A DNA stretch of 63,205 nucleotides, counting the filler, from a bacterium (GTDB lineage Bacteria > JALSQH01), in the NCBI GenBank assembly GCA_027004335.1. It is 11 parts of 11 records of this genome, joined end to end, with 100 filler letters (N's around TTAATTAATTAA, not from the genome) between each part and the next. Parts side by side here need not be neighbours in the genome. Positions count along the whole stretch, not along the records: positions 48,283 to 54,765 come from JALTID010000235.1; 10 more parts are not named here. One strand, written 5' to 3'. Of this stretch, positions 1-63,205 are shown piece by piece. The position numbers and the translations under genes were made by a program. A model generated the notes under the pieces. It saw nothing but the letters and a program-made list of their open reading frames with translations. It made no database searches and had not been told where the DNA came from. The first letter of the stretch is position 1, and the number at the start of each line of letters is the position of its first letter.

Positions 1-452
1 ACTGGCATAAACGCTCTTGCTGTGAGACAGGGAAATGTTTCAGTGAATTTTAGGAGGAGTTTTTCTGCTCTTGAAGGATAGATTTTTACATTTTCCAGTC
101 CAAGGGTAGATTTCAGAATGAGAAGAAATGAAGATTTTTTTTGTCTTGATTCTACTAAGTGGAACTCAGTGGAAGGGGTCATGATTGAGAGGGGAATTGC
201 CGGGAAACCTCCCCCTGAGCCCAGATCAATTATTGATTTGCAATCAAAAAAAGGTAGAATTACAAGAGAGTCAACCAGGTGTAGCGGAAGAAGATTAAGT
301 TCAGTGGGGGATAACAGATTCATCTTTTCCCCCCATTTATTTAAAAGGGAAAAATAGAGACTAAATTTCTCAATGTGATCACTGCCTACTTCAGGCAATG
401 GAAGATCATTCTCATTGAAGAAATTCTCAATATATTTTTTCAGGTTATTCAT
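1..452 (-). CDS. rsmG: 16S rRNA m7G527 methyltransferase RsmG/GidB (3' end cut by window edge; not in ORF track)
   Basis: Manual translation from ATG at 452: MNNLKKYIENFF...NKWGEKMNL...HLVDSL...IIDLGSGGGFPAIPL...LVESRQKK...RAE...TARAF, all RsmG motifs. Confidence 0.9.
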   Translation of the reverse strand, partial: MNNLKKYIENFFNENDLPLPEVGSDHIEKFSLYFSLLNKWGEKMNLLSPTELNLLPLHLVDSLVILPFFDCKSIIDLGSGGGFPAIPLSIMTPSTEFHLVESRQKKSSFLLILKSTLGLENVKIYPSRAEKLLLKFTETFPCLTARAFMP

Positions 453-1461
453 CTATTATGTAGGAAACCTTGTGAAGTTCTTTGACTGTACTGGCTCCTA
501 CACCAAACATGGTAATTTTTAGTTCAAGTTTTATTTTTTCTATTAATTTGATGAGAGATTTTTCCCCCTCTGTTATAAGGGTATGAAGTGCTATTCTTCC
601 AATGGAAAAAAGCTGAGCACCAAGAACAAGGGCTTTTGCCCCCTGAAGGCCAGTGGTTATACCTCCCGTAGCTATTAGTAGGGTGCGGGAAGAAATTTCT
701 TTGACTCTTAACAGGCTTTCTCTGAGGGAAAGCCCCCATTCATTGAAACTTTCTGCGATTGCTAATTTTTCTCCGTTGCTTCTCTCCCCCTCAATTATTA
801 TCCAGTTTATTCCATCATTTCCAGCTATATCAATCCCATGGACTCCGGTTTGAACAAGTCTTTTGGCGGTAACAGCGTCCATACCACATCCTATGCTCCT
901 CACAATTACAGGGTAGCTTATTGAACTTATTAGCTCTCTAATTCTGTCAATAACCCCTGCAAAGTTTGTTTTTCCATTTTTTTGGAAAACTTCCTGCATG
1001 GGGTTAAGATGCAGCATGATTCCATCAGCTTGAATATTTGTGATCAGGGATTCAATTTCTTCATTTGAGTAGTCTTTGGTGTCAACTGCTCCAATATTTG
1101 AGAAGAGGAGAATCCCCGGTGCGACTTTTCTCACCTGGTATGTGTAGAGGAGATTTGGATTTTCAAGCATTGCTTTTTGCGATCCTACAGACATACCTAT
1201 TCCAGTTACATGGGCAACCCTGGCAAGTGTCATATTTATTGATTCTGCTTCGGGTGTACCTCCTGTCAGAGGAGCAATGAGGATTGGTGCAGAAAGGGTA
1301 TGGTTAAAAATTGTGATGGATGTGTCTACTTCCTCAAAATTGATGTCGGGCAGAAGCTCTGGAATGAGCCTTATTTTGTCAAGAGAATGAGAAGTTATGA
1401 AAGGATAATTCAGTGCAAGTTTGAGTTGATCCTTTTTACTATCTGATGTTTCATCCATCAT
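445..1461 (-). CDS. fni: Type 2 isopentenyl-diphosphate isomerase (FMN-dependent), divergent
   Basis: LTGG, VGSQ, SNIG, HLNPMQE and IATGGI motifs; 338 aa. Confidence 0.85.
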   Translation of the reverse strand: MMDETSDSKKDQLKLALNYPFITSHSLDKIRLIPELLPDINFEEVDTSITIFNHTLSAPILIAPLTGGTPEAESINMTLARVAHVTGIGMSVGSQKAMLENPNLLYTYQVRKVAPGILLFSNIGAVDTKDYSNEEIESLITNIQADGIMLHLNPMQEVFQKNGKTNFAGVIDRIRELISSISYPVIVRSIGCGMDAVTAKRLVQTGVHGIDIAGNDGINWIIIEGERSNGEKLAIAESFNEWGLSLRESLLRVKEISSRTLLIATGGITTGLQGAKALVLGAQLFSIGRIALHTLITEGEKSLIKLIEKIKLELKITMFGVGASTVKELHKVSYIIDE

Positions 1462-1886
1462 GATAACCTTGATTTAAGTTCAGGATGGTTTTTAAGAATC
1501 TTCAGCAACTCTTCCCTTGGAAAAGAGACGACTCTGGAATCTTCAAGAGCCTTCACATTGTTTTTATATTTTTCACCTTCTACTGCTCCTTCTATCCCAA
1601 AGAGGTTTCCGGGTTTTATTATCCTGATAATTTTCTTCTTATTGTGGCTTTCTTTAAATTCTAACAATCTTCCCGAGTACAGAATAAAGAAGAACAGGGG
1701 TTTTTCCTCTGAATGAAATACATATTCGCCTCTTAGAGAAGTTACGATAGCTGCATTTTCCAGTAGTTCCTGTCTCTCTGTAAGAGAAATGGTTTTGAAA
1801 ATTGGAGTGTTTTTTGTAATATCAAGAAGTTTTTCAACATCTTCAAATGATAGTTGATCAAGTGTAGCCATTCTCTCACCTTGCAA
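1458..1886 (-). CDS. Stand-alone cyclic nucleotide-binding domain protein (start may be 1871)
   Basis: GEYVF...FFILYSG...PGNLFG(I)E...VKALED pattern of a cNMP-binding domain; no HTH. Confidence 0.75.
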   Translation of the reverse strand: MQGERMATLDQLSFEDVEKLLDITKNTPIFKTISLTERQELLENAAIVTSLRGEYVFHSEEKPLFFFILYSGRLLEFKESHNKKKIIRIIKPGNLFGIEGAVEGEKYKNNVKALEDSRVVSFPREELLKILKNHPELKSRLS

Positions 1887-3345
1887 TGGAAGGTAATACA
1901 GGGAGAAAGTATAAGTATAGAGTTATAGTAATTGCCGCAAAGAGGTCAAGCCATATCCCGGCTTTTGCCATATCTTTTATTTCTACCACTCCAGCTCCCA
2001 TTATAATGGCGTTAGGAGGAGTTGCAACCGGTAACATATAAGCATTGGAGGCTCCAAGAGTTGCAGGAATAAGTAGAATTAGTGGATTTATATGACTTAT
2101 CTGGGCGATGCCTGCTAAAATCGGAAGCATAATTGTAGTTGTTGCAGTGTTTGAAGTGAATTCTGTTACAATCTCAAGTGTTACTACGACAATAAAAATA
2201 AGCAAAATAGGATGTAGTGTCGTAATAAATGCAAGTTCATGTCCAACCCAGTGGGTCAGGTGACTCACCTTGAAAGCTTTTGCGAGGGCAAAACCACCGC
2301 CAAAGAGAAAGAGTACTTCCCATGGGATATTTTTGATATCTTTCCAGTCAAGCAGGTATTTGTCCTTTACAGATTTTGAAGGGATAAAGAATAACAGGAG
2401 AGCAAAGAACATAGCCACGGTTGCATCAGTTATAAGTTTTTTATATGGAAAAAGGTCTGCCCACCCTGGAATGGTAACCTTCCCTATGGTTATACCTCCT
2501 CTGGTTATCCACCCTATTGCAACAAGCGCGAACACAATTGAAACGACTTTTTCTTCATATGTCATGGGACCGAGGTTTGTCTTTTCTTCTCTAATGACAT
2601 TTTTGATTTTTTCTTTTGGAAGTTTTTTAAATGGGAAACCGAAAGTTACCATGTAAAGCCATGCAAATGCAAGAGTGAAAATACTTACAGGGAATCCGAT
2701 CATAAACCACTGCGAAAAGGTTATCTGCTGATTGAATAACTTCTGATACATCCCTGCAAGGACGAGGTTTGGTGGGGTACCCACCAGAGTAGCGACCCCC
2801 CCGATTGTTGCTGCATAAGCTATAGAGAGCATAAGAGTTTTGGAAAAATTGATCATATCTCTGCTTTTTTCTAACTTTTCTCCAAAGCTTGCAAGTACTG
2901 CTATTCCAATGGGCATCATCATAAGTGTGGTAGCGGTATTGGACATCCACATTGATAGAAACCATGTTGCTATCATAAAACCTAAAATTATTGTTTTGGG
3001 ATTACTGCCGAGGAAATTTACAATATTTACTGCGATTCTTTTATGGAGATTCCACTTCTGTATTGATTCAGCTATGATTAAGCCACCTAAAAATAAGAAA
3101 ATATCCTGGTCTGCGTATGGAGGGCTTACCTCTTTTGCGCCCATTACCCCGAAGAGAGGAAAAATTACAAGGGGAACCATAGCTGTGACACCCATTGGTA
3201 AAGCATCAGTTATCCACCAGATCGCCATTAAAAGAGTTGTTCCAAGAACAACTTTTCCTGAGAAGCTGAGCCCATGTAAGTTGAATGGTAAAACGATTAC
3301 GAAAAAAAGAATACCCACTAAAATCCATACAAACTTACTTCTCAT
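1876..3345 (-). CDS. SLC13/DASS family Na+:dicarboxylate/sulfate symporter
   Basis: Multiple TM segments; SMWMSNTAT, GTPPN, FTSNTAT and LPVATPPNAI motifs. Confidence 0.92.
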   Translation of the reverse strand: MRSKFVWILVGILFFVIVLPFNLHGLSFSGKVVLGTTLLMAIWWITDALPMGVTAMVPLVIFPLFGVMGAKEVSPPYADQDIFLFLGGLIIAESIQKWNLHKRIAVNIVNFLGSNPKTIILGFMIATWFLSMWMSNTATTLMMMPIGIAVLASFGEKLEKSRDMINFSKTLMLSIAYAATIGGVATLVGTPPNLVLAGMYQKLFNQQITFSQWFMIGFPVSIFTLAFAWLYMVTFGFPFKKLPKEKIKNVIREEKTNLGPMTYEEKVVSIVFALVAIGWITRGGITIGKVTIPGWADLFPYKKLITDATVAMFFALLLFFIPSKSVKDKYLLDWKDIKNIPWEVLFLFGGGFALAKAFKVSHLTHWVGHELAFITTLHPILLIFIVVVTLEIVTEFTSNTATTTIMLPILAGIAQISHINPLILLIPATLGASNAYMLPVATPPNAIIMGAGVVEIKDMAKAGIWLDLFAAITITLYLYFLPVLPSIAR

Positions 3346-3365
3346 ATTAACCTCACTTTTTCAAA

Positions 3366-3614
3366 TTATATCACTCCGTCCTCTCCAGTAAAAGGCAAAA
3401 TCTCAGTTAAATTATCACCCCCAAGCTCCTCCCGGATTACTTCAATCACCTCAAAAAATTCTTTTTCTAACTGTGGAGGGACTGATACTTCAACAATTCC
3501 TGCTTTCCCGTCAACTGTATGAATGAGGCAGAGACCATCGTATCCTTCTGTTATAAAACGGAAATATGCAATATTTCTTGGCTCAATATAAAATTTTTTC
3601 GTCAGGATTTCCAT
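3366..3614 (-). CDS. DUF4911-like small protein
   Basis: IAYFRFITEGYDGL...TVD...G motif; lies downstream of a U32 gene. Confidence 0.7.
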   Translation of the reverse strand: MEILTKKFYIEPRNIAYFRFITEGYDGLCLIHTVDGKAGIVEVSVPPQLEKEFFEVIEVIREELGGDNLTEILPFTGEDGVI

Positions 3615-3798
3615 TTTTAACTCTATTTTTGATTCGGAAAATGGTGCCTTCTGGTAGTTCTTCCTCTGAAAAATTTTTACTGAACTGCCTTAGACTGAAT
3701 TCTTTTCCACTCCCATAAACAGCATCTGTGCCATAGAGAATCGCAAATTTCAGTTTTTCAAAGTCCCCCGCAGGGGCAAGGAGTTCAGGCTTTTTCAC
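3583..3798 (-). pseudogene. N-terminal remnant of a U32 family (TrhP-like) protein
   Basis: KKPELLAPAGDFEKLKFAILYGTDAVY...FSLR is the U32 N-terminus; similarity ends after ~50 aa, whereas the family is ~400 aa. Confidence 0.75.
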
Positions 3799-3823
3799 AA
3801 TTTTTATTATAACTTTTTGAAAA

Positions 3824-4402
3824 TTATTGTCTACATAAAATGAACCAGTTGGGCATAGCTTTGCCCTTTTTATAGGCTCTACCGATCACAACATCCTTAT
3901 TTACCCATCTTAAATGATCAATCATGTTACAGTAGACAAATCTGCTCAATCCTCTGCAGTTAGGCTTTATATTTGGCCAATCCAGCGGCTTTTCTGAAGG
4001 GATTTTTAAGTAATTAACGAAAGCCTCTTTTGAATCTGGATCTGGTTTTTCAAGGATCATGTAGCCCCAGCCTGTTAACCATGCAATAGACTGGTTGTTA
4101 TACCCTCCTATAGTCCCGTCACCCTGCCTGTAGAAGACTTTCTGAAATCGGGTGAAAGCCGGGAGGGAGTTCCTTCCTTCAAATACGAAAGGTTTTAGCA
4201 ACTCTGCATCTTCTGGGACAAAATAATCAAGGGTAAGGGAAGTAGGAGTATTTTCTGCCAGATCCCAGAGTTTCGTCTGTTCCTTTTTCCCCAGAGATAG
4301 AGTTTCTTTTAACTCTTCCTCATGAGGGAGGGAATCCAGGAAATCTGTTATTTCCTTTAAAGTAATCCCTTCTTTCTTCAGAAGATCTTTAAATTTTCCC
4401 AT
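3824..4402 (-). CDS. Conserved hypothetical protein
   Basis: ATG at 4402 preceded by GGAGG RBS; globular ORF (EGRNSLPAFTRFQK, GLSRFVY, VVIGRA). Confidence 0.7.
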   Translation of the reverse strand: MGKFKDLLKKEGITLKEITDFLDSLPHEEELKETLSLGKKEQTKLWDLAENTPTSLTLDYFVPEDAELLKPFVFEGRNSLPAFTRFQKVFYRQGDGTIGGYNNQSIAWLTGWGYMILEKPDPDSKEAFVNYLKIPSEKPLDWPNIKPNCRGLSRFVYCNMIDHLRWVNKDVVIGRAYKKGKAMPNWFILCRQ

Positions 4403-4493
4403 TTTTATACCTCCTCTGAAGAGAAGTATAAACTTTTTGCTATTTTTTTTCAAATAAAGTGAAAGAAGGTAAAAGTTCTGTGTGTTATTTTCT

Positions 4494-4637
4494 GGAGGTA
4501 GATGGTGAGGGATGGGGCGGACCTTCGGCCTGCCCCTCCCGCAGATGTACTCTTAGCGGTTGCATCATTTCCTTTATATCCGAATAGTCATGGTGAATAT
4601 GAATGCCTGGAACAATCCTCAACACCATCCCTTTCCC
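4494..4637. ncRNA. Putative structured RNA (6S-like or orphan cis-element); strand uncertain
   Basis: GC-rich island in an AT-rich intergenic region; end-to-end pairing (GATGGTG 4501-4507 with CACCATC 4623-4629) plus three internal stems. Confidence 0.5.
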
Positions 4638-4666
4638 ATGATTGAATTTTATGCTAATTTTTTATT

Positions 4667-6487
4667 GTGAAGAAGATATTTATGATAGCAGGTTTATTTT
4701 TACTTTTTGCGTGCAATAGTGGTAAAAGTTTCACTGATATAGCGCAAAGAGGCTACATCCAGAATGTACAGGGAATAAAAATTGTTCATCTTTATGGCAC
4801 TCCTTATGAAATGGGATATGAGCATGGACGACTCCTTAAAACTGAGATCAGGGCATTCTACACGGAATTTTTTGAAAAAGCTGTTTTACCTGTAATTAAT
4901 CGGAATAAAACGCTCCTCATAGAATATTTTGATTACAGCTCGGAAAAATACAGTGGAGATAATTTCGCAAAACAACTTGTTCTGGATTCCGCCCATGAAA
5001 TGGAAAAATCAATTCCAGAAAGGTACATTGAGGAGATGAAAGGAATTGCTGATGGATCCGGGTTGCCATACGATGAGATCCTGATTATTAACACTTTTCC
5101 CGATGTTGTGGATTCCTTTCTTGAGATAGGAAACCTCTTTCAGGCTCTTGATGCGCCATTTATTAAGAGTATCATCTTTCCACGAGAAACAACAGAGGAT
5201 GGCATAGATAATAACGGGGATGGGGTAATTGATGCGCAGGATGAGAATGTAGTTTCACCTTACACTACTTCTCCTTTCGCAATTTATAGAGGTTTGAGTC
5301 CAGATGATTCAATAGAGGTAACTCTTCACGATGATGACGGAGTAGATCCCGAAAGGACGAAGGTTTACCTCAATGGAGAATTATGTGAAAAGTGTCCATT
5401 GTCTGAAACTGGAAATGATCTAAAAATAACAATATCAGATCTTCCCTTTCAGAATGGTAAGCTTTTTATTGAAATTGATTCGGCAGATAAAAAAGTGGTG
5501 GATTCGCCTCCTCCCCCCCATACAAATGCCATGAGGAGAGAGAGATTTTTACTCTTAGAGAATAGGGATACTTCTCTTCTCTCAGCTCCCAATTTTTCAG
5601 AAGGGATGATAACAGGTAGAGGAGCAGTCTCCAGTACTTTTGGCATCGTAAAAAATAATAATGTAATGGTGGGCAGGAATTTTATCTTTATGGATCTTAA
5701 TATTCTCCATCTTTACACATATCTTTTTGTGTATCACCCGGATTCGGGGAATCAGGTTATCTCAGCTGCTTTGCCCGGGATGGTTGGAGTTTTGACGGGA
5801 ATCAATGACAGAGGACTTTTTATTTCAGCAAATCAGGTTGAGAATGCTGATAATTCGGTAATAAAATCTATAGTTGACGAATTTAAAGTTTTCCTCTCAG
5901 GGGTTCCTGCAGATATAGCAGCAGGGGAAGCTCTGGAAGATTACGCAACATCCATTAGTGCTGAAGAATTCCTGAAATCATTTAACATTCCATCAGGCTG
6001 GAATTTTTTCGTTGCTGATAAAAATGGAAACCTTATCGCTGTAGAAAGGGATGCAGGTGTATGGGGCGGAGCTGGTAGAGCTTATTCTCCTGAAATTACT
6101 AAATGTTCTTCAACTTTCTGTCCCTTTAATTCTCCCGATGAACTCTGGGTAACAGGCGACTATGTCTTTAACCTGCCAGACATTGATTATGATCTTCTGG
6201 GAGGAGCTTTTCATCTACCTCCTCAGAATAAATGGGCATTCAGCTACTTCAGTGGTCTTAACACATTTTATGCCATAAAAACGCTTTTAAAGAAAGAGAA
6301 GGTTTCTACTGTTGACGATTTAATCCCGCTTTTGAAGCAGGCTTATTTATTTTCACCTGGCAATACAATTCACTCTCTTGCACTGGATCTTGTTAATATG
6401 GATGGATTCGTGGCACAGGGAAATGCCACTGCTACCGAGGGAGATTATGTATTCCTTGATTTTGAGAAACTTTTTAACAGTAAGTAG
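4667..6487 (+). CDS. Lipoprotein, C45/acid-ceramidase-like Ntn hydrolase with a large insertion
   Basis: Lipobox LFAC; HLYGTPYEMGYEHG, EEMKGIADG, GRNF and GVLTGINDRGL motifs; insert carries DGIDNNGDGVID. Confidence 0.75.
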   Translation: MKKIFMIAGLFLLFACNSGKSFTDIAQRGYIQNVQGIKIVHLYGTPYEMGYEHGRLLKTEIRAFYTEFFEKAVLPVINRNKTLLIEYFDYSSEKYSGDNFAKQLVLDSAHEMEKSIPERYIEEMKGIADGSGLPYDEILIINTFPDVVDSFLEIGNLFQALDAPFIKSIIFPRETTEDGIDNNGDGVIDAQDENVVSPYTTSPFAIYRGLSPDDSIEVTLHDDDGVDPERTKVYLNGELCEKCPLSETGNDLKITISDLPFQNGKLFIEIDSADKKVVDSPPPPHTNAMRRERFLLLENRDTSLLSAPNFSEGMITGRGAVSSTFGIVKNNNVMVGRNFIFMDLNILHLYTYLFVYHPDSGNQVISAALPGMVGVLTGINDRGLFISANQVENADNSVIKSIVDEFKVFLSGVPADIAAGEALEDYATSISAEEFLKSFNIPSGWNFFVADKNGNLIAVERDAGVWGGAGRAYSPEITKCSSTFCPFNSPDELWVTGDYVFNLPDIDYDLLGGAFHLPPQNKWAFSYFSGLNTFYAIKTLLKKEKVSTVDDLIPLLKQAYLFSPGNTIHSLALDLVNMDGFVAQGNATATEGDYVFLDFEKLFNSK

Positions 6488-7769
6488 TCTCTTACTTTTG
6501 CTGGTGCAGTTAGTCAGTGCCGGCACAGATTTTATTTTTACACCTGTTGAGAGCTATCATTTTTCAAATAACCTGCTTGATTCTGGAGGCTGGCTTGATG
6601 ACAGGGAGGATTATCTTGCTTCAGGTTTTGGACTTACCACTTCACCTGAGAGTAAAGATTTTTCCCTGAATATTCTTTTTGAATATGTAAAGGGCTCAGT
6701 TGTTCACAGAACATTTCCTGTAATTAACGAACAAATCAAATTCTCATACCCTTTTTACAAGAAAAGCTCAAAACCATTCGTAAGAATGTACTTCAACAGG
6801 ATTTTTTACAGAGTTCAGATAAGGAATTTTACCCTCATCGCTGGACTCTTTCCCCTTCATATTTCACCTGTTTCTATTCAATCGGATCTCCTGGGAGTTA
6901 AACTTAATTTTAAAAAACCAGGTAGTTCCTTTTTCTCAGGAGGGCTGAGTGTTGGGAGATTCCAGGAAAATATTGAGTATGGCGAGGGATGGGTTATAGA
7001 TATGGGGGAAAGTCAAGGGTATTACACCCCTGGAAGTGTTACTCCTTTCTATTTTATACCTGAGTTGCGGTTTTCATATAAAGTTGTAAGTGCTTTTTTA
7101 TACTATGCTATGAGCAACCAACTTGATAATTATGGCCTTACTATTTTTGTAGATTTAAAAAAATTAAAGCTGGCAGGGGGAACTGCAACTTCAGAACTTG
7201 GCTCTCCTTCTTCAACAGGATTTGCTGTTTATGGTAGAGCTGCTTATATACCTCATAAAAATATTTTGATTTTCCTTTTTTATGGAGAATCTTCAGGCTA
7301 CGATTACAAGCTTCACTGGCATGATAAGCAGTACTTTTACAGAGCACCAGCAGGAGGATTAAATGGAGGCTATATCCTGGGCAGAGAATTAAAAGGTTTC
7401 TCATCCCTGAGAATTCTTTCAGGTTCCACCGAGTATGTGAAAAAAGTTTTTAATCTGACTGCTTCGCTTTATTTTTACTGGAATAACACCATAGATTACA
7501 TGTTTGAATTTAATGATTACAATGTGCCAAAACCTTGTTTCCTTGGAAGTGAGGGGAACATATCAGTGGATGTTAAATTTAATAATGTATTTTTTAGCCT
7601 GAAATATGGGATTTTCTTCCCCGCGGGGGGATGGAAGAATTTGATCCTGGATGCCCTTTTCTGGCACTACAGGGAAACTTATGGGTATGAAAGAGCCATT
7701 GAGGAGGGAGAGAGCTATGATTTTTCGCCACCGGTGGAATTGATTTTGAGCGGGGGGATTGAGTTTTGA
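6447..7769 (+). CDS. Putative outer-membrane beta-barrel protein
   Basis: ATG 6447 after GAGGGAG; signal peptide; aromatic-rich alternating strands; C-terminal Phe (GIEF). Confidence 0.6.
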   Translation: MYSLILRNFLTVSSLLLLLVQLVSAGTDFIFTPVESYHFSNNLLDSGGWLDDREDYLASGFGLTTSPESKDFSLNILFEYVKGSVVHRTFPVINEQIKFSYPFYKKSSKPFVRMYFNRIFYRVQIRNFTLIAGLFPLHISPVSIQSDLLGVKLNFKKPGSSFFSGGLSVGRFQENIEYGEGWVIDMGESQGYYTPGSVTPFYFIPELRFSYKVVSAFLYYAMSNQLDNYGLTIFVDLKKLKLAGGTATSELGSPSSTGFAVYGRAAYIPHKNILIFLFYGESSGYDYKLHWHDKQYFYRAPAGGLNGGYILGRELKGFSSLRILSGSTEYVKKVFNLTASLYFYWNNTIDYMFEFNDYNVPKPCFLGSEGNISVDVKFNNVFFSLKYGIFFPAGGWKNLILDALFWHYRETYGYERAIEEGESYDFSPPVELILSGGIEF

Positions 7770-8950
7770 AAAATCTGGTTATTTTCATGGCCATTATATT
7801 GTGGGGAACATCTTTATTTGCAGGCTGGACAGATACAGCACCAGAACATATTTTCATGTTTGATCTTAGTTACAGAACTGATACCGTGAGGCATCTATTT
7901 GATAATAAAGGTAATCTGGTCAATCTTTCTCCAGATATAGCCTTTTACGACTCCAGTGAAAGATGGCAGGGGACTCTAAGAATTCCCGCCCTTAACCAGG
8001 AAACGATTGGACTCTACCAGGTTATGTATGGTGTAACTGATAGTCTTACCCTTGCTCTGGTGATACCGCATATTATTTCTACCTGGACAAAACTTAATCT
8101 ACAGTGGCTACCGGGAGATTTTGATCCATCTCTTGGAAGATCCATGACCATGGAGGATTTTTGCCTCTATATTGAAAGCATGGGACAGCCGTGTCCCCAT
8201 GAGTGGAGGGGTAAAGATAACCAGTTAGGAGATATTATCGTGGGGCTAAGGTACAGATTTTACATGAGGAAGAATTTTAAACTTGCATTTATGGGTTTTA
8301 TAAGTACCAGAACTGGAAACCCTGGTGATCCAGAGAAACTTGGCGCCGTCGGTACCACAGGGTATGAGTATGGGAGCAACGGTGATCTGGGGTTCTATTT
8401 CATAGGGGAAAAGGATTTCAGGAGAATCGCCCTGAATGGAGAGATATTTTATGAACCCTTTTATACAAGAGATTGGAGCGCTCCCGAGGGGAAGTTGAAT
8501 CCTCTACTTCTTAACAATGCTTCTTATGTGGGGAAGGTTTATAAAATTAAGCCTGGGGATTTTTATGGCTTTGCTATGGGAACTGATTTCACTATTGTGA
8601 GAGGTTCAGAGAAAACCACATGGTTAACCAGAGGGAACCCTGAAATGCAGAAATCTCTACCTGTTCTGTGGCTTCTCTCCCTCTCCTTTAAAAGGACATG
8701 GGGCTTGCCTGATAAATTTTACTCTCATTCTGAAGTCTTTGATAGAGAGATGGAGTTATCTCACTACTGGAAATTAAAAAATACTCTCCAGGTTGTTTCA
8801 ACTTTTAGTTTCTTCCGGCTTGGGGTTCCTCTGGATTTGTATGGTACATATTCTGATCAGGAGCTTCTTGGTGGAAGAGGCTATATGCCTTTGAAAGAGT
8901 GGGGGATAGGGGCTCATCTTTACTATTCCCTTGATATATGGCCGTTGTGA
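7766..8950 (+). CDS. Putative outer-membrane porin/transporter-like beta-barrel
   Basis: Signal peptide (SLFA|G); YGVTDSLTL and LGDIIVGLRYRF resemble MetA-pathway/'transporter' barrels. Confidence 0.55.
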   Translation: MKNLVIFMAIILWGTSLFAGWTDTAPEHIFMFDLSYRTDTVRHLFDNKGNLVNLSPDIAFYDSSERWQGTLRIPALNQETIGLYQVMYGVTDSLTLALVIPHIISTWTKLNLQWLPGDFDPSLGRSMTMEDFCLYIESMGQPCPHEWRGKDNQLGDIIVGLRYRFYMRKNFKLAFMGFISTRTGNPGDPEKLGAVGTTGYEYGSNGDLGFYFIGEKDFRRIALNGEIFYEPFYTRDWSAPEGKLNPLLLNNASYVGKVYKIKPGDFYGFAMGTDFTIVRGSEKTTWLTRGNPEMQKSLPVLWLLSLSFKRTWGLPDKFYSHSEVFDREMELSHYWKLKNTLQVVSTFSFFRLGVPLDLYGTYSDQELLGGRGYMPLKEWGIGAHLYYSLDIWPL

Positions 8951-9270
8951 AGAGATATAGAGAGGTGATCCGCCATTTTTGTTCCTCTGACCAATTTAAG
9001 AGTTTCTTCCCTACTAGAGAATCATGGAACAATTCTTCCTGCTTTTTTCAATTTTGGGAAGTTTCTTTCTGAGAATTTCTTTAATCTATAAGTAAGGGAT
9101 ATCTCTTGACCAGCTTAAGCTGTAACTTTGACTTTTCTTCAACTTCCCCTGTGGTTACACAATCAATATAGAGAGATGTGGTTTTACAGAGAGGAAGTTA
9201 AGAAGAAGATTGAGGAGAAGTTGATATTGAGGTAGGGGTTCAGACTGGAATATTTTGCCCTTTTCACTTC

Positions 9271-9298
9271 TTGACATACCTCTGTGAGACTATATAAT
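9271..9298 (+). promoter_or_regulatory. Sigma70 consensus promoter of the yceD-rpmF-fab operon
   Basis: TTGACA-16 bp-TATAAT; AGGAG RBS at 9311-9315. Confidence 0.85.
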
Positions 9299-9321
9299 TA
9301 AGTGAAACACAGGAGTATTGT

Positions 9322-9861
9322 ATGAAGATACTGGTAGAAGATATCCCCGGAGAAGGGTTAAAATTAGATTTCACTCTTTCCAGCAACTGGGTCAGAGAAA
9401 GGGTAGAGGGCCCTGGTGATGATTTTAAATTCGCCGGTGATATAACTGTAAGTGTGGAACTTCACAAGTCTAAGAACGGGATAAAAGTTAGCGGAAATTA
9501 TTCAGCCATAGCTGATTTAATTTGCCCGAAGTGCCTTGATCCTTTTACATCCCCGATTGAAGGGAGTTTTAAGATAAGATTGATGCCTGAGACTTTTTTA
9601 TCCAGAAAAAAGGAAATTCGCCTCTCATACCGGGACCTTGATGTGGAGTATTTTGATGGTGTTGTAGTAGATCTGGAGGCGATCATCCTTTCAGAGTTGG
9701 TGGTAAATTTCCCCCATGACAAACTGTGCAGGGAGGATTGCAAAGGACTCTGCCCCGTATGTGGAGCCAACTGGAATTACGAAACCTGTGAGCATATGGG
9801 AACTTATCATGGAATACACAATTCTCTTGGGATTTACCTTAAGAATGCTTTGAAATATTGA
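9322..9861 (+). CDS. yceD: YceD/DUF177 23S rRNA accumulation protein
   Basis: CPKCL and LCREDCKGLCPVCGAN motifs; directly upstream of rpmF. Confidence 0.9.
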   Translation: MKILVEDIPGEGLKLDFTLSSNWVRERVEGPGDDFKFAGDITVSVELHKSKNGIKVSGNYSAIADLICPKCLDPFTSPIEGSFKIRLMPETFLSRKKEIRLSYRDLDVEYFDGVVVDLEAIILSELVVNFPHDKLCREDCKGLCPVCGANWNYETCEHMGTYHGIHNSLGIYLKNALKY

Positions 9862-9875
9862 TAAAGGAGAATAAA

Positions 9876-10058
9876 ATGGCTGTACCAAGAAGGAAAACTT
9901 CCAAATCTAGGCAGGGTAAAAGAAGAAGTCATCTTGCCATTAAAAGGCCATTCTATATTACATGTCCCAACTGTGGAGAACCTATTTTGCCTAATAGAGT
10001 GTGTCCCCACTGTGGTTATTATAAGGGGAAAAAAGTCCTCAATCTGGAGGAGGAATAA
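9876..10058 (+). CDS. rpmF: 50S ribosomal protein L32 (Zn-binding form)
   Basis: MAVPRRKTSKSR...CPNCG...VCPHCGYY; AAGGAG RBS. Confidence 0.97.
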   Translation: MAVPRRKTSKSRQGKRRSHLAIKRPFYITCPNCGEPILPNRVCPHCGYYKGKKVLNLEEE

Positions 10059-10075
10059 ATTAAAAGGGGATTAAT

Positions 10076-11041
10076 GTGGTTTTTAAAACCCGGGTTACAG
10101 AGACCCTGGGGATCAGGTACCCCATTTTTCAGGGGGGGATGGCCTGGGCAAGCAACGCAGAGCTTGTGGCTGCTGTATCGGATGCCGGAGGTCTGGGAAT
10201 ACTCGGGGCAGGGGGCATGTCTGCAAAAGAATTATCCCTTCAAATTGACAGAATTAGAAAACTAACTGATAAGCCGTTTGGTGTGAATCTTTATTATTTA
10301 AATCCACAAATTGAGGAACAAAAAAGAGTGGTTCTTGATAAAAAACCACCTGTTGTAACTGTGGGGGCAGGGAACCCCGGAAAGGATATCCCTCTTTTTA
10401 AAGAATCTGGTATTACTGTCATGCCTGTTGTAGCAACCGTGGATTATGGCAGGCGGATGGAGAAACTTGGGGCTGATATTCTTATTGCAGAGGGTTATGA
10501 GGCTGGAGGACATGTGGGGGAAATTACAACCCTTACGCTTGTGCCTCAGTTGATTGATAAAGTTTCTATTCCAGTAGTAGCTGCCGGAGGGATTGCTGAT
10601 GGAAGAGGCCTTGTTGCTGCTTTTGCTCTCGGTGCAGAAGGTATTCAGATGGGAACAAGGTTTCTGGCATCGGAAGAATGTCACATTCATAAAAATTATA
10701 AGGATGCAATTTTAAAAGCTAAGGATAGAAGTACAATTGTTACCGGTCATCCCTCTGGAGTAAAAGTACGGGTTATAAAGAATCAACTTGCCAGAAAGTT
10801 TGTGGAAAGGGTTGAAGAAGGTGCTTCTCTTGAAGAATTGGAAGTTCTGGGAATGGGTGCTTTGAGGAAAGCTGTTCTTTTAGGGGATACTGAGATGGGT
10901 TCTCTTATGGCGGGTCAGATCGCAGGGTTAATCTCTGATATTAAACCTGCTGCCAGAATAATTGAAGATATAATTGCAGAAGCTATGGATGTTGTATTAA
11001 AATTATATAATACCCTCTACAGGGAGGAGAAAAATGGGTAA
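10076..11041 (+). CDS. fabK: Enoyl-ACP reductase FabK (nitronate monooxygenase family)
   Basis: YPIFQGGMAW, EAGGHVG, AAGGIADGRG and QMGTRF motifs; inside the fab operon. Confidence 0.88.
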   Translation: MVFKTRVTETLGIRYPIFQGGMAWASNAELVAAVSDAGGLGILGAGGMSAKELSLQIDRIRKLTDKPFGVNLYYLNPQIEEQKRVVLDKKPPVVTVGAGNPGKDIPLFKESGITVMPVVATVDYGRRMEKLGADILIAEGYEAGGHVGEITTLTLVPQLIDKVSIPVVAAGGIADGRGLVAAFALGAEGIQMGTRFLASEECHIHKNYKDAILKAKDRSTIVTGHPSGVKVRVIKNQLARKFVERVEEGASLEELEVLGMGALRKAVLLGDTEMGSLMAGQIAGLISDIKPAARIIEDIIAEAMDVVLKLYNTLYREEKNG

Positions 11042-11996
11042 AATTGCATTTATTTTTCCAGGACAGGGTGCTCAGTATGTGGGGATGGGGAAAGATTTTT
11101 ACGATAAATTTGATTCATTCAAAAAGATTATTGACAGGGTGAATGAGATCCTTGATATTCCTCTCAAGGAAAAGATTCTAAATGGCCCTACTGAGCAACT
11201 TACTCTTACCGAGAATACACAACCTGCTGTACTTTCTGTAAGTTATGCTGTTTATGCTACTTTAGAAGAAGAAGGGCTCTTAAATATTGAGCCAGATTTT
11301 GTGCTGGGGCACAGTCTGGGTGAGTACACTGCTCTTGTGGTTTCAGAGTCTCTGAAATATGAAGATGCTCTTCCTCTTGTGCGGGATAGGGGGAAGTTTA
11401 TGCAGGAGGCTGTTCCAGCAGATGTTGGTGCGATGGCTGCCATAATGGGACTTGCTCCTTCCAGAGTTGAGGCCCTGTGCTGGGAGGAGGGTGGTGAGGA
11501 TAAGATAGTTGTACCGGCGAATTATAACAGTCCCAATCAGATTGTTGTTGCTGGAGTCAAAGAAGCTGTAGAAAGAGTGGTTGGAAGGGCAAAAGATGAA
11601 GGTGCAAAGAGGGTGGTTTATCTTGATGTGAGTGCCCCTTTTCATACCCCTCTTATGAAAGCAGCTGCGGAGAAGCTAAAGGAAAGACTGGAAGAAACAG
11701 AGTTTTCAGATTTAAAATACCCTCTGCTGGCGAATGTTGATGCGAGGATACATACGGATAAGAATGATGTACCCAATCTCCTCTACTTTCAGATTTTTTC
11801 TCCAGTGAGGTGGCAGCAATCTATTGAATTACTAAAAAATGAAGGAGTTACTCATTTCCTTGAAATTGGACCGGGCAGAACGCTTGTGGGACTTATAAGA
11901 AGTATCTACCCAGAAGCTAAATTATACAATGTTGCAAAGACGACCCAGCTCAAGGGGGTAAAAGAATTTCTTGATAGTGTTGAAAAGGATGCTTGA
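11034..11996 (+). CDS. fabD: Malonyl-CoA:ACP transacylase
   Basis: FPGQGAQ, GHSLGEY and VSAPFH motifs. Confidence 0.96.
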   Translation: MGKIAFIFPGQGAQYVGMGKDFYDKFDSFKKIIDRVNEILDIPLKEKILNGPTEQLTLTENTQPAVLSVSYAVYATLEEEGLLNIEPDFVLGHSLGEYTALVVSESLKYEDALPLVRDRGKFMQEAVPADVGAMAAIMGLAPSRVEALCWEEGGEDKIVVPANYNSPNQIVVAGVKEAVERVVGRAKDEGAKRVVYLDVSAPFHTPLMKAAAEKLKERLEETEFSDLKYPLLANVDARIHTDKNDVPNLLYFQIFSPVRWQQSIELLKNEGVTHFLEIGPGRTLVGLIRSIYPEAKLYNVAKTTQLKGVKEFLDSVEKDA

Positions 11997-12726
11997 GGAT
12001 AAAGTTATTCTTGTTACAGGGGGAGCCAGAGGGATAGGAAAAGCTATCTCTTTATCTGTGGCTGAGGCGGGGGGGAAGGTTTATATAAATTACAGAAAAT
12101 CGGAGAAGGAGGCCAGGTCTCTTAGGAAGCAAATTGTTAGAGATGATGGTAAAGCTGAGATAGTAAGATTTGATGTTTCTGTTGAGGAAGAAGTGAAGGA
12201 AAGTATTAGAAATGTAATAAAAACTGAAGGTAGGATTGATGGTCTTGTTAACAATGCAGGAGTTACTTTAAATGCTTTGCTTCCCATTAGTAGTGCTGAG
12301 AGAATAGAGGAGTTGCTGCGAATTAATCTTATGGGGACCATTTTTTGTTCCAAGCACATTTTAAAAGGCATGTTGAAAAAGGGTGGAAGTATTGTTAATA
12401 TAACTTCAGTTGTTGGTGAGACAGGTAATCCGGGGCAGAGTGTATATGCTGCAGCAAAGGGTGGTATAATAAGTTTTACCAAAGCCCTTGCCAGAGAGGT
12501 TGCCCCCAGGAATGTTAGGGTTAACGCAGTCTCCCCGGGATATATTGAGAGCGGGATGACAGAGAGTATTCCGGATAACCTGCGGGAAGAGATGAAGAAA
12601 TTGATCCCCATGGGAAGATTTGGAAAGGCTGAAGAAGTTGCCAGAGTAGTACTATTTTTGTTGTCAGATATGAGCAGTTATATTACAGGTGAAGTTTTAA
12701 AAGTAAATGGTGGACTTTATATGTAG
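11989..12726 (+). CDS. fabG: 3-oxoacyl-ACP reductase
   Basis: [17 protein letters not shown] and VNGGLYM motifs; between fabD and acpP. Confidence 0.92.
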
Positions 12727-12740
12727 AAAGGAGGCTGAGT

Positions 12741-12977
12741 ATGGATGATTTAGAGAAAAAGGTAATTGAGTTAGTGGCTGATGAGTTGGGGATTAATCCA
12801 GAACAGGTTTCCCTTGAATCTTCTTTTGTGGATGACCTTGGTGCAGATTCTCTCTCTATTGTGAGTATGATTATGAGGGTGGATGACGAGTTTGGAATTG
12901 AGATCCCTGAAGAAGACGCTGAGAAGATCCAGAAAGTTAAAGATGTTGTGGAATATCTCAGAGCCAGACTACAATAA
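12741..12977 (+). CDS. acpP: Acyl carrier protein
   Basis: DLGADSL phosphopantetheine site; 78 aa, acidic. Confidence 0.93.
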
Positions 12978-12993
12978 CCTGGAGGATAAATGA

Positions 12994-13452
12994 GTGAAGA
13001 TCGCCATTGGCGCTGATCATGGTGGATTTTCTTTAAAAGAAGCAATAAAAGATTTTTTATCACGGGAGGGGTACGAGGTAATTGATCTGGGTACATACTC
13101 CGAGGAATCTGTGGATTATCCTGATTTTGGTTACAAAGTGGCTGTTGCTGTGGCAAATGGAGAGGCGGAGAAGGGGATAATTATGTGTGGAACGGGGATC
13201 GGGATCAGCATTTCGGCAAATAAGGTAAAGGGGGTAAGGGCTGCCCTGGTTACCAATGAATATATGGCTGAAATGGCAGCGAAACACAACGATGCCAATA
13301 TACTTGCCATGGGAGGCAGGGTTATTACTCCGGAGATAGGTAAAAGGCTTATTAAAGTATGGCTGAGTAATTCCTTTGAGGGTGGTCGGCATCAAAGAAG
13401 GGTAAATAAAATTTCTCTCATAGAAGAAGGAAAATTAGAAGAAAGGAGTTAA
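12994..13452 (+). CDS. rpiB: Ribose-5-phosphate isomerase B
   Basis: GADHGG, DYPD, CGTGIG and FEGGRH motifs. Confidence 0.96.
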
Positions 13453-13454
13453 AG

Positions 13455-14717
13455 GTGGGAATTTTTGCGGACTTAAAAGAGTTTGATCCTGAGGTATATG
13501 ATGCCATCAAAAAAGAATTTGTAAGGCAGGAATCAAATCTTGAATTGATCGCTTCGGAGAATCATGCCAGCTGGCGAGTATTAGTTACCATGGGTCAGGT
13601 GATGAGTAATAAATATGCAGAGGGTTATCCCGGTAAAAGATACTACGGCGGATGTGAGTATGTTGATATAGTGGAGAATCTTGCCATTGAAAGGGCTAAA
13701 AAACTCTTTGGTGTGGATTTTGCCAATGTACAGCCCCACTCAGGAACTCAGGCCAATATGGCAGTTTACCTTGCTGAATTGCAGCCCTGTGACACCATCA
13801 TGGGAATGGATCTTTCCCACGGAGGTCATCTCTCCCATGGAAGTCCCGTTAATTTCTCGGGTCTCTATTTCAAGGTAGTTCATTACGGGGTTAGTAAAGA
13901 GACAGAGACCATTGATTTTGAGCAAGTAAGAACTCTTGCCAGGAAAAATAAGCCAAAAATCATTGTTGTGGGAGCCAGTGCATATCCGAGAATAATTGAT
14001 TTTGCAAAGTTTAGAGAGATAGCAGATGAAGTTGGGTCAAAGCTCCTGGTGGATATTGCCCATATTGCAGGATTGGTGGCAGTGGGAGTGCATCCTACCC
14101 CTGTTCCATATGCCGAATATGTTACCACCACTACCCACAAGACTCTGAGGGGCCCGAGGGGTGGTATGATAATGGGAAAGAAAGAGTATGAGAAGAAAAT
14201 TAACAGCAGAGTCTTCCCGGGAACCCAGGGCGGGCCCATGATGCATGTGATTGCAGCCAAGGCTGTAGCTTTCAAAGAGGCTCTCACAGATGAGTTTAAA
14301 CAGTACCAGGAGCAGATTGTAAAAAATGCCAAGAGACTTGCTGAGAGATTGATGGAAAAGGGTTACAGGCTTATTTCAGGAGGAACAGATAATCACCTGA
14401 TGCTTGTAGATGTAACTCAGAAAGGTTTAACAGGTAAGCAGGCGGAGAATGCTCTTGGCCTTGCAAATATTACGGTGAATAAAAATACGATCCCCTTTGA
14501 AAAGAGGAGCCCATTTGATCCCAGTGGAATAAGGATCGGGACCCCCGCTGTCACCACAAGGGGAATGAAGGAGGAGGAAATGGATCTCATTGCCGATTAC
14601 ATTGATGAGGTTCTTTCAAGTATAGATGATGAGGAGAGAATCAAAAAAGTGGGAGAAAAAGTCAAGGCCCTCTGTGATTCTTTTCCGATTTATAAAGATA
14701 TAATTGAGGAATTATAG
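13455..14717 (+). CDS. glyA: Serine hydroxymethyltransferase
   Basis: LIASEN, YAEGYP and [13 protein letters not shown] motifs. Confidence 0.98.
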
Positions 14718-15277
14718 TGAAAGATTACAGAATAAGCTGGGATGATTACTTCATGCTTTTTGCGGTTATTGCTGCTCAGCGTTCAACATGCCTGAGGAGA
14801 CAGGTGGGTGCAGTTATTGTCAAAGATAGGATGGTTCTCGCTACGGGTTATAATGGTCAGCCCAGAGGGGTTAAACACGCTGCTGAGGTCGGTTGTATCA
14901 GGGAAAAATTAAAAGTACCTTCTGGTGAGAGGCATGAGCTCTGTAGAGGTCTTCATGCTGAGCAAAATGCAATAATTCAGGCTGCATATCATGGGGTAAG
15001 AATTGTAGGAGCAGATATCTATGTAACAAATAAGCCCTGCATAATCTGCACAAAAATGATAATAAATGCGGGGATCAAAAGGATAATTTACTACAGGGAT
15101 TATGCTGCCGAAGATATCACTACAAAACTTGCGGACGAGATGATAGAAGAAGTAGGACTTGAAGTGGTGAAATATGAACCCTCTTCTGAAAGGGTGGAAA
15201 AGATCATAAAATTTATAGAAGAGACAGCTCTTGATCATGATCTGATCAGGAAGTTACTCAAGGAGACCCCCCAATGA
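14717..15277 (+). CDS. dCMP/cytidine deaminase family protein
   Basis: HAEQNA and PCIIC Zn motifs. Confidence 0.9.
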
Positions 15278-15735
15278 GATGTCCATACTGTGGTTATGAG
15301 GAAACTGTGGTAAAAGATTCCCGGGCTATTATGGGTGGAACTGTGATAAGAAGACGAAGGGAGTGTCTTAGGTGCGGAAGGCGTTTTACCACCTATGAGA
15401 GAGTGGAAGAAGGGCTTCCAGTTGTAGTTAAAAAAGATGGCAGGAGGGAGCAGTTTAACAGGGATAAGATTTTATCAGGATTAAAAAAAGCATGTGAGAA
15501 AAGGCCTATCTCCATAGAAGTCCTTGAAAATATTGTTGCTGAGATCGAAAAGGAATTGATTGAAGAAGGCATGAGGGAAGTGGATAGCAAGAGAATAGGG
15601 GAGAAGGTAATGAAGAAGCTTAAAAAACTTGATAAAGTTGCCTATGTCCGCTTTGCCTCCGTATACAGAGAATTTCAGGATGTGGGAGAATTCACAGAGG
15701 TAATATCCACTTTAGATGATACAACGGAGGAGTAA
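15274..15735 (+). CDS. nrdR: Transcriptional repressor NrdR
   Basis: CPYC...[18 protein letters not shown] cone, AYVRFASVY. Confidence 0.97.
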
Positions 15736-15748
15736 ACTCCTCCGTTGT
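15721..15748. terminator. Perfect inverted repeat between convergent genes; probable bidirectional terminator
   Basis: ACAACGGAGGAG-TAAA-CTCCTCCGTTGT overlapping the nrdR stop codon. Confidence 0.75.
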
Positions 15749-15750
15749 GT

Positions 15751-18603
15751 TTATGGAATATTCAGGGTAATTATCCTTCCATTGATGTTACTGAAACTAA
15801 CTCTGAATAGATTCAACATAGTGTCAAGGTAAACCATAGGTCTTCTGGCAACATAGCTGTTTCCAGTACCTGTCAGGTCCGTGGTGGCAACATATGAAAC
15901 ATCACCTGTTCCTGGATAGAAGAGTTTTATTGCTTTTTCTGCAGGATTGTAGTAGAGGATGGCGAGGACTTTTGAATTATTCCAGCTAACTTTTAAAGGA
16001 CTGCCCATTGTAGCATACTCAGGAATGAGATTGTGATCTGTGATAGAATTATCTACTGTATTCAGGTAGAAATATTCAGTGAATACCGAGTCACCATTGC
16101 CAATGTCGCCGCTTCCTGTATGTTCACTTACTGCAAAGAGAATGGAGGAATCGTCCACAGGAAGTATCTCCATGGTATCGGGACTCCCCGTAATATTTAC
16201 AGAGTAAGTGGTGCATCCATAGGGATATCCGTTTACCCATTCGGCACTATTAAGATTGCCGTTACCATCAAGGAAGAAAATATTGAAGATGTTCTGGAGT
16301 GTTATTGATAATGGATAGAAGTCGTATACACTTGTATTACATAATGGTGATCCCGAGTTTCCTGCAATGAAGTAGTTATTCCAGTTTCCTGATTCATATT
16401 TTAACATCTGGATGCCGTTAGCATCTTTAAAAGTAATAATGGATACCCCTGGGGAGTAAAAGGGTACTGTTACATAGGATATTGTTGAAGACCCACTGTA
16501 TATACTGGTGTTATCAATACTTATGTCATTGTTTCCATTAGTGATGGAGATTATGCGGTCAGTTCCGTTAAATTCAGCGCCATCAAAGTCAGGATTGGAA
16601 ATGGAGGATACTACAGTAGCTGGATCCCCCTGAGGTGTAAAGGTGAATACACTACCTGGCGAAGATGAATATATGCCATCCTCTCCCTCTCTAACAATAT
16701 TGTATGAGTTATAATTGGTTATTACCCTGCGATTCCACCGTGATCCGTTGTAAGTCATTGAATATACTTTCATGGAAAAAGGCCATGGAGTAAATTTTAC
16801 CCCTACGAGGTAGCTGGGATCAAGCACGGTTATATCAAATAAAAGTGCCGGAATTAGCCCCCTAAAACTTGCAATTTCTTCAAGTCTGGTTGGGTTGATT
16901 TTTAATTTCTGATTTTCTATGGTAAAAGAGACAAAATATGCGTAGTAGTAACGGGTTGAGTTACCCCAACTACCTGATTCGGTGGTAGTGGTAAATACAG
17001 TCATATACCCACTCTTTTTATCAGGAAATATATAGACATCTGAGGAGACCCCATCGCTATTGGTGATAAAGGGATTCAGAGTGGAGAGGTCAAGCTCATC
17101 CCATTGAGCCTGAGAGGGATTTTTTTTATATATAAGATAAGCTTTGCACAAACTGTTTGCGTCATCGTGGTAGGTTAGTGTGAAGAAGTGGTAAGTATCG
17201 TCTGTAATTATGTTACCCCCCTTCAGCATCGCGCTGGAAGTATCTGTTCCTGCCACATAAGATGCTTCTGTGGAGTAATCCATTCCTGATAATTTGTATA
17301 TTGTAAGTCCATATATTCCATTTTCATCTTTTTCAAAAGCGGCCAGATCCCCTGTGAGATAATCATGTTGCTGTGTGACATAGTAGCAATTCTCAATGCT
17401 TTTTGTGGTAGAAACAGAGAAAAGAGATGAAGTAGAAAAATAATGGTTGCTACTTACTGTCCCGAGATGAATCTGATTATCAGTGGCGTAAATAAATTCT
17501 GCACCCAGAGGCGAGACACTTTCTTTAATGAAATTGCCACAGAAAGAAGATGCAGTAATGTTATCTTGAATAACTCCCCTTGAATAGTTAACTTCTCCTG
17601 ATGAATCAACCACGCTTTTTACAATGTTAATATAAGATTGATTTCCATCTGAGTCCAGAAGTAGCGTGTAAAAATATTTGTTTCCTGCCGCTGTTACCTC
17701 TGCTGCACCAAGAACAAAGTCTTCAGCTCCTCCTCCTAGAGAGAGAAATTCCTTTGGTGAGGTACTGTAAAAGTTCAGGTATTTTAACTGGGAAGCATTG
17801 TTGTAGATAATTCCACCATCAGTTGATTTTATCAGCATTTTTATATCTGCGGAAATATTTGATGGGGGAAGTGGAGTTTCAAATATATTTGATGGTGTTG
17901 AAATGGTAGGGAGGATAATAGTTGAGTGTACTCCATTGTTACATGTATTATAATCAGATGTGCATGTCTGTACTGCTACTGTAACAGGAACCCCAGTTTC
18001 TATCAGTACATGATTTATGGTATATTGTGAACTATTCCCAGCAACAAAAGTGATTCCATAGTTGTTAAGTAATACCCTGTATTGATATTCATCTGACGGT
18101 TTTTGCCACTGCACAATTAGATTAGATAGTTCATTTCCTGTGTAGATTTTTAGATTGGTAACATCCGGTAAATCCGATGGTTTTATTTGATGTTGGGGTA
18201 CTCCTGATATGTTTACCCCTTTTGAAAAATTGAAGTTCTGATCATAGGTGAACACTCTGTAGTAGTATGGCTTATCGTTGAGAAGACCTGTGTCAGTGAA
18301 TTCTTCAGCCTTCCCGGTAAAGACCTTTGTGCCGTCAGAGGTATTTTTAGAAGGGTATGTATCCTCCTTCCTCAGGATCAGAATTCCTCTGAGGTCCTCA
18401 TCTGATGGGTTCTCCCATTTTAGCGTAAGTTGAGAATCTCCTGAGATTATTGTAAGATTTTTCACCTCACCAGGAGGTGTAGTGTCTTTTGATTGCCCAG
18501 TTCCAATATTGCCTTTCTCATTTTTATTGTGTTTTCCGCAAGCCGGTAGAAAAAGGAGAGCAAGGAGAATTACAAGTGAAGAAGGGAGCAAAAATTTTTT
18601 CAT
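15751..18603 (-). CDS. Large surface lipoprotein with N-terminal FN3-like domains and a beta-rich C-terminus
   Basis: Lipobox LPAC; DTTPPGEV...LTLKWENP...YYYRVFTYD FN3 pattern; Ser/Thr/Asn-rich. Confidence 0.7.
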   Translation of the reverse strand: MKKFLLPSSLVILLALLFLPACGKHNKNEKGNIGTGQSKDTTPPGEVKNLTIISGDSQLTLKWENPSDEDLRGILILRKEDTYPSKNTSDGTKVFTGKAEEFTDTGLLNDKPYYYRVFTYDQNFNFSKGVNISGVPQHQIKPSDLPDVTNLKIYTGNELSNLIVQWQKPSDEYQYRVLLNNYGITFVAGNSSQYTINHVLIETGVPVTVAVQTCTSDYNTCNNGVHSTIILPTISTPSNIFETPLPPSNISADIKMLIKSTDGGIIYNNASQLKYLNFYSTSPKEFLSLGGGAEDFVLGAAEVTAAGNKYFYTLLLDSDGNQSYINIVKSVVDSSGEVNYSRGVIQDNITASSFCGNFIKESVSPLGAEFIYATDNQIHLGTVSSNHYFSTSSLFSVSTTKSIENCYYVTQQHDYLTGDLAAFEKDENGIYGLTIYKLSGMDYSTEASYVAGTDTSSAMLKGGNIITDDTYHFFTLTYHDDANSLCKAYLIYKKNPSQAQWDELDLSTLNPFITNSDGVSSDVYIFPDKKSGYMTVFTTTTESGSWGNSTRYYYAYFVSFTIENQKLKINPTRLEEIASFRGLIPALLFDITVLDPSYLVGVKFTPWPFSMKVYSMTYNGSRWNRRVITNYNSYNIVREGEDGIYSSSPGSVFTFTPQGDPATVVSSISNPDFDGAEFNGTDRIISITNGNNDISIDNTSIYSGSSTISYVTVPFYSPGVSIITFKDANGIQMLKYESGNWNNYFIAGNSGSPLCNTSVYDFYPLSITLQNIFNIFFLDGNGNLNSAEWVNGYPYGCTTYSVNITGSPDTMEILPVDDSSILFAVSEHTGSGDIGNGDSVFTEYFYLNTVDNSITDHNLIPEYATMGSPLKVSWNNSKVLAILYYNPAEKAIKLFYPGTGDVSYVATTDLTGTGNSYVARRPMVYLDTMLNLFRVSFSNINGRIITLNIP

Positions 18604-18711
18604 AGCTTACCTCCCTTTTATCCTTCTATGATAAATGATAATCCCTTTTTTCTGGAAATGCAATTTTAAGGCCATTATAATTGAATGGAGAAATGATAAG
18701 GAGGAAAAAAT

Positions 18712-19128
18712 ATGTATGACTTAATTGTCATAGGTGGGGGGCCTGGTGGATATGCAGCTGCGACTCTTGGAGCTAAAAAGGGGCTGAATGTTTTGCTTGT
18801 TGAAAAAGAGAGAGTTGGGGGAGTCTGTCTCAATAGAGGATGTATCCCTGCTAAGACTCTTATCTCTTATGCAAGAACATTAAATAGATTTGCCTCAGCG
18901 AAAAAGAAGAAGATCTTTGATGGTGAAATAGATTTGAATTGGATTAATTTGCAGAACAGAAAAAATAAAGTTGTTGATACTCTGGTTACCTCTGTGGAAA
19001 AAAATATTAAAAAATTGGGTGGTGATATTATAAGAGATAAGGGACGCCTTCTCTCCTCTGGAGTAGTGGAGATGGGAAATGAGGTTTTTGAAAGTAAAAA
19101 TATTCTTATTGCCATAGGCTCTACACAT
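18712..19128 (+). CDS. lpdA: Dihydrolipoamide dehydrogenase (truncated by contig end)
   Basis: GGGPGGY and GGVCLNRGCIP motifs. Confidence 0.85.
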
Positions 19129-19228
19129 NNNNNNNNNNNNNNNNNNNNNNNNNNNNNNNNNNNNNNNNNNNNTTAATTAATTAANNNNNNNNNNNNNNNN
19201 NNNNNNNNNNNNNNNNNNNNNNNNNNNN
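19129..19228. other. Artificial contig linker (also at 21398, 28128, 34816, 37065, 39311, 41550, 48183, 54766, 56905)
   Basis: 44 N + TTAATTAATTAA (stops in all six frames) + 44 N, identical at every junction. Confidence 0.98.
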
Positions 19229-19883
19229 TAAACCAGCAGCTTTTTCAGGTCCTCTTCCCGGGATGTATGCTGATGTAGTAGATGAAAATGGAAATTCAAT
19301 CAGAAACCAGGTGGGAGAATTGGTTGTAAGAAAGCCATGGCTCGGGATGACCTATAGTTTCTGGAAGGATCCAGACAGATATATAAGAGCATACTGGTCA
19401 AGGTTTGAGAATGTGTGGGTCCATGGAGACTGGGCAGCTGTTGATGAGGATGATCTCTGGTACATTCTTGGCAGGAGTGATGATGTAATAAAGGTCGCCG
19501 GAAAGAGGCTTGGTCCCGCGGAGGTTGAGAGTATAGTTGTAGAACATCCTGCGGTGGTTGAAGCTGCAGCTGTGGGTGTCCCGGATCCAGTTAAAGGTCA
19601 GTCGGTGGTGGTTTTTGCTGTTCTTAAAGGAGGAAAAGAAGCATCTGAAAAATTAAAGAAAGAAATCAGGGAATTACTGCTAAAAGAAATGGGGAAGGCT
19701 CTTGCCCCCAAAGAGATCCACTTTGTTTCTCAGTTACCTCAGACCAGAAATGCCAAGGTGATAAGAAGGGCCATCAGAGCTGCATATATCGGAGAGAATC
19801 CTGGGGATCTGAGTTCGTTGTTAAATCCTGAGGCATTAGAGGAAATTAAAGAACTTGGGGAAAATTTTTATAAAAATAATTGA
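19229..19883 (+). CDS. Acetyl/acyl-CoA synthetase, C-terminal part
   Basis: WVHGD, GRSDDVIKVAGKRLGPAEVE and LPQTRNAK motifs. Confidence 0.88.
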
Positions 19884-19933
19884 CTGCTTTTCCCATCCTT
19901 GGAAAATAAAAGCAAATAATAGGAGGAGGAAAC

Positions 19934-21121
19934 ATGAGTAGGAGAAATAGTGTAATTGTAAGTGCTGCAAGGACACCTGTAGGTTCTTTTCTTGGTGGTC
20001 TGAGCACTGTTCCAGCACCTAAATTAGGAGCAGTTGCGATTAAAGAGGCAATAAAAAGAGCTGGATTGGAGCCTGCTGAAATTAACGAAGTAATTATGGG
20101 GAATGTCATCACTGGTGGTATTGGTCAGGCTCCTGCGAGACAGGCAGCAATTTTTGCTGGGCTCCCCGTTACAACTCCCTGTATGACCATTAACAAGGTA
20201 TGCGGTTCGGGGTTAAAAAGTATTATGCTTGCAGAACAGATCATTGCTCTTGGAGATGCAGATATTATTGCTGCAGGTGGCCAGGAGAATATGAGTATTG
20301 CTCCCTATGCTCTCTATAAGGCAAGGAGAGGTTACAGGATGGGAAATGGCGAAATTGTTGATCTTATGATTAAAGATGGTCTCTGGGATGTTTACAATGA
20401 TTTTCATATGGGACAGGCTGCAGATATATGTGCCGAAGAATGTAATATAACTAGAGAAGAACAGGATGAATTTGCTGCAGAAAGTTATAGAAGATCCCTG
20501 AAAGCTACAGAGGAAGGATGGTTTAAGGATGAAATAATTCCTGTTGAAGTCCCGGGACGGAAGGGACAGATAACGGTGGTGGAAGAGGATGAAAGTCCTA
20601 AGCAGGTAAAATTTGATAAAATACCCAATCTTAAACCTGCTTTTACTCCAAATGGTACAGTAACCGCAGCTAATGCGTCTACAATCAATGACGGAGCTGC
20701 CGCTGTAGTTGTAATGGCTGAAGAAATTGCAGAGAAAAGTGGAATCAAGCCGCTTGTTAGAATCATAGCCCATGCTCAGGCTTCCACCGATCCCAAGTAT
20801 TTTACAAAGGCTCCCGTTTATGCTATCCAGAAGGTCCTTGACAAAACCGGGATGAAAGTTGAAGACATTGATCTCTGGGAAATTAACGAGGCTTTTGCGG
20901 TGGTAACCCTTCTTGCTCTTAGAGAACTCAACATTGACTACGCAAAAGTAAATGTTCATGGTGGAGCAGTTTCCATCGGTCATCCAGTAGGGGCCAGTGG
21001 TGCAAGGATATTAACAACTCTTCTTTATGCTCTTAAAAAATACAATAAAAGATTGGGGCTTGCCTCCCTCTGCATCGGCGGAGGTGAAGCAGTAGCGATG
21101 ATCGTTGAGAATCTTCAGTAG
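19934..21121 (+). CDS. Acetyl-CoA C-acetyltransferase (thiolase)
   Basis: NKVCGSG, NEAFA, GHPVGASG and CIGGG motifs. Confidence 0.96.
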   Translation: MSRRNSVIVSAARTPVGSFLGGLSTVPAPKLGAVAIKEAIKRAGLEPAEINEVIMGNVITGGIGQAPARQAAIFAGLPVTTPCMTINKVCGSGLKSIMLAEQIIALGDADIIAAGGQENMSIAPYALYKARRGYRMGNGEIVDLMIKDGLWDVYNDFHMGQAADICAEECNITREEQDEFAAESYRRSLKATEEGWFKDEIIPVEVPGRKGQITVVEEDESPKQVKFDKIPNLKPAFTPNGTVTAANASTINDGAAAVVVMAEEIAEKSGIKPLVRIIAHAQASTDPKYFTKAPVYAIQKVLDKTGMKVEDIDLWEINEAFAVVTLLALRELNIDYAKVNVHGGAVSIGHPVGASGARILTTLLYALKKYNKRLGLASLCIGGGEAVAMIVENLQ

Positions 21122-21126
21122 ATTTT

Positions 21127-21150
21127 AAAGGGGCATATGCCCCTTTTTTT
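21127..21150 (+). terminator. Intrinsic terminator after the thiolase gene
   Basis: AAAGGGGC-ATAT-GCCCCTTT followed by a T run. Confidence 0.85.
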
Positions 21151-21397
21151 CACTTCAATAACTTCATTAATTCTTTGTGAGCGAGGAAGAATTTGGAGAT
21201 TTTTGCCTTGAACTTCAGAGAAGGATCCAGATCAAAAGCTTTTTTAAAGTCACTGATTGCCTTTTTCTTTTCCCCGATCAAATAATATGCCTGGGCTCTA
21301 TTGTACCATGCCTTTGCTTCTCCTGGATTTATTGTTAAAGCCTGGGTTAGGATTGAAACAGCTTTAGGATACTTTCTTTCCCTGATGAGGATTACCC
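21150..21397 (-). CDS. TPR protein, C-terminal fragment (not in ORF track)
   Basis: Manual translation ...YPKAVSILTQALTINPGEAKAWYNRAQAYYLIGEKKKAISDFKKAFDLDP...*. Confidence 0.75.
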
Positions 21398-21497
21398 NNN
21401 NNNNNNNNNNNNNNNNNNNNNNNNNNNNNNNNNNNNNNNNNTTAATTAATTAANNNNNNNNNNNNNNNNNNNNNNNNNNNNNNNNNNNNNNNNNNNN

Positions 21498-21646
21498 ATC
21501 CAAGGTAGATAGAACAAAAAATCATCTATCTGTTTGAGAATTATTTCTTTGTAGTCATAATCAAGTTTGATTTTTGTAGGAGTTACTACATCCATTAAAC
21601 TTTTTAATACTTTTATTGACCACCCGGGTAAATTTTCATATTTCAT
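21498..21646 (-). CDS. Hypothetical protein, N-terminal fragment
   Basis: ATG at 21646 (MKYENLPGW...), open to the contig end; upstream TTGACT-17-TATTAT at 21673-21701 on the minus strand. Confidence 0.45.
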
Positions 21647-21759
21647 ACTTAACCACCTGTTTGTTTGAACTAATAATATCATCTTGATTAAACAAAGTCA
21701 AGTTCCCGCCTTATTCTGGTTAAGAGAGCAATTCCGAAAAGAATGAAAATAGCCCAGAC

Positions 21760-22554
21760 TTATAAAAAAATCTTCAGAAATTTCCCGATTTCCTTTTCAG
21801 TCTTGTAAAAATCACCAAGATTATAGTCTCTTGTATAGCCATGCCAGTCAGAACCAGCAGTTACAAGCAAGTCATGTTCTCTTGCAATTTCTACAAAACT
21901 TTCACTTATCTCATCAGTCATGCCCCTTCTTCCATTGTACGCCTCTATACCTTTTATTCCAGCTTTAAGCATATAATCAAAATGTTTTTCTATCTCCTCA
22001 GGTACAGGATGAGCCCACACAGGAATTCCGCCACCCTTTAAAATTTCTGAAACAGCTCCTTCGGGAGTAACACTTATGGGTACAGAAAAGTCCTTCAAAT
22101 ATTTCTCAAAAACCTCCGAAGGAGTTGCACCGTAGCCATTTTCCATAAGATAAAAAACAAGGTGGCCCCTTGTATAGGTAGTGGCACCAAACCTTTCAAA
22201 AAGCTTTTCAACAGTAACATCTACACCAAATTTTTGTAATTCTGACACTATCTCCTTAATTCTTCCCAGTCTTTCATGTTGAATGCTCTTAAGAAATTCT
22301 TTAAAATCTTCATCAAACTTTTTAAAATAACCCAGAATATGGATCTCATCAGGACCCCGGTAACTTGTTACCTCAACAGCTCTTATTATCTTAAGAGGAG
22401 TATTAAAACCCTGTGCTTTTTCATTTGCTTCCACACAATCATGATCAGCAATGGCAATCACATCAAGTCCACCAATTTCTGCTTTTTTAACCACTTCCTC
22501 AGGTGGATAGATCCCATCAGAGCAATTTGTATGCATGTGAAGGTCAACCTTCAT
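21760..22554 (-). CDS. PHP-domain phosphoesterase (TrpH-like)
   Basis: DLHMHTNCSDG, ADHD, HILGY, WAHP and GSDWHG motifs. Confidence 0.9.
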   Translation of the reverse strand: MKVDLHMHTNCSDGIYPPEEVVKKAEIGGLDVIAIADHDCVEANEKAQGFNTPLKIIRAVEVTSYRGPDEIHILGYFKKFDEDFKEFLKSIQHERLGRIKEIVSELQKFGVDVTVEKLFERFGATTYTRGHLVFYLMENGYGATPSEVFEKYLKDFSVPISVTPEGAVSEILKGGGIPVWAHPVPEEIEKHFDYMLKAGIKGIEAYNGRRGMTDEISESFVEIAREHDLLVTAGSDWHGYTRDYNLGDFYKTEKEIGKFLKIFL

Positions 22555-22630
22555 ATCTAACCTCCGAATAAATAAATTAAGGGAAAAGTTTAGCAGAAAT
22601 TAAAGTGTAGTCAAGACTTATATCTTCCTT

Positions 22631-22658
22631 TTGAAAACCAAATCTTCTCTGATATAAT
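22631..22658 (+). promoter_or_regulatory. Sigma70 promoter of the purL operon
   Basis: TTGAAA-16 bp-TATAAT with extended -10 TG; AGGAG RBS downstream. Confidence 0.7.
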
Positions 22659-22681
22659 TACACCTTACACAGGAGAAAATT

Positions 22682-24898
22682 ATGAAAAAAAAACCTGAAG
22701 TTTCTGTTGAATTAGCTAAAAAACTGGGACTGAAAGAGGATGAATATGAGAGGATATTTAAAATACTTGGAAGAAAACCTGGATACACAGAATTGGGAAT
22801 TTTTGCAGGACTATGGTCAGAGCATTGTAGTTACAAGAGCTCTAAAAAATTTCTGAAAAGATTCCCCACCAAAGGTCCTCAGGTTATTCAGGGACCGGGA
22901 GAAAATGCGGGGGTCGTGGATATTGGAGATGGTCTGGCTGTAGTTTTTAAAATGGAAAGTCACAATCATCCATCATATATTGAACCATACCAGGGAGCAG
23001 CCACAGGAGTTGGTGGTATACTCAGAGATGTTTTCACAATGGGGGCAAGACCAATTGCAAATATGGACTCACTCCATTTTGGAGAAATCGGGTTTCCCAG
23101 AATGAAATATCTGGTGGAAGGTGTTGTTGAGGGGATCGGGGACTATGGCAACTGTGTTGGTGTTCCCACAGTAGCCGGAGAAACATATTTTGAAAAGGGG
23201 TACAACTATAATATACTGGTCAATGCCTTCACCCTTGGCATAGCGAATAAAGATAAGATCTTTTACGGAAGAGCTGTGGGACCTGGAAATAAAGTGTTTT
23301 ATGTAGGGTCAAGAACAGGGAGAGATGGGATTCATGGTGCAACTATGGCATCAGAAGAGTTCTCAGAAGACACAGAGGAGAAAAAACCCACAGTACAGGT
23401 GGGTGATCCCTTCATGGAAAAACTCCTCCTTGAGGCATGCCTGAAAGTAATGGATAAAAATCTGATAGTGGGAATTCAGGATATGGGGGCTGCTGGACTA
23501 ACCTCAAGTTCCTTTGAAATGGCAGGGAGAGCTGGCACTGGTATGATACTAAATCTAGACAAAGTGCCTACAAGAGAAGAGGGAATGACTTCTTATGAGA
23601 TCATGCTCTCAGAATCACAGGAGAGAATGCTACTGGTGGTAAAGAAAGGTCATGAAGAGGAGGTAAAAAAGATCTTTCAAAAGTGGGATCTTCAGGCAGT
23701 GGAAATAGGAGAAATTATAGAAGAACCAGTAATGGTGGGATATTTCCATGGAGAAAAAGTTTTTGAACTGCCGGTTCATCCTCTTACAGAAGAAGCTCCT
23801 GTATATGACAGACCAAGAAAAGTTCCAGATTATATAAAAGAGGTCCATTCATTTGATGAAAATTCTCTTCCCCTCCCTGATGACCTAACTGAGACCATAG
23901 AAGAACTACTTGTAAGACCAAACATCGCTAGTAAAAGATGGATATACAGACAGTACGATCATATGGTCCAGATTAATACCGTTATAAGGCCAGGAGGAGA
24001 TGCGGCACTTCTAAGAATAAAAGGGACCAATAAATTTCTTGGTCTTGTGGTTGAAAGCAATGGGAGATATACATATCTTGACCCTCTTGAGGGAAGTAAG
24101 TGGATTATGGCAGAAGCTGCTATAAATCTTGCAACAATTGGGACCAGACCTCTTGCAATCACAGATTGTCTTAATTTTGGAAATCCGGAAAAACCTGAAA
24201 TTATGTGGCAGTTTGAGCAATCAGTAGAGGGACTAAGCCTGGCATGTGAGATTCTCAAGACACCGGTGGTAAGTGGGAATGTAAGTTTCTATAACGAAAC
24301 AAATGGGAAACCCATACTGCCCACCCCTGCAGTGGGAATGGTGGGTCTGGCAGAAGGAATAAAAAAAATACCTTCAAATTTCTTTACCTCAGGAGATAAT
24401 CTGATCTACCTCGTTGGTGATTCTCCTCTCTCACTTGCAGGTAGCGAATATCTTAAAATGAAAAAAGGAAGTATTATTGGAAAGTTACCCTCCATTAATC
24501 TTGAATATATTGCAAATCTTGTGGAACTTCTGCTAAGTTTATGGTGGGAAGGAAACATAGAATCCGCTCACGATGTTTCAGAGGGGGGAGTGGCTGTGGC
24601 GCTCTTAGAGATGTCAATGGGAAGCAGAGGCAAAATTGGGTTCAACATTAAATTACCAGGTGGTAACGAGAGAATAGACAGAATTCTCTTCTCAGAAACA
24701 CCGGGAAGAGTTTTAATAGAAGTAAAGGAAAAAAATAGAGAAAATTTTGAAAAAGCAGTAAGAGAGAAGAACATACCCATTTACTACTTAGGAAAAACTA
24801 CTAATGAAAAAGGTATCATAGATGCTCAACTAATTATTAACACTGTTGAATTATTTAAAAAATGGGATAATTTTCTGGAAGAATCTTTAAGACAATAA
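22682..24898 (+). CDS. purL: Phosphoribosylformylglycinamidine synthase subunit PurL (small type)
   Basis: [24 protein letters not shown] and LSESQERM motifs. Confidence 0.97.
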
Positions 24899-24910
24899 AA
24901 GGGGGTAAAT

Positions 24911-26335
24911 TTGCCCTTAAGAGATGAATGTGGCGTAATTGCCTTCTATAATATGCCAGAAGCCTCCAACCTTGCATATTATGGTCTATTTGCTCTCCAG
25001 CACAGAGGTCAGGAGAGTGCCGGGATTGTATCAATGGAAAGCGAAACAGGAAAAACCTATACCTACAGACACATGGGCATGGTAACAGAGGTTTTTACAA
25101 AAAACATCCTCCGTAGATTACCCGGTGATATGGCAATCGGACATGTTAGATATTCAACACATGGAGCTTCTGCTGCAAGAAATATTCAACCACTGGTTGT
25201 GGAATATGAATGGGGAACCTTTGCAGTGGCACACAATGGAAATTTAGTAAATGCAGACAGACTGAGAAAGCAGCTCCAGAAAGATGGTGCTATTTTCCAC
25301 ACCACAGTTGACACTGAGGTTCTGCTTCATCTGATAGCCATGGATGATTCTGAACTCATAGAAGCTAAAATCGTTAACTCAATTGATAAACTTCAGGGAG
25401 CCTTTTCAATGGTAATGCTTACCCCTCAGTATCTTGTGGCAGCAAGAGATACCAGAGGGTTCAGACCACTTGTCCTTGGAAAATTGGGTGATGGATATGT
25501 GGTTGCGTCAGAAACATGCGCCTTTGATCTTATAGATGCTACTTATATTCGGGACATTGAACCTGGAGAGGTCCTTTTCATAGGGAAAGAAGGGATCTTT
25601 AGTAAGTATCTATCAGGGCGGGGAGAAAAAGCATCCTGCGTTTTTGAACTGATCTATTTTGCCAGACCTGACAGCGTAATTTACGATGGTGTATCAGTAT
25701 ACGAAATAAGAAAAAAGTTAGGTGAAAAGCTTGCAGAGGAACAGTATGTTGAAGCTGATCTTGTAATTCCCGTTCCCGATTCAGGGGTACCTGCCGCCAT
25801 AGGATATTCCCAGAGATCAGGTATTCCGTTTGAAATGGGGCTAATAAGAAATCATTATATAGGAAGAACCTTTATCCAGCCCCTTCAGAGCCAAAGGGAT
25901 CTGGGGGTAAAACTAAAATTGAACCCGGTAAAAGGTCTTTTAAGAGATAAAAGAGTGGTTGTCATTGATGACTCAATAGTAAGAGGAACTACAAGCAAGA
26001 AAATCATCAGAATGCTCCGAGAAGCAGGGGCAAAAGAAATTCACCTCAGGATCAGTTCCCCGCCGGTTACTCATCCCTGTTATTACGGGATTGATACACC
26101 TGCCCAGAAGGAGTTAATTGCTTCACAGAAATCAAGTTCAATTGAAGAAATAAGAAAAGATCTTGAAGCAGATACTCTGGGTTATCTGAGCATTGATGGA
26201 TTAAGGGAGGTGGTTGGATCATCAGACAACTTCTGCTATGCATGTTTTACAGGTGATTACCCTGTAGATCCCAGAGGTGTAGAAAGATCTCCGCAGATGT
26301 CACTTTTTGAAGTAAGCAGAGAGGAGGAGAAATAA
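24911..26335 (+). CDS. purF: Amidophosphoribosyltransferase
   Basis: ECG propeptide site; LQHRGQE, GHVRYST and DDSIVRGTT motifs. Confidence 0.97.
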   Translation: MPLRDECGVIAFYNMPEASNLAYYGLFALQHRGQESAGIVSMESETGKTYTYRHMGMVTEVFTKNILRRLPGDMAIGHVRYSTHGASAARNIQPLVVEYEWGTFAVAHNGNLVNADRLRKQLQKDGAIFHTTVDTEVLLHLIAMDDSELIEAKIVNSIDKLQGAFSMVMLTPQYLVAARDTRGFRPLVLGKLGDGYVVASETCAFDLIDATYIRDIEPGEVLFIGKEGIFSKYLSGRGEKASCVFELIYFARPDSVIYDGVSVYEIRKKLGEKLAEEQYVEADLVIPVPDSGVPAAIGYSQRSGIPFEMGLIRNHYIGRTFIQPLQSQRDLGVKLKLNPVKGLLRDKRVVVIDDSIVRGTTSKKIIRMLREAGAKEIHLRISSPPVTHPCYYGIDTPAQKELIASQKSSSIEEIRKDLEADTLGYLSIDGLREVVGSSDNFCYACFTGDYPVDPRGVERSPQMSLFEVSREEEK

Positions 26336-26898
26336 TGACACTAAAAGAGATGAGAGAAAAGCTAAAACAGATAATCATGGAAAAATCGTATGAGGAAAGA
26401 GAGGTAATTCTTGCATCTGGCAGAAAAAGCAATTTCTATTTTGATAGTAAACACACCACTCTCCATCCAGAAGGAAGTTATCTGGTGGGAAAGCTTTTCT
26501 TTGAAGAAATAAAAAAGTTTAATCAAGAAGTAAAAGGAGTTGGTGGTCTTACTCTCGGTGCCGACCCCATTGCAACGGCGGTATCACTGATCAGTTACCT
26601 GGAAGGTCAACCAATTCCTGCATTTATTGTAAGAAAAGAACCTAAAACACACGGAATTTCGCAGTGGATAGAGGGATGGAAGAATCTGGAAACAGGTGTC
26701 CCAGTAATTATAGTGGAAGATGTGGTAACCACAGGTGGTTCAAGTTTAAAAGCAGCTAAAAGAGTAAAAGAAGCTGGTTATAGTATTGTGGGAATAGTAG
26801 CCCTTGTGGACAGAGAAGAAGGTGGCAGAGAGAAGATTGAGGCGGAAGGCTACACTCTTAGATCAATTTTTACTAAATCTGAGCTCCTCAATAAATGA
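26335..26898 (+). CDS. pyrE: Orotate phosphoribosyltransferase
   Basis: LASGRKS, VRKEPK and VEDVVTTGGS motifs. Confidence 0.95.
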   Translation: MTLKEMREKLKQIIMEKSYEEREVILASGRKSNFYFDSKHTTLHPEGSYLVGKLFFEEIKKFNQEVKGVGGLTLGADPIATAVSLISYLEGQPIPAFIVRKEPKTHGISQWIEGWKNLETGVPVIIVEDVVTTGGSSLKAAKRVKEAGYSIVGIVALVDREEGGREKIEAEGYTLRSIFTKSELLNK

Positions 26899-28127
26899 AA
26901 TTCAATGAAATAAATATCATCGGAGCAGGTCTTGCAGGTAGCGAAGCTGCATGGTACCTTGCTAAGAAAGGCATCCCGGTAATACTGTATGAAATGAGAC
27001 CATTAAAAACCACTCCTGCCCATAAAACTGAATATCTTGCAGAACTTGTATGTAGTAATTCCTTCAGGTCTGATTCAGAAATATCGGCACCTGGTATTCT
27101 CAAAAGAGAAATGAGAATGATGAACTCCATAGTTATGGAAGCTGCTGATAGGTATAAGGTGCCTGCTGGACAATCCCTTGCAGTTGATAGAGAAAAATAC
27201 TCCAGAGAGATAACAGAAAAATTATCTTCTCTGAAAAATGTTAGAATAGTAAGAGAGGAAGTGACAAAGGTCCCTGATCCTCCTGTGATAATTGCCACCG
27301 GTCCCCTCACCTCAGATGCACTTGTAAAGGAGATAGGAAAACTTATCAGCGATGAATTCCTCTATTTTTACGATGCCATTGCTCCAATTGTGGAAGCTGA
27401 ATCCATTGATTGGAAGAGGACTTTCTGGGGAAGCAGGTATGGGAAAGGAGGTGAAAAAGATTACCTGAATTGTCCCATGACAGAGGATGAATATAAAAAA
27501 TTTGTCAGGGAACTCATTAAAGCTGAAAAAGTACCATACCATGACTTTGAAAAGAGGAAACATTTTGAAGGTTGTCTCCCCATTGAAGAAATGGCTGAAA
27601 GAGGAATAGAAGTTCTATCTCATGGCCCAATGAAACCCGTAGGACTTACTGATCCTGAAACAGGCAAAAGACCCTATGCTGTGGTACAACTTAGAAGAGA
27701 AAACAAAGAAGGAACAGCATTTAACCTTGTGGGATTTCAAACCAAGTTAACCTACAGAGAGCAGGAAAGAATCTTCAGGATGATCCCATGTCTTAACCAT
27801 GCAGAATTCCTTAGGTATGGAAGTATGCACAGAAACACCTATATAAATGCTCCCCTGATCCTTGACACCTTCCTGAGAATAAAGAATAGCGACATCTTCC
27901 TTGCGGGACAAATTACAGGAGTGGAGGGTTACATTGAATCAGCCACCACCGGTATAATCTCAGGATATTACCTTAAGCAACTCTATGTCGACAATAAAAT
28001 TCCTCTGGTACTCCCTGACACTACTGCCACAGGTGCACTTTTAAAACATCTGAGATCACCTACTCCAAATTTCCAACCAAGTAACATAAATTTCAGTCTA
28101 TTTGCACCACTTGAGAAAAAAATCAAA
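26895..28127 (+). CDS. trmFO: tRNA m5U54 methyltransferase TrmFO (3' truncated)
   Basis: GAGLAGSEAA, ELVCSNS, FEGCLPIE and MHRNTY motifs. Confidence 0.95.
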
Positions 28128-28227
28128 NNNNNNNNNNNNNNNNNNNNNNNNNNNNNNNNNNNNNNNNNNNNTTAATTAATTAANNNNNNNNNNNNNNNNN
28201 NNNNNNNNNNNNNNNNNNNNNNNNNNN

Positions 28228-28394
28228 CCGACTCCATTCCAGATATCTTCTGGGTTATGTTCTACCCACCCTGGCTGTGGGTATATTTGAGGAAATTCTT
28301 TGTTAACTTTTGCTAGTAACTTTAGATCATCGCTTAGGATCAAAGCGGTATTTCCAGTCGTCCCCTGATCAATAGCAAGAAGAAACTTCCCCAT
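28228..28394 (-). CDS. glpK: Glycerol kinase, N-terminal fragment
   Basis: LAIDQGTT...EFPQIYPQPGWVEHNP. Confidence 0.85.
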
Positions 28395-28508
28395 TTTTTC
28401 TACCTCCTGAATAATTTTTTCATAATTTTACCATATTGTGATAAAGATGAGTAATTCTTGCCTTTAACCTTCTTAGGGGTATAATTTTTAGTTACATGGA
28501 GGTAGATT

Positions 28509-29066
28509 ATGATCATTGGTAAAAAGCTCTTTTTAGCCAGAGGGATAGGGAGACATAAGGAAAAACTTGGTAGCTTTGAAATGGCTCTAAGGGATGCCGG
28601 GATCGCCCCATATAATTTAGTTGAGGTTTCTTCAATAATACCCCCGGGGTGTGAGATTGTGTCCAGAGAGGAGGGTTTAAAATACCTTCGTCCGGGAGAA
28701 ATAACCTTCTGTATCCTTGCAAAGCAACAGTCCAATGAACCAGGGAGATTGATAGCAGCCTCTGTGGGTCTTGCTATTCCTGCAGATAAAAATATGTATG
28801 GATATCTCTCTGAGCATCATGCTTATGGAGAAACTGAGGAGATAGCGGGAGATTATGCTGAGGATCTTGCTGTGGATATGCTTGCCTCAACAATGGGGCT
28901 GGAAATAGATCTTGATAAAGCATGGGATGAGCAGAAGCAGATCTGGAAAGTCTCAGGTTATATAGTTCAAACCAGAAGTATCACAGCAGCTACAGTGGTT
29001 TCTCCTGATGGAATGTGGACAACAGTTGTGGCCGCTGCAGTATTTACCGACTATGAATGCAGGTGA
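28509..29066 (+). CDS. pdaD: Pyruvoyl-dependent arginine decarboxylase
   Basis: SFEMALRDAGIAPYNLVEVSSIIPP (Ser-Ser cleavage site), GYLSEHH, WTTVVAAAV. Confidence 0.9.
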   Translation: MIIGKKLFLARGIGRHKEKLGSFEMALRDAGIAPYNLVEVSSIIPPGCEIVSREEGLKYLRPGEITFCILAKQQSNEPGRLIAASVGLAIPADKNMYGYLSEHHAYGETEEIAGDYAEDLAVDMLASTMGLEIDLDKAWDEQKQIWKVSGYIVQTRSITAATVVSPDGMWTTVVAAAVFTDYECR

Positions 29067-29069
29067 TTT

Positions 29070-29648
29070 TTATAGATACCCTATTCCAATAAGCCATGGA
29101 AAAGATCCCAGAACCTCGAATTTTTTGAAGCCTGATCCCATGAATTTTCTAAATTTTTTACCAGTGAATTGCTGTATATGCTCTGGATGGTTGCCTAAGT
29201 GTGTTAAATATTTACCCCTGAAAAAATTTCCCAGCCTGAAATAGGGTTCGTGGGGGACACTGATGATTATTTCTTTCCCTGCTACTCTCTTTAACTCATT
29301 TAAGGCTTTTTCTGGTTCTTCAAGATGTTCAAGAACTTCCAGTGAGAGAACTAAATCAAAGGAATTATTTTTAAATGGAAGGTGGAATATGTCTCCACAT
29401 AAAAAGTGTGTTCCTTCCCAGTGTTCATCTGCCCATTTTATAGCGTCACATGAAATATCTATACCTACCTTGAGACCTGATTCAAGCTGAGAAATAATAA
29501 ATCCCTCACCGCATCCTGCCTCAAGGATTGATTCAGGTGAGAAGTTTGATATTTTTTCAAGAACCTCTTTCTGGAACTTCTCCACCAGATGTTTTACCAG
29601 CGGATTCCTGGTCTGGTATTTCCCCAGATTGCTTGAGGTATATTCCAT
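29070..29648 (-). CDS. Class I SAM-dependent methyltransferase
   Basis: ILEAGCGEG, LPF..NSFDLV and EVLEHL motifs. Confidence 0.85.
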   Translation of the reverse strand: MEYTSSNLGKYQTRNPLVKHLVEKFQKEVLEKISNFSPESILEAGCGEGFIISQLESGLKVGIDISCDAIKWADEHWEGTHFLCGDIFHLPFKNNSFDLVLSLEVLEHLEEPEKALNELKRVAGKEIIISVPHEPYFRLGNFFRGKYLTHLGNHPEHIQQFTGKKFRKFMGSGFKKFEVLGSFPWLIGIGYL

Positions 29649-30573
29649 CTATTTCCTCCAGGGGATAAAAAACTCGTTCAGTGTGAAACCACCCAGATAC
29701 GATCATATCTGCAATAAAACCAGTTGAAAAAAATTGAATTCCCACAATTACAAGGAGGATCCCAAGGAAAAATAAAGGCCTGTTCCCGATGGGTCTTACT
29801 CCTCCCACCCAGAGAACAGAGAGATATAGTAGAATAATCGTGCCTAAAAGAGAAAACAGTAACCCTATTCCCCCGAAAAGATGAAGAGGTCTGTATTTAA
29901 AACGGGTCAAGAAAAGAACAGTGAGAAAATCAAAGAAGCCTTTAAAAAATCTTTCCCAGCCAAATTTTGATCTACCATATTTTCTCGGATGGTGCTTCAC
30001 AGGGACTTCAGTTACACTAAATCCGTTCCATGCTGCGAGAACAGGAATAAATCTGTGTAGTTCGCCATAGATTTTTAAATTTTTAACAACCTCTCTTCGA
30101 TATACTTTGAACCCGCAGTTCATGTCGTGAAGTTTAACCTTTGTTGTCCATCTAACTGTTGCATTAAAGATCTTTGATGGGAGAGTCTTGGATATAGGGT
30201 CCTGTCTCTTCTCCTTCCAGCAGGAAACTAAATCATACCTCTCTTCAAGCTTTGCAAGGAGTTTGGGAATTTCCGCCGGGTCATCCTGCAGATCTGCATC
30301 CATTGTGATGATGATTTCTCCATTTGCATGGTCAAACCCTGCCTGAAGGGCTGCTGATTTGCCTGAATTTTTTCTAAATCTTATGTATGTTAAAAAAGGA
30401 TATTTTTCCAGAGAAGCTTTGATCCATTCTCTTGTGCCATCTGTACTTCCATCATCCACCAGAATAACTTCATATTTCTCATTGAACGAGTTCATTATTT
30501 CTTTTATACTGGAAAGTAATTCCGGAAGATTTTCTTTTTCATTGTATGCAGGTACCACAATGGAGTATTTCAT
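29557..30573 (-). CDS. GT2 polyprenyl-phosphate glycosyltransferase (ArnC/DPM1-like)
   Basis: VVPAYNE, VDDGSTD, MDADLQD and ELHRFIP motifs; two C-terminal TMs. Confidence 0.9.
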   Translation of the reverse strand: MKYSIVVPAYNEKENLPELLSSIKEIMNSFNEKYEVILVDDGSTDGTREWIKASLEKYPFLTYIRFRKNSGKSAALQAGFDHANGEIIITMDADLQDDPAEIPKLLAKLEERYDLVSCWKEKRQDPISKTLPSKIFNATVRWTTKVKLHDMNCGFKVYRREVVKNLKIYGELHRFIPVLAAWNGFSVTEVPVKHHPRKYGRSKFGWERFFKGFFDFLTVLFLTRFKYRPLHLFGGIGLLFSLLGTIILLYLSVLWVGGVRPIGNRPLFFLGILLVIVGIQFFSTGFIADMIVSGWFHTERVFYPLEEIDGIYLKQSGEIPDQESAGKTSGGEVPERGS

Positions 30574-30579
30574 ATCTTT

Positions 30580-32454
30580 TTAAGCTCCAGCCTTTTCTCT
30601 GAATCTTATTTTCAAAATTAAGTATAGCAGAAGATAGAGGGGAATTTGAAGTAGATTCCATGGTGTTCCACTGTTTCTACATGAACATCCTTGGGAGGGT
30701 GGTTCATAAACTACAAGGATAAACTGCTGTTCATCATCACCACCGCAATTTTCAACTTTAACTGTGATCCTATGATTCCCTATATTGTTTTTACTGGTCT
30801 GCCATTTTATTATCCCTGTTGCAGGATCAATTGACATCCTCTTTGGTCCCTCCTCTAATTCAAAACTAAGACCATATCCACTTGCTCTCACCTGATATTT
30901 GTATAATTTCCCCGCTTCCACGCTGGTTTTTGGAATAGAGAGTATTTCTGGTGGAGAGAGTTTAAAATCAGGATCAACAATAAAATTGATCTTGGCATAA
31001 TCATCGGTAATCTTTATTATATCCACAGTAAAATTGGAAGGAGTATTATCCCACCAGTTGGAATTTGGTACTGTATTAATGCTGAAGTAATCCCCACTAT
31101 GGTAAAGATCTCCCCAGTCTGGAGTCGCACATCCCCCACCTGCCGGAGTTTGTTCCAGCTGAAAGAGGCCATCTGCCTGCACAAGCGAAAGAACATAATG
31201 CTTCTGGGAACAGTCTTCTTGGGTAGGAACACACTCCTCTGTATTATAGGGGAGACTCGTATCCAACCTATCAGGAAAAACCTCTCCCTTACTTTCATCT
31301 ACATGCCAGATATATACAGCTCCCTTCCAGTCTTTTGCAAGGTTAGAGAACATCTGATGGTCAAAGCCATAGTCTTTTCTAAAAGCTACAAGAAAATACT
31401 CTTCCCCTTTCCGGGGATTGTACCTGTAAACAACATTTGAAATTTGAATGGGATAAACGATCCTTCCGCATGTATTTATTGTAATATCAATTGGATAAGC
31501 CCATCCCAGTTCAGTTTTTGACCATGCATCAAGGGGGTAGGGGTTTGATCCAGGAGGGTTTCCTGTGTGTACTCCGTAACTCATTAAAGAATAGGGACCA
31601 TCTCCACAGGAGGAGTAATCAGTGTCATACAGATCTGGAAGATTGAGAACGTGTCCGAATTCGTGAGCAAATACCCCCATTCTTACAGGCATTGTATCAC
31701 TTTTTGAAAATAACTCAGGACCCATTACATATATGAGAGAACCTGAATAGCCCTGCCCATAAGTTATATCCACTGAATACTCGTTTCTGTGAGACCAGAT
31801 ATCAAGAGGATCACTGGAACTCTCTGCTCCTGTACCGGAATGGATTATGAATATGGATTCTGGGACACCATCATTGTTATTGTCAAACTCTGTTAATGAG
31901 AGATCTGGATTGTTTTTTAAGGCCAGATTAAGTGCATCGTTGGCAAGATCAAGGACTCCTTCAGGGTACCATGTATCGCCAATTCTTAAAAATCCATGTG
32001 CATTGTAATCGTCACACTGATCAGCGTTGCACGCGTAATACTCTCTTGTATGGGGAAGGGTGTACCAGTTTGTTACAATGGCCTCAGAGAATCCAAATCT
32101 CCCGCCAGACATTTCTAAGTAGAAGGAATTCATATCTTTAAAGGGATAGTTTTTACCTCCCATAATCATGTCGTGGAAATACTGCGGTGTTGATTCTGTT
32201 TTATTATGAGGATAATCTGAAAATTGAACTAAAATTACAAGGAGTTTCCATCTTCCCTTTACAGGGTAATTCAATGTGTTGTAGGAAAAATCAAGGGAAG
32301 AAGGAGCGAAAAAAAGTGAAGGATAGATTCTACTTCCTATCTTTAACCCTTTTCCATTTACAGGGGGGGCTCCCCAATCAGCATTTAAGGCAGAAGAAAA
32401 GAGGAGGAAAAAGAAAAATATGATCAGAGAGTTAAAAAAAATTTTTTTCTTCAT
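30580..32454 (-). CDS. Secreted M6 (immune inhibitor A-like) metalloprotease with an Ig/He_PIG domain and a MYXO-CTERM-like tail
   Basis: Signal peptide; HEFGHVLNLPDLY and YSLMSYG; GCSC + TM + basic C-terminus. Confidence 0.85.
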   Translation of the reverse strand: MKKKIFFNSLIIFFFFLLFSSALNADWGAPPVNGKGLKIGSRIYPSLFFAPSSLDFSYNTLNYPVKGRWKLLVILVQFSDYPHNKTESTPQYFHDMIMGGKNYPFKDMNSFYLEMSGGRFGFSEAIVTNWYTLPHTREYYACNADQCDDYNAHGFLRIGDTWYPEGVLDLANDALNLALKNNPDLSLTEFDNNNDGVPESIFIIHSGTGAESSSDPLDIWSHRNEYSVDITYGQGYSGSLIYVMGPELFSKSDTMPVRMGVFAHEFGHVLNLPDLYDTDYSSCGDGPYSLMSYGVHTGNPPGSNPYPLDAWSKTELGWAYPIDITINTCGRIVYPIQISNVVYRYNPRKGEEYFLVAFRKDYGFDHQMFSNLAKDWKGAVYIWHVDESKGEVFPDRLDTSLPYNTEECVPTQEDCSQKHYVLSLVQADGLFQLEQTPAGGGCATPDWGDLYHSGDYFSINTVPNSNWWDNTPSNFTVDIIKITDDYAKINFIVDPDFKLSPPEILSIPKTSVEAGKLYKYQVRASGYGLSFELEEGPKRMSIDPATGIIKWQTSKNNIGNHRITVKVENCGGDDEQQFILVVYEPPSQGCSCRNSGTPWNLLQIPLYLLLYLILKIRFREKAGA

Positions 32455-32493
32455 AACAATTTTTCTACAAAAAATGTGCCACTACTACTCTTT

Positions 32494-34092
32494 TCACTTC
32501 TTTTTCTTTTGCTTTTTTAGAGAATCTTTAAAGAGTTTGTAATTGATGCTATCTACCAGCGCATTATAACTGGCTTCAATAATATTTTCAGATACTCCAA
32601 CAGTTCCCCATGCGGTTTCTTCATCTCCCGATTCAATTAAAACTCTAACAGCTGCTGCCGTCCCTTTTTCTGCAGTTAGTACTCGCACCTTGTAATCTTT
32701 TAGCTTAACTTGTTTTAGAGATGGGTAAAAGGATATAAGAGCCTTTCTTAAAGCATTATCAAGAGCATTGACGGGGCCATTTCCCAGAGAGGCGGTATGC
32801 TCTTTTTCTCCTTCAACCTCTATCATAACTGTGGCTTCAGATATAGTTGGTTCAGATTCAGAGCGTTTCTCATCAATTACCCTGAAACCTCTTAGACGAA
32901 AAAATCTCGGAACTTCACCAAGGTATTTCCTCATAATTAGTTCAAAACTCGCTTCTGCTCCTTCAAACTGGTAACCCTGGTGCTCCATCTCCTTCAGCAT
33001 CTGAACGAGGTATCTTGTTTTTTCATCACTTTTGCTCAGATCAATACCAAATTCTTCAGCCTTGTAAAGAATATTGCTTTTCCCTGAGAGATCAGAAATA
33101 AGAACTCTCCTATGGTTACCCACTAATTCTGGATCTATATGCTCATAGGTTCTGGGGGTCTTCATAACAGCGCTTACATGGACCCCCCCTTTGTGTGCAA
33201 AAGCTGCCTGCCCAACATAAGGTTGATGCTTATCATGGGGAAGATTGGCAATTTCGTTGACAAATCTGGCAACTTCCCGCAACTTTTTAAGATTATCTCT
33301 TGGAATTGCTCCAAGTCCCATTTTAAGCATCAGCGCCGGTATGATTGAGACCAGATTTGCATTGCCGCATCTCTCACCAAAACCATTGATGGTACCCTGA
33401 ACATGACTTCCACCCTCATGAATAAGGATGAGGGAATTCGCCACGGCAGTTTCAGAATCGTTGTGCATATGGGCACCAAAAGGCGCATTTATATGTTTTT
33501 TTACTTCTCTCACTATCTTCTGAATTTCAAAGGGAAGGGTCCCTCCATTGGTATCTGCCAGGACAAGGCAATCTGTTCCTGCTTCCTCTGCAGCTTTAAG
33601 AGTCTTAAGTGCATATTCAGGGTTGTTTTTGTAGCCGTCAAAAAAATGTTCCGCATCATAGAAAACTTTATCAAAATGCTTTTTAAGATAACTGATAGAA
33701 TCGTAGATAAGGTCAAGATTCTGCTCCAGAGGGATTTTTAAAGCTTTTTGAACATGCAGGTCCCAGCTTTTACCAAAAATTGTTACTACGGGAGTTTCTG
33801 ATTGAACCAGCATTTGAATATTTTCATCTGCTTCGCAGATCTTATCTGCCTTTCTTGTGCTTCCAAATGAAGCAATTCTTGCATGGGAAAATTTCTCTTT
33901 TTTTACCTCGTTGAAAAATTCCATATCCTTGGGGTTTGATCCGGGCCACCCTCCTTCAATGTAATCAATTCCAAGTTCATCAAGCTTATGCGCTATTCTG
34001 ATTTTGTCAGAAACTGTGAAGGATATATCTTCCCCCTGAGTTCCATCTCGCAGGGTGGTATCATAAATTTCTATTCTTTTTTTCTTTTGCAT
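32494..34092 (-). CDS. cimA: Citramalate synthase
   Basis: [38 protein letters not shown] and GPVNALD motifs. Confidence 0.93.
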
Positions 34093-34815
34093 TTATTCTC
34101 CTGCTTCTGGTTCTTTGTCAAGATTAAAGGCATCATGCAGAACTCTTACGGCTAATTCTGTGTATTTTTCATCAATAACACATGAGACTTTTATCTCCGA
34201 AGTTGAGATCATCTGAATGTTGATCCCATTATCTGCAAGGGTATTAAATATGGTGGCTGCAACACCGGGATGGGATCTCATTCCTACCCCTACTATGGAA
34301 ACTTTTGCAATAGTATCATCATATTCTACCCCTTCAGCACCGATCTCGCGGGAAACTTTCTGCACAATTTCTACAGCTTTTTTCATCTCATTTCTGGCAA
34401 CAGTGAAACTGAGGTCAGTACATTCATCCTTACTTATATTCTGAATGATCATATCAACATTTATATTTGCGTCTTTGAGTGGATCAAAGATCTTCGCTGC
34501 GATTCCTGGCCTATCTGGTACTCTCCTCACAGAAATTTTTGCTTCATTTTTATTGTATGTAACTCCTGAAACAAGAACTTTTTCCATCTCTTCATCCTCC
34601 TTTGTAATAATTGTACCCGGGTTGTAATTTAAACTTGACCTTACAACCAAGGAGACATTATATTTCATTGCAAATTCCACTGATCTTATCTGAAGGACTT
34701 TTGCTCCAAGACTTGCCATCTCAAGCATCTCCTCGTAAGAGATCTTGCTGAGTTTCCTTGCTTTTTCCACTATCCTGGGGTCTGCTGTGTAAACTCCTTC
34801 AACATCTGTGTAGAT
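34093..34815 (-). CDS. lysC: Aspartokinase, C-terminal part with ACT domains
   Basis: [23 protein letters not shown] and ISTSEIKVS motifs. Confidence 0.93.
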
Positions 34816-34927
34816 NNNNNNNNNNNNNNNNNNNNNNNNNNNNNNNNNNNNNNNNNNNNTTAATTAATTAANNNNNNNNNNNNNNNNNNNNNNNNNNNNN
34901 NNNNNNNNNNNNNNNATCTCCATCTAA

Positions 34928-36190
34928 TTGGGTAAAATGGTGAGAATAAGATACAGGGGGCCTGTCCCCCTTTTTGTTTTACTTCTGATTCTTTTAGCGG
35001 GGTGTCAGGGGAAAAGTACAACCACAGAGAACATAGAAAAAAGCATCTATAAAGTTGTTCCAGAGAGGATATTATTCCCTGAAAAAGGCCTATCAGTTGA
35101 GATCAAATTTTATAAAATGAGAAATGGCTATTCTGAAGAGATCACCAATTTTTCCCTGAGATCGGAAGATCCTGAAATAGCTTCTGTAAAAGGTCATAAA
35201 GTTTTTTCAAGGGGATCTGGAGAAACATTTTTAGATTTAACCTGGAAGAATTACTCAAGGAAGATCCCCGTGGAGGTGAAGGAGGGACTTCTTCTAAAAA
35301 AGGTATTTATTAAACCGAAAAAATTAGTTATAAGGGATTGGGAAACATACTCCTTTGAGGCTACAGGTATTGATGATGATGGTACAATATTTTATGGTCT
35401 TGTTGGCACCTTCTCGGTGGAAGATCCCCTAATAGCTGATATTTACTCCTCCGGTGCAATAAAAATTGGTGTTGAAAATGGCGTAGAAAAAGTTCTTTTT
35501 TATTGCTGTGGAGCAAAAGCGGATGCTGAAATTTCTGTGGAGTTGCCATATAAACCTCCCTATGGGGGGAAAGTAATCTTCTACAGTATCGGTATTTCAG
35601 GAGGATATGGAGAAAAATATCTTCCAGGAAATGTTCTTGGTCCTCCCAGAGGTGGTTCCACTCCCCAATCATCACCTGAACAACTGCTCTCACTGGGCAA
35701 TGGTGGGAGCATAACCCTTGAGTTCGCAGATTATGTGACTGATGGCCCAGGAGTTGACTTCATAGTATTTGAGAATCCTGTGAAAAGTGATAGTTCTGTA
35801 TTTACAGAAGCAGCTTTCGTGGAGGTAAGTCAGGATGGGAAGAATTTCGTGAGATTCCCATCCATTTTCAATGCAGATGGAGAGGGAGGAACAGGAAATC
35901 CTGCAAACTACATCAATCTGGCAGGAGTACACCCTGTATATGCAAATCCTCCCACAATCTCAGCCACCAACCCGGCAGTGGCTGGGGGGGATCAGTTTGA
36001 TTTAAAAGATGTAGGACTGAAATGGATAAGATATGTTAGAATTATTGACACAGGATACAACTCCGTTGATAGCAGGGGGAATTTAATTGATGATGCTGGA
36101 AACCATTTTGCATGCGCACCGGACAAGTGTGGTTTTGATCTTGATGCTATCTCCATTGTTCACAGGGGTCATATGGTCCCACCAGAGTGA
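34928..36190 (+). CDS. Surface lipoprotein: Ig-like domains plus a C-terminal 'cell surface protein' domain
   Basis: Lipobox LAGC; SLGNGG, DGPGVDFIVFEN, EVSQDG, GGDQFDL and GFDLDA motifs. Confidence 0.7.
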   Translation: MGKMVRIRYRGPVPLFVLLLILLAGCQGKSTTTENIEKSIYKVVPERILFPEKGLSVEIKFYKMRNGYSEEITNFSLRSEDPEIASVKGHKVFSRGSGETFLDLTWKNYSRKIPVEVKEGLLLKKVFIKPKKLVIRDWETYSFEATGIDDDGTIFYGLVGTFSVEDPLIADIYSSGAIKIGVENGVEKVLFYCCGAKADAEISVELPYKPPYGGKVIFYSIGISGGYGEKYLPGNVLGPPRGGSTPQSSPEQLLSLGNGGSITLEFADYVTDGPGVDFIVFENPVKSDSSVFTEAAFVEVSQDGKNFVRFPSIFNADGEGGTGNPANYINLAGVHPVYANPPTISATNPAVAGGDQFDLKDVGLKWIRYVRIIDTGYNSVDSRGNLIDDAGNHFACAPDKCGFDLDAISIVHRGHMVPPE

Positions 36191-37064
36191 GGAAATTCCA
36201 GTTTTATCTCTGGAGGTAACAGCACCGGCACCATCCCGTTTCCCTACAAATTTTACCATCAAAAAGAAAATCAAAAACAGATCAAACCTTAACCAGATCC
36301 TTGAAACATCTCCTTCACTGGTGGTAAAGAGGACAGGGGGGAGAACTGACCAGAGTGAAATCTCCATTCAGGGAGCAAAATCAAGAGATACAGAAGTTGA
36401 GATAAATGGTATCTTCTGGGAGACCCCTGATGGTTCCCTTGACCTCTACTCCATACCCGGTGACATCTCATCAATTACCATTGTACCCGACACAGCCATA
36501 TCATCCGGGGAGAACCTTATGGCAATTGAAACAAAACCAACGAAGAAAAGACGATTTTCCTTAGCTACAGGAAGTGAAGATTTTCTCAGCACAGGGTTTA
36601 ATGGTAGTTTTGGAGATAGATTCAGAATCTTTCTCTCTGCTTCCCTTACCAGAAGTAAGGGAAATTACAAATACTATGACACCCGTGGAACCTTCCTCTA
36701 CAGAGGTGATGACACAATTTCTGTAAGAAGAAACAATATTTTCAACAGAAAAAGCTTCTCAATCTGGCTCATAAGGTCTCCTTTAACAGTAACTTTTTCA
36801 CAAACAGATCTCCTCCGTGGGGAGCCTGGACTGATAACTTTCCCCGGGTTTTACACCCACAGCTACACTACCGGTTACCTTACCACCATGAATTATCATG
36901 ATGATGGACTTGAACTGTGGGGGGGATATGGTAGAAGCAGGGAGAATTTTTTTGATCTTAAGGGGGAATTTACAGGATTTGAAGAAATCACAGATACTCA
37001 TTTCTCCCAGTGGGAGGCAGGAGTTAGAAAAAGCCTCAGATTTACAAAATCTTTCTACAGTAGA
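36087..37064 (+). CDS. TonB-dependent receptor, N-terminal part (start uncertain)
   Basis: Plug-like LNQILETSPSLVVKRTGG...ISIQG...VEING followed by beta-strands. Confidence 0.65.
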
Positions 37065-37164
37065 NNNNNNNNNNNNNNNNNNNNNNNNNNNNNNNNNNNN
37101 NNNNNNNNTTAATTAATTAANNNNNNNNNNNNNNNNNNNNNNNNNNNNNNNNNNNNNNNNNNNN

Positions 37165-38633
37165 AATTCTATGTGGAAAGGGGTGGGGTGGAAATTGAAG
37201 AATTTGTACTCAGAAGGAAAAATTTTATCCTGAAGGGCCCGGCATCTATAAAAATATTGAATAACAGATTTGAATTTTCTTCTGAAATGAAGGGAAGGAG
37301 CGGTGAAATTTATGCTGAGGCCTCTGGAGAGCTTTTTGGTAAAGTTGAAATAAATGTTTCGGGGTATCTTGATCTTTTCTATCTAACTGATATATCTCCA
37401 CAGTTCATTGATTCCGGAGGGTATCTACTTGTTAATTTGACTGCCACCAATAAAAATGGTAAGTTCAGTCCCGTTGGAGAGGTGAAGTTTGTTAATTCAT
37501 ATTTCCTGCTTGATGCTTTTCCTCAGAAGATCAAAGTAAATGGAGTGGCGCAATTAACTGGAGACAGGGTTGTCTTTAACACTTTTAACATGGAAACAGG
37601 TAATGGCGATATTTCGGTTAGAGGAGAGATCCCTTTTAACAATTTTAAAATTGAAGGTTATAATCTTTTTGCGAATATTCAGTCGGTGGAGATCAATGCA
37701 TTTGAAGGTGTTGATTTAATGGTAAATGGCGATCTGAGATTGACCGGGGTTTCAGTATCTCCTACATTTTCAGGTACTCTTGAAGTCTTAAGAGGTTCCT
37801 TTACGAGAAAAATAGACTGGCAAAAAGAGTTAATCAAAAGGAGGGTAGAGTTACTTCAAAAAAAATATTTCCCGCTTAACCTCAATGTACGAGTCTTTTC
37901 AAGAGGGGGATTTTTTGTAAATAATAACCTTGCAAATATGGAGATGAAGTTTGATCTCCTTGGAAAAGGTACACTTACAAAGCCCATATTTGTTGGAACC
38001 ATGGAAATGATCAAGGGTTATGCTCTTTTCAGGGAGAAGAAATTTTATCTTGAGAGAGGAATTATTAATTTTAATGGATCCTCACCTGTTAATCCATATA
38101 TTGATGTTTCTTTGAAAACAGAGATAAGAGATATTCAGGATAACTATATGTACAAAATCTCTTTACTTGTTGAAGGGAAGATGAGAGACCTCAAAATAAT
38201 GTTACATTCTGAACCTCCTTTACCTGAGGCAGATATACTCTCTTTAGTTATTTTTGGAATGAAAACAGGAGCTATTATGTCTCATAATGTGGGGGGTAGT
38301 TCAACTGGAGTGGTGGAAACAGGAAACCTCATTTTCAGACATCAGCTTGGAGCAATAGAAAATAAGATAGAAGAAATAATGGGATTTGACATGATCTCAA
38401 TAACAACTTCCTTTTCTGATGTTTCCAGACATTCCGTCTTTAAAATAAAACTAACCAAGAGATTATCTCAAAAGTTAGATGTTTCATTCAGCACCTCTGA
38501 TTATCAACAGCTGGATATTACTTATTTATTAGAGAAAAATGTAAAATTAAGTGTTGGATGGGATAATAAACTTTCCTATTTCCCCGGTAATTTTTCACTA
38601 GCGCCACATTTTTATTATGAATTTGATTGGTAA
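37165..38633 (+). CDS. tamB: TamB/DUF490 family protein, C-terminal part
   Basis: GDLRLTG, FYLERGIINF, NPYIDV and LHSEPPLPEADILSL motifs; followed by a POTRA protein. Confidence 0.75.
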
Positions 38634-39310
38634 CTTGCTTTTATTTCTAGTGGGATACGCTTTTCATGTAACATCAGTACAGGTGATATGTGCCCCTCAG
38701 GGGATACCTCCGGAATTGGAAGCTAACCTGGAAAAGTTGACTGGTCATGATCTTACCCCAAAAGAGTTAGATAGAGAGATGAAACTTTCTATACTCAGAT
38801 TTGATCTCGAAAATATATCATTTTATATAAAAGATGGTATTCTTGAGATTTGTCCCTTAGTAAAAAAGTATATTAAAAAAATTATCGTTACAGGTAATTA
38901 TAGATTGGAAGAGAATGAGATACTCTCTGTTTTACCAACTGAAAAAGGGGGTGTATGGCGAAATAGCTATCTATATTTAATAAAAGATAGGATTCTCTCT
39001 CTGGCAAGGGAGAAGGGATTGTTAGATGCAGATGTAAAAATTTTTTTTGATTCAGAGGGAAGACTTTTTATAAAGATCTTTGAAGGTCCCCCCTACTGGA
39101 TATTCAAAATTCACCTTGATAGTGGTAAAAGATACGCAAATCTTCTTTACCCGCTTATTGGGAAAGAGAGTACAATTTCACTATTGAAGAAAACGGAGAA
39201 CGATTTAACAGAGGAGTTTTTTAAAAAGGGGTTCCTTAATCCTCGAGTTGAATTAAGAGTCTGTAATATTGATAAGAAAATAAAATCTGTTACTCTCTGT
39301 GGGGTTATAG
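38617..39310 (+). CDS. POTRA-domain Omp85 (BamA/TamA-like) protein, N-terminal part
   Basis: IKKIIVTGN...EILSVL, EKGLLDA and IFEGP POTRA patterns; adjacent to tamB. Confidence 0.65.
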
Positions 39311-39448
39311 NNNNNNNNNNNNNNNNNNNNNNNNNNNNNNNNNNNNNNNNNNNNTTAATTAATTAANNNNNNNNNNNNNNNNNNNNNNNNNNNNNNNNNN
39401 NNNNNNNNNNGGTCCTTGAGGATATAGCGTCAAAATTTACTATAAAAA

Positions 39449-40687
39449 ATGGAGGCTAAAATGTTTGAATTTGAATTAAGTGAAGGGATGAAAAATATAA
39501 AAAATATGGTCCACTGGTTTGCAAAAACTGAAATAAGATCACTTTCTATTGAGGCAGACAGAAAGCATGGTGTTCCTGAGGAATTTTTGATGAAGATAGT
39601 AAAAATGGGAATCACCGGCGGAGAACTTTTAGGCGGCGGGGGTGGAGGAGATAAACCAGTTGGTAAACCAGAAGGAAAGAAGAAAGAAAGTGAGATGAAT
39701 AGAATTGCTGTAATAGCGATGGAAGAGCTTGCATGGGGAGACCCTGCGGTACTTTTAAATATTCCCGGTCCTGGACTTGGTGGGCCTCCCGTTATGATAA
39801 TGGGAACCCCTGAACAGAAAAAAATTGCTTTTGATGTTTTTAAAGACACAGAAAAACCACACTGGGGTGCATATGCTCTCACTGAGCCGGGTTTTGGATC
39901 AGATGTGGCTGCCCTTACCACTACAGCGGTGAAAGATGGTGATTATTATATAATAAATGGGACCAAAATTTTTATAACCAACGGTGCGAGGGCAGATTGG
40001 AATGTTGTATTTGCTACCGTGGATAAATCTCTCGGCAGAGCGGGACATAGAGCTTTTCTCGTCTTTAAAGGTACCCCGGGTTTCAAGGTAGGTAAGATAG
40101 AAGATAAAATGGGCTTAAGGGCTGCTGAGACGGCCGAGCTTATATTTGAAGATTGCAGGGTTCATAAAGATTTCCTCCTTGGCGGGGAAGAATATTACGA
40201 GAGAAAGGTAAAGGGTGGTGGTTTTAAAGGAGCGATGAAGACCTTTGATCAGACAAGACCTCTTGTAGCTGCTATGGCTGTTGGAATAGCGAGAGCAGCA
40301 TATGAAAGGCTTGCAGAATGGGTTAGTGAAAATTATATGATTGACAGACCCATCCCAAGATACCAGAGGATAAAGGAGTTACTTGTAGATATGGATAGAA
40401 GAATAAGAACAGCGAGATTCCTCGTATGGCATGCCGCATGGCAGGGAGATGTGGGTAAGGCGAATACAAAACATGCGTCCATGAGTAAGGCCTTTGCTGC
40501 AAATGTTGCACAGTATGTGACTTCTATGGCTCTGGATATAATGGGAAGAGATGGTCTGGAGAGGGATAATCTTATAGAAAAACTTTATAGGGATCAAAAA
40601 GTCTTTGATATTTTTGAGGGTACAGGTGAAGTTCAGAGAATAGTAGTTTATAGGAGGTTATTTAAAAAGCTGTACCACTATGCGTAA
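39449..40687 (+). CDS. Acyl-CoA dehydrogenase (start probably 39461)
   Basis: ALTEPGFGSD, INGTKIFITNG, KMGLRA and IFEGTGEVQR motifs. Confidence 0.93.
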   Translation: MEAKMFEFELSEGMKNIKNMVHWFAKTEIRSLSIEADRKHGVPEEFLMKIVKMGITGGELLGGGGGGDKPVGKPEGKKKESEMNRIAVIAMEELAWGDPAVLLNIPGPGLGGPPVMIMGTPEQKKIAFDVFKDTEKPHWGAYALTEPGFGSDVAALTTTAVKDGDYYIINGTKIFITNGARADWNVVFATVDKSLGRAGHRAFLVFKGTPGFKVGKIEDKMGLRAAETAELIFEDCRVHKDFLLGGEEYYERKVKGGGFKGAMKTFDQTRPLVAAMAVGIARAAYERLAEWVSENYMIDRPIPRYQRIKELLVDMDRRIRTARFLVWHAAWQGDVGKANTKHASMSKAFAANVAQYVTSMALDIMGRDGLERDNLIEKLYRDQKVFDIFEGTGEVQRIVVYRRLFKKLYHYA

Positions 40688-41549
40688 TTATAACTTGTAG
40701 ATCTTGGATGAAGAAATACCCTTTGTTGCGTTGCGAGTATCTACCACTAATTTAGCTTTTTCTACGATTTCTCTGTAATTATAAGTGGAATGGTTTGTGA
40801 CGATTACAACAATATCATAATCTTCTATATATTCAAGGGGCAGTGATTGCATTTTTAATCCTGCTTCATCTATCTCTGGGATAAAGGGATCGTTATAATA
40901 GACCTTACCCTTCATCTCCTTGAGAAGAGAGATAACATCAAGGGCGGGGGATTCCCTTATATCTGAAACATCCGGCTTATATGCAACTCCTAAGATAAGA
41001 ATCTTTGAACCATTAATAGGTTTTTTGTGATCATTCAGAGCCTTTGAAATTTTTTTTACCACATAAAGGGGCATTTTTGTATTTATCTCATCTGCTATCT
41101 GAATAAATCTCGCATTGTAGTTATAGGATTTAAGTTTCCAGCTGAGGTAGTGTGGGTCAATGGGAATGCAGTGTCCACCCAATCCAGGACCAGGGTAGAA
41201 AGGCATGAATCCAAAAGGCTTGGTGGAAGCGGCTTCAATAACCTCCCATACATCTATTCCTAATTTTTCACAGATCATTGCAGTTTCGTTGGCAAGGCCA
41301 ATATTTATGGCTCTGAAGGTATTCTCAAGTATTTTCGTCATCTCAGCAACTTTTGGAGAAGATACTGGTACTATTTTTTCAATTACCTGGAGGTAAAAGG
41401 AAGATGCAATTTCAAGGCAATCAGGAGTTAATCCCCCCACAATTTTTGGTGTGTTTTTAGTTGAGTATTTTTTATTTCCTGGATCAACCCTTTCTGGTGA
41501 AAAAGCAAGAAAAAAGTCTTTTCCTGCCTTCAGCCCTGTTTTTTCCAGC
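40688..41549 (-). CDS. UDP-N-acetylhexosamine 6-dehydrogenase (WbpA/WecC family), C-terminal part
   Basis: FSPERVDPG, KILENTFR, GPGLGGHCIPIDP and RESPA motifs. Confidence 0.9.
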
Positions 41550-41649
41550 NNNNNNNNNNNNNNNNNNNNNNNNNNNNNNNNNNNNNNNNNNNNTTAATTA
41601 ATTAANNNNNNNNNNNNNNNNNNNNNNNNNNNNNNNNNNNNNNNNNNNN

Positions 41650-41782
41650 TCATCTCACAATCTGATACATATCTCGGGGCTATTTTAATTCTGTAATACT
41701 TATTAGGGGAACTTAAAACCTCTTCCCTTTTCTTCTCCTCCATAATTCTGTTTATCAAAACTCCACCATGCGGTTCATTCAC
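41650..41782 (-). CDS. sat: Sulfate adenylyltransferase, N-terminal fragment
   Basis: MNEPHGGVLINR...DCEM; immediately downstream of cysC. Confidence 0.8.
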
Positions 41783-41783
41783 T

Positions 41784-42389
41784 TTAAGCCTCCTTTATAT
41801 AACCTTTTTCAACAAGATGCCCTATTATTTTATCCACACTTTCTTCAATACTCAACTTATCGGTTTCTATGACAAGCTCTGGATTTTCAGGTTCTTCATA
41901 AGGATCATCTATACCGGTAAAATGCTTTATCTCTCCCGCCCTTGCTTTTTTATAAAGACCTTTGGGATCCCTTTCCTCACACACCTCAAGAGGAGCTTTG
42001 ACAAAAATTTCTATGAACTCTCCCTCTTCTAATAAGCTCCTTGCAAAATTTCTATCCTTTCTGTATGGTGAAATAAAAGCAGTTATCGCAACAAGTCCCG
42101 CATCTACAAAGAGTTTCACCACCTCACTGATCCTTCTTATATTTTCCTCCCTATCCTCTGCTGTAAATCCAAGATCCTTATTAAGACCCTTCCTTACATT
42201 ATCACCATCAAGAAGATAGGTATGAACCCTGTACTTTTTATTCAAAGTGTACTCCACCTCATTGGCAAGGGTGGATTTACCACTCCCTGAAAGCCCTGTA
42301 AACCAGAGAGCAAAAGGTTCATGTCCCTTTATTGCACTTCTGTCAGCTTTTGTCAGCTTATGTTTGTGCTCATAGATATGCTCTGTCAC
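41784..42389 (-). CDS. cysC: Adenylyl-sulfate kinase
   Basis: [26 protein letters not shown] and FTGIDDPYE motifs. Confidence 0.95.
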
Positions 42390-43111
42390 CGCAAAAACCT
42401 CCTTTTTACATAACCTACAATTTTATCCGTTGCCTCGCCTATATTCATTTTTCTCACATCTACCATAATTTCAGGATCAACAGGTTCTTCATAAGGGTCA
42501 GAAATTCCAGTGAAGTTTTTTATCTCTCCTCTCCTTGCCCTCTCATAAAGTCCCTCTCTGTCTCTTTTCTCACATGTTTCCACATCACATTTAAGATAAA
42601 CCTCAACAAAATTTTTACAGAGACCTCTGGCAAAACTCCTCATTTCTTCATATGGAGAGACAAAACTTGCGACAACACATATTCCATTCCTCTCAAGGAT
42701 ACTGGCGAGATGTGCTACTCTTTCATTATGAACAATCCTATCCTCCTGTGAAAAGCCCGTCTTAGGAAAGAGTTTTCTTATATCTCTTCCATCAAGTCTT
42801 TCAACTCTGAACCCCACTTTCTTTAATCTCTCAGCCACCTCATCACCAATGGTGGTCTTACCTGAGAGGGGAAGACCCGTTATCCATATTACAAAAGGCT
42901 CAATTTCCTCTTTCCCGAACCTGATCTTATTCCACACCCTTTCATGGATAAAATACACAATTATCTTGGCAATAAACTCAAAACCTCCGGCGATAGAGGC
43001 AAGCTTTAAATTGTGAAAAACCAGGTAAACAATGAGTATGGTAGTTAATGTTGCAAGGATTCTCCAGGAAAAAGCTTTTACAAGGGAGCGCTTTTTTGTT
43101 TCAACAATCAT
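42386..43111 (-). CDS. cysC: DUF2061 membrane domain fused to a second adenylyl-sulfate kinase
   Basis: [14 protein letters not shown]...YFIHERVW (DUF2061), then [12 protein letters not shown]...FTGISDPYE. Confidence 0.85.
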
Positions 43112-43163
43112 TGATAAATTCTCTCAAAAAAGCATAATTAAACATAAACAAAGAGTTATTATA

Positions 43164-43859
43164 ATGGAAGAGAAAAACTTTGCAATTATTGTAGCAGGGG
43201 GTAAAGGTGAAAGATTGGGAGGAAAGATTCCGAAGCAGTTTCAGTATCTCAGGGGCAAAACTGTGATCGAACACACAATAGATCATTTTGAAAAGTGTGA
43301 ACTAATAGATGAAATCGTGGTGGTGATCAATCCCATATTTATTGAAACAATGTATGATATAAGAAAAAATAATAGATGGAAAAAAGTTACAAAAATTGTT
43401 TCCGGGGGAGAGACTCGCCAGGAAAGTGTAAAAAATGGACTCGTTTCAATCAGTGAAAATTCGGGTAAGGTGCTGATCCACGACGGTGTCAGGCCACTAA
43501 TCTCGGCAGACCTTATCAGGAAGCTCATAGAAAAACTCTCATCAGAAAAAGCGGTTATCCCGATAATTTTTCCCAGAGATTCTATGGTAAAAATTGATAA
43601 TTCTACCGTGGAAGAATTTGTTAAAAGAGACAGTTTCGCTCAGATCCAGACACCCCAGGGATTTAATCTCAAGGTGATTAAAAAAGCACATGACTTAGCA
43701 TGGAAAGAGGGGAGGAGAGATTTTACTGATGATTCTTCTATGATAACTCACTATAATTTAGGCAGGATCAGCGTAGTTGAAGGAGATTACTATAACATAA
43801 AAATTACCTATCCAGGGGATCTTGAACTGATCAACTGCATAATGGAAGATATTGAATAG
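43164..43859 (+). CDS. ispD: IspD/TarI family cytidylyltransferase
   Basis: AGGKGERLG, PKQF, GGETRQES, IHDGVRP, QTPQGF, TDD and NIKIT motifs. Confidence 0.8.
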   Translation: MEEKNFAIIVAGGKGERLGGKIPKQFQYLRGKTVIEHTIDHFEKCELIDEIVVVINPIFIETMYDIRKNNRWKKVTKIVSGGETRQESVKNGLVSISENSGKVLIHDGVRPLISADLIRKLIEKLSSEKAVIPIIFPRDSMVKIDNSTVEEFVKRDSFAQIQTPQGFNLKVIKKAHDLAWKEGRRDFTDDSSMITHYNLGRISVVEGDYYNIKITYPGDLELINCIMEDIE

Positions 43860-43864
43860 GAGTC

Positions 43865-44746
43865 TTAAAATCTACCTTCTTCCTCTTTCACCACCCTGAG
43901 AAGATACTCACCATAAGTGCTCTTTCTCAGTTCTTCTGCTAAGTTATCCAGCTGTTCAAGGGTAATATAACCCATCCTGTATGCCACCTCTTCTACACAG
44001 CCAATTTTAAAAGCCTGTCTATCCTCAATTGCTCTTACAAAAGTAGAAGATTCTATAAATGCCTCATGGGTCCCGGCATCAAACCAGGCAAAGCCCCTGC
44101 CCAGAATTTTTACTTTGAGTCTACCTTCCTTAAGATAGAGTTGATTAACACTTGTTATCTCCAGTTCCCCTCTATCAGATGGAGTTATATTTCTGGCCTT
44201 TTCCGATGCACCTCTGTCGTAGATATAAAGTCCAACAACAGCAATATTGGATTTTGGCTTACTGGGTTTTTCCTCAATAGAGAGCACATTATAATCTTTA
44301 TCAAATTCAACTATTCCGAATCTCTCAGGATCCTTCACATAATAGCCAAAAACCGTTGCACCCTCGTTTTCCTCCACGGCAGATTTTAGAATAACCGGCA
44401 AATCATGACCGTAGAAAATATTATCTCCCAGTATGAGGGCCACCGAATCATCACCAACAAAATTTTCTCCAATAATAAGGGCTTCAGCAATACCCCTGGG
44501 AGCTTCCTGGACCGCATACTCTATTCTTAAACCAAGTTTTTCACCACTGCCAAAAAGGGCGGAAAAGTGATCTATGTCCTTTGGTGAGGAAATAATCAGA
44601 ATATCCTTGATCCCCATAAACATCAGGGTAGTCATGGGATAATAGATCATCGGCTTATCATAGATGGGAAGAAGATGTTTGTTTATTATTTTTGTAACAG
44701 GATAAAGCCTCGTGCCACTTCCACCAGCGAGAAGAATACCTTTCAT
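43865..44746 (-). CDS. rfbA: Glucose-1-phosphate thymidylyltransferase
   Basis: [23 protein letters not shown] and RGELEIT motifs. Confidence 0.95.
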
Positions 44747-44801
44747 ATCTCCCTCCAGAAATTTTTTATAAATTATAACAGAAAAAATCAAAGGGAAATA
44801 G

Positions 44802-45524
44802 TTAACCCCAGATTACAATGGAGAGTCCGGTAAAAAAGAGGAGGTAATAGACAACTCCACGGAAGGTTCTCTCATTTACCCTGTGATGTAGAAACTCCCC
44901 GAGGATCAACCCAATAGCAACAACAATAAGAAGATACCCCGCCCGTGTGAGAGTCGCCAAATTAAAAATACCCGTCACAAAATAAGAAATAATAAGCAGA
45001 ACATCCATCAGCACCCATAATCCATCCAGGGTGCTTCGGAAAGTAGTTCTATCTATACCCAATTTTCCTATTACATAAACTACAAGAGGACCGCTGGAAG
45101 CGTAAATCCCATGTACTATTCCTGCAATAAAAAGAAATATTAACGCTGTAAGGGAAGAAAGAGGTCTTTCATTTTTTTTATAAAAATTATAAAGCTCAAA
45201 AAGGGCAAGTGAAACTACAACTGCACCAAATAATCTTTTGGATTCAGCACCTACCGTGTTAAAAATAATCTGACCTATCACAAAACCCACACTCATAGCT
45301 GGCAGAATCTTTTTCAGCAGAATCGAAAAATCAATAAACTTAAAATACCTGTACAGAATAAAACTGTTCAGGAGAAAATCAAGCAGAACAAGGACAGGAA
45401 GAACTTCCTTTATGGGGAGAAAAAGGGAAGCAAGAGTAACAGCTATTATTATGCTCCCGAATCCAGTCATAGCCTGAATGGTGAAGGAGAGAAAAACCAC
45501 TGGCGCCAGGAGCAAAAGTTCCAT
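44802..45524 (-). CDS. TauE/SafE sulfite exporter family protein
   Basis: MTGFGS, ~8 TM segments, GP motif, FRSTL. Confidence 0.8.
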
Positions 45525-45541
45525 TTAAATAACCCAGAATT

Positions 45542-46906
45542 CTAAAATTTAGGTTTCTGTATGAGGCCAAATAATTTCAGGAGTGCGACAAAGAAGAAGA
45601 AGAAACCAAAATATATTAAAGTAACTTCAATTGCAGAAAGCTTCCAGGAAAAAGGAGCAAGATTAACAACAGTTGTAAGAACAAAAATTATGGGTACAGC
45701 GAAAATATTCATGAATCCAATCTCTTTTACAACAGGGGTCTTAAACTCCGGATCAACAATCCTCAGCAGGAGAATCCCAGTAGACACAGTACCTGTAACA
45801 GTCCCGAAAATTGCAGCCATTCTCTCAATGTTAAAGGAGTGGAGCCTCCTTCCAAAATAAAGCGTTATCCAGAGAGTAACAAGTGCTCCAAGAGTTGCGA
45901 TTATGAGGATAGGCCCGATATATTTACCAATAATTGCCAATTGAATTGCCGCACCTGTAGCCACGATCAGATAATCTACAGAAAATCCGGTGATTCTCCT
46001 TTGAAGAGGAACACTTATAAGATAATCAACTTTAAAAACCTTGAGTAGCCATTGAATCCCCATAGCTATAACCATGCCAAAGAGGAAGAAAAATCCCCAG
46101 GTTATTTTCCCCATATTACCACCGATCAACCCTGCAAGCCACCATGTAAAGTAGTAAGTTATTCCATATGCAATACCTATCATGGCAAACTGAAAGGCAA
46201 GAGATTCAATATTGGCAGGATGAGTGGTTTGTCTTATAGTTATATCTTCCTCATGGCCAGGGGGATAGTACCCTTTAGCAAACTCTTCGGGTAATTCTTC
46301 CGCGCCAGTTGCAGTGAGTTTCTTTTTAATTCCCCAATTAACAAGAGGAATACCAACGACAATTGCAACTAAAAAACCAAGAATTGCAAAGGTTATACCT
46401 ACCATAGCCGCATCCTGAAATCCCATCTTCTCCCATACCCTCCCGAAGGAGAGAGCCTGTCCAGGACCTTCTTCAAAGCCCAGAGGAAGGAGAAAACCAA
46501 AGGCTTTATGTATGGTAGAACCAAAGAATATATAGATGGCAACCACCAATCCCCCTATAAACGCCTGTAATGAAAAACTCACACCTTCCACTGTACCCAT
46601 CCAGAGGGAACCTAAAAAAGAGTCCCTGCTTTCATGGGCAGAGAGTTTTTCTTCAGGGGGGGTAGGAGTTAGTCCTATGGAAACAAAAGAAAGATTGAAA
46701 AAATGGTAGGCAAATGTCTCAAAAATCTTTGTATCCCACTTTAACCAGTTTACAATAGTAAAAGCAATGATCCCCCCAAGAAGTGAACTTGGAAAGAGAT
46801 ACCTCTGTATGACTCCTACCTTTGCTCTGATGAGAAATCCCACCAGGAGCATCGCAGACAGAAAGCTGAAAATTAGCATAAAATTGAAGGGGAATATAGG
46901 TTCCAT
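45542..46906 (-). CDS. GltS-like Na+/glutamate symporter family protein
   Basis: PSSLLGG, GFEEGPG and GTVTGTVSTGILLLRIVDP motifs; multi-TM. Confidence 0.75.
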   Translation of the reverse strand: MEPIFPFNFMLIFSFLSAMLLVGFLIRAKVGVIQRYLFPSSLLGGIIAFTIVNWLKWDTKIFETFAYHFFNLSFVSIGLTPTPPEEKLSAHESRDSFLGSLWMGTVEGVSFSLQAFIGGLVVAIYIFFGSTIHKAFGFLLPLGFEEGPGQALSFGRVWEKMGFQDAAMVGITFAILGFLVAIVVGIPLVNWGIKKKLTATGAEELPEEFAKGYYPPGHEEDITIRQTTHPANIESLAFQFAMIGIAYGITYYFTWWLAGLIGGNMGKITWGFFFLFGMVIAMGIQWLLKVFKVDYLISVPLQRRITGFSVDYLIVATGAAIQLAIIGKYIGPILIIATLGALVTLWITLYFGRRLHSFNIERMAAIFGTVTGTVSTGILLLRIVDPEFKTPVVKEIGFMNIFAVPIIFVLTTVVNLAPFSWKLSAIEVTLIYFGFFFFFVALLKLFGLIQKPKF

Positions 46907-46920
46907 AACTCCTCCCTATT

Positions 46921-48182
46921 TTATCTGAACATGTAATTTGAAAACTCAACTAACAGCGTTTCTCTCATCTCAGGGGGCAATATGTTCATAACTTCATTTA
47001 CAGGTGCGAATCTCTCGGGGATCTTACCATCCTCCATTCCTACAAGTTTCATCAGATTTTCAATTACCTCAGGGGTAAACTCAAGAGATTCTCCACCGGC
47101 AAAAAGTCCCCCCGCCTTCTCAAGAAGGGTTCCTGATGGAAGTTTCTTTGCATCCTCAATGGCAACTTTAAGATCCTTTAGAAATTCATCCATATGAAAT
47201 ACATTGGAGTAATTAATTGAGAGGTGTATACTTTCTTTTATCCCCGCATATGAGAGAACAGGCTGTATATACCAGCCTTTTAGATTCATCTCATCAATTA
47301 TGTGGAAGATATTCACATTATCTGATGTAAAAGCAACAAGGGTCATTTCAGGCTCAGCAATCAATCTGAGGTCAGGATGTTTCTTTACAAAATTTACCAC
47401 TTTTTCCGTAGCTTCCAGTTTTTTCTTCGTAAAATCAAGATAACGCTCGAGTCCCACATACTGAAGAGTAGCCCAGGCAGCAGCTAACGGTCCTGTACTC
47501 TTGGTGCTCTGGATCGTATTATTGATCATGGTGTAGCCAGTCCAGCTGGCACATGCGAAGATCTGATGTTTTCTCAATTCCTTATTTTTGTAAAGTACAA
47601 CTGAAGCACCTTTTGGGGTGTAGGCGTATTTGTGGAGATCCATGGAGATGGATGTAACTCCATCTACAGAAAAATCAAACGGGGGAACATCTCTACCAAG
47701 CTTTCTCATTAGAGGAAGTAGAAATCCCCCCATACAGGCATCAGTATGAAAGAGGATCTCCTTTTCCTTCGCTATGGCAGCCATCTCTTCAATAGGATCA
47801 ATTATTCCATATGCGTAACTTGGAGCTGAACCAACTATCAGAATCGTGTTATCCGTTATCGCCTCCCTGAGTTGATTTAGATCCGCTTTTAAATTTTCAT
47901 CAACCCCTATGGTCTTAACCTTTACACCAAGATAATGACCGGCCTTGTGAAAAGCTGCATGAGCCGTAACAGGAACCAGGACTTCAGGCTCTTTTATATC
48001 AGGCCTTTTTTCTCTCATATAATTTCTTGCTGTTTTAACAGCTAAAATTATACTTTCCGTACCACCACTGGTGAAATTTCCAGAAACATTTTCATCTCCG
48101 CCAAGATGAGCAGCAGCAAATGAGATTATATCATTTTCCATTTTTAATATGCTTGGATAAACTGTAAAATCCAGTGCATTTT
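46921..48182 (-). CDS. Group II PLP enzyme, sphingosine-1-phosphate lyase-like (5' truncated)
   Basis: NALD..YP, TSGGTESI, AHAAFHKA, HTDACMGG and DLHKYAYTPKG motifs. Confidence 0.85.
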
Positions 48183-48282
48183 NNNNNNNNNNNNNNNNNN
48201 NNNNNNNNNNNNNNNNNNNNNNNNNNTTAATTAATTAANNNNNNNNNNNNNNNNNNNNNNNNNNNNNNNNNNNNNNNNNNNN

Positions 48283-48409
48283 AGCAGCAAGCCTTATTAA
48301 AATACCTGAGATGAAGTCTTATGAAAAAATAGAGGATAGAACTCTGGTCTTGATAGATTTGTCTAAAAAAGCGATAAAGCAGATATGTGATTTTGTGAAC
48401 TGGATCCTT
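48283..48409 (+). repeat. 127-nt exact copy of 63079-63205 (assembly k-mer overlap)
   Basis: AGCAGCAAGCC...GAACTGGATCCTT present at both contig ends. Confidence 0.95.
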
Positions 48410-48481
48410 ATAGATAAACTTGATGAAGAGAAAGCTGGATATGAAAAAGCAGAAGATAAGAAAATCTATAATAACAAATAA
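48283..48481 (+). pseudogene. C-terminal part of the truncated SDH/Clp-fold serine protease that starts at 62969
   Basis: The reading frame continues through the overlap ...VNWILIDKLDEEKAGYEKAEDKKIYNNK*, TAA at 48479-48481. Confidence 0.7.
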
Positions 48482-48495
48482 AAAATGGAGGAACT

Positions 48496-49480
48496 ATGGA
48501 AGTAAAGATTGTGAAAAAGGAAAATATCAAGTTGAGTAACAGAGATGAGAGGATACTTGAAAAGAAACTGGAAAAGCTTGAGAAAATCCTGGGAAAATTT
48601 GGTGCAAACAGTGAATCTACACTAAAAATTGAGATTAATCAGAGCAGTAAGAGAAAAGATTTTCTTTTGAAGGCTTATCTGCACTTAATGGGAAATATTG
48701 ACATTGTGGCTTCCAACAATCATTCTCAGCTTTCCTTTGCCATTGATGGGCTTTTTAAATCTCTTCTAAAAGAGATCAAGAGAAAAAAGGAAAAAATCAT
48801 AGAATCTCACAGGATTGAAAAAGAAGAGAAATTAGCGTATCTTATGAGCAGGGTTTCCCCGGAAGCTCAGAAAACCCTGAAAGATCTCCGTCCAGATCTA
48901 ATAAAATTTGCCAGAAGAATGGCTGTTGCTCATCTCCTGAATGATATGGAAAGCCTGGAAATGGTAGATGTTGATGAAATTGTTGGTGAAGCTATTAAGC
49001 GATCCACAGATGAAGGGCTATTTAAATCTTTTAGTGCCAATAAGAAATTACTTTATCAGAAGATTTCTGAAATTCTTAAGGAAAGAATCGAATCTCTGAC
49101 ACAGTCCTCTGAGGAGGAAGTCAGTATTGAGGAAGATATTCCTCTTGAACCTCCTGAGGAGGAAGTTTCTGATCTTGGCAGTGAAANNNNNNNNNNATGC
49201 ATGGCTAAAACTTGAGGATCTCATCCCTGCTGTAAATGCTGAGGGTGAACTTGAAGATGTACCTGATCTAACTGCCATAAAAGAAGAGATTTCTGAAAGA
49301 ATAAAGGGAATACTTCCAGAATTTTCCCCTGTGGAGAGAAAAATTCTTGCCCTTTTCATATTTGATGAGTTTGAACCTTATGAGATCGCTATGATTTTGA
49401 ATAAGAAAACAGAAGATGTTAGAGAGATTCTGATAAGATCACTTAAAAAACTTTTTAAGGAGTTATCAGGAGAGAGATGA
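48496..49480 (+). CDS. HPF/RaiA (S30AE) domain fused to a sigma70-like C-terminal region; one gene split by a 10-N gap
   Basis: N-term: ERILEKKLEKLEK, three strands, LSFAIDGLFKSLLKEIKR (HPF fold); C-term: FSPVERKILALFIFDEFEPYEIAMIL...VREILIRSLKKL (region 4 HTH); GGAGG RBS. Confidence 0.7.
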
Positions 49481-50811
49481 AAAAGAAGTTTTTGCTTTTT
49501 AGTGTCATATTACTGCTAATTATGAGTAGTTGTGGGAATAAAAAGAAAAGTAATAGTGAAGAGGTGTATCTTTCTACTTCCTTTCCGATGCTAACTTATT
49601 CATTGGATGTTCCTTCTGATGGTGCGTATTATCTTTCAGTTTCAATTCACGGGGATAATTTTGCGTGGAACAGATCCTCCTGTCCTTCAGTGGTGATTGA
49701 TGTTTTCCGAAGCAGGAATGTATGGGCTGGTTCTCTAATTCTCTGGGATCCTAATTTTGAGTATACCCTGTTTTTAGGTGATCTTAAAAAAGGTTCAGAA
49801 AGTTTAACCTTTAAATTTTCTCCAGAAAAGTCTCCATGTAGTGATGCAAAAATTGAAATTAATAAGCTGCAACTTGTTAAGTTTTCCGGTATCTCAGAAG
49901 CATGCATCGCAAATGTACCTTACCTCCTTGGTTATAAAAAAACCCTTACTCTTGATGGGAAAGATTTTCCCTATAACACAATGTCTGATCTACCCCTTTT
50001 TTGGGTTTGTAAGAAGGAGGGGGAAAGATTGGAATATATTCTTTACTATTCAAATGAAGATGGTGGAACCGGGGTTTTTCCTGGTGTGTTAATGTATACA
50101 TGGGGGAGAGTAGCAGATATTGAAAATGCATTTACTGTGGATTTAGGAAGTGATAAGGAGTATATGAGAGACAACGAAACTGAGGATACCCTTTTTCAGG
50201 GAGAGAATTACCTCGGTCATCCCCTTTTGATGGTTTCTCCCGAGGATCATGGGCTTGTGACCGAGGGGAAAATAGAGGATGATACCAAACAGTTGCTTTT
50301 TGCTCTGCCTGTATATCCGGCAGTGAACTCTGCTCCTACGAGAGAAGATTACCTTGATATGGAACCCTGGACCTATCTTATAATGGAATGGGAGATGGAG
50401 AGAGAGGGAAAAATAACAACTGAAGAATCAAAACTCAGTGATCAGTGTGACTTTCTCGCTCCTCTTGATTATTATCTTTACCTTGATCTTTATATTTCTG
50501 ACGAAACAAAGATAGCAATGGATGTGAAACTCTCCAGCGGAGATGAAATTACAAATAACTCCTCGGGGTTGAGCTGGAATTTTTCAGGGTGGAAAAGGGT
50601 GGTTTTGAAATTACCTGAGGAGGTAAAATTGAAAAACATAGAAGAGATCCGCATGGTAAATTTAGGTGATACTAAAGTAAAAGTAGAAATAGGCAAGCTC
50701 TTTTATCTTAACAGAGATTTCTCTACTCTTCATTACATAGTTCCTTCCAATTCCCCTATCTCTTCAGAGTTATCACCTCATGAAGATTGGTTACTTCATC
50801 CTATCAGGTGA
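49477..50811 (+). CDS. Hypothetical lipoprotein
   Basis: Lipobox MSSC; ATGA overlap with the upstream gene; YSNEDGGT...WGR..DIE motif. Confidence 0.65.
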   Translation: MKKKFLLFSVILLLIMSSCGNKKKSNSEEVYLSTSFPMLTYSLDVPSDGAYYLSVSIHGDNFAWNRSSCPSVVIDVFRSRNVWAGSLILWDPNFEYTLFLGDLKKGSESLTFKFSPEKSPCSDAKIEINKLQLVKFSGISEACIANVPYLLGYKKTLTLDGKDFPYNTMSDLPLFWVCKKEGERLEYILYYSNEDGGTGVFPGVLMYTWGRVADIENAFTVDLGSDKEYMRDNETEDTLFQGENYLGHPLLMVSPEDHGLVTEGKIEDDTKQLLFALPVYPAVNSAPTREDYLDMEPWTYLIMEWEMEREGKITTEESKLSDQCDFLAPLDYYLYLDLYISDETKIAMDVKLSSGDEITNNSSGLSWNFSGWKRVVLKLPEEVKLKNIEEIRMVNLGDTKVKVEIGKLFYLNRDFSTLHYIVPSNSPISSELSPHEDWLLHPIR

Positions 50812-52638
50812 AGAAGATTTATTTTCCTCTATTTCGTTCAGATTCTTGGGGAGTTTTATCGTGAAAGTAGTGCCTTCTCCTTTTTTAGATTCAACACCAA
50901 TTTCTCCATAGTGATCTTGAATGATTCTGGAGGAGATACTTAACCCCAGTCCTGTGCCTTTTCCAGGAGGTTTTGTTGTAAAAAAGGGATCAAAAATTCT
51001 GGAAAGGGCTTCTTCAGAGATACCAATCCCATTATCTGAGATTTTAACATATTGAAATTTTGCATCTTCCCATGCTGTTATCTCAATTTTTCCCTTTTCT
51101 CCTTTTTCTGTTACCGCATCAGCTGCATTGTTTAAAAGGTTAATAAATACCTGGGTTAACTGATTTGGGTAGCAGAATATCGGTCTTAATTTTGGGATAT
51201 TCATTTTTATTTCAGGCACATATTTAAGTTTAGTATGAGCAAAGTCTATGGCATCTTTAAGGATTGAAGAGAGGCTTATCATTTCTATTGATCCCTTTTC
51301 AGTTCTGCTGAGTTTTTTGAGTCCAGAAATTATCTTCTTGGTATGTTCAATTCCCTTATTAGACTCAGATATTAGATTTTGAATATCTGAAAGGATAAAA
51401 TCAATTTCTTCATTATTTACGACTTCTTTTATTTTTTCACATGCTCCTTCTCCTGTTAGTTGCCTTATCATTTTTATGCTCCCCCCCATCTCTTCAAGAT
51501 ATTCTTGCATAGAAAAAATATTACTTGTTACATATCCCAGGGCGTTATTCAGTTCGTGAGCTATTCCTGCAGAAAGTTCTCCTATAACAGCGATCTTTTC
51601 TGTTTCAATTAACTTTGATTGAGTTGCTTTCAATTCTTTTATTGTTTTTTCAAGTTCTCTGGTTCTTTCAATTATCTTGTCTTCCAATTCCATATTCATC
51701 TTATCTAGTTCAAGATTGACTTTGACCACTTCTTTTATCAGAGCAGCTCTTTCCAGAGCTCCAGCTATTAGGTTTGAAAGAGATTGAAGAGCAGACAGGT
51801 AACCACCTTGTCTGAATTTTTTTATGTTCTTAATATTGATTAATTCCCCAACTCCGATTACTGTTCCATCAGATTTTAATATGGGGACTGCTACAATATT
51901 TTTAGTGGTGAATCCTGAGCGAGTGTCCACTATCCGTGCAAATCTTGGGTCTGAGTAAAGATCATCTACAATTATTGGTTTCTTATTTGTAAAACACCAT
52001 CCAGCTATCCCCTGATCTTTTTTTAACTTTACCGATTTGACCTTTGGATCTCCTCCCACAGTGGTATAGAAAATAAGTGCATCTTCTTTCTCATCGTAGG
52101 TTAAGATGGTGCTTCCTTCACACTGAAATATCGTTTTGACTGAAGTGAGGACATTTTTTAGTATTATTTCTTTTTCCATAGCAGAATTGATCTGGTTGGA
52201 TGTTTCTAAAAGGAGATTAAGAAGCTGGATTTTTTCCCTTAGATTTTCAGTGAGCCTCTCGTTTTCTTTTAAGATTTTTAGCCGGTTAAGGGCATTTTTT
52301 GTGACAAACTCCACTTCATGAGGATCAGGGGGCTTGGGGATAAAGTCAATAACTCCAGATCTGAGTGCCTTTAAAATAGTGTCTCTGTCCTTTTTAGCTG
52401 AAATAAGAACAACCCCGGTAGATGGAAATCTCTTCCTTAATGAGTCCAGATGATCAAAGGCATTTTCACCGGGGAAAAGAATATCAAGAAGAATTAAATC
52501 TATCTGAGTACCTTCCAGAATTTCCCACATTTCTTTAAGAGAAAGTGCTGTAAAAATTTCATATTTAAAAGGGATAAGAATATCCTTCAGAAATTCTACC
52601 ATATATTTTTCATCATCTACAATCAGAATTGATGGCAT
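50791..52638 (-). CDS. Hybrid sensor histidine kinase (REC-GAF-HisKA-HATPase)
   Basis: LIVDD/LLD/KP receiver; GIAGW GAF; AHELNN, NLLNNA, DNGIG and [15 protein letters not shown]. Confidence 0.92.
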
Positions 52639-53159
52639 TATTCTTCCTCTGTATCATCAAGGATAATTCTACCTTCTTCGTCCTTTTTAACTTTTGTGAT
52701 ACCTGGATATTCTTTTTCCAGTGAATCAATTAGATTTTTTGCTTTTTCAAGTTGATCAAGTAACTTCCTGTGTTCCCTTTCAAGCCTCAGGTGTTCAGAT
52801 GCCAATCTCAGAGAAAGCCTTAACTCTTCATCATCCCATGGTTTTAAGAAAAATCTATAAATCTCTCCTTCATTTATTGCTTCTGCGGCGACTTCAAGAT
52901 CTGCCTGACCCGTGAGCATTATTCTTATGGTGTCAGGATAATTTTCTCTGATCCATTTCAGGAATTCAAGCCCGTTTGTCCCTGGCATTTTAAAATCGGA
53001 GACAACTATGTCAAATGGTTTCTCATAAAATTTGTCAGCGGCCTCTTTTGCACTGGTAGCCGTTTCAATTTCGTATGGTTCTTTCCGCAGTGATCTTCTC
53101 AATGCACTGAGTATATTTTCCTCATCGTCAACCAGAAGTAACCTTAATTTTTTCTCCAT
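52638..53159 (-). CDS. Response regulator (receiver plus short coiled tail)
   Basis: LLVDDE, SDFKMP, MLTG and KPW motifs. Confidence 0.9.
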   Translation of the reverse strand: MEKKLRLLLVDDEENILSALRRSLRKEPYEIETATSAKEAADKFYEKPFDIVVSDFKMPGTNGLEFLKWIRENYPDTIRIMLTGQADLEVAAEAINEGEIYRFFLKPWDDEELRLSLRLASEHLRLEREHRKLLDQLEKAKNLIDSLEKEYPGITKVKKDEEGRIILDDTEEE

Positions 53160-53175
53160 TTTTTCCTCCCTGGTT

Positions 53176-54597
53176 TTAAAATCTCATTATCACTGTTTTA
53201 ATCTCAGTCATTTCTTCAACAGCGTACTTCAATCCCTCTCTCCCCAATCCTGAATCTTTTATTCCTCCGTAGGGCATATTGTCCACCCTGAAGGTAGGAT
53301 AGTCGTTAATTATAACTCCTCCCACATCAAGATTTTCAATAGCGTAGTGCGTATTTTTTAAATCATTTGTGAAAATGCCTGCCTGAAGTCCATACTGGGA
53401 GTCATTTACCTTATCAATTGCCTCTTCAAAAGCATCAAATGGTTCTGTTATGACTACCGGCCCAAAAACTTCCTCACAGTAAACGGGCAGATCTTTTTTA
53501 ACATCAGAGATAATGGTTGCTTCAATTATATTTCCTCTCCGCTTTGCACCTGTGATGATTATTGCACCATTCTCAATAGCATCACTTATCCATCTCTCAA
53601 CTTTATCTGCTGCTCTCTCGTCAATAAGAGGACCGAAAACTGTGTCTGGGTCCATAGGATCACCAATTTTTAATTTTTCTACTTCTCTTTTAAATTTTTC
53701 TAAAAACTTATCATATATATTTTTATGGACATATATTCTCTGAACAGCTATGCAGATCTGTCCTGCATTGGCGAAGCCACCAATGGCAAGTCTCCATGCT
53801 GTAAAATCCAGATTTGCACTTTCATCCACCACAGCTCCTGCGTTCCCCCCAAGTTCAAGAAGTATTTTTTTCTTCCCCGCTATGTTTTTAAGGTACCAGC
53901 CAACTCTGGGGCTACCTGTGAAAGAAAGAAGCTTAAATCTTTCATCTCTTACCATCTTTTCGGCTCTCTCCACGGTGGTAGGAACGACATTAACCATCCC
54001 CGCAGGGGCTCCAGCTTTTTCAATTATCTCAGCGAGTATGAGAGATGTAAAAGGTGCCTGGGGTGGGGGCTTGAGAACGACACTGTTTCCAGCTGCGATT
54101 GCAGGAGCTATTTTGTGCGCCACGAGATTCAAAGGAAAATTGTAAGGTGTGATGGCGATTATTGGCCCCAGTGGGAACCTCTTATAAAATCCTCTGTAAT
54201 TTTTTGTATTTTCCTGAATATCCACGGGAAAAACTTCCCCTCCGATTCTCTTTGCTTCCTCAGCGGCAAATGTAAAAGTGACTGTGGCTCTGTTAACTTC
54301 CCCCAACGCGTATTGCCATGGTTTTCCCGATTCCTCCACTATCATTCTGGCCAGTTCCTCTTTTCGTTCCTCAATCCCTTTTTTGATGTTTTCAAGGATC
54401 TTTGATTTCTCATAAGCTGAGAGCTTTTTTGTCGTTTTGAACGCATCAACAGCTGATTGAATCGCATCTTCTACATCTTTTTCTGAAGCAATAGGTATGT
54501 AGCCGATGACTTCCCCGTTGTAGGGATTGATGTTTTCTTCATATTCCTCCGTTGTTCTCCACTCGCCATTGATATATGTTCTTTTCTTCTCAGGCAT
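53176..54597 (-). CDS. NAD(P)-dependent aldehyde dehydrogenase
   Basis: PYNFP, FTGS, LELGGN, GQIC and EEVFGP motifs. Confidence 0.93.
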   Translation of the reverse strand: MPEKKRTYINGEWRTTEEYEENINPYNGEVIGYIPIASEKDVEDAIQSAVDAFKTTKKLSAYEKSKILENIKKGIEERKEELARMIVEESGKPWQYALGEVNRATVTFTFAAEEAKRIGGEVFPVDIQENTKNYRGFYKRFPLGPIIAITPYNFPLNLVAHKIAPAIAAGNSVVLKPPPQAPFTSLILAEIIEKAGAPAGMVNVVPTTVERAEKMVRDERFKLLSFTGSPRVGWYLKNIAGKKKILLELGGNAGAVVDESANLDFTAWRLAIGGFANAGQICIAVQRIYVHKNIYDKFLEKFKREVEKLKIGDPMDPDTVFGPLIDERAADKVERWISDAIENGAIIITGAKRRGNIIEATIISDVKKDLPVYCEEVFGPVVITEPFDAFEEAIDKVNDSQYGLQAGIFTNDLKNTHYAIENLDVGGVIINDYPTFRVDNMPYGGIKDSGLGREGLKYAVEEMTEIKTVIMRF

Positions 54598-54865
54598 ACT
54601 TCTTCCTCCTTCTGCAATTCAACAAAAATTCCGCATTTTTAATTATAGCTGAAATAATGCGGCTGAGGCAATTTTTTGCAATAGAAATTGAGGAAGACCA
54701 ATTTTATTTAAAAATTTTCTCTCTTTCTATCATCTTTTTCAATCTTAAAGTTGCAGGATATTCACNNNNNNNNNNNNNNNNNNNNNNNNNNNNNNNNNNN
54801 NNNNNNNNNTTAATTAATTAANNNNNNNNNNNNNNNNNNNNNNNNNNNNNNNNNNNNNNNNNNNN

Positions 54866-55721
54866 CTTTTACAGCTTTAACATGGAAATGATGAATACCC
54901 TCAGCTAAGTTTTGATATGTTTTGGGTGATGTACAATTTTCCCAGTTGCCTGAATCAATTTTACACATAAAAGTAACATCAGCCTCATTGGAACTAAAAG
55001 TAAAGGTCGCACTCTGCGAATTTGTATATTCCTGGGGATGAGAGGTAATACTTGTATCAATACCAGAAAGTTGTGAATTTATAGTCCAGCTATAGGTTGC
55101 AGGAGTTCCATCAACATTCCCTGCAAGATCCACTGCACGAACCTGAAAAGTATGGGGACCTTCATCCAATCCAGTGTAACTCTTTGGAGAAGTACATATC
55201 TCCCATCCCCCGTTATCAAGATTACACTGAAAAGTTGCATCTTCATTACTGGAAAAGGTAAAAGTTGCTGAATCGGATGAAGTTGGTGATGCAGGACCAG
55301 AGTTTATCTGGGTGTCAGGAGGAGTCAAATCTATCTTCCACGAATATTCTGCTGGAGTTGTGTCTTTATTACCATATTGATCAATAGCAGCAACCTTAAA
55401 GGTATGTTCCCCTTCAGATAAGCCTGTGTAGATAGCTGGTGAATTACAATCACTCCAATCTGCACCATCCAGAGAACATTGAAACTTCTCTGCAGGAGCC
55501 GAGCTTATAAACCATAGTTCCGCGACCTGCTGGTTTGTCACAAAATCGGGACCATTGGTTATAAAAGTTTCAAGGGGATAATTTAAATTCTGGGAAGTCC
55601 CTTGGTTATTATTGCCAGCCCGGGATTGCACAATATTATTATTTTTCTCTGTAGAGCTTCCACAGGAAGAAATGAAGAAAATAAGCAACAAAGATAGAAC
55701 CAATGGAAGATTTTTTCTCAT
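54866..55721 (-). CDS. Lipoprotein with tandem Cys-containing Ig-like repeats (3' truncated)
   Basis: Lipobox ISSC; three repeats of pattern F.C.LD...W..C.SP..Y.GL.EG.H.F.V.A.D. Confidence 0.8.
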
Positions 55722-55862
55722 GGCAAAACCTCCTCTGTTCATTATATTACATATACTATTCCTGAATCTTATTATTGTCAATGACTAAAATGTAAATAAG
55801 CATCTATGAGGCATCACCCATTGACTCTTCCCCAGAAAACTTATAACATTACTTATATAAAA

Positions 55863-56904
55863 GTGAAAAGGTTCTTTCTTGTTATAACTTTTATCTTTAT
55901 CTTCGCCTGTGGTACAAAAACAACCACTTCCAGGAAGAACTACACTATCAGACACTTTAAAGCTTCCCCTGTTTATGTTGAAAACAATGAACTCTTTGTG
56001 GGGTCATACCATCTGCTTCTGCGGGGAGCAAATGTATCTGAATCATTCAAGTATCGTCGGAAAGATAGTTATGATACCTTCTTTGGAAAAGTAACAGAAG
56101 AAGATATGAGAGACCTAAGGGAAAACTGGGGATTTAACTTTGCAAGGATGATCTTTGAGTGGTACGCCTTTGAACCCACGGAAGGCGTATGGGATTACAC
56201 ATATTTAAAAAATTATGCAAAAAGGGTGAGCTGGGCAGCAGAAAACAATATTTTTGTCTGGGTGGATATGCATATGGATCTATATGGGGAGGGATTCAAA
56301 GCCAATGGTGCACCTGCCTGGACATGCAACTCCCAATACTACATAGACGCAAGAAAGCACTGGCTTCCCGAGTGGTGGATGAATTACGCACAACCCGGCA
56401 TTATTGCCTGCTACGACCATCTCTGGACCTCAAGAGATTACCTGTGGAAACATTTTGCAATGACATGGCAGAAGGCCGCTGAGTATTTTAGCAATAATCC
56501 TGATGTTATTGGTTTTGAATTCTTAAATGAGCCCTTTCCCGGTAGTTTTGGAAATACAACTTTTGAAAAAGAAGTTCTCTACCCCCTCTATGTCACAGTG
56601 GGACGGGCTATAAGAAAGGTAGCTCCCTTTAAGATCCTTATCTTTGAACCATCTGTTCTGAGACAGGAACTACCCACTGACCTATCACCTCTACCCTTTG
56701 ATCAACTTATATATGCACCTCACTACTATGACCAGAGCGTTCATGAAGGCCAATCTTACAAAAGATCAAAAAAAGGGGAGTATCTTGGAGTAATGGAGGC
56801 AAAACTTGGGGATGCAAAATATCAAAATGCAGCTTTTGTTTTGGGTGAGTTTGGAGCATGGGGACCTGATCTTGTAAGTCATGCCTGGTACCTTGATGAT
56901 CTGC
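55863..56904 (+). CDS. GH5 endoglycoceramidase-like lipoprotein (3' truncated)
   Basis: Lipobox IFAC; LRGAN, DMHMDLY, GAPAW, NEP (acid/base), APHYY and GEFG (nucleophile). Confidence 0.8.
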
Positions 56905-57004
56905 NNNNNNNNNNNNNNNNNNNNNNNNNNNNNNNNNNNNNNNNNNNNTTAATTAATTAANNNNNNNNNNNNNNNNNNNNNNNNNNNNNNNNNNNNNNNN
57001 NNNN

Positions 57005-57362
57005 AACAAGAATGACCCGGACCTCTTTAATTTCTACTCTTGATCAGCAGTATGTAACTACCGCAAAAGCTAAGGGATTGCCATTCTGGCAAATAGTTGT
57101 AGAGCATGCTCTTAGAAATGCCCTGATCCCGGTGGTAACCATAATGGGTTTGCAATTTGGTGCACTGCTTTCAGGAGCTGTAATAACCGAGACCATATTC
57201 AGCTGGCCCGGGATAGGAAGACTCCTGATTGAAGCTATTCAGACAAGAGATTATCCACTGGTTCAGGGGGTAGTACTTGTGATTGCACTTACCTATGTTA
57301 TTGTTAACACCCTTGTTGACTTTACCTACTCCTTGATTGACCCAAGAGTGAGGCTTGGCTGA
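57005..57362 (+). CDS. Peptide/nickel ABC transporter permease (OppB/DppB), C-terminal part
   Basis: [26 protein letters not shown] and IDPRVR motifs. Confidence 0.9.
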
Positions 57363-58168
57363 TGAAAAAGCTTTTCTGGTCTGGAATTTTTTTCATTTTC
57401 ATTGTTCTTATTTTTGCTACTTTAGGTCCTCTTTTTTCTCCATATTCTCCTTCACACATTGATCTTTCAGCGGGTCTAAAAGGACCATCTTTCTCCCATC
57501 CGTTTGGTGTTGATAAGTTAGGAAGGGATATTTTCACCCTTGTTGCTTATGGGGCAAGGGTTTCTCTTCTTGTATCAACCATTGCAGTGGGAATATCTGT
57601 TGTTGTTGGCGTAGCTGCTGGAGGAATTTCAGGTTATTTTGGTGGGATAATAGATGAATTGTTTATGAGGCTGGTGGATATTCTCCTTGCCTTTCCCGGC
57701 ATTCTTCTGGCAATTGCCCTTGCAGCGGCCCTTGGTCCAAGTTTGGAAAATATAATAATTGCGCTATCAGCCATGGGATGGGTTGGATATGCAAGACTTG
57801 TGAGAGGACAGGTCCTATCTATTAGAGAGGAGGAATATGTACTTTCAGCCAGAGCCATTGGAATGCCATGGTGGAGAATAATCCTGTTCTACATAATTCC
57901 CCAGGCTCTTCCACCAGTGCTTGTGCAGATGACCTTTGGCATGGCGGGCACCATTCTCACTGAAGCGTCGCTTTCGTTTTTGGGGCTCGGCCCTCAGGAT
58001 ATCCCCAGCTGGGGAAGGATAATAAGCGATGGAATTGAATACCTTCAGCAGGCTCCCCACATTGCTCTTTTTCCCGGGTTTATGATAATGCTTACTGTTA
58101 TGTCTTTCAATTTTATCGGGGATTGGCTGAGAGAAAAATTATCCGTTACAGGGGGTGAAGAAATATGA
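57362..58168 (+). CDS. Peptide/nickel ABC transporter permease (OppC/DppC)
   Basis: HPFGVDKLGRD, ARLVRGQ, EASLSFLGLG and NFIGDWLR motifs. Confidence 0.92.
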   Translation: MKKLFWSGIFFIFIVLIFATLGPLFSPYSPSHIDLSAGLKGPSFSHPFGVDKLGRDIFTLVAYGARVSLLVSTIAVGISVVVGVAAGGISGYFGGIIDELFMRLVDILLAFPGILLAIALAAALGPSLENIIIALSAMGWVGYARLVRGQVLSIREEEYVLSARAIGMPWWRIILFYIIPQALPPVLVQMTFGMAGTILTEASLSFLGLGPQDIPSWGRIISDGIEYLQQAPHIALFPGFMIMLTVMSFNFIGDWLREKLSVTGGEEI

Positions 58169-60558
58169 AGAATTTTTTGGTCTTTCTTTTACTTTTCCTT
58201 TTAAGCTGCGCTCCGACGCAAAATGAAGAAAGTTTTAAAATCGTGGGAAATATTTCCCTTAATAGTGAAAATGGAGTTCTCAGGATTTTTGCAGGCGGTA
58301 GTGAAATTGCGGATATTACCGGAACAGTTGCAATTAATAAAAAAATTTATGCATATTTTTTTACAGGATACACAAAATTTGAGGAAGAGTATCTCTCTGA
58401 AGATAAAGGGGGGCTTGTCTCCCTTTCACCACGAGTAGCTCTGTGGAAGAATGGGATAAAGGTAGAATTTTCACCCGCAGGGGGAAGTATATTAAAGGCA
58501 GAAGTATCTTCACCTAAGGGTAATAGTGTTAGATTAATTTTCAGGTGCAGAGATATAGATCACTTTTTAGGCTTTGGTGCCCAGACATATCTCACTGATC
58601 AAAAAGGGGAAGCTTTTAATATCTGGGTAAGTGAAGAAGGAATCAGAAAAATCATGGAGAGTGATACCAATCCCCTCTGGTTCGTTGTGGGTTCCAGACA
58701 TACCTCTTACTACCCGCTGCCATATTTCTATGATCCTGCAGGGTTTGGTTTTCTTGTTGATACTTCCTACAGGAGTAAATTCAACCTCTGTAAAGGTGAC
58801 GAGAATCACTGGAGTGTTGAGGTGGATGCTACTACTTTTGACCTCTATTTCATAGTTGGGAAAACCCCAAAGGAGGTAATAGAGGAATACACCACGCTTA
58901 CAGGTAAGCCCATATTACCACAGAGATGGTATTTTTCCCCGTGGAATGATGCAATTGGTGGGAAGGGTAATGTGGAGCAGGTGGCAAACATTCTGAGGTC
59001 AAATGGAATACCCTCTACAGCTATCTGGACCGAGGACTGGGGAGGAGAGGCAACAAGAGATGGGGACCTGTATAGATTCGTTTATAACTGGGATGTGGGA
59101 AGGGACCTCTATCCAGATTTTGAAACTATGGTTACATGGTTGCATAAAGAGGGGTTCCATTTTTTAGTTTACTTTAATTCTTTCCTGGATCCTAACTCAC
59201 GCGTGTGGAATGAAGTACCGGGAAATTTTTTTGTTATGGGTAAAGAGGAAAAACCATATAATATTTTTCTTCCCTCTCTTACATGGGGTGGTCTGCTTGA
59301 TCTTACCAATCAGGATGCGTGGAACTGGGCAGAGGAAAAGATGTTAGATGCCATTAAGCTGGGTGTTAACGGCTGGATGGCGGATTATGGTGAGTGGTTA
59401 CCCTATGATAGTATGAGCTCAAAAGGCCCGGGGAGTTATTATCATAATCTTTATCCTCTGCTATGGCACAGCTTGAATAGAGACGTGATGGATAAGTATA
59501 CGGAAAGAAAAAATTTTGTTTATTTTACCAGGTCAGGATATATTGGAGATCAGGCTCTCACACCTGTCTACTGGCCAGGGGATCAGAGTACGGATTTTTC
59601 CATTGATGATGGTTTTCCCACGGCAATTGCCGTTGGAATCAATGTAGGTTGGAGCGGAACAGTTATGTACGGGTCTGATATAGCTGGATATATGTCCATA
59701 GGGAATCCACCTTCTGATAAGGAACTATTTCTAAGATGGACAGAATTTGGTGCTTTTTCCCCTGTGATGAGGACCCACCACGGATATCTTGCCTTTGCCA
59801 ACTGGAATTTTCACAGGGATAATTACACTCTTCAGTGGTACAAATTTTACGCAATATGGCACCAGAGGCTTTTCCCCTATCTCTACAGTGAGGCGATCTC
59901 CGCGGGTGCTGAGGGTATTCCACTTATAAGACATATGTATATGGAATTCCCTGAGGATCAAAATACAATTTCTCTTCAGACTCAGTATATGCTTGGTCCA
60001 TTTTTGCTGGTTGCTCCAGTGGAGGAGAGAGGAGCAGTACATAAAATAACTTATTTCCCCCGGGGCAGGTGGTACAATTTCTGGGATGGATCGGTAATAG
60101 AGTCAAAGGGTCAATGGCTTGAAGTAAATGCGCCTCTTGAGAGGATCCCTGTCTATGTAAGAGAGGGTGGAATAATAGAGTTGCTTCCCTCTGATATTGA
60201 TACTATTGAAGCCCCCCCGGGTGCTGATTCTTCAGTTGTTACCCTTGATATGAGAGATGACTGGAGGGAAGTTCATTTTTATAAAGGAAAGAACCTCACA
60301 TGGAAGGACTACGAAGGGAATGTTTTTTATAATTACCTTACTGGTGTACTTGATACTAAAAGTTTAACTCTGAATTCTGAGACTCTTCCTTTATGTGAAA
60401 ATAATACACCTTCCTGTTATTTTGAAGAAAATGGTGAAATCACTATTCGTGTTAGAAGCAATGGAGAGGAGCCCGTTTTAATAAAAGATGATAGGGGCAA
60501 CAAGCTAAAGATAGAAACTGCAAAAACAAGATGGTGGGAGATTAAGATTTATCAGTAA
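58165..60558 (+). CDS. GH31 glycosidase lipoprotein, sulfoquinovosidase (YihQ)-like
   Basis: Lipobox LLSC; WTEDW, GWMADYGEWLP, WPGDQ, SDIAGY and MRTHHG motifs. Confidence 0.85.
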   Translation: MKNFLVFLLLFLLSCAPTQNEESFKIVGNISLNSENGVLRIFAGGSEIADITGTVAINKKIYAYFFTGYTKFEEEYLSEDKGGLVSLSPRVALWKNGIKVEFSPAGGSILKAEVSSPKGNSVRLIFRCRDIDHFLGFGAQTYLTDQKGEAFNIWVSEEGIRKIMESDTNPLWFVVGSRHTSYYPLPYFYDPAGFGFLVDTSYRSKFNLCKGDENHWSVEVDATTFDLYFIVGKTPKEVIEEYTTLTGKPILPQRWYFSPWNDAIGGKGNVEQVANILRSNGIPSTAIWTEDWGGEATRDGDLYRFVYNWDVGRDLYPDFETMVTWLHKEGFHFLVYFNSFLDPNSRVWNEVPGNFFVMGKEEKPYNIFLPSLTWGGLLDLTNQDAWNWAEEKMLDAIKLGVNGWMADYGEWLPYDSMSSKGPGSYYHNLYPLLWHSLNRDVMDKYTERKNFVYFTRSGYIGDQALTPVYWPGDQSTDFSIDDGFPTAIAVGINVGWSGTVMYGSDIAGYMSIGNPPSDKELFLRWTEFGAFSPVMRTHHGYLAFANWNFHRDNYTLQWYKFYAIWHQRLFPYLYSEAISAGAEGIPLIRHMYMEFPEDQNTISLQTQYMLGPFLLVAPVEERGAVHKITYFPRGRWYNFWDGSVIESKGQWLEVNAPLERIPVYVREGGIIELLPSDIDTIEAPPGADSSVVTLDMRDDWREVHFYKGKNLTWKDYEGNVFYNYLTGVLDTKSLTLNSETLPLCENNTPSCYFEENGEITIRVRSNGEEPVLIKDDRGNKLKIETAKTRWWEIKIYQ

Positions 60559-60948
60559 CTAAAAGGATGGCAGGAGGTGTTTTTCGTATTTTTTTATATA
60601 AAAAATACCTCTTGCAGCAAGCTCTTCAAATCTATAAATTTCCACTTTTACTTTATATATGTGATCTTTTTCTTCTGTGAGGCGGGCTGTAGCCCTGATT
60701 CTCTCTCCAATTCTTACAGGGAGAAGGAAATCTATTTCCATTTTTTCCACAAAGAGGAAATTCTCATTAACAGCAAGTGTTGCTGCATATTCTGCTGGGG
60801 CTAAAAGAAAATTGTTATTTACCATACCTCTTTCATCTACTGCCATTTCTGAAAAAGTGAAAAATTCAACCTCAGCATATCCTTTCTCAATTATTACTGG
60901 TTCCCCAACCCACTGTCGCGAAGAATGGAGTCTGACTTTTTGTTCCAT
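60559..60948 (-). CDS. Hotdog-fold thioesterase-like protein
   Basis: EMAVDERGMV...AEYAATLAVN...FLLPVRIGE. Confidence 0.7.
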   Translation of the reverse strand: MEQKVRLHSSRQWVGEPVIIEKGYAEVEFFTFSEMAVDERGMVNNNFLLAPAEYAATLAVNENFLFVEKMEIDFLLPVRIGERIRATARLTEEKDHIYKVKVEIYRFEELAARGIFYIKKYEKHLLPSF

Positions 60949-61083
60949 AATTGTACCTCTTTGAAGAAATTATATTTCATGTGGAGTTAACTTCAACCCT
61001 TCCTTTTTCAATTTCCCTGATTATGTTATTATATAAGAACAGAGATAGTGATGTAATGATAAAGGATAAGTCGGAGGTACAGT

Positions 61084-62232
61084 ATGATTGTTCTTAATGA
61101 AGAGATTAGAAGGCTACGGCAGTTTGTTAGAAGCGAACATCCTCTAATCAATTTCTATCTTTCTATTAATCCTATCAGATTCAAGGAGAAAGAATGGAAG
61201 ATAAAATTGAAGGATCTTGTTAAGGAAGCCAAAGAAAATTTGAGACTTGAGGCGAAATACCCCCGTGCAGAGATCAAGAGAATTTACAGTGACATGGATT
61301 ATATGGAAAGAGAGATAAATTCTATTGACTTTTCAGGTGCAAAGTCCATAGTGTGGTTTTACAGCAGTAGCCTGGCTCTTGATGTCCTGTTTAAAATTCC
61401 TGAAGAATTACCAAGGAATGATTTTATAACTGTTTCGGAATTACCCAACTATCTCCTCCTTGATGAGGTCATGTCCAATTTTAAGAGGTATCTCCTGATC
61501 CTTTTTGATAAAGAAAGAGTCAGGTTTCTTGAATATTTTATGAAGAAAATAAGAGAGTATATGAACATCAGAGAAAGAATTCACAGGGTCGAGGATTTTA
61601 ATGATTATGGGGCTGTTGAGAATAGGATCAAACGGCATGTGATGTACCACACATACAGGCATTTTAAAAATATAATGCTTCTTGCAAAGCAGATAATAGA
61701 GGAAGAAGAAATTGATGGTGTTATACTTGCTTCCAGTGCAAATTATCTTTCTATGTTAAACGAGAATCTTGATTATGAAATTAAAAACAGGCTCGTTAGA
61801 GAGATAACTGGCCTTGATATAAATGCTGGGAGAGAAGAAATATTAAAGAAGATTGAGTCTATTGAAAAGGACCTGAAAAGGGAAGAGGAGGAAGAACTTT
61901 TCAGGAAATTAGAGGAGAATCTCGGTACAGATGGGAAGGCAACAGCAGGGATATCCGATTCCCTTAACGCATTGTATGAGGGTAAGGTAGAAACACTGCT
62001 TATTTCTCCATCTTTTAATGAGGAAGGATATGCATGTCCCTCATGCTATTATGTTTCTCTAAACATGGAGAAGTGTCCTTACTGCGGAAACGAAATGGAA
62101 AAGCTGAATAATGTACTAAACAAAATATATGATCTTGCCATCCTGAATAGTTCAAGGGTGAAACATATTAATTTCCTCACAGAAAAATTGGAAGAAAGGG
62201 GAGAAGTTGCTGCTTTGTTGAGATTCAGATAA
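61084..62232 (+). CDS. Bacterial aeRF1/pelota-like protein (baeRF family) with a C-terminal Zn ribbon
   Basis: GKATAG...LYEGKVETLLI...CPSC...CPYCG...GEVAALLRF is eRF1 domain 3; GGAGG RBS. Confidence 0.85.
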   Translation: MIVLNEEIRRLRQFVRSEHPLINFYLSINPIRFKEKEWKIKLKDLVKEAKENLRLEAKYPRAEIKRIYSDMDYMEREINSIDFSGAKSIVWFYSSSLALDVLFKIPEELPRNDFITVSELPNYLLLDEVMSNFKRYLLILFDKERVRFLEYFMKKIREYMNIRERIHRVEDFNDYGAVENRIKRHVMYHTYRHFKNIMLLAKQIIEEEEIDGVILASSANYLSMLNENLDYEIKNRLVREITGLDINAGREEILKKIESIEKDLKREEEEELFRKLEENLGTDGKATAGISDSLNALYEGKVETLLISPSFNEEGYACPSCYYVSLNMEKCPYCGNEMEKLNNVLNKIYDLAILNSSRVKHINFLTEKLEERGEVAALLRFR

Positions 62233-62248
62233 GGGGCTTATGGCATAG

Positions 62249-62959
62249 ATGTTTCCTTTAAAAGATGATATTCCTTCGCGAACCTTTCCCTGGGTTAATT
62301 ATTCAATAATTATCTTAAATTTTATTGTGTTCTTCTATGAGATTTCGCTGGGGAGTCATTTTCAGATATTTCTTGCACAATATGGTTTCGTTCCCCTTAG
62401 ATTTAGTGTGGGAATAGAACGGCATCTTCCCTTTTTCACTCTCATTCTTCCAGTTTTTTATTCTATGTTTCTTCATGGAGGCTGGTTTCATATTATAGGA
62501 AATATGTGGTTCCTCTATATTTTTGGGGACAATGTTGAGGATCGCCTGGGCCATTTTCATTACATAATTTTTTATCTTGTATCAGGTTGTATTGCCGTGT
62601 TTACCCAGTACATAATAAATCCTTATACCAATATCCCTCTTATTGGTGCAAGTGGAGCTATTGCAGGGGTTTTAGGTGCCTACATGGTTTTTTATCCTTA
62701 CGCCCGGGTGCTGACATTGCTAATAATTTTTATTTTTATTGATATTGTATATCTCCCTGCGATCCTGTATCTTTTCCTCTGGTTTTTTATACAATTTCTG
62801 TATGGAACTTCTTCAGCTCTCTACGCCTCTGCTACTCGCGGGGGAGTTGCATGGTGGGCGCATGTTGGTGGTTTTGTATTTGGTGTTATATGGGCAATTA
62901 TTATAAGATTAAGAGGTGGAAATGAAAAAGATTATCTTCATGAAATACTGCCATGGTAG
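62249..62959 (+). CDS. Rhomboid intramembrane serine protease
   Basis: MFLHGGWFHIIGNM, GASGAIAG and AWWAHVGG motifs. Confidence 0.93.
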   Translation: MFPLKDDIPSRTFPWVNYSIIILNFIVFFYEISLGSHFQIFLAQYGFVPLRFSVGIERHLPFFTLILPVFYSMFLHGGWFHIIGNMWFLYIFGDNVEDRLGHFHYIIFYLVSGCIAVFTQYIINPYTNIPLIGASGAIAGVLGAYMVFYPYARVLTLLIIFIFIDIVYLPAILYLFLWFFIQFLYGTSSALYASATRGGVAWWAHVGGFVFGVIWAIIIRLRGGNEKDYLHEILPW

Positions 62960-62968
62960 GAGGTCAGG

Positions 62969-63205
62969 ATGGATCATGCGATGAGCGGTGGAACTCCTAT
63001 TGCTCTTGCGGCTGATGAGATATATATGGATCACAATGCAGTCATGGGGCCAGTTGATCCGCAGCTTGGTGATATGCCAGCAGCAAGCCTTATTAAAATA
63101 CCTGAGATGAAGTCTTATGAAAAAATAGAGGATAGAACTCTGGTCTTGATAGATTTGTCTAAAAAAGCGATAAAGCAGATATGTGATTTTGTGAACTGGA
63201 TCCTT
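62969..63205 (+). pseudogene. SDH-family Clp-fold serine protease fragment (continues at 48410)
   Basis: AGGAGG RBS, then MDHAMSGGTPIALAADEIYMDHNAVMGPVDPQLG; joined ORF is only 102 aa. Confidence 0.7.

Follow-up and report, generated by a model that had tools for sequence, protein, structure and literature searches.

An HPF/RaiA domain fused to an ECF-type sigma module: a further HPF-SigE chimera, from a deep-branching bacterial lineage

Introduction

HPF and RaiA plug the tRNA/mRNA channel of the 30S subunit. HPF-sigma chimeras bring parts of translation shut-down and of transcription initiation together in one polypeptide, and if the two halves cooperate, such a protein would directly connect the state of the ribosome to the choice of promoter. 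Such chimeras are already in print under the name “HPF-SigE”, in section 10 of a preprint (bioRxiv 10.1101/2025.11.04.686544) which is cited by PMC13392368. According to that section, chimeric hpf genes often adjoin Balon, and a canonical HPF stands alongside the chimera in every genome analysed there. The accessible portions of the preprint give no function, linker motif or link to a heat-resistance island for HPF-SigE, and neither “heat” nor “tLST” appears in them. Another chimera is HPFcold of Coxiella burnetii (CBU_0020), an HPF-cold-shock chimera, which cryo-EM places in the 30S decoding centre, as stated in the available part of PMC13392368.

Burroughs and Aravind (2019, PMC6514570) described a baeRF-1/HPF neighbourhood; in the text of that paper, taken apart from its Figure 3F and supplements, “HTH” occurs 0 times and “sigma” in the references only. 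The reclassification of ECF sigma factors (PMC7826278) records N-terminal extensions, and “S30”, “ribosom” and “hibernation” are absent from it. The gene order of the heat-resistance island (LHR/tLST), including orf11, is given in PMC8290217. Deletions of orf11 in E. coli caused no drop in heat or chlorine resistance and no change in lipid oxidation, going by the accessible part of PMC8407380, and therefore orf11 is not a required activator of the island under those conditions. Reviews covering P. aeruginosa TLPQC and tLST describe orf11 neither as a sigma nor as a ribosome protein in their available sections, and on this ground we rejected the notion of the fusion as a standard element of the classical heat-resistance island literature.

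Here we describe a chimera of this kind in a lineage where it may be the sole HPF. The locus adds a clean operon with an aeRF1-like factor and a sharply conserved, near-invariant FYQPD...LED linker motif, which offers an experimental target. The family to which it belongs includes orf11 of the heat- and chlorine-tolerance island in food-borne and hospital Enterobacteriaceae.

Results

One gene across a scaffold gap

The window, that is, the whole stretch of DNA analysed (63,205 nucleotides, assembly GCA_027004335.1, here G000), is a chain of separate contigs with N44-TTAATTAATTAA-N44 spacers between them. The fusion gene occupies positions 48496–49480 on the + strand of contig C235 (GenBank JALTID010000235.1) and is a single ORF of ~329 aa interrupted by 10 N internal to that contig (Table 1). 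The pieces on either side of the 10 N are in different frames, as they would be if a short HPF and a sigma fragment were two separate genes, or the locus a pseudogene, and the gap had lent them a fused look. We consider this highly improbable. All three close relatives are uninterrupted proteins of 329 aa, with 58–66% identity to the window's first piece (230 aa), and they read ...GSE-ILDFYQPD-AWLKLED... across the gap, where ~8 codons are hidden in the window. The flanking bases match the expected codons: the A before the gap would open an Ile codon, and the AT after it would fill the second and third positions of an Asp codon. Therefore the true gap is ~21 nt rather than 10, and the change of frame is an artefact of placeholder length. 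Moreover, the same architecture is found in 72 full-length family members. The split of the ORF is thus caused by the gap alone, as the preliminary description had proposed.

Table 1. Positions of the fusion protein's parts and of the neighbouring genes in the window
Feature	Position	Strand	Basis or remark
Ribosome-binding site GGAGG	48487..48491	+	4 nt 5' of the ATG at 48496; read from sequence
HPF/RaiA (S30AE) domain, residues 1–~105	48496..48810	+	Pfam PF02482; structural model of ortholog P0005
Long connecting helix and divergent sigma region 2, residues ~106–200	48811..49095	+	TIGR02937 on G001 ortholog; model vs 5uxx_C; no Pfam Sigma70_r2
Acidic sigma2-sigma4 linker, gap-interrupted, motif FYQPD...LED	49096..49261	+	Family charge and column conservation
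10-N scaffold gap	49187..49196	none	Inside C235; true length ~21 nt (8 codons minus 3 bases); ILDFYQPD there in intact relatives
Sigma region 4 (HTH) and stop codon	49262..49480	+	Sigma70_r4, TIGR02937 and family Sigma70_r4_2 matches
Predicted lipoprotein, 444 aa	49477..50811	+	ATG overlaps the fusion's TGA (ATGA)
aeRF1-like protein (baeRF_family10), first operon gene	61084..62232	+	C239; PF18854 54.3 bits, above cut-off, at C239:4461-4859
Rhomboid intramembrane protease	62249..62959	+	ORF; G001 ortholog to PF01694, E 9.8e-35
SDH-type (ClpP-like) serine protease remnant, 5' part	62969..63205	+	Truncated; runs off the C239 end
SDH-type protease remnant, 3' part	48283..48481	+	C235 start; full-length G001 ortholog (278 aa) to PF01972 SDH_protease, E 1.4e-126

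The N-terminal HPF/RaiA domain

An HPF-like N-terminus of ~105 aa had been described beforehand, with profile placement in S30AE named as its test. Pfam PF02482 (Ribosomal_S30AE) matched residues 6–101 of the window's first piece with E 2.1e-07 and 32 bits, above the gathering score of 23.7, which bears the description out. The predicted model of the ortholog P0005, which is 58% identical to the window's piece, contains the beta-alpha-beta-beta-beta-alpha fold of HPF and superposes on solved HPFs. Its top Foldseek matches were all HPF/RaiA chains (E 1.3e-05 to 8uu7_w), and its alignment to V. cholerae HPF 4hei_B had a VIA-align Z of 13.8 and an rmsd of 1.6 A over 90 aligned residues. In predicted models from across the phyla, the fold keeps an rmsd of 1.4–1.6 A to solved HPFs. 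The net charge of the domain is positive in 59 of the 72 family members (+6 in P0005), the other 13 being without net positive charge.

Judged by its profile scores, the N-domain is that of an S30AE-domain protein and not of a canonical HPF equivalog, the window's copy giving 23.1 bits with NCBIfam TIGR00741 (yfiA) against a cut-off of 40.9. In fold and basic charge it is like long HPF, short HPF and RaiA/YfiA/pY (PF02482). In contrast to long HPF, the fusion protein has no match to the dimerisation domain PF16321 and carries the sigma module in its place, which is also the arrangement of HPF-SigE in the accessible part of the preprint; in contrast to canonical HPFs, it falls below the yfiA cut-off and lies outside any rpoN/hpf operon. 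It shares with HPFcold, as far as that chimera is described in the available text, an HPF N-domain followed by a foreign, nucleic-acid-related C-terminal domain, which in the fusion is a sigma module of ~220 aa after a long helix.

The sigma module and the acidic linker

The C-terminal part is an entire but divergent ECF-type sigma module. On the intact ortholog from G001, a genome of the same phylum, NCBIfam TIGR02937 (sigma70-ECF) covered profile positions 6–165 of 165 with 50.1 bits (cut-off 42.9), and it matched 13 of 13 relatives in a smaller family alignment (best E 7.9e-20). The window's gap-cut copy reached 33.2–33.6 bits over profile positions 94–164. Region 4 in the window's second piece was matched by Sigma70_r4 (E 0.0015, 18.5 bits, below the cut-off of 24.1), and Sigma70_r4_2 gave 13.4 bits in the window, below 25.7. 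Pfam Sigma70_r2 failed to match the window's piece up to E 1, and it matches 1 of the 72 family members. Sequences of solved structures, searched with a profile of 3 close relatives, returned nothing significant (best E 0.07), so that the folds were recognised only via predicted models. Residues 121–329 of the P0005 model align to the ECF sigma RpoE (5uxx_C) with Z 12.3 and rmsd 3.8 A over 150 residues, and sigma4 alone to region 4 of SigF and SigR with 0.9–1.4 A. In both predicted models, P0005 and a Citrobacter copy, sigma2 and sigma4 take up the closed arrangement of anti-sigma complexes, and the holoenzyme form is fitted badly (5zx2_F, rmsd 26.9 A).

These matches agree with the preliminary description, which had noted a helical middle region, an acidic linker and a region-4-like HTH. 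The string it quoted for the linker is present at the locus, the HTH is there with the window's own matches below curated cut-offs (18.5 vs 24.1 and 33.6 vs 42.9 bits), and the middle helices are a divergent sigma-70 region 2. Because of this last point the whole module, and not region 4 alone, is fused, and the domain reading is stronger than first stated.

The linker (median 53 aa) has a negative net charge in 72 of 72 family members, with a median of -11. It has low pLDDT in the predicted model, and three of its columns rank with the best-conserved positions of the whole protein (P236 in 68/72, D237 in 63/72, D244 in 67/72). Also retained are R284 in the “LP..WR” motif of sigma4 (70/72) and D163 in the “DVVDEA” helix of sigma2 (63/72).

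We also found a resemblance to the sigma-like domain of PhyR. Pfam PhyR_sigma-like matched the window weakly (13.3 bits) and 37 of the 72 family members, NCBIfam PhyR family NF006623 matched 13/13 relatives (best E 4.1e-08), and the models aligned to PhyR-NepR complexes with Z 9.4–10.4. The folds of sigma2 and sigma4 are those of EcfG-type ECF sigma factors and PhyR, the best structural match being the EcfG-type RpoE in its NepR complex. The fusion differs from them in a region 2 too divergent for Sigma70_r2, a long and conserved linker, an N-terminal HPF domain, the lack of a match to a receiver domain (Response_reg) and the lack of an adjoining anti-sigma gene.

Operon and genome context

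The operon consists of genes for an aeRF1-like factor (baeRF10), a rhomboid protease, a protease remnant, the fusion and a lipoprotein, in this order, rebuilt from contigs C239 and C235. C239 ends with the same 127 nt that open C235, without a mismatch (48283–48409 repeats 63079–63205). A decarboxylase gene (46921–48141) was rejected as the upstream neighbour, since it sits on another contig. The aeRF1-like protein matched the eRF1 chain 3e20_C with E 1.7e-05, and its G001 ortholog scored 60.9 bits to PF18854. By sequence it had no match to Balon chains at E <= 0.01, only to eRF1; the label “Balon-type” is used because of the Pfam family and the wording in the accessible part of bioRxiv 10.1101/2025.11.04.686544. 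baeRF_family10 stands two genes upstream of the fusion in G001 as in the window. No recognisable anti-sigma gene lies beside the fusion, and none of the island genes (sHSP20, ClpK, HdeD-GI, orf11, Trx-GI, KefB-GI) is on C239 or C235. A scan for promoters and terminators gave a site count no higher than in shuffles.

Searches with PF02482, TIGR00741 and PF16321 found no canonical HPF in G000 (80% complete) or G001 (97% complete), both fragmented assemblies, unlike the genomes covered in the available sections of the preprint. A second S30AE match in G001 (contig C20, 20.1 bits) proved spurious, a Lys/Glu-rich coiled-coil lipoprotein.

Family distribution and the orf11 branch

A family profile search gave 137 cluster representatives among the matches listed, and 72 of them are full-length; of these, 59 have a match to S30AE and 61 one to Sigma70_r4_2, the latter counted at E <= 0.01. 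The relatives belong to Acidobacteriota, Nitrospirota, Methylomirabilota and Proteobacteria. Among 34 dereplicated clusters, the neighbours include sHSP20 (11), KefB-like (9), baeRF10 (7) and FtsH (7). A scattered phyletic spread with horizontal transfer and a frequent aeRF1-type (Balon-like) neighbour are likewise reported for HPF-SigE in the section of the preprint cited above. The fusion is a further member of that class. The preliminary description knew of no characterised function for such a fusion; this stands in so far as we found none beyond the orf11 deletions in the accessible part of PMC8407380, but the class itself had already been named.

The proteobacterial branch includes orf11 of the heat-resistance island, which is present in 152 of 5426 complete E. 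coli genomes. The homology to the fusion family is full-length (hhalign probability 99.05%, E 2.1e-18, 289 columns), with the same two folds and an acidic FYQ(P/H)D linker in common, and the model of the Citrobacter orf11-type copy has Z 14.2 to HPF and 13.1 to ECF sigma. The E. coli copy has no Pfam family above cut-off. The two differ in that identity is ~22%, orf11 has 381 aa with a longer C-terminus, and orf11 is flanked by hdeD-GI and trx-GI with sHSP20 and ClpK upstream, whereas the gene in the window follows baeRF10, the rhomboid and the protease remnant.

Discussion

The locus is a single gene for a chimeric HPF of ~329 aa of the HPF-SigE class. We favour the reading, with a probability of roughly 0.55, that this protein is a hibernation factor whose HPF domain acts on the ribosome and whose sigma-like part makes a second contact. 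When cells are stressed or stop growing, its basic HPF domain would plug the tRNA/mRNA channel of the 30S subunit and the aeRF1-like partner would take the A site. The sigma-like module with its acidic FYQPD...LED linker would provide the second contact, most likely to RNA polymerase core, and the outcome would be a coupling of ribosome silencing to stress transcription. This reading draws on the HPF and sigma matches, the architecture and charges kept in most or all of the family, the recurrent baeRF10 neighbour and the precedent of HPFcold. It is weakened by the yfiA score below cut-off, the 13 members whose N-domain lacks a net positive charge, the closed form of both models with their bad fit to the holoenzyme, the orf11 deletions in PMC8407380 and the preprint's statement on a coexisting canonical HPF. 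The scarcity of Sigma70_r2, matched by a single member out of 72, also leaves room for a loss of core or -10 contacts. In its lineage the chimera probably fills the role of HPF, given that neither genome of the phylum yielded a canonical one; an assembly gap could also account for this absence, with G000 at 80% completeness and both assemblies in fragments.

A possible but rather less likely alternative is that the protein is a working ECF sigma factor which activates neighbouring stress genes, its HPF-fold domain being off the ribosome and serving as a built-in autoinhibitory or sensing extension. The above-cut-off TIGR02937 match of the G001 ortholog, repeated in 13/13 relatives, is what this predicts, as are the retention of R284 and D163, the stress and proteostasis neighbours (sHSP20, KefB-like and FtsH in 11, 9 and 7 of the 34 clusters) and the lack of a recognisable adjoining anti-sigma gene, which fits one-component ECFs; N-terminal extensions also have precedent in the available part of PMC7826278. 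However, the HPF fold and basic charge are kept across phyla to a degree exceeding the needs of an inhibitory lid, the near-complete lack of Sigma70_r2 speaks against a working sigma factor, and the recurrent aeRF1-like neighbour (7/34 clusters) points to the ribosome. The island's resistance phenotypes, moreover, were undiminished by the orf11 deletion reported in PMC8407380, as far as that source was available. We regard as doubtful a further alternative, in which the module mimics a sigma factor as in PhyR and captures an anti-sigma-like or stress protein instead of RNA polymerase, with the HPF domain reporting ribosome state. Its region 2 is degenerate, the models align to PhyR-NepR in closed form, and PhyR families are matched by 37/72 and 13/13 members; but the match to true ECF factors is the stronger one (best E 7.9e-20 vs 4.1e-08), a receiver domain is missing, and we noticed no small NepR-like gene alongside.

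The model of the preliminary description, in which a ribosome-bound protein is set free to work on RNA polymerase or DNA and so senses ribosome state, is one of several live readings. We hold a bolder reading to be quite unlikely. In it the chimera would be the sole HPF of the phylum and tie hibernating ribosomes to RNA polymerase, its HPF domain occupying the 30S decoding centre next to the aeRF1-like factor and its sigma module closed; the linker would act as a switch, and ribosome reactivation or stress would free an active sigma factor. The switch might serve RNA polymerase as a docking peptide, or it might be cleaved by co-encoded membrane proteases, candidates being the rhomboid or SDH-type protease here and FtsH, HtpX or DegP-type proteases elsewhere. 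If true, this logic would also account for the silence of orf11 in the heat-resistance island of E. coli.

The lipoprotein that closes the operon has no Pfam family and falls into unnamed clusters only in the ESM Atlas, commonest in Acidobacteriota (score 0.90–0.91, recognition under the tool's mark). Its ATGA overlap with the fusion and the gene order are the same in G001 as in the window.

A single gene interrupted by an assembly gap

The gene at 48496–49480 (plus strand) encodes an HPF/RaiA (S30AE) domain fused to an ECF-type sigma module. It joins the HPF-SigE chimera class, named only recently, as a new and deeply branching member, and is distantly related to orf11 of the tLST heat-resistance island. 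The assembly of its genome, G000, comprises 1.5 Mb in 262 contigs and is 80% complete. Eleven of these contigs, strung together, make up the window; their joints are N44-TTAATTAATTAA-N44 spacers within 19129–57004 (at 19129, 21398, 28128, 34816, 37065, 39311, 41550, 48183, 54766 and 56905), and genes across a spacer are therefore not genomic neighbours. Accordingly, a PLP-dependent decarboxylase-like ORF (46921–48141), which a spacer separates from the fusion, is no neighbour of it. The end of contig C239 (63079–63205) and the start of contig C235 (48283–48409) are identical over exactly 127 nt, so these two contigs are adjacent in the genome. In the window, by contrast, C235 comes before C239, at a distance of 9 kb.

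Features of the fusion locus and its contigs (window positions)
Feature	Position	Length	Remarks
Contig C235	48283–54765		carries the fusion
GGAGG	48487–48491		ahead of ATG 48496
Fusion, first piece	ATG 48496 to gap	230 aa	ORF reading
Run of 10 N	49187–49196	10 nt	only short N run of the window; internal to C235
Fusion, second piece	gap to TGA 49478–49480	93 aa	frame differs from first piece
Lipoprotein	49477–50811	444 aa	ATG overlaps fusion stop (translationally coupled)
Contig C239	57005–63205		
aeRF1-like protein	61084–62232		Pfam baeRF_family10, 54.3 bits
Rhomboid	62249–62959		
SDH-type ClpP-like serine protease remnant	62969–63205 plus 48410–48481	~102 aa	

The preliminary description attributed the split of the ORF to the 10-N gap only. 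We searched the first piece against 5.8 billion clustered proteins and obtained three proteins, each of 329 aa, with 58–66% identity and 100% query coverage. The second of the two genomes examined from this family, G001 (97% complete), encodes one of them. All three run unbroken through to the C-terminus, where they align with the second piece, and their sequence spanning the gap is GSE-ILDFYQPD-AWLKLED. Moreover, the single base that precedes the N run and the two that follow it match the Ile and Asp codons bounding the relatives' insert, which indicates that about 21 nt are missing; the frame changes between the pieces because the length of the 10-N placeholder is arbitrary. The intact relatives and the fit of the codons bear out the attribution, and on these sequence grounds the fusion is one gene.

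Domains and predicted structure

The N-terminus, described earlier as HPF-like, matches Ribosomal_S30AE (Pfam) at residues 6–101 with 32 bits against a cut-off of 23.7, and scores 23.1 bits with the NCBIfam yfiA equivalog, under its cut-off of 40.9. The second piece, where a region-4-like HTH had been recognized, does match sigma region 4 models, with scores under their cut-offs. TIGR02937 (sigma70-ECF superfamily) matches the intact G001 gene with 50.1 bits (cut-off 42.9) over profile positions 6–165 of 165, and the helical middle region can thus be identified as a divergent sigma region 2. The acidic linker joins sigma2 and sigma4 and is net negative in all 72 family members defined below, with a median charge of −11. 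The preliminary description of 48496–49480 is confirmed in these respects.

The AlphaFold2 model of the G001 ortholog (P0005), with 72 relatives as input, has a mean pLDDT of 85.7 and a pTM of 0.64, with low confidence at residues ~205–250. Its top Foldseek matches (best E 1.3e-05) consist entirely of HPF/RaiA/pY chains. With VIA-align, residues 1–98 match Vibrio cholerae HPF (Z 13.8, rmsd 1.6 Å, 90 aligned), while residues 121–329 match the ECF sigma factor RpoE in complex with NepR (Z 12.3, rmsd 3.8 Å, 150 aligned), followed by CnrH, SigW and PhyR at Z 10–11.6. The fit to sigma-H within the holoenzyme is poor (rmsd 26.9 Å), so that the model shows sigma2 and sigma4 in a closed arrangement; the set of structures in existence may account for this in part.

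The protein family and its linker

When a HMMER profile of the three close relatives was searched against 1.84 billion representatives, 137 proteins reached E<=0.001, and 30 reached E<=1e-10. We assembled a family set of 72 from 69 of the 137 (300–400 aa, shorter matches excluded) together with two further close relatives (P0004 and P0005) and P0003. At E<=0.01, Ribosomal_S30AE is present in 59, Sigma70_r4_2 in 61, PhyR_sigma-like in 37 and Sigma70_r2 in one of these members. All members of a 13-member subset match TIGR02937, and the same subset retrieved no fusion-specific model from NCBIfam. Named members bear one of two names, "RNA polymerase sigma factor" or "ribosome-associated translation inhibitor RaiA". 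In 59/72 members the N-domain carries a net positive charge (median +5); the fusion possesses an HPF fold, basic surface charge and a complete ECF-like sigma module.

Conservation among the 72 members is highest outside the folded domains, in the acidic sigma2-sigma4 linker, whose consensus is roughly VS.EEDVPE.PPEEEVSTLGDEILDFYQPDEDLRLEDVLPD (P236 in 68/72, D237 in 63/72 and D244 in 67/72). The assembly gap of the window hits this motif at its FYQPD core.

Distribution and relationship to orf11

We scanned one genome per species with sequence patterns. The first scan gave 35 loci in Acidobacteriota, Methylomirabilota, Binatia, Nitrospirota, Myxococcota, Alpha- and Gammaproteobacteria, including cultured strains such as Bosea sp. 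and Thermomonas hydrothermalis. A scan with a second query gave 100 relatives, 80 of which were retained, and many of these relatives are near-identical copies across unrelated Proteobacteria (Citrobacter, Enterobacter, Kluyvera, Pseudomonas, Acinetobacter, Stenotrophomonas and Achromobacter). By megablast, the Citrobacter copy occurs in 152/5426 complete Escherichia coli genomes, at 157 chromosomal and 44 plasmid places, annotated as "hypothetical protein". Ahead of the 381-aa gene of E. coli NCTC9008 stand, in order, an HTH gene, sHSP20, ClpK and one small ORF; behind it come Trx-GI, KefB-GI, PsiE-GI, HtpX and an S1C protease. The Citrobacter copy lies directly 3' of an HdeD-like gene. Since the island order in the excerpt of PMC8290217 is hdeD-GI, orf11, trx-GI, the 381-aa gene is orf11. 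The paper may also hold a further candidate for the HPF-sigma family.

The orf11-type protein has no Pfam family above cut-off. Profile-profile comparison relates its clade to that of the window with a probability of 99.05% (E 2.1e-18) over 289 columns, from N-domain to sigma4. The model of the Citrobacter protein (pLDDT 87, pTM 0.79) matches HPF with Z 14.2 and rmsd 1.4 Å, and RpoE with Z 13.1 and rmsd 3.7 Å.

Near-identical tLST-type copies also stand on contigs labelled Kocuria varians, Bacillota, Collinsella, Cloacimonadota and Spirochaetia (L045, L078, L083, L091, L094), which could reflect transfer in the very recent past, or assemblies that are contaminated or mis-binned.

Published chimeras and possible mode of action

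Section 10 of bioRxiv 10.1101/2025.11.04.686544 describes divergent HPF isoforms that carry Csp, SigE or CBS domains instead of the dimerisation domain. One SigE-HPF fusion that it names is carried by the E. coli plasmid pEc78. It reports that every genome it analysed has a canonical HPF in addition to the chimera, and that chimeras often adjoin Balon; it contains no experiment on the SigE type and no mention of heat resistance or tLST. The excerpt of PMC13392368 refers to this preprint for HPF-SigE and locates the Csp chimera HPFcold in the 30S decoding centre by cryo-EM, and a recurring baeRF-1/HPF neighbourhood was noted by Burroughs and Aravind 2019 (PMC6514570, in part). In G001 (97% complete) and G000 we found no second HPF with PF02482, TIGR00741 or PF16321. 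Three points add to these parts of the published account, namely that canonical HPF is apparently absent from this phylum, that the FYQPD...LED linker is conserved and that orf11 is an HPF-SigE member.

By analogy with HPF, RaiA and HPFcold, the N-domain would occupy the 30S decoding site, probably alongside the aeRF1-like protein. The sigma module would stand in for the dimerisation domain and offer a second surface for interaction. The linker between sigma2 and sigma4 threads the polymerase cleft in ECF holoenzymes. For this reason, and because a linker conserved across phyla calls for an equally conserved partner, RNA polymerase core is the favoured partner of the module. The ribosome-state sensing proposed in the preliminary description is a reasonable hypothesis.

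The fusion might instead be a sigma factor whose HPF fold is merely a regulatory lid, or a mimic of the PhyR kind. A role as simple activator is disfavoured by the degenerate region 2 and the silent deletion of orf11. In the excerpt of PMC8407380 all 13 functional tLST genes were deleted, and orf11 is not among the seven required for heat or chlorine resistance; its deletion left lipid oxidation unchanged.

Gene neighbourhood

The locus rebuilt from C239 and C235 reads aeRF1-like protein, rhomboid, protease remnant, fusion and lipoprotein. The gene order in G001 is identical, but there the protease is full-length (278 aa; L005:5066–5902); the window copy lacks the N-terminal half and ~50 C-terminal residues, and may be a decaying gene. 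The fusion is present in both genomes of the phylum examined. The 444-aa lipoprotein, which has no Pfam family, finds only unnamed clusters of ~430 aa in the ESM Atlas (score 0.90–0.91), commonest in Acidobacteriota, and adjoins the fusion only in the window lineage (2/114 loci compared). Converging on the operon end, the minus strand at 50791–53159 encodes two proteins, a 615-aa hybrid receiver-GAF-histidine kinase and a stand-alone receiver protein of 173 aa, followed by an aldehyde dehydrogenase (53176–54597). In G001 the two-component genes are absent, and the aldehyde dehydrogenase gene lies immediately 3' of the lipoprotein gene.

The 114 family loci fall into 34 clusters when fusion proteins at least 60% identical are joined. 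Their flanks, 4–8 kb long, were often incomplete, so that neighbour counts are lower bounds: sHSP20 occurs in at least 11 clusters, KefB-like proteins in at least 9, FtsH and baeRF10 each in at least 7, ClpB/ClpK-like, Trx-GI-like and PsiE-like proteins, rhomboid and SDH protease each in at least 6, and DUF308/HdeD in at least 5. Protein quality control, envelope stress and ribosome factors are the common thread. In Bosea, Chelatococcus and relatives (L027–L029, L043), the fusion is flanked by a 995-aa ClpB/ClpG-like disaggregase and a DUF308/HdeD-like gene, while FtsH is encoded upstream and an SDH-type protease is encoded downstream. The arrangement looks like an alphaproteobacterial variant of a stress-tolerance island.

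Follow-up and report, generated by a model that had tools for sequence, protein, structure and literature searches.

A candidate dormancy operon encoding a Balon-like aeRF1 homologue and a predicted fusion of a ribosome-hibernation domain to an ECF-type sigma factor

The window analyzed in this study is a stretch of 63,205 nucleotides from a bacterial metagenome-assembled genome (GCA_027004335.1; JALSQH01), in which 11 contigs are joined end to end with N44-TTAATTAATTAA-N44 linkers between them. Five plus-strand open reading frames (ORFs), located on two of these contigs, are the subject of this report. They encode a Balon-like bacterial aeRF1 homologue of 382 aa (61084-62232), a rhomboid intramembrane serine protease of 236 aa (62249-62959), the remnant of an SDH-type Clp-fold protease in two parts (62969-63205 and 48410-48481), a predicted fusion of an HPF/RaiA domain to a sigma factor (48496-49480) and a lipoprotein of 444 aa (49477-50811). 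The intergenic gaps measure 16, 9 and 14 nt, and the start of the lipoprotein gene overlaps the stop of the fusion gene by 4 nt (ATGA). All of these coordinates and spacings agree with the initial annotation of this DNA, and the baeRF, rhomboid, SDH/Clp-fold, HPF and sigma domain calls made there also hold, the protease as a remnant only.

The five genes form one series only if the end of contig 11 runs on into the start of contig 9, as the initial annotation had proposed. When all contig ends were compared in both orientations, this was the sole pair with a suffix-prefix overlap of at least 15 nt. The overlap is exact over 127 nt (63079-63205 is identical to 48283-48409), and within the window the 127-mer occurs at 48283 and 63079 only. 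In a contiguous 18-kb contig from a relative, referred to here as L001, all five genes are found side by side and in unchanged order. The gaps between them are 11, 10, 15 and -4 nt, orthologous proteins are 57-77% identical, and the synteny reaches past the operon to GH31 and 4HBT genes upstream and an aldehyde dehydrogenase gene downstream. In addition, a 102-aa protein in the database records (P0184) agrees with the protease ORF joined in silico at 101 of 102 residues. The only mismatch is the first codon past the 127-mer, as would be expected if strains differ at a branch of the assembly graph; the assembler would then have broken the operon at a strain-variable point. It could be argued that the join, the deletions in the protease gene, or both, are assembly artefacts and that the five genes are contiguous in no real genome, given that the contig break falls within a gene and that both protease deletions lie within ~240 nt of contig ends. 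However, L001 is contiguous with an identical gene order, the recorded 102-aa protein lies on a contig of 25,058 nt, has both deletions and spans the join, genes from both window contigs are likewise present in the records (longest contig, 25,058 nt), and the single difference in P0184 would fit a strain variant. On the strength of the contiguity of L001 and of the database records of the joined protein and of the genes of both contigs, the artefact explanation was rejected, and we give it next to no credence. The join is real, and sequence comparison confirms the five genes on the two contigs as a single operon, presumably co-transcribed.

A promoter-like block on the plus strand (60999-61032), consisting of TTTTCA, 16 nt and TG-n-TATTAT, lies within the 135 nt that precede the first gene. 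Approximately 31 nt of this block are near-identical between the window and L001, while the rest of the spacer has diverged. A sigma-70-type promoter match at 61005-61032 is no commoner than in shuffled sequences. Since the conserved block looks housekeeping-type and not ECF-type, autoregulation by the sigma factor of the operon is not indicated. A terminator-like hairpin on the plus strand (50794-50813), a single consensus match, lies where the last gene ends, and the terminator scan at the operon end returned no more sites than shuffles give.

The product of the first gene belongs to baeRF family 10. It passes the 27.1-bit cut-off of PF18854 (Pfam baeRF_family10) with 51.6 bits, its L001 orthologue scores 60.9 bits, and it has three domains and a Zn ribbon. 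When the family profile was compared with the PDB, the best solved relative was Balon MSMEG_1130 (E 1e-21, full length), with eRF1 weaker (1.9e-8). An AF2 model of the protein (pLDDT 87.1) likewise found its best Foldseek match in Balon (8v9j_z; E 6.7e-23, TMq 0.74, rmsd 4.5), followed by values of TMq 0.71 for 8rdw_B and TMq 0.53 with an rmsd of 12.2 for the archaeal release factor aRF1 (4af1). The predicted model therefore has a three-domain aeRF1-like fold resembling ribosome-bound Balon, and the initial reading of this gene as an aeRF1 homologue can be narrowed to a protein that is Balon-like both in sequence and in predicted fold. It is not a member of the curated Balon families: the NCBIfam Balon equivalogs (the MSMEG_1130 and Rv2629 families) have cut-offs of 480 and 320 bits, of which the L001 orthologue reaches 40.4 and 35.3 bits, respectively.

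Neither GGQ nor NIKS, which we take to be the release-factor-family motifs to look for in such a protein, is present in its translation, and its catalytic loop reads YG-AVEN, without the glutamine that is conserved elsewhere in family 10. These observations bear on whether the protein might be a catalytic peptidyl-tRNA hydrolase, acting as an alternative release or rescue factor, and not a hibernation factor. Burroughs and Aravind (2019; PMC6514570) single out family 10 for its well-conserved catalytic-loop glutamine, and a catalytic role has been proposed for the family; in our alignment a GG..SQ loop is found in 11 of 25 family-10 rows. The glutamine is nevertheless present in 0 of the 12 rows linked to the sigma gene vs 11 of the 13 other rows, and the 12 rows lacking it comprise 4 from the clade of the window and 8 HPF-sigma-linked rows from soil. 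Considering also the lack of GGQ and NIKS in the window protein and a model closer to ribosome-bound Balon than to aRF1 or eRF1, a hydrolase is very improbable here.

The fusion gene is interrupted in the window by a 10-N scaffold gap (49187-49196). Its N-terminal part (48496-49186, plus strand) encodes an HPF/RaiA domain at aa 6-101, a long helix, sigma region 2 and the start of an acidic linker, and is 58% identical to residues 1-229 of the L001 protein, which has 329 aa. Its C-terminal part (49197-49480, plus strand) encodes the end of the linker and sigma region 4 and aligns to residues 238-329 with 70% identity. Because the gap interrupts the ORF, we infer its continuity from three close relatives, which read GSE-ILDFYQPD-AWLKLE across this point; therefore ~21 nt would be missing and the frame would be kept. 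With 32.0 bits, the N-terminal part of the window protein passes the PF02482 (HPF/RaiA/YfiA) cut-off of 23.7. In the L001 orthologue, the HPF domain falls under that cut-off (18.1 bits in one search and 22.1 in another), and its AF2 model (pLDDT 86.1 for the whole fusion) contains the beta-alpha-beta-beta-beta-alpha HPF fold, with Foldseek TMt values of 0.82-0.88 to HPFs at an rmsd of about 2 Å.

For the sigma half, the evidence comes largely from the uninterrupted L001 orthologue. The curated model TIGR02937 (sigma70-ECF) recognizes both regions 2 and 4 in that protein at 47.5 bits against a cut-off of 42.9 (aa 126-326, profile positions 6-165 of 165), and the Foldseek comparison of its model with ECF sigma factors gives a TMt of ~0.63. 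In the gap-interrupted protein of the window itself, Sigma70_r4 scores 18.5 bits, under its cut-off of 24.1. A profile of the fusion family searched against the PDB retrieved ECF sigma factors at 1.4e-19 and HPFs at 7.6e-14. The layout is that of an ECF sigma factor, with sigma2, an acidic linker of ~50 aa and sigma4, and the linker motif is strongly conserved. What had been annotated as a sigma-like domain is thus, judging from the orthologue, a whole ECF-type sigma factor and more than region 4 alone, and by profile and predicted structure the fourth gene is a complete HPF/RaiA fold joined to a complete ECF-type sigma factor. The fusion is the sole PF02482 match in the 2.4-Mb genome of L001, a weak observation because that genome is a metagenome-assembled genome whose completeness is not established.

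The three remaining genes appear to be less closely tied to these two. The rhomboid gene is apparently intact (PF01694, E 2.1e-33; 73% identity to its L001 orthologue), and HxxxN, GxSG and AHxxGxxxG, which we assume to be the catalytic motifs of the family and which include the Ser and His residues, could be read by eye in its translation. The protease is a different matter. Its 5′ part (62969-63205, plus strand; PF01972) runs off the contig end after 79 codons and its 3′ end (48410-48481, plus strand) contributes 23 codons and a stop and, compared with L001, has lost a further segment in frame. The joined ORF has no internal stop or frameshift and encodes 102 aa, as compared with 278 aa in the L001 orthologue, which passes NF047768 with 424 bits vs 250. 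Residues ~6 to 124 in L001 numbering have been deleted in frame, the PF01972 match is limited to profile positions 129-214 of 286, and the full-length SDH catalytic domain with an N-terminal membrane anchor that is described by PF01972 and NF047768 is absent from the window remnant. Assignment to the SDH/Clp-fold family stands; an intact enzyme does not. The lipoprotein, with a readable signal peptide and Cys, has no family match in Pfam or NCBIfam and is 57% identical to its L001 orthologue. In the Atlas it falls into unnamed clusters only, commonest in Acidobacteriota, and in a survey against 79 other loci it was seen only in the clade of the window.

The initial annotation had connected ribosome silencing to membrane proteolysis and envelope signalling, and this part of it fared poorly. 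In addition to the decay of the protease to 102 of ~278 aa, rhomboid or SDH genes adjoin the HPF-sigma genes in only 2 of the 79 other loci, and no membrane-spanning anti-sigma gene that could be cut was found beside the sigma gene among the translations and Pfam matches of the operon genes. The lone anti-sigma candidate, the downstream gene, has a lipoprotein signal peptide and no family match, and no membrane segment is predicted in the model of the fusion protein. A RIP-type anti-sigma cascade was rejected because no anti-sigma substrate is encoded. For a link to envelope signalling, the only evidence is adjacency. Our reading is that the rhomboid, the SDH protease and the lipoprotein are lineage-specific passengers or regulon members that lie outside the switch discussed below.

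The HPF-sigma fusion belongs to a large family, with 1365 representatives at E≤1e-3 and 362 at E≤1e-10, forming hundreds of clusters at 50% identity whose database name, where there is any, is only 'sigma-70 family'. Among 77 full-length members, S30AE was detected in 65, Sigma70_r4_2 in 67, PhyR_sigma-like in 45 and Sigma70_r2 in 3 (E≤1e-3); by these profile matches, sigma region 2 is degenerate across the family. The neighbourhoods were surveyed in 79 metagenome loci, a biased sample since they were fetched with a 13-member alignment subset through a single linker motif. HPF and sigma are fused in 46 of these loci and encoded by adjacent split genes in 13, the sigma gene occurs without a detected HPF in 10, and the remainder are cut at a contig edge (7) or uncalled (3). 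Fused and split forms alternate across the 30 sequence groups into which the loci fall. A baeRF family 10 gene lies downstream in 12 of the 79 loci, representing 5 of the 30 groups; among the 12 groups whose sequence continues for 3 kb or more downstream, it is found in 5 and absent in 7. The genes around HPF-sigma are stress genes (thioredoxin, PsiE, PGK-Usp, Hsp20, BON, ClpB/DnaJ/GrpE, Usp, catalase and ferritin). The proposed association of the aeRF1 homologue with HPF-sigma therefore recurs in unrelated metagenome loci. The core that is conserved over distant lineages is an HPF and an ECF-type sigma factor, fused or adjacent and often with overlapping genes, usually among stress genes and with baeRF family 10 repeatedly alongside.

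The co-occurrence of two types of ribosome-silencing factor, on which the initial annotation laid its emphasis, is found here, with a baeRF protein and an HPF domain encoded in one operon, but it is not new because it is already in print. Neighbourhoods containing baeRF-1 and HPF have been described (Burroughs and Aravind, 2019; PMC6514570), and Balon, an aeRF1-type hibernation factor, is encoded beside RaiA, with alternative sigma-70 factors listed among its neighbours (Helena-Bueno et al., 2024; PMC10901736). The operon resembles the Balon/RaiA pair, as portrayed in that paper, in joining a GGQ-less aeRF1 homologue to an HPF-family domain, in a predicted fold that fits ribosome-bound Balon best and in a neighbourhood of stress genes. 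It differs in that its baeRF protein falls in Pfam family 10, far under the NCBIfam Balon cut-offs as scored on the L001 orthologue, and keeps its Zn ribbon, and in that the HPF domain it is paired with forms one polypeptide with an ECF sigma factor. The main texts of both papers lack the HPF–ECF sigma architecture, although their supplements may list it, and 'rhomboid' has no match in the text of either that was searched. While the baeRF–HPF pairing is known, no description of the HPF-sigma fusion was found in our literature searches, which operated in part on titles and the beginnings of abstracts and in which supplementary tables may include it.

Long HPFs, which carry a dimerisation domain, and the mycobacterial RafH are among the profile and Foldseek matches of the fusion. 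Another two-domain relative is HibA, an archaeal HPF-CBS protein (PMC13324472). Like these proteins, the fusion has an N-terminal HPF/RaiA fold and behind it another, presumably regulatory domain, but its second module is a whole ECF-type sigma factor and, by the published descriptions, not a dimerisation or ligand-sensing domain. From the sigma side, a close parallel is BldN/ECF121, a pro-sigma whose N-terminal extension is cut off; ECF N-terminal extensions are generally short, and the main text of the survey concerned has no match to 'ribosom' or 'hibernation', although its supplements may list this architecture (Casas-Pastor et al., 2021; PMC7826278). Both have an ECF core with an additional N-terminal domain and no classical anti-sigma gene nearby, as far as BldN is characterized in that survey, whereas in the fusion the extension forms a folded domain, ~118 aa long, that belongs to a ribosome-binding family.

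Taken as a whole, we lean toward the view that this operon is a dormancy module in which a Balon-like factor and an HPF-sigma protein couple idle ribosomes to stress transcription, and consider it somewhat probable. Under starvation or stress, the baeRF protein would, like Balon, sit in the A site of the ribosome. The fusion would use its HPF domain, going by the family membership of that domain, to plug the decoding channel of vacant 30S or 70S ribosomes, and the sigma moiety may bind RNA polymerase and steer it to stress genes. Since the sigma factor shares one polypeptide with a ribosome-binding domain, how much of it is available would be titrated or gated by the supply of vacant ribosomes, and in this way the translational state would be coupled to transcription.

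Two other explanations must be weighed against such a module. PhyR is an anti-anti-sigma factor in which a sigma-like domain is fused to a receiver domain, and the fusion resembles it in having a sigma2/sigma4-like module joined to a signal-receiving domain. The sigma half could accordingly be a mimic, with the fusion acting as an HPF-controlled anti-anti-sigma that captures an anti-sigma factor and frees another sigma factor by partner switching. The preponderance of PhyR_sigma-like over Sigma70_r2 matches in the family (45 vs 3 of 77 members) would be consistent with this idea, as would the PhyR-family structures among the PDB matches of the profile and the fact that the best Foldseek sigma matches are compact and anti-sigma-bound (5uxx_C with NepR and 5wuq_A with RsiW). 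However, TIGR02937 is over its cut-off across both regions, true ECF sigma factors (1.4e-19) outrank PhyR (about 1e-8 to 1e-12) in the PDB search, and cross-hits to PhyR_sigma-like would be expected because that model probably spans only the region-4-like helix-turn-helix. The domain order is also the reverse of that in PhyR, the fusion has no receiver domain, and neither NepR and EcfG partners in the annotated neighbourhoods nor a recurrent NepR-like or second sigma gene among 343 annotated neighbour ORFs were found. We regard a sigma mimic as improbable.

It is also conceivable that there is no integrated system at all, the genes being independent neighbours in a stress locus and the fusion a long hibernation factor with its sigma-derived tail put to another use, e.g., dimerisation. 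The decay of the protease while its neighbours were retained, the scarcity of rhomboid and SDH genes at other HPF-sigma loci (2 of 79) and the confinement of the lipoprotein to one clade in the locus survey are what such a loose assemblage would look like, and a variety of C-terminal domains is known to follow HPF N-domains, as in long HPFs, RafH and, by its published description, the HPF-CBS protein HibA. Against this, gene order and tight spacing have been kept at 57-77% protein identity, HPF and sigma alternate between fused and split forms over 30 sequence groups, the full ECF-like layout and the linker motif have been retained and baeRF recurs in 5 of the 12 informative groups. We therefore hold mere proximity to be unlikely, if less so than sigma mimicry, and continue to favor the dormancy module.

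The coordination of ribosome shutdown with stress transcription has mostly been attributed to small molecules, ppGpp among them. If a single protein serves as hibernation factor and sigma factor alike, it would link the translation and transcription machines physically. The findings presented here would also extend the range of Balon-like factors to baeRF family 10, which was earlier suspected to be catalytic and whose sigma-linked members lack the key glutamine. Looking beyond this operon, we offer as a tentative proposal, which we rate as doubtful, that HPF-sigma proteins are ribosome-gated sigma factors for which the vacant ribosome serves as the anti-sigma or sensing partner by way of a built-in hibernation domain, in company with a Balon-like A-site factor. 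If this proposal is true, how active a dormancy sigma factor is would depend directly on how many ribosomes stand idle, and HPF-sigma proteins would represent a widespread, undescribed mode of sigma control that wires translation directly to transcription.

The window consists of 11 contigs joined by N44-TTAATTAATTAA-N44 linkers and is not a single molecule. When all contig ends were compared with all others in both orientations, requiring a suffix-prefix match of at least 15 nt, the sole overlap was an exact 127 nt between contig 11, at its end (63079-63205), and contig 9, at its start (48283-48409), and no further copy of this 127-mer is present elsewhere within the window. In a k=127 de Bruijn graph, neighboring edges share exactly such a 127-nt overlap. 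Joining the two contigs yields genes for a bacterial aeRF1 homolog (baeRF, 61084-62232), a rhomboid (62249-62959), a protease remnant (62969-63205 plus 48410-48481), an HPF-sigma fusion (48496-49480) and a lipoprotein (49477-50811), with the ORFs and spacings that the initial annotation had given. The same five genes are contiguous and in unchanged order on an 18-kb contig of a relative (L001), with gaps of 11, 10, 15 and -4 nt and protein identities to the window of 70, 73, 77, 58-70 and 57%. Synteny reaches beyond the operon to GH31 and 4HBT thioesterase genes upstream and an aldehyde dehydrogenase gene downstream on the opposite strand, which in the window is found on contig 9, past an inserted two-component pair. 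For the window baeRF, rhomboid, GH31 and thioesterase of contig 11 and the hybrid kinase of contig 9, the longest contig on record is 25,058 nt, and a lipoprotein identical at 443 of 444 residues was also found on a contig of this length. The protease ORF joined in silico equals a 102-aa protein from a 25,058-nt contig at 101 of 102 residues, the lone mismatch being residue 80, the first codon past the 127-mer. Taken together, the L001 synteny, the 25,058-nt records and the 102-aa protein establish that the join is right at the locus level, and with the 127-nt overlap they bear out the earlier observation of five tightly spaced genes across two contigs. We infer that the difference at residue 80 is a strain polymorphism located exactly at a graph vertex, and this would account for the assembly breaking off here; contigs 11 and 9 might come from slightly different strains.

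The inserted pair (50794-53159, minus strand), which separates the lipoprotein gene from the aldehyde dehydrogenase gene, encodes a hybrid receiver-GAF-histidine kinase and a lone receiver protein, and the 3′ ends of the hybrid kinase and lipoprotein genes overlap by ~20 nt. In L001 the aldehyde dehydrogenase directly follows the lipoprotein with no such pair between them. Between its GH31 and thioesterase genes, L001 carries a 417-aa DNA methyltransferase-like gene and a 201-aa partner (5618-7509), both absent from the window, which, judged by eye from the translation, look like a restriction-modification insertion. Elsewhere in the window (41787-43111, minus strand) there are two adjacent adenylylsulfate kinase genes, the second fused to a DUF2061 membrane domain.

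The third gene of the operon is reduced. The SDH-type Clp-fold protease of L001 is 278 aa long and scores 424 bits against NF047768, above the cut-off, whereas the joined window ORF of 102 aa matches no more than positions 129-214 of the 286-position PF01972 profile. Two internal stretches present in L001 are missing from it in frame. The first begins just past the start codon, ends shortly ahead of the serine motif AMSGGT and takes with it the membrane anchor and approximately the first 120 residues, and the second is in the C-terminal part. What is left of the core has 77% identity to L001, with no stop or frameshift. The 102-aa form is not an artifact of this assembly because the same form is found on the 25-kb contig, and it is unlikely to be active as a protease. 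A 130-aa SDH-protease-like protein with four member sequences (P0185) comes from elsewhere, so truncated forms may also occur outside this genome.

The window baeRF passes Pfam baeRF_family10 and falls far under the cut-offs of the NCBIfam Balon equivalogs. A profile of this protein and 10 relatives, searched against solved structures, matched best and over its full length to mycobacterial Balon MSMEG_1130 (E 1e-21), with eRF1 at 1.9e-8. The AF2 model (pLDDT 87.1, pTM 0.78) superposes best on ribosome-bound Balon (8v9j_z, TMq 0.74, rmsd 4.5), followed by P. urativorans Balon (0.68-0.71) and aRF1/eRF1 (TMq ~0.5, rmsd 11-12). Family 10 was singled out as keeping the catalytic glutamine (Burroughs and Aravind, PMC6514570). 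The GG..SQ motif is found in 11 rows of our 25-row family-10 alignment, and the glutamine is lost in all four rows of the window clade and all eight soil rows that adjoin an HPF-sigma gene. The four invariant cysteines of the zinc ribbon are kept in the window protein. By sequence and model we class the protein as a family-10 member that resembles Balon and is probably non-catalytic, not as Balon proper.

The N-terminal 100 residues of the window fusion pass Pfam S30AE. A 10-N scaffold gap (49187-49196) breaks the gene exactly at the family's most conserved motif, which is therefore unreadable in this copy. Three close relatives, in which the motif is ILDFYQPD, have uninterrupted 329-aa proteins reading GSE-ILDFYQPD-AWLKLE across this point, making an unbroken frame most likely. 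In the L001 fusion, residues 126-326 score above the cut-off of the NCBIfam sigma70-ECF superfamily model, so sigma regions 2 and 4 are both present, and the fusion is the sole PF02482 match in its genome (a 2.4-Mb MAG as recovered). In an AF2 model made from an alignment of 77 rows (pLDDT 86.1), an HPF fold (residues 1-117) is followed by the four helices of sigma2 (121-206), an acidic linker that is disordered (207-258) and finally sigma4 (259-328). Foldseek matched it to HPFs (TMt 0.82-0.88) and ECF sigmas (~0.63), and the family profile matches both in the PDB.

When 1.84 billion representatives were searched exhaustively with a profile, 1365 proteins matched at E≤1e-3, of which 362 reached E≤1e-10. 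Most of the top 150 matches have lengths of 310-385 aa and align over the entire profile; S30AE is found in 65 and Sigma70_r4_2 in 67 of 77 full-length members. Two of the 10 clusters examined have database names, both "RNA polymerase sigma factor (sigma-70 family)". A further 79 metagenome loci, a sample that is biased because all were fetched through a single linker motif, form 30 groups at ≥90% nucleotide identity. HPF and sigma are fused in 46 of these loci, encoded by two adjacent genes, HPF first and sigma immediately after it and often overlapping, in 13, and represented by sigma alone in 10, with seven cut by a contig edge and three uncalled.

At 12 of the 79 loci, a baeRF family-10 gene is found 1-2 kb downstream of HPF-sigma; these loci fall into five of the 30 groups, and into five of the 12 groups whose downstream sequence extends for at least 3 kb. 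Among the 343 of 452 neighboring ORFs that were scanned against Pfam, stress genes overwhelmingly predominate (thioredoxin, PsiE, PGK-Usp, G6PD, BON, Hsp20, Usp, DJ-1, TerC, catalase, ferritin and DUF6335). Heat-shock genes precede the HPF-sigma fusion at four loci, as GrpE-DnaJ-MerR-type regulator-ClpB (L005), ClpB alone before the contig end (L018), DnaJ and MerR (L049) and DnaJ and ClpB (L066). The rhomboid-SDH-HPF-sigma trio recurs in L031 and the SDH-HPF-sigma pair in L063, so this link is real but rare. Two loci with sigma regions at least 90% identical differ in that PsiE and baeRF lie downstream in L026 and are absent in L025; the neighborhood therefore turns over quickly. In one large group (L017, L039, L040, L047, L052, L058, L062, L079 and L081) a DUF6335 gene (~150-160 aa) directly precedes and abuts or overlaps HPF-sigma, and its product is a candidate partner or anti-sigma. 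A phosphoglycerate kinase-Usp domain fusion lies right after the baeRF gene in L013 (3144-4775), L022 (3427-5061), L045 (10250-11890) and L053 (3666-5306), and upstream of HPF-sigma in L067 (149-1939), where no baeRF was seen.

These results demonstrate anatomy and conservation, from which we infer a dormancy module. One main rival is that the sigma-like half is a PhyR-like sigma mimic, as the degeneracy of sigma region 2 would suggest. The other is a plain long HPF sitting in a loose stress locus. Fused and split forms alternate, which is an argument for joint action of HPF and this sigma but does not say how they act. The initial annotation had proposed that the operon may link translational dormancy to transcription and envelope signaling. 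This interpretation is partly supported; we do not support its envelope part, because no anti-sigma substrate for the operon's proteases was found.

Linkages of baeRF with HPF (PMC6514570) and of Balon with RaiA (PMC10901736) have already been published, and the neighbors listed for Balon include sigma-70 factors (PMC10901736). Full-text literature searches, with some papers judged by title and the start of the abstract, found no description of an HPF-sigma fusion, and none is mentioned in the main text of the paper that reclassified ECF sigmas (PMC7826278); an earlier listing in supplements is possible. It is the HPF-sigma fusion family that is worth following up. In the proposed module, baeRF would, like Balon, block the ribosomal A site, the HPF domain would plug the decoding channel of vacant ribosomes and the sigma part would drive stress genes, so that through the covalent tie vacant ribosomes may titrate or gate the sigma.
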